From the IMG/VR virus record IMGVR_UViG_2529292921_000023: 18,296 nucleotides of DNA; one strand, 5' to 3'. Each line of letters begins with the position of its first letter. Positions within the stretch are counted from its first letter, which is position 1. The position numbers were made by a program, and so were the translations under genes. Source of the DNA: a virus. Taxonomy: Duplodnaviria; Heunggongvirae; Uroviricota; Caudoviricetes. This document shows, one piece after another, positions 1-18,296 of the stretch. The notes under the pieces were generated by a model. The model had not been told where the DNA came from and ran no database searches. It saw only the letters and a program-made list of their open reading frames with translations.

Positions 1-9649: not shown

Positions 9650-10018
9650 TCACTTAAATTTCGTCGCACGAATAACGTCAATTCCGTTCTCGCTATATCG
9701 AAGAGGGTGCTTACCATCCCTGAGCAGGACAAAGCCTGACATCCCCTCAGGTAGCTGAGCCAGCTTCATCAACGAACGGTTGCGGGGAGACTTCTTATCG
9801 ACCTCAATGGCACACTGCTGGCCGTCTGATGATGTAACCAGGCAATCAATAAACCCTTTACGACCACCGCTAATGCTGATGCTGAAATTGCGTTGCAGAT
9901 GGTATCCCTGAGACTTGATTTTTTTCTGCATCACATAATCGAAAACGACTTTGTCATCGGAGCGAATGAATTGCTCTTCCAGGAGAGTGATTAAATTTTG
10001 CTTCAGGTCTTCACTCAT
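9650..10018 (-). CDS. VRR-NUC-like PD-(D/E)xK nuclease-fold protein
   Basis: 122 aa. GGRKGFIDCLVTSSDGQQCAIEVDKKSP resembles the VRR-NUC pattern G..G.PD.......IEVK. Confidence 0.45.
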   Translation of the reverse strand: MSEDLKQNLITLLEEQFIRSDDKVVFDYVMQKKIKSQGYHLQRNFSISISGGRKGFIDCLVTSSDGQQCAIEVDKKSPRNRSLMKLAQLPEGMSGFVLLRDGKHPLRYSENGIDVIRATKFK

Positions 10019-10267
10019 ACTTTTTTATCCATCTTGTACTAGCTTTCTGGTACAGCCGTTTTTTCAGGGGTATCCCCCTTTAGATCGAGATCTACCTAAC
10101 CTATGTACCCGTCTGTTGGAAAAGCCTGTTCCAGTGCTTCGCACTAACACACGGGCACTCCTCCCCCTCCCCTCCTCTCATTGAATTTTGTGCGTACTCT
10201 TTAACTAGTACAAAAATGCAATGAGATTTGGGATTCAGCCACCGGACACCTTTAAGCCCGGTACCAA

Positions 10268-10561
10268 TCAGGAGCGCGATTGCGTTCCTGCCAGGGGCGG
10301 CTGAGTTGTATACCCCTGTAAAGCTCTGCCCTGATTTCTCACAAACAAGCGGAGCCTTGTGTTTGCTTCGTGCCTTGCTCTGTTCTCCTTGCGGAATGAA
10401 ACAGGCTCAGCGTCAAAAGTGATTTCGTATACCTCCGCATATTTCAGGGCGACCTTCCGTCTCAGTGACGGAGGCAGCCCCTGTAACTGCTGCTGAATCC
10501 ACTCTTCGTCTGCCTGGCAGTGCCTAGATGGCATCTCTGTCTGAACGTAATTCTGGGACAT
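10268..10561 (-). CDS. Hypothetical early protein in the cII position
   Basis: 97-aa ORF 12 nt downstream of the cro-like gene on the same strand. Low-complexity C-terminus. No family recognised. Confidence 0.5.
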   Translation of the reverse strand: MSQNYVQTEMPSRHCQADEEWIQQQLQGLPPSLRRKVALKYAEVYEITFDAEPVSFRKENRARHEANTRLRLFVRNQGRALQGYTTQPPLAGTQSRS

Positions 10562-10573
10562 ACAAGCCCTTCA

Positions 10574-10846
10574 TCATTCGTTTTTCATAACTGCCGCATT
10601 TGTGGCTGTGTGACTTCTACGTAACAAATCAGGGATTGCATCTTCAGGATGGGGATAAAGATCTGGTCTTAACCCATGAGGAGTAACTTTCCATTCCACA
10701 ACTTCACATACACGCAAGACGAAACGAGCAGGAATTGTTCTTTTTGAAAACCATTGGTTCACAGCTTGCGGCGTAACGCCTAGATTTCGCGCTATGGCAT
10801 TTTGTGCAATTAGCTCACGAAGTGCGTCGTAATCATTTCCTTTCAT
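10574..10846 (-). CDS. Cro/YdaS-like HTH regulator
   Basis: 90 aa with HTH LGVTPQAVNQW and motif WKVTPHGLRPDLYP recalled as typical of YdaS-like Cro proteins. Divergent from the CI-like repressor. Confidence 0.7.
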   Translation of the reverse strand: MKGNDYDALRELIAQNAIARNLGVTPQAVNQWFSKRTIPARFVLRVCEVVEWKVTPHGLRPDLYPHPEDAIPDLLRRSHTATNAAVMKNE

Positions 10847-10980
10847 CGCAACCCACCAATCTAAACTTTATAAATTCAAGATTACATCAAGTTTAAATTA
10901 ACATGCAAGTCCACAAAAGATCGAATACACTAAAATCAAGTAAAAATTTATCGAAACCAAGTAACCAGCAAGGATTAACA
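10847..10980. promoter_or_regulatory. Immunity-region divergent promoter/operator (OR-like)
   Basis: AT-rich 134-bp spacer between divergent cro-like and cI-like genes. Repeated ATCAAGT-type motifs at 10887-10893, 10935-10941 and the variant ACCAAGT at 10956-10962. Confidence 0.5.
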
Positions 10981-11670
10981 ATGAAAAACTTAAAGAGCAC
11001 TGAAAATCGAATTACAAAGCTGCTACAGGAGAAAGGCTGGAGCCAAGCAGAGCTGGCCCGAAAATTAGGTGTCAGCGCACAGTCCGTACAGTACTGGACA
11101 ACAGGAAAAACATTTCCAAGGGGAAACCGGCTTGCCCAGTTATCCGAAATAAGTGGTTATCCGCAATCGTGGTTTTTAGGAGAAATCACGTCACGGCAGT
11201 TCTCTTCAAAGGAAAAACATCAAGCAAGAACTGACAGTGTGGTCTTTAACGTGCTCGATGTTGAGTTTAGTTGCGGCGATGGAACACATGTCCGTGGGGA
11301 CTTTATCGATGTAGTTCGCTCAATCGAGCTTGATCCTGAATATGCCCGTCGCCTTGTTGGCAATAGAGCATTTCAAAACATAGAGATTGGTAACGCAAGA
11401 GGAGATAGTATGGCTCCAACAATAGCCCCAGGAGATCTTCTTTTTCTCGATAAAACAGTGAATTACTTTGATGGTGATGGCATTTATGCTTTTTGCTTTG
11501 ATGGTGAATGCTACGTCAAAAGATTACAAAAGATAGGAAGTAAAATCATGGTGTTATCTGATAACCCAAATTACCAATCCTGGAGCATTGAAAAAGATGC
11601 TCTTGAGCTGCTTTATATCCAATCGAAGGTAATCTCATCTGTTCCATTCAATATAAATAGATTTGGTTAA
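10981..11670 (+). CDS. cI: CI-like repressor (N-terminal HTH-XRE, C-terminal LexA/S24 autopeptidase)
   Basis: HTH (WSQAELARKLGVSAQSVQYW) and S24 Ser/Lys region (GDSMAPTIAPGDLLFLD ... CYVKRL). Start placed at ATG 10981 (AAGGA 6 nt upstream) rather than track start 10903, which has no RBS. Confidence 0.85.
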   Translation: MKNLKSTENRITKLLQEKGWSQAELARKLGVSAQSVQYWTTGKTFPRGNRLAQLSEISGYPQSWFLGEITSRQFSSKEKHQARTDSVVFNVLDVEFSCGDGTHVRGDFIDVVRSIELDPEYARRLVGNRAFQNIEIGNARGDSMAPTIAPGDLLFLDKTVNYFDGDGIYAFCFDGECYVKRLQKIGSKIMVLSDNPNYQSWSIEKDALELLYIQSKVISSVPFNINRFG

Positions 11671-11732
11671 TTATTGATTATTAAAGAAAAATTTACAAAT
11701 CAAGTAAAAGAGACGCAGAAATCAATTTTTTC

Positions 11733-11811
11733 TTGACAACTCCATCAATCAAGATCTAACATCACACCATCAATTTTGACTTGATTTATTGTTAATTTTA
11801 AATTGATGGTG
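11733..11811 (+). promoter_or_regulatory. pL/OL-like promoter-operator region for the early-left operon
   Basis: TTGACA (11733-11738), 18 nt, TAACAT (11757-11762). Perfect 11-bp inverted repeat CACCATCAATT (11765-11775) / AATTGATGGTG (11801-11811) flanks a second candidate promoter TTGACT-17-TAAATT. ATCAAG-type motifs recur. Confidence 0.45.
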
Positions 11812-11816
11812 ATTCA

Positions 11817-12245
11817 ATGAAAGATCTGACAACCGCTGAGATATCGAACTTAAACCACTTCGAAAAAGAATCCTTTGCATTAAATATTGCAAATCTGGTA
11901 GGTGCTGCTCGTACTTTCCATTTAATTGATGGTGATCGCTCTAAAGAATTGGGGTTTGAAGTCATGGAGTTTGTTCATGAATACGCCCTGTCTGCTACTT
12001 ATCCATTACATAATCACATAATCAACAAACAACCAAATAAAATCCGCACCCAACGCGAAGCCTGCGGCTTAACAACCGCCGAACTCGCCAGGCTGCTCGA
12101 TCTCGATGAAGAAATTATCATCCAGTGGGAAAGCGGAGAGTACGAACCAACCATCAGCATGCTTATCCCTCTGGCTAATGTTCTTGGCTGTGATCCAATG
12201 TTGTTATTGACTGATGCTTATAAACAAAATCAGGAGGAAGCATAA
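11817..12245 (+). CDS. Hypothetical protein with C-terminal HTH-XRE domain; first gene of the pL-like operon
   Basis: 142 aa. C-terminal HTH (LTTAELARLLDLDEEIIIQWESGEYEPTISMLIPLANVLG). N-terminal ~80 aa unassigned. Confidence 0.6.
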   Translation: MKDLTTAEISNLNHFEKESFALNIANLVGAARTFHLIDGDRSKELGFEVMEFVHEYALSATYPLHNHIINKQPNKIRTQREACGLTTAELARLLDLDEEIIIQWESGEYEPTISMLIPLANVLGCDPMLLLTDAYKQNQEEA

Positions 12246-12246
12246 G

Positions 12247-12438
12247 ATGAAAATGTTCAAAGGCCTTACCAACGAACCGGAGACAGCTTTTCATCACATT
12301 GCCGTACTGCTTGAAGCGGGGTTAATCATTTCGGCTTCCGGTGATGAAGAATGTGATGAACTTTCGGATGATATCTTTTTACTGGCACAACAATACGCCA
12401 AAAGCGCATGCGATGCATTTAAGGAGCAAAGAACATGA
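12247..12438 (+). CDS. Small acidic hypothetical protein (63 aa)
   Basis: AGGAGG 8 nt upstream of ATG 12247. Track start 12214 overlaps the previous gene and is less likely. Stop overlaps the next start (ATGA). Confidence 0.5.
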   Translation: MKMFKGLTNEPETAFHHIAVLLEAGLIISASGDEECDELSDDIFLLAQQYAKSACDAFKEQRT

Positions 12439-12626
12439 TAACTCCATTAAATATTCTTGAGGAAGTGGCGGCACAAATAAAAGAGAATACATCAATGCTT
12501 GAATTTATATTTAAGAATTCGCCCGACCAAGGAGAGACAGACGATTATTTATGCTGTCTCATTCGCTCCATGAATAAGACCTGTGAAATGGCTTACGAGT
12601 ATATAGAAACACTACGCAACGAATAA
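12435..12626 (+). CDS. Small hypothetical protein (63 aa)
   Basis: AAGGAG upstream; ATGA overlap with the previous gene. Confidence 0.5.
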   Translation: MITPLNILEEVAAQIKENTSMLEFIFKNSPDQGETDDYLCCLIRSMNKTCEMAYEYIETLRNE

Positions 12627-12708
12627 AGAACACTCAGTAAAAAATCACACATAAAAACATGACGGCCTCTGGTCGTGGATTTCCACAACCAGAAAATAAT
12701 GGTGATGC

Positions 12709-12807
12709 ATGAAAAATAGAAACGCTTATAAAACCGCATTATTAATGGCTAATGCAGGATACTGGTCAGTTGCAATACTGTTTCTCAGAAAAGCATACGG
12801 GAAATAA
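12709..12807 (+). CDS. Possible 32-aa hydrophobic peptide
   Basis: Below the ORF-track size cutoff. MKNRNAYKTALLMANAGYWSVAILFLRKAYGK; weak RBS. Confidence 0.2.
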   Translation: MKNRNAYKTALLMANAGYWSVAILFLRKAYGK

Positions 12808-12810
12808 CAA

Positions 12811-13170
12811 ATGGCATGTACAACCATTTATAAAGATCGTCGCCGCATGGTAACAGCGGCACTCCGGCGGATGCAACGTAAAACAGGTAGTAATCTGCTC
12901 GTCGTTGACCTCCCGGACGGAGAAATAACAACGATAGAAATAACTGAACAGTTCATGAACCAGTTGTTATTACGATTTGAGGGTCTTACCCGTGTTGAAT
13001 ATGGACGGACGGAAGGAGAAGCAACAATCCGTACCGCATACCAGAATGCCATCGGTATTAATCAACACACGGAATATCTCACTGAATCAGGGAAACTGAT
13101 AGTGGACGGCCTTTTAAAAGAGGTTGTTGACTACGTAAAAGAGAAATATATCAGTGGAGGAATTAACTGA
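12811..13170 (+). CDS. Hypothetical protein (119 aa)
   Basis: ORF in the operon frame series; stop overlaps the next start (ATGA). Confidence 0.5.
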   Translation: MACTTIYKDRRRMVTAALRRMQRKTGSNLLVVDLPDGEITTIEITEQFMNQLLLRFEGLTRVEYGRTEGEATIRTAYQNAIGINQHTEYLTESGKLIVDGLLKEVVDYVKEKYISGGIN

Positions 13171-13379
13171 TGTCTGATTTATCCCCTCTTATACACGAAA
13201 AAGTACAGATCATTATGACGATTGAAAATGGTCAGGTAATAAATACCCGTAAAGTTCACAATAACGAGATGATTGCCAGCATGGATACCTTCTTATGGAT
13301 AGCAAAGAAAGCGGGATATCAGGTAATCGCTCCTGATCTGGAGGAAATCGGTGACATTAACAGCAATACGAATTCCTGA
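13170..13379 (+). CDS. Hypothetical protein (69 aa)
   Basis: GGAGG about 9 nt upstream; ATGA coupling to the previous gene. Confidence 0.55.
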   Translation: MSDLSPLIHEKVQIIMTIENGQVINTRKVHNNEMIASMDTFLWIAKKAGYQVIAPDLEEIGDINSNTNS

Positions 13380-13572
13380 GTGGGTGCACCTGCAGGCGGT
13401 CCGTGTTCTCCGCCAGTTCAGAGCCAGACGAATTCATCCCTGTCGTATGCACGGCTCCGGAAACCTGAGTCTGAGGGTTAATCGCCGCTGGCGGCTGCTG
13501 TCCCGAGACGGCGGCCAGAACTGGGAAGTAATGAGCCATGAACGATACAGCAAAGTTAAGGACCGGAAATGA
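13351..13572 (+). CDS. Arg-rich small protein (73 aa), GTG start, overlapping the upstream gene end
   Basis: GGAGG 6 nt upstream of GTG 13351. Basic, Arg-rich (SLRVNRRWRLLSRDGG). A competing antisense ORF is low-complexity. Confidence 0.4.
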   Translation: MTLTAIRIPEWVHLQAVRVLRQFRARRIHPCRMHGSGNLSLRVNRRWRLLSRDGGQNWEVMSHERYSKVKDRK

Positions 13573-13605
13573 ACAATAAACCTTCAAACCAAAAGGAGAG
13601 TATTG

Positions 13606-14184
13606 ATGATTAATTCAACCATTACCCCTGAACCTACATTAACAGGCATCCGTTTTGGTAATCGAATTATTGGTTATTCAACTGCGGTTCGCCAGATCGA
13701 CAACGGTAACTATGACAAACGAATTCCGGACGGGCTCGATCTGATAGCTTGCATTATGGAAGGGATTGAAAGCGGCTGGTTTATGCCGTGTATTGAAAAA
13801 CAAATCATCCTATGGCGCTGGCTTGTTGTCGCCGTGTTCATTGCTGAGGAGCAGGAGAAGAACGGGACTGTCGATGTTCAGAATGACAAGGGCGGCGTAG
13901 ATACAGCCGTTGTATACACAGGAAAACCCGGTTCAATCAGCATTTATCCATGGTCTGAGCGCTTCGCGCTCGCTAACCATATCGAGGCGGGCGCAATTGA
14001 AAAATACGGGCCTGACGTTGGCCAGCAGATGGCGCTGCGTATGTATCAGGACATGGTTGTAACTGACGAGAAATGCGGATTCAGGCTGTCAGCGATGGGC
14101 CGGGAGGGACTCAACATACTACATGACAGCTTCATTGAACTGATTCAGAAAGACGGTATGCCAGACATGCCGGTTATGCACTGA
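13606..14184 (+). CDS. Hypothetical protein (192 aa)
   Basis: AGGAG 7 nt upstream of ATG 13606. No motif recognised. Confidence 0.6.
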   Translation: MINSTITPEPTLTGIRFGNRIIGYSTAVRQIDNGNYDKRIPDGLDLIACIMEGIESGWFMPCIEKQIILWRWLVVAVFIAEEQEKNGTVDVQNDKGGVDTAVVYTGKPGSISIYPWSERFALANHIEAGAIEKYGPDVGQQMALRMYQDMVVTDEKCGFRLSAMGREGLNILHDSFIELIQKDGMPDMPVMH

Positions 14185-14195
14185 GGTGGACGAAA

Positions 14196-14942
14196 ATGAA
14201 CATAGTAACGATCAATAACAAACAGCTTCCGGCAGTCGAATATCGCGGTCAGCGTGTTGTGACGCTGGCGATGATTGATGAAGTCCACCAGCGACCGGAA
14301 GGAACAGCGCGTGCAGCATTCAACCGAAACCGTGAGCATTTCATCAGCGGTGTGGATTATGCCGAATTAGGTGCGGACGTAATACGTACGGACCTCCCGG
14401 AAGGAACATTCTCTAAATTTGCACCATCAGGGATTGTACTTTTTGAATCAGGTTACCTGATGTTGACGAAGCCATTCAATGACGCCCTTGCCTGGCAGGT
14501 TCAGCGCGAACTGGTTAACAGCTACTTCCGCACTCGCACACCGCTAACGGAAATCGAGATGATCGCTGCGATAGCCGCCGACGCTGTTCGTCAACAGAAG
14601 CGCCTGAATCATGTGGAAGAACAGCTCGAAACAGTCACAGAAGCGGTGGAAACCATCAAACGCGGAAATATGCGCGCCGGATATGTCGGTTATCGCCAGG
14701 TGGTCGCCAAAAGCGGAATGACTGATGCTAAGTGCCGCAATCTGGTCAATGCCTACAGCATCCCAACCGATACGCACGAATTTATGACACCAGATGGTCT
14801 TCTTTCGCGCCGGGCTATCGTGGAGCTGGAGCCATTCATGAAAGCATTTCATCAGATGATGTCAGAGGCAGAGCCACGTGGTACCCGCTGGTATCACCCG
14901 AAGATGGGGCTGTTTCAGGTGATTGGTTGGGAGGGTAAATAA
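14196..14942 (+). CDS. Phage antirepressor-like protein (ORF6N-type N-terminal domain)
   Basis: N-terminal QLPAVEYRGQRVVTLAMIDEVHQRPEGTARAAFNRNREHFISGVDY resembles the ORF6N antirepressor N-terminal domain (from memory). Confidence 0.5.
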   Translation: MNIVTINNKQLPAVEYRGQRVVTLAMIDEVHQRPEGTARAAFNRNREHFISGVDYAELGADVIRTDLPEGTFSKFAPSGIVLFESGYLMLTKPFNDALAWQVQRELVNSYFRTRTPLTEIEMIAAIAADAVRQQKRLNHVEEQLETVTEAVETIKRGNMRAGYVGYRQVVAKSGMTDAKCRNLVNAYSIPTDTHEFMTPDGLLSRRAIVELEPFMKAFHQMMSEAEPRGTRWYHPKMGLFQVIGWEGK

Positions 14943-15280
14943 TGTCACTCATTACACAAAATTTCCGCCTCAATGCGCTGGCAAATCAGTATGCGGCGGC
15001 ACTGCACAACCACATATCCGCCACCAGCGGTGGTCATTTCCTGATTAATGTCAATGGGCAATCCATACGAGTAAACATCATCGGTGGGGTTAAAGGCATC
15101 AGGGACTTAATCGATGGTTATGCTCTGAAGGCTATCAAAGAAAATTACCCCCAATGGGAAGCCGTTGGTATTCAACTGTTAAGCAAATGCGTTCGTGGAA
15201 ACGAGCTGACGCAAAGCGGCAAAGAAATCTGGCAGAGCATGGTCAACGACATGAGCGATACCGTTATGGGGAACATGTAA
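14942..15280 (+). CDS. Hypothetical protein (112 aa)
   Basis: GGGAGGG upstream; TAATG overlap with the previous gene. Confidence 0.55.
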   Translation: MSLITQNFRLNALANQYAAALHNHISATSGGHFLINVNGQSIRVNIIGGVKGIRDLIDGYALKAIKENYPQWEAVGIQLLSKCVRGNELTQSGKEIWQSMVNDMSDTVMGNM

Positions 15281-15502
15281 ATGAAAATCCAATACCAGGA
15301 CTATGGCGCCGTAGCGAACATCGTGATCACCAGTTCCTGCCTGACATTGCAAAAGCATAACCGCGTTGTTGATGCGGTGCTGTTTAATGTACAGGGGATC
15401 TCTGAAAACCGCAGCGGCTTTTTCTGGGTTAAGTCATCGTTGTCAGGAAAAACACGCGACATCCTGCGCGCCTACAAAATCGTACAGCGGGAGGCAAAGT
15501 GA
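15281..15502 (+). CDS. Hypothetical protein (73 aa)
   Basis: Starts immediately after the previous stop; GGGGAA upstream. Confidence 0.5.
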   Translation: MKIQYQDYGAVANIVITSSCLTLQKHNRVVDAVLFNVQGISENRSGFFWVKSSLSGKTRDILRAYKIVQREAK

Positions 15503-15597
15503 TGAAGTCATTCCTCCTGTCCATACTGTTTAGTCTGCTGCTGGCGTCCGTCGTTTTCGGTACGCTGATTGAATATAAATTTTTAATGAATTACTGA
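15502..15597 (+). CDS. Possible 31-aa single-TMD peptide
   Basis: Below the ORF-track size cutoff. ATGA overlap with the upstream gene. MKSFLLSILFSLLLASVVFGTLIEYKFLMNY. Confidence 0.3.
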   Translation: MKSFLLSILFSLLLASVVFGTLIEYKFLMNY

Positions 15598-15779
15598 GGT
15601 GCGGGGTGGGCAAGATCAAAAACCCAGTTGTACTTATCCATAAGCGAGAAAATAGTGACTCCTACGCCGTTACAATCACCTGCGGTAGCCAGAACTATCA
15701 CGACGCCGTTCTGATGGCGTCGATGGAACTGGATATGAGTGACGATGATGTCGATACCTAGAGTAAAACAGGCTATTAC

Positions 15780-16235
15780 ATGGCTGAAGAAATCGAGCGA
15801 CTGAAACAAGCACTTTCCGCTGCGGAAAATAATCTGATTGATTCCGAATGCCTCGTAGCTGAATTAAGCAAAGCAAAGGATCACGCATATGGGCTGGTCG
15901 ACACATACGACTGGCAACGTCAGCGTCTCCACGCAGCCGCTGAGAAAGTCCTCAAATGGTGCAGACAAGAAGCTGAACACCGTACCGGCGATCCAGAGAA
16001 AGCAGAAAACTATGCGTGCGTTAAAGAACTACGCGACGCATTAACTTTTTGCAAAAGTTCTGAAAGCAGCAAGAAGAAAGGCCTGACTATCACCCTGCCC
16101 GATATCACATCAAAGGCATTCTGGAGCGGTACCGGAAAAAACGCAAAATTCCATCCGGCAACCTATAAACGCTGGGTGAAAGAAGCTATTAAACGGGATT
16201 GTGTTATTGCCGGGATCGGCGTGGAGGTGAAATGA
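15780..16235 (+). CDS. Hypothetical protein (151 aa)
   Basis: Protein-like composition with coiled-coil-like N-terminus; weak RBS. Confidence 0.5.
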   Translation: MAEEIERLKQALSAAENNLIDSECLVAELSKAKDHAYGLVDTYDWQRQRLHAAAEKVLKWCRQEAEHRTGDPEKAENYACVKELRDALTFCKSSESSKKKGLTITLPDITSKAFWSGTGKNAKFHPATYKRWVKEAIKRDCVIAGIGVEVK

Positions 16236-16318
16236 TGAATTGGCCTGAAGCATTCACCGCAGTAGGAGTTGCAATAGCGGTGGCATTTATTCTGTATTCG
16301 CTTTTCCGCTGGGGATAA
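16232..16318 (+). CDS. Possible 28-aa hydrophobic peptide
   Basis: Below the ORF-track size cutoff. ATG overlaps the upstream stop. MMNWPEAFTAVGVAIAVAFILYSLFRWG. Confidence 0.25.
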   Translation: MMNWPEAFTAVGVAIAVAFILYSLFRWG

Positions 16319-16322
16319 AGGA

Positions 16323-16565
16323 ATGTTCGCTCTGATTCAACGTGGTCAGATATACACCGATAGTGCTGGCTACCCGATAAAAATTATTCGCTGCATAAAC
16401 AACACTGTGTTGTACAGAAGAATGGATGGGCGAACACAGTCGGTAAAAATAAACGATTTTAATGAACTGTTTGAACGGATCGATCACCAGGAATACCGAC
16501 AAATTCTGGCAGAAACAGAGCAGGAAGCTCATCTGAAAAAATTACGAGCCATGAAAAGGAAGTAA
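16323..16565 (+). CDS. Hypothetical protein (80 aa)
   Basis: AAGGA upstream of ATG. Confidence 0.5.
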   Translation: MFALIQRGQIYTDSAGYPIKIIRCINNTVLYRRMDGRTQSVKINDFNELFERIDHQEYRQILAETEQEAHLKKLRAMKRK

Positions 16566-16568
16566 AGA

Positions 16569-16715
16569 ATGAATAAAGCATTTGAACGATGGGTCCACCA
16601 GCGTTACGGCAATCGCTATGACCTGACACGAGATGTTGACGGTTTCTACTGTCGTGAAATTGTGAAACGAATGTTTGAAGTGTGGTGCCACTGCCGTGGG
16701 CTGAGTGTTGTGTGA
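16569..16715 (+). CDS. Small Cys-containing hypothetical protein (48 aa)
   Basis: Below the ORF-track size cutoff. AGGAAG 7 nt upstream. MNKAFERWVHQRYGNRYDLTRDVDGFYCREIVKRMFEVWCHCRGLSVV. Confidence 0.4.
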   Translation: MNKAFERWVHQRYGNRYDLTRDVDGFYCREIVKRMFEVWCHCRGLSVV

Positions 16716-16722
16716 GGTTGGC

Positions 16723-16977
16723 ATGCAGACAATCATCTATCAGATAACCCCCAGCAAATGGTGTACGGAGAGAGTCCTCATTGCATCAACAGGGCTAAAG
16801 CCTGGCACCATTGAGCGGGCAAGAAGAAAGTCATGGATGCAGGGAAAAGAATACCGCCATTACGCTGTAGAAGGTGATCCGGGGCACTACAGTGAATGCC
16901 TGTACAACATCGAAGAAATTATGCGATGGATCGAAAACCAGAAACAACCAGGTGCCAAAAATGCAAGTTCCGGTTAA
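16723..16977 (+). CDS. xis: Excisionase-like protein
   Basis: Immediately upstream of int. Pattern like lambda Xis (W, Arg cluster, GKEY versus GREY). GAGG 7 nt upstream of ATG 16723. Confidence 0.55.
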   Translation: MQTIIYQITPSKWCTERVLIASTGLKPGTIERARRKSWMQGKEYRHYAVEGDPGHYSECLYNIEEIMRWIENQKQPGAKNASSG

Positions 16978-17010
16978 CCTGTTAATGCTCCTGGACGTCT
17001 GGGAGGTTTA

Positions 17011-18296
17011 ATGAGTAACGCATCATACCCGACAGGCGTTGAAAACCATGGAGGATCACTCCGTATATGGTTTCACTATAATGGCAAACGTGTCAGAGAA
17101 AACCTCGGTGTTCCTGACACAGCCAAAAACCGGAAGATCGCTGGTGAACTTCGCACTTCCGTTTGTTTTGCAATCAGAATGGGGAGTTTCGACTACGCCG
17201 CGCAGTTCCCTAATTCCCCTAACCTGAAACACTTTGGTCTGGGAAAAAGAGAGATAACCGTTAAGGCACTTTCGGAAAAATGGTTGGACCTTAAGAAAAT
17301 TGAGATTTGTGCGAATGCACTTAACCGTTACCAGTCAGTAATTAAAAACATGTTACCAATGTTAGGTGAAAAAAACTGGTTTCATCCATAACAAAAGAGG
17401 ATTTACTTTTCGTAAGGAGAGATTTGTTGACCGGTTACCAAAAGCTTTCTAATGGAAAGACTTCTTCCATAAAAGGGCGCTCAGTGGTCACGGTAAACTA
17501 CTATATGACAACCATAGCTGGAATGTTTCAATTTGCAACAGATAATGGTTATACCTCAGGAAACCCATTTAACGGTCTGGCTCCCTTAAAAAAGTCCAAG
17601 GTAAAACCAGATCCTCTCACCCGTGACGAATTTATTCGTTTTATTGAGGCTTGCCGTCATCAACAAACAAAAAACCTGTGGATTCTCGCTGTATACACGG
17701 GTATTCGTCACGGGGAGTTGGTATCGCTGGCATGGGAAGATATAGACCTTAAAGCAAGGACTATAACCATCCGTAGAAATTATACAAAACTTGGCGAATT
17801 CACTCCACCAAAAACCGATGCAGGCACCGGAAGGACAATTCATCTGGTTCAACCAGCTATTGATGCTCTTAAAAGCCAGGCGGAAATGACCATGCTTGGA
17901 AAGCAACATTCTGTAGAGGTGAAGCAGAGGGAATATGGGAGAACTGCTGTGCATAAATGCACTTTTGTTTTTAGTCCTCAGGTAACAAAACAGCAGCAGT
18001 TGTCCGGACCTCACTACAAGGTTGACTCCATCAGGGAGTCATGGACAAGTATCTTAAAACGCGCAGGTCTGAGACACAGAAAATCGTACCAATCCAGGCA
18101 TACTTATGCATGCTGGTCACTTGCCGCAGGAGCTAATCCTAGTTTTATCGCAAGCCAGATGGGCCACACAAACGCACAAATGGTATTCAATGTTTACGGA
18201 GCATGGATGAAAGACAACAATCACGAACAGATAGAACTCCTTAACAAAAGACTATCTGAAAGTGTCCCATGTATGCCCCATAAGAAAGTTGGGTAA
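17011..18296 (+). pseudogene. int: Lambda-family tyrosine integrase, split by a frameshift in an A7 run
   Basis: N-terminal arm/core-binding part is ORF 17011..17391. Catalytic domain is ORF 17424..18296 in another frame, with Arg in TGIRHGEL, a His/Arg pair in HRKSYQSRHTYA, and Tyr in VYGAW. The second frame is open back to TGA 17367-17369, and both frames cross the A7 run 17369-17375, so one extra A would fuse them (...GEKKLVSSITKEDLL...). Confidence 0.8.

Follow-up and report, generated by a model that had tools for sequence, protein, structure and literature searches.

Conserved 17-bp repeats mark candidate operators on both sides of the repressor gene in a lambdoid Stx2f prophage

Results

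Genes of the immunity region

The stretch of DNA that we analysed (hereafter the window; 18,296 nucleotides) is 99.9% identical to the Stx2f phage phi467. The locus of interest carries the following genes:

10574 to 10846, minus strand: cro-like gene, divergent from cI; 90 aa, with a YdaS / P22_Cro-type HTH
10981 to 11670, plus strand: cI-type repressor gene; 229 aa, with an N-terminal HTH and a C-terminal S24 self-cleaving domain
11817 to 12245, plus strand: first gene of the pL operon; 142 aa, with a C-terminal HTH_3 domain

A lambda-like repressor with HTH and LexA/S24 domains and a small divergent Cro-type neighbour are both present. The repressor passed the Pfam cutoffs for HTH_3 (7e-9, 36 bits, cutoff 23) and for Peptidase_S24 (8e-17, 61.4 bits, cutoff 23.3), was assigned to phrog_4 and has the residues of self-cleavage (Cys98-Gly99, Ser143 in GDSMAP and Lys180 in VKRL), and among solved domains its nearest match is the N-terminal domain of the 434 repressor (E 8e-4). 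The cro-like gene was assigned to phrog_35, and its product passed the cutoff of 30 for YdaS_toxin (5.9e-13, 48.9 bits) and stayed under the cutoff for P22_Cro (6.9e-5, 23 bits). Rather than an N-type antiterminator, the first pL gene encodes a protein that matches Pfam HTH_3 (3.5e-11) and phrog_4836 (label 'CII-like regulator', 1e-58); in phi467 this gene carries a DicA annotation.

A 17-bp palindrome recurs on both sides of cI

The original prediction held that one 13-bp sequence occurs on both sides of cI and that ATCAAG/CTTGAT-type half-sites recur in both regions. Both observations were borne out: AAATCAAGTAAAA lies at exactly 10933-10945 and 11697-11709, with no further exact copy on either strand of the window, and we located ATCAAG at 10886, 10935, 11699 and 11748, and CTTGAT at 11780. 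The match between the two copies of AAATCAAGTAAAA stops at 13 bp, with 0 extra bases on either side, and four of the seven copies of the 7-mer ATCAAGT/ACTTGAT in the window fall within the 280 bp of the two intergenic regions. As for the operator unit, the half-sites were correctly recognized but the 13-mer was not that unit: what recurs is a 17-bp palindrome, ATCAAGT-N3-ACTTGAT, with the core ATCAA-N7-TTGAT.

At up to 3 mismatches, ATCAAGTNNNACTTGAT matched 5 times in 18.3 kb vs 1.1 expected, a count that 0 of 200 shuffles reached, and four of these five matches lie within the two intergenic regions (280 bp). When only the intergenic regions were shuffled, the mean was 0.03 vs 4 observed at the same threshold, and none of 5000 shuffles reached 4; at up to 4 mismatches, 6 sites were observed vs 0.26 from shuffles.

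IHF sites have a consensus whose core is WATCAA, and the two intergenic regions are 69-75% A+T, so that the ATCAA motifs might be read as IHF sites, or as plain promoter or AT-rich sequence with no dedicated operator. However, the asymmetric full IHF consensus, WATCAANNNNTTR, matches twice in the window and nowhere in 10847-10980 or 11671-11816, the sites have two-fold symmetry, which is perfect in several lineages, and composition-matched shuffles gave 0.03 sites against the 4 observed. We consider this reading extremely improbable.

Sites of the right cluster lie over two divergent putative promoters

In the region between cro and cI, the 17-bp motif and the promoter-like elements are arranged as follows:

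10855 to 10871, unstranded: Oa, ACCAATCTAAACTTTAT, the candidate operator nearest cro; 4 of 14 mismatches, degenerate in the window lineage
10881 to 10908, minus strand: putative pR; -35 TTGCAT (10908-10903), 16-nt spacer, extended -10 TGaTGTAAT (10889-10881)
10886 to 10902, unstranded: Ob, ATCAAGTTTAAATTAAC; 3 mismatches, occupying the putative pR spacer and adjoining the putative pRM -35
10903 to 10931, plus strand: putative pRM; weak -35 ATGCAA (10903-08), 17 nt, -10 TACACT (10926-31)
10935 to 10951, unstranded: Oc, ATCAAGTAAAAATTTAT; 2 mismatches, spanning about -3 to +14 of putative pRM

Several partly symmetric sites are thereby found over divergent promoters that we infer from sequence features. 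Both promoters stayed under the threshold of a simple promoter scan, which missed pR because its -10 has no A at position 2: the TGTAAT of the E. coli lineages has G where sigma-70 promoters nearly always have A. In distant lineages, this -10 reads TATTAT, TATTCT or TATCCT, always with TGa ahead of it, and ATGCAAG in the putative pR is invariant in all lineages. The position of the pRM -10 is likewise conserved in all of them (TACACT, TAAAAT or TAAACT), 3-4 nt before Oc. Ob is nearly invariant across all lineages, those of E. coli, Klebsiella and Pseudocitrobacter included, and Oc combines an invariant left half with a right half that is weak in every lineage. Oa is the least certain site of the window; it has 6 mismatches in the L056 lineage, and its position is occupied in lineages L077, L084, L085 and L093 by ATAAAGTATAACTTGAT, ATCAAGTTAAAATTGAC, ATCAAGCTATAATTGAT or ATCAAGTTAAACTTTAT, with 1-2 mismatches.

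Sites of the left cluster bracket a pL-like promoter

Beyond cI, a second cluster sits on an early promoter, with F on its -35 and D at +1:

11721 to 11737, unstranded: F, ATCAATTTTTTCTTGAC, candidate OL site; 3 mismatches, overlapping the pL -35
11733 to 11762, plus strand: pL-like promoter; TTGACA (11733-38), 18 nt, TAACAT (11757-62), matching 10 of 12 positions
11769 to 11785, unstranded: D, ATCAATTTTGACTTGAT, candidate OL site and best site of the window; 1 mismatch, about +1 to +17 of pL
11791 to 11807, unstranded: E, GTTAATTTTAAATTGAT; 4 mismatches, 22 bp after D, overlapping the ribosome-binding region of the next gene
11765 to 11811, unstranded: 12-bp perfect inverted repeat; CACCATCAATTT (11765-76) and AAATTGATGGTG (11800-11)

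The pL hexamers are found in all lineages, as TTGACA/G followed after 17-18 nt by TAATAT, TAACCT or TATCCT; in every lineage, F is placed on the -35 TTGAC, with D 6-7 nt past the -10. F is 100% conserved in the L002 group amid otherwise unrelated sequence and reads ATCAAGTTTAACTTGAC in distant lineages, while D is a perfect palindrome, ATCAAGTTTAACTTGAT or ATCAAGTTAAACTTGAT, in L077-L087 and L093. E is a weak operator-like site of uncertain assignment to cI; in the L002 group, it is TTCAATTTAAAATTGTT, with other bases and an equal score, and it was seen only in lineages that have the HTH protein as first pL gene. We rejected ATCAATCAAGATCTAAC (11744-60) as a fourth OL site, since it exceeds 5 mismatches and relatives lack it. 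Its position would suit a regular 22-25 bp spacing.

An 11-bp perfect inverted repeat had been described as flanking the pL-like promoter. The repeat is indeed perfect, but it is 12 bp long and lies just downstream of the best pL; what it does flank is a weaker TTGACT/TAAATT match. This match (TTGACT-17-TAAATT, 11776-804) was rejected as a second promoter since its -35 depends on a G at 11778 that is specific to the window, where phi467 and most close relatives have A. The outer half-sites of D and E, together with CACC / GGTG, make up the repeat, and GGTG is the ribosome-binding site.

The repeat might alternatively act as an RNA hairpin that masks the GGTGA ribosome-binding site in transcripts containing its 5' arm, such as those reading through from cI, whereas RNA started at pL would lack this arm and be translated. 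The RNA from 11765 to 11825 folds at -17.5 kcal/mol (z = -4.0) with the ribosome-binding site within its right arm, and the fold is stable only when RNA starts at or before 11765: RNA from 11769 has no significant fold (z = -1.4), which is the asymmetry that such a model requires. Moreover, the window lineage has no terminator between cI and pL. Comparison of relatives pointed the other way. Only 5 of 27 distinct relatives have the repeat in perfect form, no compensatory change occurred in any of the 27 (0 of 12 pairs altered on both sides), substitutions break pairs and two positions are unpaired in 22 of the 27 sequences. The covariation score was no higher than in shuffles, as was the fraction of paired cells (82%, equal to shuffles), the repeat is also kept in relatives that have a terminator, and the operator half-sites together with the ribosome-binding site already account for both arms. 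Given the absence of covariation in relatives, we rejected the hairpin as the explanation of the repeat and hold it to be unlikely, although a leader hairpin could block translation of the first pL gene from read-through cI transcripts where the cI terminator was lost, as in the window lineage.

Some or all of the sites might also serve another protein: Cro alone, or an autoregulator encoded by the downstream HTH gene acting at D/E and at CACC...GGTG. E and the CACC/GGTG flanks are indeed limited to lineages carrying the HTH gene, and homologous Cro genes are co-inherited with cI and the operators in all lineages examined; because Cro co-varies with both, cI and Cro are not separable by sequence alone. 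Nevertheless, Oa, Ob, Oc, F and D persist where the first pL gene differs, E also fits the 17-bp palindrome, and the positions on pR, pRM and pL suit a maintenance repressor, leaving only a small chance, in our estimate, that some or all of the sites belong to another protein. As targets of the HTH protein, we rejected a separate palindrome, CAATTTNAAATTG, which was not enriched (4 matches vs 2.1 expected), and the motif CACCATCAAT, whose additional copies belong to sequence encoding FDGD, FDGE and IDGD peptides.

The arrangement is conserved in diverged lineages

The same plan is kept in at least 6 diverged lineages from E. coli, Klebsiella and Pseudocitrobacter, whose repressors are 80-90% identical: three OR sites 30-31 and 49-50 bp apart, and two OL sites 46-48 bp apart. 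The corresponding distances in the window are 31 bp (Oa-Ob), 49 bp (Ob-Oc) and 48 bp (F-D), with a further 22 bp between D and E. Repressors of about 80-83% identity come from the metagenomic viral contigs L077-L085, Pseudocitrobacter (L086), another Enterobacteriaceae genome (L087) and a Klebsiella phage (L093), and these have perfect or 1-mismatch palindromes at the positions of D and F. Matches from Bacillota and Desulfobacterota (L088-L092) were left out of the comparison because their HTH identity was only 36-50%.

As in a phylogenetic footprint, the cores of the sites and the promoter hexamers are conserved amid scrambled inter-site DNA; since these lineages are related, part of this conservation reflects shared ancestry rather than selection. 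At Oa and E, the bases differ between lineages and the match to the palindrome is retained. Lineages that retain the motif also have an identical or almost identical recognition helix (GVSAQSVQYWTTG / GVTAQSVQYWTTG / GVSTQTVVYWTKG). Conservation of the repeats in related immunity regions was the test proposed with the original prediction, and the palindromic sites passed it in at least 6 lineages; the second copy of the 13-mer is missing from 4 of 5 related lineage groups.

This bears on whether the 13-mer could itself be the recognition unit, its one OR copy and one OL copy being the principal operators, arranged as direct repeats. An exact identity of 13 bp is improbable by chance (P about 0.005): in 3000 first-order Markov simulations of the two AT-rich intergenic regions, 0.5% shared an exact match of at least 13 bp. 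A third copy with 1 mismatch is also present on the opposite strand at 11775-87. However, the first copy is the left half of Oc, in which ATCAAG is the sole part of the 13-mer that is invariant across lineages, and the OL copy lacks a right half (the bases at 11709-15 are AGAGACG), being absent from the palindrome matches at up to 5 mismatches. Furthermore, a rho-independent terminator takes the place of the OL copy in lineages L002, L077, L084-87 and L093, in which the F and D palindromes are kept. As its OL copy is neither conserved nor provided with a partner half, we rejected the 13-mer as the operator unit, a role that we regard as very unlikely.

With the 17-bp palindrome as the preferred unit, the following elements are left as isolated half-sites in the window:

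10875 to 10881, plus strand: TTCAAGA, 11 bp before Ob
10956 to 10962, plus strand: ACCAAGT, 21 bp past the start of Oc
11697 to 11709, plus strand: second 13-mer copy, with the lone left half-site ATCAAGT (11699-705), 22 bp before F
11748 to 11754, plus strand: ATCAAGA in the pL spacer, 21 bp before D

In the window lineage, these share one orientation, and each is one or two turns of the helix away from where a full operator starts. Relatives retain them unevenly: ATCAAGA at -11 from Ob is kept in E. coli relatives and lost in more distant lineages, ACCAAGT at 10956-10962 is not conserved as such, ATCAAGA at 11748-11754 was found only in the window lineage, and in the L056 and Stx2_95 lineage an isolated AAATCAAGT precedes F by about 9 bp. 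The sequence AAACCAAGTAA (10954-64) was rejected as a conserved repeat, as relatives do not keep it. It is doubtful that the isolated half-sites, including the second 13-mer copy, are functional. They could recruit extra repressor or Cro subunits through protein-protein contact, in which case the occupied tract would be longer and the switch would be tuned lineage by lineage.

Discussion

The 17-bp repeats appear to mark operators of a lambda-type repressor on both sides of its gene, and we are fairly confident that the locus is the immunity switch of a lambdoid Stx2f prophage (phi467) whose 17-bp operators would be bound by the cI-type repressor. The proposal of a repressor with two operator clusters flanking its own gene thereby gains support from the gene set, the enrichment and the conserved sites. 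The overall concept is that of ordinary lysis/lysogeny with a standard cI/Cro switch. In the searchable literature, including that on phi467 and Stx2f operators, we found no description of these operators, nor binding, footprint or transcript-mapping data for this repressor or close relatives.

The sequences establish the motif, its enrichment, its position over promoter-like elements and its conservation; we infer the identity of the bound protein, the exact promoters and start sites, pRM activation and any cooperativity or looping. A dimer of the cI-type repressor would bind partly symmetric operators of consensus ATCAAGT-N3-ACTTGAT, and the YdaS-type Cro probably acts on the same sites. Repressor at Ob, which fills the spacer of the leftward pR, would shut pR and, centred near -44 of pRM, might activate that promoter in the manner of lambda OR2. 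Binding at Oa, which falls within the cro leader (about +4 to +20), would strengthen the repression of pR, and Oc, over the pRM start, would allow negative autoregulation. Because F lies over the pL -35 and D over the pL start, the two together may silence the early leftward operon, with E, 22 bp from D, as a possible weak third OL site.

How far this resembles lambda depends on the feature considered. As in lambda, a repressor with HTH and LexA-like self-cleaving domains faces a divergent cro, and 17-bp partly symmetric candidate operators form two clusters flanking cI, one over the putative back-to-back pR/pRM and the other over a pL directed the same way as cI. One site lies near -44 of the putative pRM, comparable to lambda OR2 at about -42 of pRM. 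The phrase 'as in lambda' in the original prediction is therefore apt for the two-cluster plan but not for the spacing within OR, which is 31 and 49 bp here vs 24 and 23 in lambda; of the distances found, only that between D and E (22 bp) is similar to the 23-24 bp used for pairwise cooperative binding, and E is weak. Also unlike lambda, the operator sequence is unrelated, the putative pR and pRM share one -35 region, OL consists of two strong sites 48 bp apart bracketing the promoter plus one weak site, Cro is YdaS-type, and the first pL gene encodes an HTH protein rather than N.

The half-site of 434 ends in CAAG, as does the TCAAG found here. However, 434 operators are 14 bp long (ACAAG-N4-CTTGT), whereas here the half-sites are 1 bp further apart (TCAAG-N5-CTTGA) within a 17-bp site, so that the motif is ATCAA-N7-TTGAT and not the ACAA-N6-TTGT of 434-type specificity. 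Similarity to the 434 repressor is weak, and the recognition-helix residues differ (TQQSIEQ in 434 vs SAQSVQY here).

A YdaS-family lytic repressor in the Cro role is also found in CP-933P, where PaaR2, YdaS and YdaT form a bistable switch with footprinted operators in the divergent intergenic region and at the downstream pL (PMC8630535). Its repressor, PaaR2, is encoded in an operon with a toxin-antitoxin pair, and its operators are four 18-bp palindromes of consensus GTTTAGTAA (PMC8630535). The system described here has a different motif and a self-cleaving cI-type repressor. The immunity region of the Stx2a phage 933W likewise has an operator number and arrangement unlike lambda, and its operators have been characterized experimentally (PMC3317979; papers cited in PMC4587872). 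The 933W repressor belongs to another family, and 933W is not among the matches listed for the repressor N-terminal domain of the window.

Our analysis provides a concrete predicted operator sequence and site map for an immunity type for which we found no operator described, and which is common to phi467, several Stx2a- and Stx2d-converting phages, other E. coli prophages, a Klebsiella phage and a Pseudocitrobacter prophage. It would represent a natural variant of lambda's switch, with wider spacing and a shared -35 region of the putative pR and pRM. Since operators and recognition helix are shared, phages of this type are predicted to be homoimmune, and such cross-immunity would bear on superinfection and on the carriage of multiple Stx prophages per cell. 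The site map also offers mutation targets for studying how induction, and hence toxin release, is set.

Source and gene content of the immunity region

Positions 10500-12300 share 99.9% identity with Escherichia phage phi467 (LN997803), which belongs to the stx2f-carrying phages (PMC8136144), and with prophages in several E. coli chromosomes.

Genes of the immunity region
10574-10846 (-): cro, YdaS/P22_Cro-type HTH protein, 90 aa
10981-11670 (+): cI, HTH_3 and Peptidase_S24 protein, 229 aa, both domains above Pfam cutoffs
11817-12245 (+): 142-aa protein with HTH_3 at its C-terminal end, first gene after pL

The 229-aa protein carries Cys98-Gly99, Ser143 (in GDSMAP) and Lys180, the residues expected in a self-cleaving repressor such as LexA, UmuD or lambda cI. 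Considering these residues and the domain content of both proteins, the names cI and cro used in the original prediction are reasonable. The closest solved DNA-binding domain is that of the 434 repressor, with weak similarity, and no model phage was found among the matches listed for the N-terminal domain. The first pL gene belongs to phrog_4836, labelled "CII-like regulator", and is annotated DicA; it does not encode an N antiterminator. Its counterparts in relatives encode 182-233 aa, with a second HTH in some, and the first pL gene of more distant lineages is unrelated. In L004 (E. coli 14EC047), a related prophage of the same immunity type, a ParE-family toxin gene (4339-4557) lies a few genes downstream of pL, which recalls the toxin-antitoxin pair within the CP-933P immunity region (PMC8630535).

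A 17-bp palindrome recurs on both sides of cI

The 13-mer AAATCAAGTAAAA, proposed together with ATCAAG-type repeats to mark operators flanking cI, is found exactly where it had been placed (10933-45 and 11697-709), and the ATCAAG/CTTGAT recurrences are real. The window holds no third exact copy, the identity of the two copies extends 0 bases on either side, and a 13-mer common to two simulated AT-rich regions arose in 0.5% of trials. Comparing inverted and direct repeats suggested a 17-bp unit, ATCAA-N7-TTGAT, then refined to ATCAAGT-N3-ACTTGAT.

Candidate operators in OR (Oa, Ob, Oc) and OL (F, D, E), with mismatches to the palindrome
10855-71: Oa, ACCAATCTAAACTTTAT, 4/14
10886-902: Ob, ATCAAGTTTAAATTAAC, 3/14
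10935-51: Oc, ATCAAGTAAAAATTTAT, 2/14
11721-37: F, ATCAATTTTTTCTTGAC, 3/14
11769-85: D, ATCAATTTTGACTTGAT, 1/14
11791-807: E, GTTAATTTTAAATTGAT, 4/14

Allowing up to 3 mismatches, the whole window contains 5 matches against 1.1 expected, 4 of which fall within 280 intergenic bases. The fifth (GCCAAGTTAAACTGGAT, 8766-82, 3 mismatches) lies inside a 552-aa helicase gene; chance could account for it, with about one such match expected. If base composition alone had produced the sites, shuffling should recreate them; shuffles of the two intergenic regions alone gave a mean of 0.03 matches against the 4 observed, and none of 5000 reached 4, which excludes this explanation. A reading of the ATCAA motifs as IHF sites is likewise excluded because the full IHF consensus is absent from both intergenic regions. 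In a matrix built from 34 distinct site sequences, A4, A5, T13, T14 and A16 are invariant, C3, A1 and T2 near-invariant, and the centre A/T-rich. Position 11778, at the centre of D, is G in the window and A in phi467 and most near-identical contigs; the G gives rise to TTGACT, part of a second promoter-like match.

In the first 13-mer, two A's precede the left half of Oc, after which come the spacer and a single further base. The second lacks a right half, with AGAGACG at 11709-15, and its place is taken in L002, L077, L084-87 and L093 by a sequence such as AACGGGCTTTGCCCGTTTTTTT, an intrinsic terminator. Besides the window lineage, only L056/Stx2_95 has an isolated AAATCAAGT upstream of F. 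A strong intrinsic terminator separates cI from pL in most relatives. Since none was found there in the window lineage (11671-11720), cI transcripts may run on into its pL operon.

Isolated half-sites, same orientation throughout (matches to ATCAAGT with at most 1 mismatch; TTCAAGA, with 2, is also included)
10875-81
10956-62
11699-705
11748-54

These half-sites are almost absent from distant lineages, and conservation of AAACCAAGTAA (10954-64) was sought in relatives and not found. The distances between the half-sites and the beginning of a complete operator are 11, 21, 22 and 21 bp, or one or two helical turns, a post hoc observation on few events.

Site arrangement is conserved across related immunity regions

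The comparison covered 80 viral contigs, 2 usable genome loci, 4 E. coli/phage records and 2 further phages, whose repressors form at least 6 groups of 80-90% identity with identical or nearly identical recognition helices. Every group has three OR sites (spacing 30-31 and 49-50 bp) and two OL sites (46-48 bp), with F on the -35 TTGAC and D 6-7 nt past the -10. The most distant groups (metagenomic contigs L077-L085, Pseudocitrobacter L086, Enterobacteriaceae L087 and Klebsiella phage L093), whose sequences were not used in proposing the consensus, carry a perfect ATCAAGTTTAACTTGAT as D, ATCAAGTTTAACTTGAC as F and palindromes with 1-2 mismatches as Oa. In an OR alignment of ten lineages, the conserved blocks are the cores of the sites, ATGCAAG and a -10-like hexamer, with scrambled DNA between them, and at Oa and E the bases vary by lineage while the palindrome match is kept.

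Promoters and proposed working of the switch

Predicted promoters (pR and pRM from our own reading of the sequence)
11733-38 and 11757-62: pL, TTGACA, 18 nt, TAACAT; passes promoter scan, conserved
10908-03 (-): putative pR, TTGCAT, 16 nt, TGaTGTAAT
10926-31: putative pRM, weak ATGCAA, 17 nt, TACACT (at these positions)

F covers the pL -35 and D the predicted pL start; Ob fills the spacer of the putative pR, with Oa at about +4 to +20, and is centred near -44 of the putative pRM, whose -3 to +14 is spanned by Oc. The putative pR has the same -35 in all lineages. Its -10 reads TATTAT, TATTCT or TATCCT in distant lineages; in E. coli lineages position 2 of the -10 is G, which is unfavourable. 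The invariant ATGCAAG block (10903-10908) is a candidate -35 for both divergent promoters, and RNA polymerase would therefore be unable to hold both at once.

Through these operators, the repressor would repress pR and pL and stimulate, then limit, pRM, until RecA-stimulated self-cleavage led to prophage induction. This logic would mimic that of lambda, with sites spaced wider and one -35 region common to pR and pRM. The protein bound may be cI or Cro, which sequence does not tell apart; in known switches, cI and Cro bind the same sites.

The inverted repeat described as flanking a pL-like promoter is indeed perfect, with a length of 12 bp (11765-76 and 11800-11), and lies instead downstream of the best promoter (TTGACA 11733/TAACAT 11762). 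Its arms are made up of the outer half-sites of D and E together with CACC and GGTG. Of 27 distinct relatives, only 5 keep the repeat perfect, and compensatory changes were found at none of its pairs; a good RNA fold needs a transcript start at or before 11765. E and its CACC/GGTG flanks are restricted to lineages with the downstream HTH gene, and that HTH protein might act at E. Another 13-mer, AATTGATGGTGAT, is also repeated exactly, at 11801-11813 (right half of E and ribosome-binding site) and at 11924-11936. The latter copy encodes LIDGD within the HTH gene; the L002 group has LLDCAR and does not conserve it.

Relation to known systems

No description of these operators was found in the searchable literature. 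One Stx2a phage cluster is reported to have yielded no identifiable operators (PMC4587872); its repressor is probably of a different type since it is absent among the N-terminal-domain matches listed. CP-933P has a functionally analogous switch, PaaR2/YdaS, whose motif differs (PMC8630535). Overall, the predicted operators would represent a new specificity and spacing variant inside the well-known cI/Cro class, conceptually unsurprising and useful to Stx-phage biology.

Follow-up and report, generated by a model that had tools for sequence, protein, structure and literature searches.

The first functions 3′ of cI, at the head of the pL operon, are N or rexAB in lambda and Nun in HK022. What takes their place in other lambdoid prophages, and how might it act? 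We considered this question for an 18,296-nt stretch of DNA (the window, throughout) from an stx-negative relative of the Stx2f phage phi467, in which an earlier note, made from the sequence alone, had placed a three-gene module at the head of a pL-like operon directly 3′ of cI. This placement holds. A gene for a cI-type prophage repressor of 229 aa lies at 10981–11670 on the + strand, with Pfam matches to HTH_3 (7e-9) and Peptidase_S24 (8e-17) and a match to phrog_4 (‘transcriptional repressor’), and the module behind it opens the leftward early (pL-type) operon of a lambdoid prophage of the phiP27/phi467 kind. The repressor would be the protein expected on OL, and its gene a possible source of read-through RNA. 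No intrinsic terminator was found on the + strand between 11600 and 13400, and an Rfam search of 10000–14000 gave no matches at E ≤ 1. For comparison we used 17 loci of seven immunity types.

The promoter and its operators

A consensus scan identified a pL-like sigma-70 promoter (10 of 12 matches) on the + strand exactly where one had been proposed, with TTGACA at 11733–11738, an 18-nt spacer and TAACAT at 11757–11762; the predicted transcription start is ∼11769. In two phages sharing the immunity type the −35 hexamer is invariant and the −10 hexamer is TAATAT, and the promoter is kept within the immunity type together with the left arm of the inverted repeat that follows it. Upstream of the promoter, the + strand 13-mer AAATCAAGTAAAA (11697–11709), an operator-like OL site, is identical to 10933–10945 in OR and is the longest word common to OR and OL (P = 0.002, from shuffles). 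A pattern search revealed an operator-like 17-mer, ATCAATTTTTTCTTGAC (11721–11737, + strand), which overlaps the −35 hexamer and is conserved in PhiR49_2 and Stx2_EH2246.

The inverted repeat itself has a left arm, CACCATCAATTT, at 11765–11776 and a right arm, AAATTGATGGTG, at 11800–11811, with 23 nt between them. It is perfect, as had been described, but its arms are 12 nt long rather than 11. The probability of a perfect inverted repeat of at least 12 nt in the 146-nt intergenic region is 0.0055 (dinucleotide shuffles), and the 18.3-kb window has no other perfect inverted repeat with arms of 11 nt or more lying at most 40 nt apart. The description of the repeat as operator-like also proved apt: it consists of the outer halves of two adjacent 17-bp sites, OL-A (11769–11785) and OL-B (11791–11807), plus CACC/GGTG, and each site matches an OR operator (10935–10951 and 10886–10902) at 15 of 17 positions. 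Judged by its sequence, the repeat is thus made of OL operator halves and is not specific to the module. Its right arm includes part of the Shine–Dalgarno (SD) sequence of the first gene, ORF1 (GGTGAT, 11808–11813).

The arrangement resembles the OL regions of lambda and P22 in having multiple 17-bp sites that share the OR motif, overlap the −35 hexamer and +1, and are specific to the immunity type. It differs in that two of the sites lie 3′ of the −10 hexamer and, because the leader is only about 45 nt long, reach the ribosome-binding site. From these operators we infer repression by cI, which when bound at OL in a lysogen would keep the operon off, and whose loss would lead to expression of the three closely packed genes. 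In the other immunity types the corresponding place is taken by repeats of unrelated sequence, and those of L006 and L008/phiP27 are built from the OR motif of their own locus. The idea that the HTH protein encoded by ORF1 itself binds the repeat is therefore not supported, because nearly the same HTH domain sits behind these wholly different repeats, and autoregulation of ORF1 through the repeat is rejected on the same ground.

Could the repeat act also as RNA, by fold-back inhibition? A hairpin in transcripts reading through from pRM might hide the ORF1 SD, such that ORF1 would be translated only after derepression. Since there is no terminator 3′ of cI, pRM transcripts should enter the module, and the hairpin in the read-through RNA has a folding energy of −23.8 kcal/mol (z −4.1), compared with −12 kcal/mol (z −1.5) for RNA begun at the start site, whose position is a prediction. 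The pL-started RNA loses most of the left arm, and ORF2 and ORF3 have SDs of their own. Moreover, unrelated repeats in four of the seven immunity types span exactly the region from −10 to the SD (−15 to −23 kcal/mol, z about −2 to −5.5) and are lost from the corresponding pL-started RNAs; the 13-bp perfect repeat of L009 is unlike the operator motif of that phage. However, the right arm carries uncompensated changes in PhiR49_2 and Stx2_EH2246, the arms in L006 and L008 are accounted for by OR-type operator motifs, and three immunity types are without an SD-occluding repeat. The correlation between the lack of a terminator after cI and the presence of an SD-occluding repeat is imperfect, with PhiR49_2/L020 carrying both terminator and repeat. 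Overall, we regard an additional role as RNA as unlikely.

The HTH protein ORF1

ORF1 (11817–12245, + strand) encodes a 142-aa protein of the phiP27 L10 family. It had been described as carrying a C-terminal HTH-XRE domain, and indeed HTH_3 is matched at aa 76–127 (3.5e-11; 43.4 bits against a Pfam cut-off of 23); this score and a five-helix fold place the protein in the XRE/Cro-C1 HTH superfamily. The protein begins with an antiparallel two-helix hairpin (aa ∼6–68, class A), from which a disordered linker leads to the acidic XRE HTH at its C-terminus (aa ∼75–130), and the AF2 model accordingly shows helices at 6–36 and 40–68 and then the five-helix HTH. The best Foldseek matches of ORF1 were to HTH domains only, namely the DNA-binding domains of P22 c2, C.AhdI, CapH and SinR, with TM scores of 0.8–0.86 between the modelled HTH and P22 c2, C.AhdI and SinR-N. 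Of the solved structures, the one closest to it in sequence is that of an MBF1-like bridging factor and not of a repressor.

A match to phrog_4836 over the full length (aa 4–142, 1e-58) identifies ORF1 as an L10-like prophage regulator, while aa 16–61 match phrog_4587, the PHROG of ORF2 (2.9e-7). There are 158 homologues of ORF1. Members of the L10 family combine a variable N-terminal two-helix hairpin with a conserved and unusually acidic XRE HTH, and the matches, which cover E. coli, Shigella and Salmonella, come only from enterobacterial prophages and lie in every case directly behind the repressor. ORF1 as a whole has a net charge of −12 (pI 4.7). That of its HTH domain is −6 (pI 4.2), against +5 for the cI HTH and +2 for Cro of the same phage. 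The recognition helix starts with D-E-E, as part of a D-L-D-E-E stretch that spans the turn and the start of the helix; in the L10 family E98, E105 and E110 are invariant, and D95 and D97 are present in at least 90%. Because the HTH is so strongly acidic, DNA binding by ORF1, and hence its status as a classical ‘regulator’, is doubtful. No candidate target site for ORF1 was found.

The earlier note had considered the first protein not to be N-like and had recognised none of the three. Our profile searches agree, in that ORF1 has no match to N or Nun in Pfam, PHROG or NCBIfam and no homology to a known antiterminator or early regulator emerged. Although ORF1 shares the position of lambda N, Nun and rexAB, it has no sequence or fold similarity to them, it is acidic and is without an arginine-rich motif, and no terminator was found in the first 1.6 kb of the operon. 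Two database labels are misleading and are corrected here. The ‘DicA’ label of the phi467 record corresponds to a score of 33.8 bits for PRK09706 (NCBIfam), against a cut-off of 101, in the HTH region only. For the ‘CII-like’ label of phrog_4836 and ASU11, there is no Phage_CII match in Pfam at E ≤ 0.1, and the gene lies in the leftward operon, whereas that of lambda CII is in the rightward one, after cro.

The free-standing hairpins ORF2 and ORF3

ORF2 (12247–12438) and ORF3 (12435–12626), both on the + strand, each encode 63 aa. The overlap of stop and start codons reported for the module is present between ORF2 and ORF3 (ATGA, 12435–12438) but not between ORF1 and ORF2, which are 1 nt apart (TAAgATG). 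Both have a strong SD of their own, AGGAGG at 12232–12237 for ORF2 and AAGGAG at 12421–12426 for ORF3. The two genes always co-occur (72 of 5426 genomes). The pN/pS of ORF3 is 0.1–0.3, and ORF2 differs from its most diverged copy by six synonymous changes and one nonsynonymous change; on these substitution patterns, both are real genes under purifying selection. A further conserved small gene, overlooked in the earlier note, is the next in the same operon: an unannotated + strand ORF (12709–12807) for a basic hydrophobic protein of 32 aa (MKNRNAYKTALLMANAGYWSVAILFLRKAYGK), which has no PHROG match. It is kept in four other prophages with synonymous and conservative changes, and has a 37-aa homologue in Stx2_EH2246/L012.

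Both 63-aa proteins are acidic and soluble, and each is a helical hairpin; for ORF3, AF2 gives helices at 4–28 and 34–62 with a pLDDT of 93. Each is a free-standing version of a domain found at the N-terminus of a regulator, which is of class B2 in ASU11-type and of class D in P0088-type regulators. ORF2 (phrog_4587) is homologous to the N-domain of the ASU11 gp50-type regulator (40% identity, E 3e-9; hhalign 95%), and ORF3 (phrog_6882) to that of the 223-aa regulator P0088 (33% identity, E 3e-9; hhalign 95.7%). In addition, phrog_4587 joins ORF2 with aa 16–61 of ORF1, the C-terminus of phiP27 L08 and a free-standing 66-aa ORF of Stx2_EH2246. The profile comparison of ORF2 with class A, the N-domain of ORF1, is weak (hhalign E 0.044), and this link rests on the PHROG profile. 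Pairwise BLASTP gave no match between the ORF1 N-domain and ORF2, ORF2 and ORF3, phiP27 L10 and ORF3, or P0099 and ORF2, and profiles connect the hairpin classes A/B, C/F, D, E and G only in part.

Wider searches returned little for the hairpins. In PDB sequence searches the best E for ORF2 and ORF3 was not below 0.7, and Foldseek matched ORF3 only to generic helical hairpins (EncB, ESCRT-I and Tsi2, E > 0.1). Pfam gave nothing for ORF2 or the ORF1 N-domain and one sub-threshold chance match for ORF3. A word-indexed homologue search with ORF2 and ORF3 found close E. coli relatives only. The profile search with alignment A5, against 1.84 billion representatives, was dominated by generic HTH proteins because HTH columns had entered the profile, and few of its hairpin-only matches were usable.

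Conservation across immunity types

In all 17 loci the regulator comes right after the repressor, and behind it lies at least one gene for a hairpin, either alone or as part of a larger protein. The hairpin class maps one-to-one onto the repressor type, again in 17 of 17 loci, and the sequence 3′ of HTH1 recombines freely. ORF2 and ORF3 stay the same whether the N-domain in front of them is of class A, B, C, E or G, and the downstream hairpin gene tracks the C-terminal end of the regulator, not its N-domain. The regulator and the downstream free-standing hairpin are mostly of unmatched classes; a same-class pair occurs in Stx2_EH2246, whose free-standing hairpin is 45% identical to the N-domain of its own regulator. 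L08-like proteins carry the hairpin as well, there on the C-terminal side of an unrelated domain.

True homologues at the same position include phiP27 L10/L08, the ‘transcriptional regulator’ of Stx1a, Stx2a and Stx2d phages (LC5678xx) and ASU11 gp50. These homologues share the HTH (82–93% identity) and the hairpin domain family with ORF1 but have other N-domain classes. In many of them a second HTH replaces the AYKQNQEEA tail, and the place of ORF2 and ORF3 is taken by a hairpin gene that is L08-like or of 66 aa. We found no functional study of these genes in the literature on phi467, phiP27 L10 and small antirepressors in lambdoid phages.

Possible functions of the module

The module had been proposed to serve regulation or exclusion. 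The first of these is plausible for a protein with an XRE HTH fold that is accompanied by small paralogues, an arrangement whose sequences suggest a regulator and decoys. In the explanation that we tentatively favour, though with less than even confidence, the hairpin would be a protein–protein assembly domain of the four-helix-bundle type, and ORF1 an early regulator whose activity depends on hairpin assembly. ORF2 and ORF3, as headless paralogues, would enter mixed helical bundles with proteins that bear a hairpin, and would thereby modulate or titrate those proteins, following the logic of SinR/SinI or AimC/AimX. The analysis shows the layout of the region, the identity of the operators, the homologies, the predicted folds, the synteny and the purifying selection; both hairpin–hairpin binding and a regulatory output are inferred.

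In Bacillus subtilis, SinI antagonises SinR by forming a heterodimer with it (PMC3163267). The likeness to SinR/SinI (and SlrR/SlrA) lies in an XRE HTH regulator with a two-helix oligomerisation domain, adjacent to a small headless paralogue: ORF2 and ORF3 are homologous to N-domains of the L10 family, the genes are adjacent, and the SinR DNA-binding domain is among the Foldseek matches of ORF1. In contrast to that system, the domain order is reversed, with the hairpin N-terminal, the hairpins are longer (about 25–30 residues per helix), and the HTH is strongly acidic. Neither ORF2, ORF3 nor the ORF1 N-domain matches the Pfam SinI/SinR family, and the module is an analogue rather than a member. 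By the same analogy, a heteromer of ORF1 with ORF2 or ORF3 might abolish the activity of the regulator, as SinI does, though the class mismatch between the ORF1 N-domain and ORF2 and ORF3 calls for caution. Strict cognate pairing of the SinI kind appears unlikely as a general rule, since the downstream hairpin follows the C-terminus of the regulator and the classes are mostly unmatched. A second precedent is AimX, a very small helical protein that blocks oligomerisation of AimC and was compared to SinI/SinR by its authors (bioRxiv 10.1101/2025.11.23.689978). In that system too a small helical protein is paired with an XRE-type repressor, in a lysis–lysogeny module of arbitrium phages, but the host is Bacillus, we found no homology, and the repressor proper is AimC, while ORF1 comes in addition to the S24 repressor and 3′ of it.

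The acidity of the HTH raises the possibility that ORF1 acts without binding DNA, as an HTH-fold adaptor or antirepressor. Its immunity-specific hairpin would bind cI or Cro of the same phage, and the conserved acidic HTH would either have a conserved partner of its own or act as a DNA mimic; made from pL, the protein would lock in lytic development by positive feedback, and ORF2 and ORF3, being of other hairpin classes, would target the partners of other immunity types. The charges of ORF1 and its HTH relative to those of cI and Cro are consistent with this, as are the conservation of acidic residues in the turn and recognition helix across the family, the similarity to an MBF1-like bridging factor, and an N-domain class that maps onto the repressor type in every locus while the rest recombines. 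However, the mapping may be pure linkage, as the N-domain lies ∼150 bp from cI with no shared homology between, and the HTH has a canonical five-helix XRE fold (TM 0.8 to P22 c2). Acidic XRE proteins that nonetheless bind DNA also exist, some HigA antitoxins among them. We consider such a role improbable.

About as improbable, in our view, is a common ancestry of the three proteins without any interaction between them, each hairpin having its own host or phage target and the HTH protein being an ordinary early autoregulator. Many small proteins of the lambda pL operon do target host or phage proteins. Helical hairpins are generic binding modules, in line with the non-specific Foldseek matches, and both the class mismatch between regulator and downstream hairpin and the attachment of the hairpin to an unrelated domain in L08-like proteins would be accommodated. 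Against this, the synteny of regulator and hairpin gene is invariant across the 17 loci and seven immunity types, the genes are tightly coupled translationally, and Stx2_EH2246 carries its same-class pair.

A more speculative scheme, to which we give little credence, makes the hairpin a rapidly diversifying ‘identity’ domain of the immunity region. On this view ORF2 and ORF3 would serve as decoys, poisoning or hijacking either the early regulators with a hairpin that heteroimmune phages and co-resident prophages make, or the immunity-specific partners of those regulators. There are at least seven classes in one-to-one relation with repressor type, and the phages also carry headless hairpins of foreign classes; ORF2 and ORF3 might even arise in lysogens from cI read-through RNA in which the ribosome site of ORF1 is folded away.

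Finally, the exclusion half of the original proposal finds no support, and a superinfection-exclusion, abortive-infection or toxin–antitoxin cassette (an HTH antitoxin with small toxins) is very improbable. The module shares its position with lambda rexAB and HK022 nun, but the sub-threshold matches of ORF1, to the antitoxin families MqsA and HipB and, in PADLOC, to RmrA and CapH, are all generic HTH matches that miss the family cut-offs by a wide margin. PADLOC, Pfam and NCBIfam gave no match for ORF2 or ORF3, which are without toxin-like domain or motif and without membrane segment, and exclusion genes are normally expressed in the lysogen, where an operon behind OL operators should be off.

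Significance

The E. coli prophages whose leftward early operon opens with this gene set form a sizeable group, the conserved HTH segment being present in at least 354 of 5426 complete genomes. Among them are Stx1a, Stx2a, Stx2d, Stx2e and Stx2f converting phages, which are without a lambda-type N at this position. The hairpin domain forms a small, previously undescribed family. If the module is a SinR/SinI-like switch or an antirepressor circuit, it would influence induction and hence the release of Shiga toxin, and it could mediate interactions among the many prophages of pathogenic E. coli. Should the hairpin prove to be an identity domain, it would add a new layer of competition or cross-talk between prophages.

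Prophage identity and gene order

Over positions 10500–13400 the window is 99.8% identical to the Stx2f-converting Escherichia phage phi467 (LN997803). Between holin and Q (within 3724–5222), a 310-aa ORF (4176–5108; phrog_7003) replaces the tRNAs and stx2f of that phage, and the prophage is therefore an stx-negative relative of phi467. An IS21-family element similar to IS100 (1–1286; istB, IstB ATPase, 504–1286) forms the left end and adjoins the prophage lysis genes. The cI-type repressor gene (10981–11670; HTH_3 and Peptidase_S24) is divergent from a Cro-like gene (10574–10846, minus strand). The top Pfam match of the Cro-like protein is ‘YdaS_toxin’ (5.9e-13), a misleading name, as positionally the protein is the prophage's Cro. 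The genes downstream of cI share its orientation, and the order OR, cI, then OL/pL with the leftward operon is that of lambda.

The inverted repeat as a probable repressor operator

The promoter-like site proposed in the earlier note is present, with TTGACA (from 11733) followed after an 18-nt spacer by TAACAT (to 11762); in PhiR49_2 and Stx2_EH2246, phages of the same immunity type, the −35 is unchanged and the −10 is TAATAT. The inverted repeat said to follow it is indeed perfect, although its arms are 12 nt long rather than 11 (CACCATCAATTT, 11765–11776; AAATTGATGGTG, 11800–11811; 23 nt between arms). Dinucleotide shuffling of the intergenic region gave a perfect repeat of such length in 0.55% of cases, and this is the sole perfect repeat of 11 nt or more with a gap of up to 40 nt in the 18.3-kb window. 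The arms coincide with the outer halves of two neighbouring 17-bp operator-like sites, OL-A (11769–11785; reverse complement ATCAAGTCAAAATTGAT) and OL-B (11791–11807; reverse complement ATCAATTTAAAATTAAC), which match OR sites at 10935–10951 and 10886–10902, respectively, at 15/17 positions each. The 13-mer AAATCAAGTAAAA is common to OR (10933) and OL (11697; P = 0.002), and another operator-like sequence, ATCAATTTTTTCTTGAC (11721–11737), overlaps the −35.

At the equivalent position, prophages of other immunity types carry unrelated repeats, made of their own OR motifs in the surveyed loci L006 and L008/phiP27, and a nearly identical ORF1-type HTH lies behind these differing repeats. The repeat is therefore most readily taken as the operator of the immunity repressor, with cI the presumed ligand; that it is ORF1's own site was rejected on the same ground. 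As regards operators and promoter, the region is an ordinary lambdoid one.

There is a modest probability that the repeat also acts in RNA, a second role compatible with that of operator. No intrinsic terminator was found after cI, so that read-through RNA would carry the entire repeat; it is predicted to form a −23.8 kcal/mol hairpin (z −4.1) covering the ORF1 Shine–Dalgarno sequence (GGTGAT, 11808–11813). RNA from the predicted pL start (∼11769) would lack most of the left arm. In four of the seven immunity types a repeat reaches precisely from the −10 to the Shine–Dalgarno sequence, and the read-through RNAs fold at −15 to −23 kcal/mol (z about −2 to −5.5). One of these is represented by L009 (NZ_CP047378), where a perfect 13-bp repeat (TACATTCACCTCA/TGAGGTGAATGTA, within 2072–3083) includes both elements and is unlike the locus's own TTAGCA-type operators. 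However, no such repeat is present in the other three types, and in one subtype terminator and repeat occur together. Moreover, phages of the window's immunity type keep the left arm and have uncompensated changes in the right, a pattern more in keeping with sites bound by protein than with an RNA stem under selection.

An exact 13-mer, AATTGATGGTGAT, spanning the right arm and Shine–Dalgarno sequence (11801–11813), recurs 123 bp downstream (11924–11936) in the hairpin-coding region of ORF1, as codons L-I-D-G-D; these residues are not conserved in PhiR49_2. The second copy may serve as an auxiliary half-site for the operator or have arisen by chance.

ORF1, a modular regulator-like protein with an acidic HTH domain

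ORF1 (11817–12245) encodes, as originally described, a 142-aa protein with a C-terminal HTH (HTH_3, aa 76–127). The view that it is not N-like also held, the protein being acidic, with neither an arginine-rich motif nor a family match of that kind. The label ‘DicA’ (33.8 bits; cut-off, 101) was rejected, as was ‘CII-like’, a PHROG name only, with no Phage_CII match. We detected 158 family members, annotated never beyond HTH protein; every source-named one is from E. coli, Shigella or Salmonella. Phage records with members include phiP27 (L10), PhiR49_2, ASU11 and many Stx1a, Stx2a and Stx2d phages.

The family is modular, with a variable N-domain of ∼60 aa that falls into seven or more sequence classes (class A in the window), a conserved HTH (RTQREACGLTTAELARLLDLDEEIIIQWESGEYEPTISMLIPLANVLGCDP) and a variable C-terminal end: an AYKQNQEEA tail, which accompanies ORF2/ORF3, a second HTH, or other tails. 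In the AlphaFold2 prediction, the ORF1 N-domain forms two long antiparallel helices (6–36 and 40–68; pLDDT about 80), followed by a disordered linker and a five-helix XRE domain whose top structural matches are P22 c2, C.AhdI, CapH-N and SinR-N.

The HTH domain carries a net charge of −6 (pI 4.2; whole ORF1, −12); the cI HTH of the window is +5 and Cro +2. From the turn into the recognition helix the sequence is D-L-D-E-E-I-I-I-Q-W-E-S-G-E-Y-E, and several of its acidic residues are invariant across the family; it is therefore doubtful that the helix reads DNA in the classical way. This doubt motivates a rival reading of ORF1 as an adaptor or antirepressor.

The HTH-coding part (∼12045–12213, ∼170 bp) has 90–94% nucleotide identity in 354/5426 E. 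coli genomes, and the same identity is found in phiP27 and Stx phages, with unrelated flanks. It is where the immunity region and the remaining leftward operon repeatedly join as a mosaic.

ORF2 and ORF3 are free-standing hairpins

Stop and start codons overlap between ORF2 (12247–12438) and ORF3 (12435–12626), as the earlier note had it (ATGA); ORF1 and ORF2, in contrast, are adjacent without overlap (TAAgATG). Both 63-aa ORFs have strong Shine–Dalgarno sequences (AGGAGG, 12232–12237; AAGGAG, 12421–12426). Both are under purifying selection: pN/pS is 0.1–0.3 for ORF3 against four diverged copies, and ORF2 shows six synonymous differences and one nonsynonymous from its most diverged copy.

Each consists of the hairpin domain alone, as a free-standing copy. 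ORF2 shares 40% identity with the ASU11 gp50 N-domain (E 3e-9), and full-length ORF3 33% with that of the 223-aa ORF1-family regulator P0088 (E 3e-9), with profile–profile probabilities of 95–96%. One PHROG family, phrog_4587, matches ORF2 (2e-33), ORF1 aa 16–61 (2.9e-7), the C-terminal half of phiP27 L08 (2e-28) and a free-standing 66-aa ORF behind the Stx2_EH2246 regulator (1e-35). ORF3 is predicted to fold as a hairpin (helices 4–28 and 34–62; pLDDT 93). A profile search over 1.84 billion representatives, its results dominated by HTH matches, placed the hairpin before one, two or three HTHs, alone (67–88 aa), or C-terminally in L08-like proteins. ORF2 and ORF3 invariably co-occur (72/5426 complete E. 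coli genomes), and are found behind ORF1 proteins of N-domain classes A, B, C, E and G. The exclusion or toxic role once suggested for the module found no support.

Downstream lies a basic, hydrophobic 32-aa ORF (12709–12807, plus strand; MKNRNAYKTALLMANAGYWSVAILFLRKAYGK; net +6; Shine–Dalgarno GGTGAT), without annotation in the phi467 record and RefSeq and without a PHROG match. It is kept in four other prophages with synonymous and conservative changes, and has a 37-aa homologue in Stx2_EH2246/L012 (...LFLRKAYGR). A small peptide acting on membranes or on a host target is a possible product. A minus-strand terminator-like hairpin with T-run within it (12734–12757; no Rfam match) could terminate an antisense transcript of the kind known from type I toxin–antitoxin arrangements.

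Regulator N-domain and immunity type

We surveyed synteny in 17 loci of seven immunity types. The regulator, the ORF1 homologue, is directly downstream of the repressor in all 17, and its N-domain class corresponds 1:1 to repressor type in 17/17. The mosaic junction falls inside the regulator gene, at the linker or later, and C-terminal architecture and downstream genes recombine freely among the loci. Every locus has at least one more hairpin-domain ORF behind the regulator (ORF2 and ORF3, a 66-aa free-standing hairpin, or an L08-like protein). The free-standing hairpin is only sometimes of the regulator's own class; the Stx2_EH2246 pair is 45% identical.

The repressor of L009, a 151-aa HTH protein, lacks an S24 domain, and the hairpin of the ORF1 homologue differs; the HTH also differs, so the junction lies later in the gene there. 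The Stx2_EH2246 record (LC567837) omits the 66-aa hairpin ORF and a 37-aa ORF (4681–4881 and 4967–5080), and the phiP27 record an 82-aa helical ORF (4219–4467) overlapping the L10 stop. For ASU11 gp50 (3842 versus 3875) and the regulator of Stx2_EH2246, the annotated start probably lies too far upstream in each case.

A putative circuit

The best-supported reading is a cI-repressed operon encoding a hairpin–HTH regulator and two headless paralogues. cI at OL would keep the leftward operon off, and derepression would yield ORF1 as an XRE-fold early regulator. Its variable hairpin would be a protein–protein assembly domain, and ORF2 and ORF3 may act through mixed helical bundles. The analysis establishes the anatomy, the identity of the operators, the homologies, the predicted folds, the synteny and the selection, and infers cI binding, any contact between hairpins and any output.

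Mixed-helical-bundle logic is established for SinR/SinI (PMC3163267) and has been proposed for AimC/AimX of arbitrium phages (bioRxiv 10.1101/2025.11.23.689978). The arrangement proposed for ORF1–ORF3 is an analogue of these systems rather than a member: domain order is reversed here, hairpin classes are often mismatched, and no SinI-family match was obtained. Our literature search found no study of what these genes do. What is new is descriptive, namely the hairpin domain family, the free-standing paralogues beside the regulator, the 1:1 tie to immunity type and the acidic HTH, which together describe a known kind of circuit in a new form, its function being putative.

Follow-up and report, generated by a model that had tools for sequence, protein, structure and literature searches.

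A solitary ParE-like toxin-domain gene with a predicted shortened RelE-type fold in a phi467-like Escherichia coli prophage

HigB of Proteus vulgaris plasmid Rts1 (PF05015), a ribosome-dependent mRNA endonuclease of 92 aa, is encoded in the higBA operon, where the gene for HigA lies downstream. Its catalytic set consists of His54, Asp90, Tyr91 and His92 together with Arg73; the contact with the scissile phosphate is made by R73, and cleavage depends critically on Y91 (PMC5027501). The RelE-superfamily toxins YafQ, YoeB, RelK and GraT have cognate antitoxins as well, namely DinJ, YefM, RelJ and GraA. Prophages also hold toxic early genes under repressors, as with lambda kil under CI and the Rac prophage genes kilR and ydaS-ydaT under RacR. 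Here we analyze a 73-aa gene carried by a phi467-like (Stx2f-phage-like) E. coli prophage, and compare it with both kinds of system.

The gene lies on the plus strand of an 18,296-nt stretch of viral DNA, referred to as the window, and runs for 73 codons from GTG at 13351–13353 to TGA at 13570–13572. An earlier note on this DNA had described an Arg-rich, GTG-started ORF of 73 aa overlapping the preceding gene; the coordinates match, and the overlap, at 13351–13379 on the plus strand, amounts to 29 nt of an upstream gene of 69 aa (PHROG 340; 13170–13379, plus strand, stop TGA 13377–13379). The GGAGG that the note saw 6 nt before the start codon and within the end of the upstream gene is at 13340–13344 on the plus strand, separated from the GTG by the spacer AAATCG, and the placement of this Shine-Dalgarno sequence within the upstream gene suggests that translation of the two is coupled. 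The product is as basic as had been claimed, with 14 Arg and 3 Lys residues against 5 acidic residues and a pI of 11.88. GC3 of the gene is 58%, with lower values, 40–44%, in the upstream genes.

By profile matches, the protein is a full member of a family already catalogued as PF24732 (‘ParE-like toxin domain’), as PHROG 1525 and under the NCBI name ‘ParE family toxin-like protein’. It scores 70.8 bits against the Pfam profile (gathering cutoff 24.4, E = 9.9e-20), with residues 11–68 spanning profile positions 2–67 of 67 and thus the full-length domain, and it matches PHROG 1525 at E = 3e-27; RefSeq proteins that are identical or 99% identical to it already carry the NCBI name. The PF24732 profile is matched by 75 of 75 diverse relatives. 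Other annotators have independently labelled relatives ‘HigB-like protein’ and ‘mRNA interferase’. An HMM search against the RelE, ParE and HigB families, proposed earlier, gave a match to PF24732, but the protein matches neither PF05015 nor PF05016 (the latter at E ≤ 10), and only one relative of the 75 reaches PF05015, marginally (E = 0.031). No solved structure was found for the family in PDB searches with the single protein (phmmer) or the family profile (hmmsearch), both of which returned chance matches only (e.g., a BNR-like ‘DGGQ.W’ motif, Ycf48), and nothing relevant emerged when the protein and its neighbors were scanned against NCBIfam and with PADLOC. No paper citing the PF24732 accession was found in the literature searched; a 2025 survey of RelE/ParE proteins in mBio was considered as possible coverage and rejected, as its ‘ParE-like’ group is PF15781, a different family.

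The AlphaFold model of the 73-aa protein (pLDDT 88.8, pTM 0.75) lays out a strand (2–5), a helix (10–24), three further strands (39–42, 47–51 and 57–62) and a closing helix (63–71). On this model the RelE/ParE-superfamily fold would be shortened: a single N-terminal helix takes the place of two, the sheet has three strands, and the C-terminal helix is short. When the model was compared with the PDB using Foldseek, YafQ, YoeB, GraT, RelK and HigB came first, ribosome-bound Cami1 was also retrieved, and RelE-superfamily toxins accounted for nearly all of the top matches. The suggestion of a RelE fold was thus supported by which toxins were retrieved first, but the similarity is weak (E 0.1–1), with the best matches showing TMq values of 0.42–0.58, probabilities up to 0.94 and sequence identities of 8–26%. 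The best of these, to YafQ, YoeB, RelK and GraT (9lew_B, 2a6r_C, 6n90, 6f8s and 3oei; E 0.1–0.3), agree with the model in the order of the strands and in the catalytic region at the C-terminus, whereas the 73-aa gene is without any counterpart of their antitoxins.

Profile comparison with HigB using hhalign likewise yielded a weak alignment (probability 19–21%, E ~1e-3 (1.2e-3)), in which IHPCRMHGSGNLSLRVNRRWRLL of the 73-aa protein is placed on HigB LHPLKGDREGYWSITVRANWRITF. The register is the same as that of the RelE/HigB-like pattern to which the earlier note had pointed in this stretch (probability 19%), and its caution that the resemblance is weak is equally borne out by the hhalign probability, the lack of a PF05015 match and a Foldseek E of ~0.1. 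Family residues 6–51 align to HigB 20–76, a span that takes in the motif (I/L)HP...G..S..V...WR as well as the helix that follows ‘(I/V)P’, and the structural matches of the model include HigB chains. The 73-aa protein has no counterpart of the first segment of HigB or of its second helix, and its gene is followed not by a HigA gene but by one for a 192-aa PHROG 1515 protein without HTH (13606–14184, plus strand).

Residues A16, R48, H63, E64 and Y66 are conserved family-wide, with R48 kept in 74, Y66 in 70, H63 in 68 and E64 in 54 of 75 relatives. In the hhalign register R48 falls on HigB R73, and if that register is continued without gaps, Y66 would fall on Y91 and E64 on E89. The equivalent of HigB H54 is H29, which no more than 16 of 74 relatives retain, and residue alignment provides no equivalents of D90 and H92 in PF24732 relatives, where the mapping past column 51 is an ungapped extrapolation; the HigB-type active site therefore appears incomplete. 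As putative catalytic residues we propose the strand-3 arginine R48 and the C-terminal cluster H63/E64/Y66. A further likeness involves HigB of E. coli K-12 (YgjN, PDB 5IFG), which we take to belong to PF09907: its C-terminal EVMTHKEYD resembles WEVMSHERYS of the 73-aa protein, and hhalign aligns the last 22 columns only (probability 8.8%), but the 5IFG chain is absent among the 50 structural matches listed. Separately, the annotator of a Klebsiella phage named one relative after this K-12 protein.

Comparison with related phages shows that the 73-aa gene is a solitary, single-gene cassette, located here between PHROG 340 and PHROG 1515 genes that adjoin each other in those phages; in Stx1a and Stx2a phages and in phiP27, the PHROG 1515 homologue lies directly 3′ of the PHROG 340 gene. 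The cassette starts inside the end of whichever gene lies upstream. Here its 5′ end, read in the other frame, supplies the last ~9 codons (..DINSNTNS) and the stop of the 69-aa gene, and the phrog_340 genes of CharmingMan and LMessi, like the phrog_1737 gene of AsXd-1, also terminate in ..(S)DTNS plus stop. In AsXd-1-type phages a PHROG 1737 gene is directly upstream of the 73-aa gene, while in the window the PHROG 1737 gene (119 aa; 12811–13170, plus strand) is two genes 5′ of it. Only the 73-aa ORF itself is common to AsXd-1 and the window, at 93% nucleotide identity, and downstream genes vary among loci.

We found no antitoxin family beside PF24732 genes among 109 neighbor clusters from 238 loci, in which ParD, RelB, Phd/YefM, HigA and MqsA families were all absent, so that the earlier remark that no obvious antitoxin is adjacent holds across this survey. 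Pfam matches of the neighbor clusters were instead to exoribonuclease, Dam, Dcm, excisionase, ORF6N/Bro-N/pRha and ParB. Members of the family adjoin a T7-type RNA polymerase gene or occur in jumbo phages (RaK2, fHe-Yen9-04) and integrative elements, and one is carried by Sortsne, whose record is without an annotated integrase. Judged by these genomes, many phages, both temperate ones and others that seem to be virulent, carry the family with no accompanying antitoxin gene, and it offers a clear case of a toxin-fold gene never seen with an antitoxin neighbor. Two less direct antidotes were also considered. A 142-aa HTH protein (11817–12245) was rejected as a trans-acting, HigA-like antitoxin and is more likely a phage regulator; a syntenic Klebsiella operon without the 73-aa gene has a 148-aa HTH_3 gene after the repressor, its homology to the 142-aa protein being assumed. 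A type III (ToxIN-like) or type I system with an RNA antitoxin was rejected since there is no Rfam match in the window and no repeat adjoins the gene, the only tandem repeat between 12000 and 14500 (17 nt × 2.1 copies, 12008–12024) lying 1.3 kb 5′.

Upstream in the window is a gene for a CI-like repressor (HTH_3 + Peptidase_S24; 10981–11670, plus strand). On its 3′ side, a sigma-70-like promoter candidate, TTGACA-18-TAACAT (11733–11762, plus strand), flanked by operator-like ATCAA-N7-TTGAT motifs, all of them consensus matches only, is likely the start of the operon holding the 73-aa gene; no terminator-like site was found on the plus strand between 10400 and 14400. From this layout we infer that the CI-like repressor silences the operon in the lysogen, and the order of a promoter 3′ of the repressor gene, accessory genes, then xis and int would mirror lambda pL. 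Like lambda kil and Rac kilR/ydaS-ydaT, the 73-aa gene is small, solitary, potentially growth-inhibiting and placed in an apparently repressor-governed operon that flanks the immunity region on its xis/int side, but the proteins are unrelated to its product, and repressor control in the present case is read from gene layout. Early-operon placement is not universal in the family, as in Sortsne and KMB41 the holin and lysin genes follow the relative at a distance of two genes.

Taken together, our preferred reading, to which we give tentative confidence just short of even, is that the 73-aa ORF is a real gene with a shortened RelE/ParE-type fold, residing as a solitary cassette in a phi467-like prophage operon and acting on the ribosome or mRNA after derepression. 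The CI-like repressor would keep the gene silent in the lysogen, with expression following infection or induction, so that the repressor would stand in for a protein antitoxin. By analogy with characterized toxins, the most likely site of action is the ribosome or mRNA, where the protein would bind like HigB, RelE, YoeB and YafQ and cut or block translating mRNA. In this way it may help to shut off or take over the host once the cell is bound for lysis. Were it an active nuclease, phages would be shown to employ RelE/HigB-type enzymes for attack, the antidote being transcriptional and not a protein, and the 73-aa protein would be about the smallest functional RelE fold, at roughly 70 aa. A broader proposal, which we regard as doubtful at present, is that PF24732 as a whole comprises widespread, antitoxin-less ‘mini-HigB’ ribosome/mRNA nucleases or A-site blockers, deployed as a free-standing cassette in virulent and temperate phages for shut-off of host translation or to counter abortive infection. 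CI-like silencing would then be the only ‘antitoxin’, and repressor and toxin might form an addiction pair against loss of the immunity region.

The same features could be produced by a non-toxic RelE-fold regulator or anti-defense factor, for example one that occupies the ribosomal A site, or that binds a host toxin, an antitoxin or RNA, without cleavage. As such a protein would not cleave, no antitoxin would be needed, which accords with the family being solitary throughout, whether beside a T7-type RNA polymerase, in a jumbo phage or in Sortsne. An incomplete HigB catalytic set across the family, a shortened fold with one helix missing, and frequent neighbors of anti-repressor type (ORF6N, Bro-N, pRha, ANT) point the same way. 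We nonetheless consider this account unlikely: the strong conservation of R48, H63, E64 and Y66 at catalytic or phosphate-binding positions of relatives is hard to explain by the fold alone, and no precedent for a non-toxic RelE-fold phage factor was found in the literature searched. An inactive protein would instead make a candidate toxin-fold decoy.

We give a distinctly low probability to a classical type II toxin–antitoxin pair, in which the 73-aa toxin would be matched by the overlapping 69-aa acidic protein as antitoxin, serving prophage stabilization or abortion of superinfection. The overlapping genes resemble the antitoxin-then-toxin layout of such operons, the 69-aa product is acidic (pI 4.8) and its C-terminal tail disordered whereas its partner has a pI of 11.9, and the PHROG 340 family is upstream in 76 of ~130 close loci. 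This formal candidate, overlooked at first, was rejected on co-occurrence. Homologues of the 69-aa protein occur in syntenic operons without a ParE-like gene both at 47–53% identity (Stx1a, Stx2a and Stx2d phages, phiP27 and two other coliphages) and at 60–76% identity (Klebsiella and Salmonella prophages), while 37 close loci, among them AsXd-1, and every distant context have the ParE-like gene without PHROG 340. Because each gene occurs without the other, the 69-aa gene does not appear to be a dedicated partner. Its product is predicted to form a β-hairpin, a helix and a disordered tail (pLDDT 78.5, pTM 0.40). It has no meaningful structural match in the PDB, neither a fold that binds DNA nor one known from antitoxins, and no Pfam match to an antitoxin family. 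The tail by which the ‘with’ and ‘without’ forms of PHROG 340 differ results from the frame running on into the cassette.

Still more improbable is the action suggested by the Pfam and NCBI names, namely poisoning of DNA gyrase in the manner of ParE. Besides the family name itself, it can draw on one relative with a marginal PF05016 match (E = 0.042) and on one top structural match, ‘YoeB/ParE toxin from Agrobacterium tumefaciens’ (6n90). This entry is, however, the nearest to ParE among the 50 PDB matches listed, none of which bears the plain name ParE; ribosome-dependent RNases make up the rest of the top matches, and the Arg/His/Glu/Tyr conservation follows an RNase-type pattern. The C-terminal part of ParE is needed for gyrase poisoning, and the 73-aa protein is ~20–30 residues shorter than ParE toxins. 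It has no PF05016 match at E ≤ 10, and the 238-locus survey contained no ParD-like neighbor.

All of these readings presuppose a translated ORF. The window contains 103 ORFs of at least 50 aa, so size alone is no proof of coding, and it is conservation that sets the 73-aa ORF beyond chance. Relatives are encoded on at least 547 viral contigs. The start position is conserved among relatives, mostly as ATG and behind several different Shine-Dalgarno contexts. Across 73 homologous DNAs the median dN/dS of the frame is 0.053, which marks a genuine protein-coding gene under very strong purifying selection. The remaining alternative, that the ORF is a chance frame or covers a true gene on the opposite strand, for which one could cite a 76-aa antisense ORF of similar size over the same bases (13357–13587, minus strand) and the gaps in annotation noted below, has next to no probability and is already refuted by comparative data: dN/dS in the antisense frame is ~2 and just 37 of 78 distinct homologous sequences keep that frame open, marking it as spurious, whereas the 73-aa protein yields HMM E-values of 1e-19 to 1e-27 and keeps its start and length over hundreds of copies. 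The region is left unannotated in the phi467 GenBank record and the gene is also skipped in some RefSeq genomes; as a minor point of annotation, it should be called there.

The 73-codon ORF at 13351-13572 (+) opens with GTG at 13351 and closes with TGA at 13570-13572. As the earlier note described, a GGAGG Shine-Dalgarno sequence (13340-13344, +) stands 6 nt before the start, across the spacer AAATCG, and the ORF overlaps the preceding gene (13170-13379, +), which stops 29 nt into it. The product, VTLTAIRIPEWVHLQAVRVLRQFRARRIHPCRMHGSGNLSLRVNRRWRLLSRDGGQNWEVMSHERYSKVKDRK, is indeed basic, with 14 Arg and a computed pI of 11.9. It matched Pfam PF24732, 'ParE-like toxin domain', over all of the 67-position model (70.8 bits, cutoff 24.4, E = 9.9e-20) and PHROG 1525 (unknown function) over the full length of the protein (E = 3e-27), making membership in PF24732 close to certain. 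A word-indexed search recovered 67 clusters of relatives sharing 64-99% identity; almost every one is 72-73 aa long, and NCBI gives several of them the name 'ParE family toxin-like protein'. When 1.84 billion representatives were searched exhaustively with a profile, 112 clusters came up at E <= 1e-3, with few exceptions stand-alone proteins of 60-90 aa. Three proteins of 198-226 aa (P0132, P0151 and P0162, the last at L137 3001-3597) have a ParE_like domain at the C-terminus, behind a longer N-terminal region that matched nothing in Pfam, and are a possible multidomain variant of the family; a 115-kb element carries one of them, adjoining DHFR and SMR genes.

An AlphaFold2 model built with 39 relatives (pLDDT 88.8, pTM 0.75) showed a RelE-like predicted fold for this PF24732 member, with strands at residues 2-5, 39-42, 47-51 and 57-62 and helices at 10-24 and 63-71. 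Foldseek against the PDB returned no match at E <= 1e-3; its list was headed by the RelE-superfamily toxins YafQ (9lew_B: E = 0.098, probability 0.94, TMq 0.58), YoeB, GraT and RelK, with HP0894, P. vulgaris HigB and ribosome-bound Cami1 lower down. Among predicted viral structures, family members were the only strong matches, two named ones being proteins of jumbo phage RaK2 and Yersinia phage fHe-Yen9-04. PDB sequence searches found nothing.

We then compared the family with P. vulgaris HigB (sequence confirmed against PDB 4MCT; profile of 35 sequences). Using hhalign, family residues 6-51 aligned to HigB 20-76 (probability 19-21%, E about 1e-3) in a register that matches IPEWVHLQAVRVLRQF to VPAQDVDRINDRLQAI and IHPCRMHGSGNLSLRVNRRWRLL to LHPLKGDREGYWSITVRANWRITF (family versus HigB) and places R48 on HigB R73. 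In HigB, R73 touches the scissile phosphate, and cleavage depends critically on H54, D90, Y91 and H92 (PMC5027501). If the register is carried on ungapped, Y66 falls on Y91 and E64 on E89. The equivalent of H54 is H29, yet this residue is kept in only 16 of 74 relatives; neither D90 nor H92 has a counterpart, and the family lacks the first HigB segment and one helix. Across 75 diverse relatives, A16, R48 (74/75), H63 (68/75) and Y66 (70/75) are near-invariant and E64 is kept in 54. Because R48, H63, E64 and Y66 are conserved while the counterparts of H54, D90 and H92 are poorly kept or absent, the family retains the Arg/His/Glu/Tyr set typical of RelE-type RNases and not the HigB set. For E. 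coli K-12 HigB (confirmed as 5IFG), the alignment was limited to the C-terminal EVMTHKEYD / EVMSHERYS motif (probability 8.8%). With the Pfam match, the Foldseek ranking and the P. vulgaris HigB alignment, the faint RelE/HigB-like pattern first noticed from the sequence alone proved essentially right.

The window has a lambda-like gene order. A minus-strand operon begins with a cro-like gene (10574-10846, -; Pfam matches to 'YdaS_toxin', E = 6e-13, and P22_Cro) and goes on to helicase, primase, antiterminator Q and lysis genes. On the plus strand, a CI-like HTH/S24 repressor gene (10981-11670, +) is followed by small accessory genes, an ORF6N anti-repressor-type gene, excisionase (16705-16977, +) and integrase. 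A sigma-70-like site with a good consensus match (TTGACA-18-TAACAT, 11733-11762, +) carries ATCAA-N7-TTGAT motifs, which also occur in the divergent cro/cI region; motifs of this type at 10886-10950 and 11697-11810 flank the repressor gene, overlap promoter-like sites and are candidate OR/OL operators. No terminator-like site was found on the plus strand between 10400 and 14400. These consensus matches suggest that, as with lambda pL, the 73-aa gene would be repressed in a lysogen and expressed on induction.

We propose that the gene would be silent in the lysogen because it sits in this putatively repressor-controlled xis/int-side operon. On derepression it would be translated, coupled to the upstream gene, and its product would act on the ribosome or mRNA in the fashion of HigB, RelE, YoeB and YafQ via R48, H63, E64 and Y66, contributing to host shut-off or take-over; a protein antidote would be unnecessary, since the cell would already be committed to lysis. 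We hold this composite reading of a solitary PF24732 gene tentatively, at somewhat below an even chance, and its RNase/host shut-off mechanism taken separately is more doubtful still. That a non-toxic protein of the same RelE-like fold serves instead as a regulator or decoy is unlikely.

A classical toxin-antitoxin pair with the upstream gene is less likely again. The encoded 69-aa protein, the only formal antitoxin candidate, is acidic (pI 4.8; predicted beta-hairpin, helix and disordered tail) and its gene overlaps the 73-aa gene, but comparative data argue against pairing. Its homologues occur in 24 phage records (Stx1a, Stx2a and Stx2d phages, phiP27, ASU11 and PhiR49_2), none of which appears when the matches to the 73-aa gene are tallied by organism; in the two inspected, a Stx2a phage and phiP27, a homologue of the window's downstream gene lies directly 3' of it. 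Klebsiella and Salmonella prophages likewise carry close homologues of the 69-aa protein (60-76% identical) in syntenic operons without the 73-aa gene. Given these operons and the lack of a meaningful PDB match to its model, we rejected the 69-aa protein as antitoxin.

The wider neighbourhood points the same way. In 132 close loci the upstream neighbour was PHROG 340 in 76 and PHROG 1737 in 37, and the downstream neighbour PHROG 1886 (44), PHROG 1001 (25), PHROG 1515 (17), PHROG 36586 (11), excisionase or others. Adding 89 diverse viral loci from two further scans and loci from other look-ups gave 238 loci, whose immediate neighbours formed 109 clusters. Pfam on cluster representatives identified Rv2179c-like exoribonuclease, Dam, Dcm, excisionase, ORF6N, Bro-N, pRha and ParB, and one Cro/C1-type HTH neighbour in 2 loci, but no ParD, RelB, Phd/YefM, HigA or MqsA, in keeping with the earlier remark that no obvious antitoxin is adjacent. 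No RNA antitoxin signal was found either, and the gene is very probably solitary. Distant members lie behind pRha/ANT genes adjoining an integrase, between a T7 gp0.4-like gene and a Bro-N gene, two genes ahead of holin and lysin in Sortsne (whose record has no integrase annotation) and KMB41, behind a ParB-like gene in a Serratia phage ('HigB-like' per its authors), and beside DUF2857 in Xenorhabdus genomes, which we read from the neighbouring genes as an integrative-element context. On Logan contigs L132-L134 (up to 46 kb), the gene for a distant member of 69 aa sits immediately 5' of one for a T7-type single-subunit RNA polymerase. It is therefore part of the early region in a podophage-like genome, a place where acting in plasmid or prophage addiction would be meaningless.

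Read in another frame, the 5' end of the 73-aa gene supplies the final ~9 codons of the gene before it (..DINSNTNS*), and the same ..(S)DTNS* end terminates the PHROG 340 genes in CharmingMan and LMessi as well as the PHROG 1737 gene in Aeromonas phage AsXd-1. AsXd-1 shares only the 222-bp ORF (93% DNA identity), and GC3 is 58% in the ORF versus 40-44% in upstream genes. Together with the variable neighbours, these features mark the gene as a mobile single-gene cassette.

A gyrase poison of the ParE type is improbable. No plain 'ParE' appears among the 50 PDB matches listed, the nearest name being 'YoeB/ParE toxin from Agrobacterium tumefaciens'; 'ParE-like' does not equate to 'gyrase poison', and the comparison weakly favours the RNase branch.

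The window has 103 ORFs of at least 50 aa, and length alone is no evidence for the 73-aa gene. Relatives are encoded in at least 547 viral contigs and at least 47 bacterial species genomes, the start position is kept (mostly ATG) behind several different Shine-Dalgarno contexts, and median dN/dS is 0.053 against the 73 distinct homologous DNAs that have diverged appreciably at synonymous sites. The ORF is a genuine, conserved and constrained gene, and the chance that it is not a gene is negligible. An antisense 76-aa ORF opposite it is spurious, with dN/dS about 2 and a frame open in only 37 of 78 sequences. Our results show a conserved, constrained, solitary member of PF24732; being already catalogued in Pfam, PHROGs and RefSeq, it is no discovery. 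The searched literature contained no experimental study of any member, nor mention that the family, in temperate and apparently virulent phages as well as integrative-type elements, appears to be strictly without an antitoxin, making it a cheap and reasonably interesting, if unsurprising, experimental target.

E. coli phage phi467, which the searched literature mentions solely in work about Shiga-toxin phages and Stx2f strains, is 99.9% identical to the window over the 1.4 kb tested (12800-14200), with the ORF unannotated in its record. STEC chromosomes carry the 601 bp surrounding the gene (13100-13700) at 100% identity, and PGAP sometimes names and sometimes misses the ORF there; of 5426 complete E. 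coli genomes, 30 contain this stretch. Over the 1401 nt tested, phi467 has 1400, and the window's 192-aa PHROG 1515 gene (13606-14184, +) corresponds to two CDS (46 and 143 aa) at phi467 6807-7384; we infer a 1-nt indel within this gene. Enterobacterial-type copies of the 73-aa gene (73-96% aa identity) occur in records labelled with non-enterobacterial hosts, namely AsXd-1, whose neighbouring genes are also of enterobacterial type, Elizabethkingia phage EKP1 and a Chryseobacterium sp. 18061 contig, and may reflect wrong host labels, contaminated assemblies or an unusually promiscuous phage group.

Next behind the repressor gene comes one for a 142-aa HTH_3 protein (11817-12245, +) with weak matches to MqsA-antitoxin (E = 0.047) and RmrA/CapH-type HTH; a comparable 148-aa HTH_3 gene lies behind the repressor of a syntenic operon that lacks the 73-aa gene, and the 142-aa protein probably serves as a phage regulator. 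An IstB-like IS21 helper ATPase (504-1286, +; Pfam E = 8e-112), with an ORF at 16-507 upstream, indicates an IS21-family element adjoining the lysis genes Rz (2547-3026, -) and lysozyme (3011-3508, -). Stx phages carry their Stx genes between antiterminator Q and the lysis genes. Here, between Q (5223-6053, -) and lysis genes, a 310-aa ORF (4176-5108, +) with no Pfam match lies within a low-GC stretch (4000-5100; 37% versus about 50%) and looks like a moron. The integrase (17011-18296) appears split into an Arm-DNA-binding ORF (17011-17391) and a catalytic-domain ORF in a different frame (17424-18296), and could be a frameshifted pseudogene of a defective prophage.

Follow-up and report, generated by a model that had tools for sequence, protein, structure and literature searches.

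On balance, we think that one of eight consecutive As in the integrase gene (int) of this prophage was lost in the DNA of its E. coli host strain. This would be a real, recent deletion that is private to the strain. By the window, we mean the whole stretch of 18,296 nt that we analyzed; its main features are:

1..1352, + strand: end of an IS21-family element at the contig start (IstA C-terminus at 16-507, IstB at 504-1286; IstB_IS21, 373 bits)
1337..1729, - strand: DUF1441 gene, with its 3' end cut off by the IS21-family element (PF07278, positions 3-101 of 147)
16723..16977, + strand: excisionase gene xis, 84 aa, DUF1233 (PF06806, 101 bits), intact and immediately 5' of int
17011..18296, + strand: integrase pseudogene (int), 1286 nt versus 1287 nt in intact alleles
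17011..17391, + strand: ORF1, the 126-aa N-terminal fragment (Pfam PF12167, Arm-DNA-bind_2, 87.1 bits)
17369..17375, + strand: A7 homopolymer, the site of the missing base; A8 in intact alleles
17370..18296, + strand: ORF2 frame, with the remaining core-binding domain and the catalytic domain (Pfam PF00589, 67.1 bits)

The A was most likely lost by strand slippage at replication, and very recently, in the strain that underlies the assembly AIEW01000041.1. Translation would then halt after 126 residues, and at best there would be a restart product from the TTG at 17427. Neither the arm-binding fragment nor any catalytic restart product would have a complete core-binding domain. We therefore expect Int-dependent excision (attL x attR, with Xis) to fail and the prophage to be fixed in mlrA.

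The integrase frame is broken at a run of seven As

The initial annotation described an integrase that is split into an N-terminal ORF and a catalytic ORF in another frame, with both frames passing through an A7 run, and it expected that one extra A would restore a protein of about 430 aa. All of this holds. Positions 17360-17378 read TGTTAGGTG AAAAAAA CTG, which places the seven As at exactly 17369-17375. ORF1 crosses the tract as GAA AAA AAC, with an A_AAA_AAC heptamer at 17370-17376, and ends at 17391. The second frame is shut by a TGA at 17367-17369; from 17370 onwards it has no stop until the TAA at 18294-18296. Its start is placed by gene callers at TTG 17427 (289 aa) or at TTG 17424 (290 aa). 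The frames overlap by only 22 nt (17370-17391), with the A7 run inside, and therefore the event that restores the frame must fall there. With one A added, the gene encodes a 428-aa integrase with both Pfam domains: Arm-DNA-bind_2 at residues 7-70 (85.7 bits) and Phage_integrase at residues 203-396 (66 bits).

Without the added A, each fragment has one Pfam domain. ORF1 has the arm-type DNA-binding domain (85.7-87.1 bits for PF12167, depending on whether the restored protein or the fragment is scored) and the beginning of the core-binding region. Its C-terminus reads ...GEKNWFHP*, with the final five residues (NWFHP) read in the wrong frame. The catalytic domain scores 66-67 bits against PF00589, whose curated cut-off is 27.1, and alignment to Tn1549 Int identifies the catalytic motifs: SRHTYA (the RHT of box II), MGHTN (GHxN), and NVYG (the nucleophile Y). 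Lambda Int and Tn1549 Int share the arm-binding, core-binding, and catalytic domains and the RHT, GH, and Y motifs with the window's integrase, but Tn1549 Int is distant (E = 1e-7) and the window's arm domain is of the PF12167 family. The relatives with structures in the PDB (Tn1549 Int, XerA, and lambda Int) are all distant and align across the catalytic domain. No single unbroken frame contains all of the integrase domains in the window. Because the A7 run interrupts the reading frame, we consider the gene to be a pseudogene of a tyrosine recombinase, or phage integrase of the lambda Int type.

An A7 run is commonplace in itself: the window contains five A7, three T7, and three A8 runs. What is distinctive about this one is that it coincides with a frame break and that the orthologues have A8.

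The intact xis gene just upstream has a counterpart in strain CE10 that is annotated as xisR. A scan of 16500-18296 for promoters and terminators found nothing relevant. There is also a strong SD-like AAGGAG at 17414-17419, 7 nt ahead of TTG 17427. This motif belongs to ordinary coding sequence (VRRDLL), and in the frameshifted allele ribosomes could use it to translate the 289-aa catalytic fragment separately.

Intact relatives point to an mlrA (yehV)-type integrase

Over the whole gene, the window's int is 97.8-99.9% identical in nucleotide sequence to intact int genes of 1287 nt. In a phage collection, it matches VT1-Sakai, phi330, PhiR5_1, YYZ-2008, Stx2a_1447, BP-4795, and JLK-2012, and all 12 of the close phage records have a 1287-nt int. 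Another 539 matching records are from finished E. coli genomes. Once the length of the run is normalized, the window's gene agrees with the CE10 allele at all 1287 positions.

In CE10, the gene order is xisR, int (WP_000063649.1), mlrA, yohO, and yehWXY, and in AIEW01000041.1 (L106), mlrA also comes after int. The identity of int together with the order of xisR, int, and mlrA in CE10 places it in the clade of integrases that target mlrA (yehV). These comparisons identify the window's gene as the VT1-Sakai/BP-4795/YYZ-2008-type integrase of prophages that are inserted at mlrA. If we define the clade by at least 95% identity to the VT1-Sakai or BP-4795 int, with mlrA adjoining, then the observed identity is 98.7-99.7% and mlrA does adjoin. 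Also, the integrases of VT1-Sakai (Sp15), BP-4795, YYZ-2008, phi330, Stx2a_1447, and CE10 are in the same xis-int module as in the window, and in genomes mlrA lies downstream.

These relatives differ from the window at the tract. The VT1-Sakai/BP-4795-type genes have A8 and encode one protein of 428 aa, whereas in the window the tract is A7 and the gene is split into two ORFs; in the alignment, A8 versus A7 is the sole local difference from the intact orthologues. The initial annotation proposed just this comparison with related prophage integrases, and it would have been undermined by orthologues that naturally have two ORFs. Instead the orthologues have A8 and 1287 nt, and none of the ~480 near-identical genes that we examined has two ORFs. 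Our search of the literature turned up no specific description of a frameshift in integrases of the yehV/mlrA type.

Further away, a sister integrase of the yecE type (71% amino acid identity) reads GGSR where the mlrA clade reads GEKK, and it has no A-run. We also noticed a divergent int allele with 131 substitutions (L081; JABACX010000073.1) that has A7 as well. In place of mlrA, genes for NleG, NleF, and OspG-type effectors come after it, which suggests another site of insertion or an exchange region that carries effectors.

A7 is private to one of seven near-identical assemblies

The window is contig AIEW01000041.1 of GCA_000249075.2: its positions 5780-18296 are 100% identical to that record, and position 1 of the window is position 2 of the record. 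The record is presumably from the enteropathogenic (EPEC) strain DEC1B, because AIEV is DEC1A. Six sibling prophages at mlrA (L105, L107, L109, L110, L112, and L113) differ from it by just 1-5 substitutions per 15-20 kb. Besides one gap at an alignment edge, beside a primase-helicase deletion in L109, the A-run is the only indel relative to these six siblings. All six have A8, and A7 is private to AIEW01000041.1 among the seven near-identical assemblies.

A Logan assembly of SRR490664 is 100% identical across 11.6 kb and shares a strain-specific SNP. It also has A7, and therefore A7 is the consensus of the reads, not the product of one assembler. SRR490664 probably contains the reads of the strain behind AIEW01000041.1, so the two assemblies are not independent evidence about the DNA.

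We ruled out that AIEW01000041.1 is generally unreliable at homopolymers. There are no gaps relative to E. coli F719 over 12,675 nt of the window, and the A-run is the only 1-nt indel relative to the siblings in 20 kb. Relative to DEC1A, there is only a 3-nt in-frame indel in 1353-7084. Given these two comparisons, the relatives agree with the window at its three other A8 runs and at its A7 and T7 runs within 1353-16718.

A7 recurs elsewhere at low frequency

We counted the lengths of the tract in several collections. For the finished genomes, the counts are of exact 86-, 87-, and 88-mers (for A7, A8, and A9).

Finished RefSeq E. coli records: A7 1, A8 406, A9 0
IMG/VR contigs: A7 3, A8 69, A9 0, A10 0
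JGI metagenome contigs: A7 0, A8 14, A9 0, A10 0
Contigs in an exact-protein index: A7 125, A8 at least 1000 (for one A8 allele only), A9 8, A10 1

The exact-protein index contains no A6 or A5 int products, and a scan of the GTDB species-representative genomes for the tract site gave no match.

The lone A7 record among the finished genomes is FDAARGOS_943 (NZ_CP065615.1), whose int pseudogene (I6H00_RS01310) is also at mlrA, is described by PGAP as "frameshifted," and has gone from A8 to A7 at the identical site. FDAARGOS_943 has a different allele of int (24 substitutions), and its prophage is far more degraded than that of the window and is riddled with IS elements. Its A7 is an event independent of the window's. 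An NCTC assembly that was independently sequenced and is closely related to FDAARGOS_943 (3 mismatches in 10.5 kb), but differs in IS content, has A7 too.

Altogether, 11 alleles of int were found with A7. Eight of these have an A8 twin that is identical elsewhere, and all 11 are free of further defects. In eight A7 carriers, 4.8-9 kb of chromosomal flank lacks one-nucleotide indels. On the other hand, two carriers (L078 and L079) have extra one-base homopolymer deletions in core genes, and in a third (L117) the flanking genes are broken; these patterns are typical of long-read error, and therefore part of the recurrence of A7 is artefact. The occurrence of A7 on 11 allelic backgrounds shows that the A8 tract is a real and recurrent hotspot for deletion by slippage, which also draws artefacts, some of them from long reads.

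The prophage is cryptic and decaying

The window's prophage is cryptic and is decaying under relaxed selection, and in such a prophage a real int frameshift would be unremarkable. The suggestion of the initial annotation that the frameshift locks the prophage in place adds little, as an IS21-family element already truncates the DUF1441 gene. Homology to the DEC1A prophage begins at 1353, which puts the junction of the IS element and the prophage at 1352/1353, and in DEC1A the DUF1441 gene is intact (175 aa). We take DUF1441 to be a packaging gene, judging from its position. Its truncation is a lesion of the same prophage that is independent of the int frameshift. The IS21-family element itself is 100% identical to an IS copy in the sibling L105.

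The related prophages have lesions of their own. In L111 (AIEY01000045.1), an IS66-family element at 11333-13948 lies in about codon 21 of int, with an 8-bp target duplication that is equivalent to 17074-17081 of the window; here, int was inactivated by a separate event within the same lineage. An IS21-family element is inserted in a small early gene adjoining the cro-like gene in both L105 (2706-4507) and L111 (2958-4759). The junction in L105 has a 5-bp overlap at the equivalent of 10373-10377, and the insertion in L111 is similar. DEC1A (L101) and L109 have a 1.1-kb deletion, equivalent to 7085-8181 of the window, that fuses the genes for the primase (toprim) and the helicase.

Outside the window, ~3.8-5 kb downstream of int, the chromosomal gene yehY is split into ORFs of 223/235 aa and 149 aa in L105-L107, L109, L110, L113, and L114; it encodes 385 aa in L111, L112, and other E. 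coli.

The prophage is also a mosaic. Its early region (2546-16718) is 98.6-99.4% identical to that of Stx2f-type prophages (phi467 and F719), and when L108 is compared as well, the part left of 16718 is 98.6-99.8% identical to these prophages, which are integrated at yecE. Position 16718 is the junction between this region, on the left, and the mlrA-type xis-int module, on the right. F719 and L108 have this early region next to a yecE-type integrase instead. The integration module has been exchanged precisely at the start of xis. Between its antiterminator side and its lysis cassette, phi467 has an stx2f operon and tRNA genes; at 3761-4049 of the window these are absent, and ARAGORN found no tRNA genes in the window.

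A few genes of the early region vary as well. At 15606-16235, the window has ORFs of 51 and 151 aa where phi467 and many prophages of E. coli and Salmonella have one gene of 209 aa; an in-frame stop after 15761 causes the split. The product of the 151-aa ORF (15780-16235) is found on 28 contigs, and therefore the split is common to the sibling strains and F719. A 310-aa ORF at 4176-5108 is rare and is found in DEC1A. Compared to the window, F719, and DEC1A, the record for phi467 (L075; LN997803.1) has one-base changes in homopolymers at 4546-4552, 5007-5014, and 13653, and two of these three changes break the 310-aa ORF into two "hypothetical proteins." These differences are probably errors or mutations in LN997803.1.

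Other explanations for the split

The initial annotation left the choice between a real inactivating slip and a homopolymer sequencing error, and both stand as alternatives, with several results leaning to the slip. If it were an error, then the integrase of the strain would truly be intact, with A8, and the undercall of one A in the reads would have been carried into both assemblies. An A7 that is seen in only one of seven near-identical siblings is the pattern expected of an error, and A7 is much less frequent among finished genomes (1 in 407) than among draft-derived IMG/VR contigs (3 in 72); because of these two points, we still regard an error as a serious possibility, although the less probable one. 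Furthermore, an artefactual change from A8 to A7 is accompanied by other damage in L078, L079, and L117, as described above, and suspicious or doubtful frameshifts have been flagged in other DEC draft genomes (PMC5592225). If the data of SRR490664 are of the 454 type, consensus undercalls at 8-mers do occur. However, 20 kb of AIEW01000041.1, including three A8 runs, has no further homopolymer indel; the re-assembly of SRR490664 gives A7 too, albeit probably from the same reads; clean assemblies of many other strains carry A7; and int and other genes have been inactivated, really and independently, in sibling prophages. We lean towards a real deletion because of the A7 in the SRR490664 assembly, the lack of any other indel in the contig, and these independent events of decay.

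Could the two ORFs be functional instead? The split might be regulatory, with full-length Int made by -1 frameshifting on A_AAA_AAC or by insertion of an A during transcription. The ORF1 frame, GAA AAA AAC, does contain a canonical X_XXY_YYZ heptamer, from which a -1 shift leads into the frame of the catalytic domain, and -1 sites of the dnaX and IS3 types also have a slippery A_AAA_AAN at an ORF overlap. In an E. coli expression vector, C-AAA-AAA gave 25-60% of -1 frameshifting (PMC1851650), and an A8 run in human apoB yields about a tenth of full-length product through transcriptional slippage (PMC1088944). There are also pseudogenes with an ORF broken at poly-A in which an extra A in the mRNA would restore the protein (Baranov et al. 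2005, PMC1088944; Citrobacter tssM, PMC4256274). But the two-ORF form is not conserved: the single-ORF form with A8 is the rule, by 406 to 1, and every A7 allele that was tested is intact outside of the tract, usually with an A8 twin. Unlike the dnaX and IS3-type sites, the window lacks a conserved overlap, a stimulatory hairpin or pseudoknot, and a correctly spaced SD: the 84 nt downstream have a minimum free energy of -14.2 kcal/mol as compared to a mean of -14.3 for shuffled sequences (z = 0.04), Rfam gives no match, and an SD-like AGGTGA abuts the A7 run instead of being ~10 nt upstream. As for transcription, a 7-nt run is below the length of ~9 nt for efficient slippage, and the surveyed cases have A/T runs of nine (or eight); in many bacteria, it is at 9 nt that selection acts against slippage-prone runs or that such runs are used for expression (PMC1088944). 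Given the single-ORF homologues, the lack of downstream structure, and the lack of an Rfam match, we ruled out a programmed -1 frameshift. A regulatory split is the explanation that we find hardest to believe, even though a small leak of full-length Int from A_AAA_AAC, by ribosomal or transcriptional slippage, is plausible. A related idea is that A8 is a selected contingency repeat that reversibly switches the integrase and so controls the exit of the prophage from mlrA. Versions with A7, A8, A9, and A10 are all found; A7 arose many times, each time on an allele without another defect; and because prophages in mlrA affect curli and biofilm, having been linked to less of both (PMC3874044, PMC5931665), a switch would have a phenotype. 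Yet the tract is very stable, both in the finished genomes and in the six siblings, and we saw no reversion. The yecE-type sister integrase has no such tract, which led us to reject a conserved and selected one, and alleles with a fresh-looking A7 are expected equally from dead-end mutations and from artefacts. We think that a contingency repeat is very improbable, and we are just as doubtful that the recurrent slips from A8 to A7 on otherwise perfect alleles form a reversible or leaky lock on excision. If there were such a lock, then leaky Int, from -1 slippage or from stuttering of RNA polymerase, would tune the retention of the prophage in mlrA, a biofilm regulator gene.

Implications

The frameshift in int is an ordinary gene-killing slip in a homopolymer, or possibly a read error. 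It involves no new mechanism, this type of frameshift is already in public annotation, and its practical weight is small. For annotation, the split should be described as one frameshifted int pseudogene and not as two genes. More broadly, the A8 tract is the recurrent breakpoint of the mlrA-type integrase clade in public assemblies. Because some of the A7 cases are long-read artefacts, counts of "defective" mlrA prophages that are based on draft genomes need care. If the deletion that we favor is real, then this prophage would be unable to excise, and mlrA would stay permanently interrupted in the strain.
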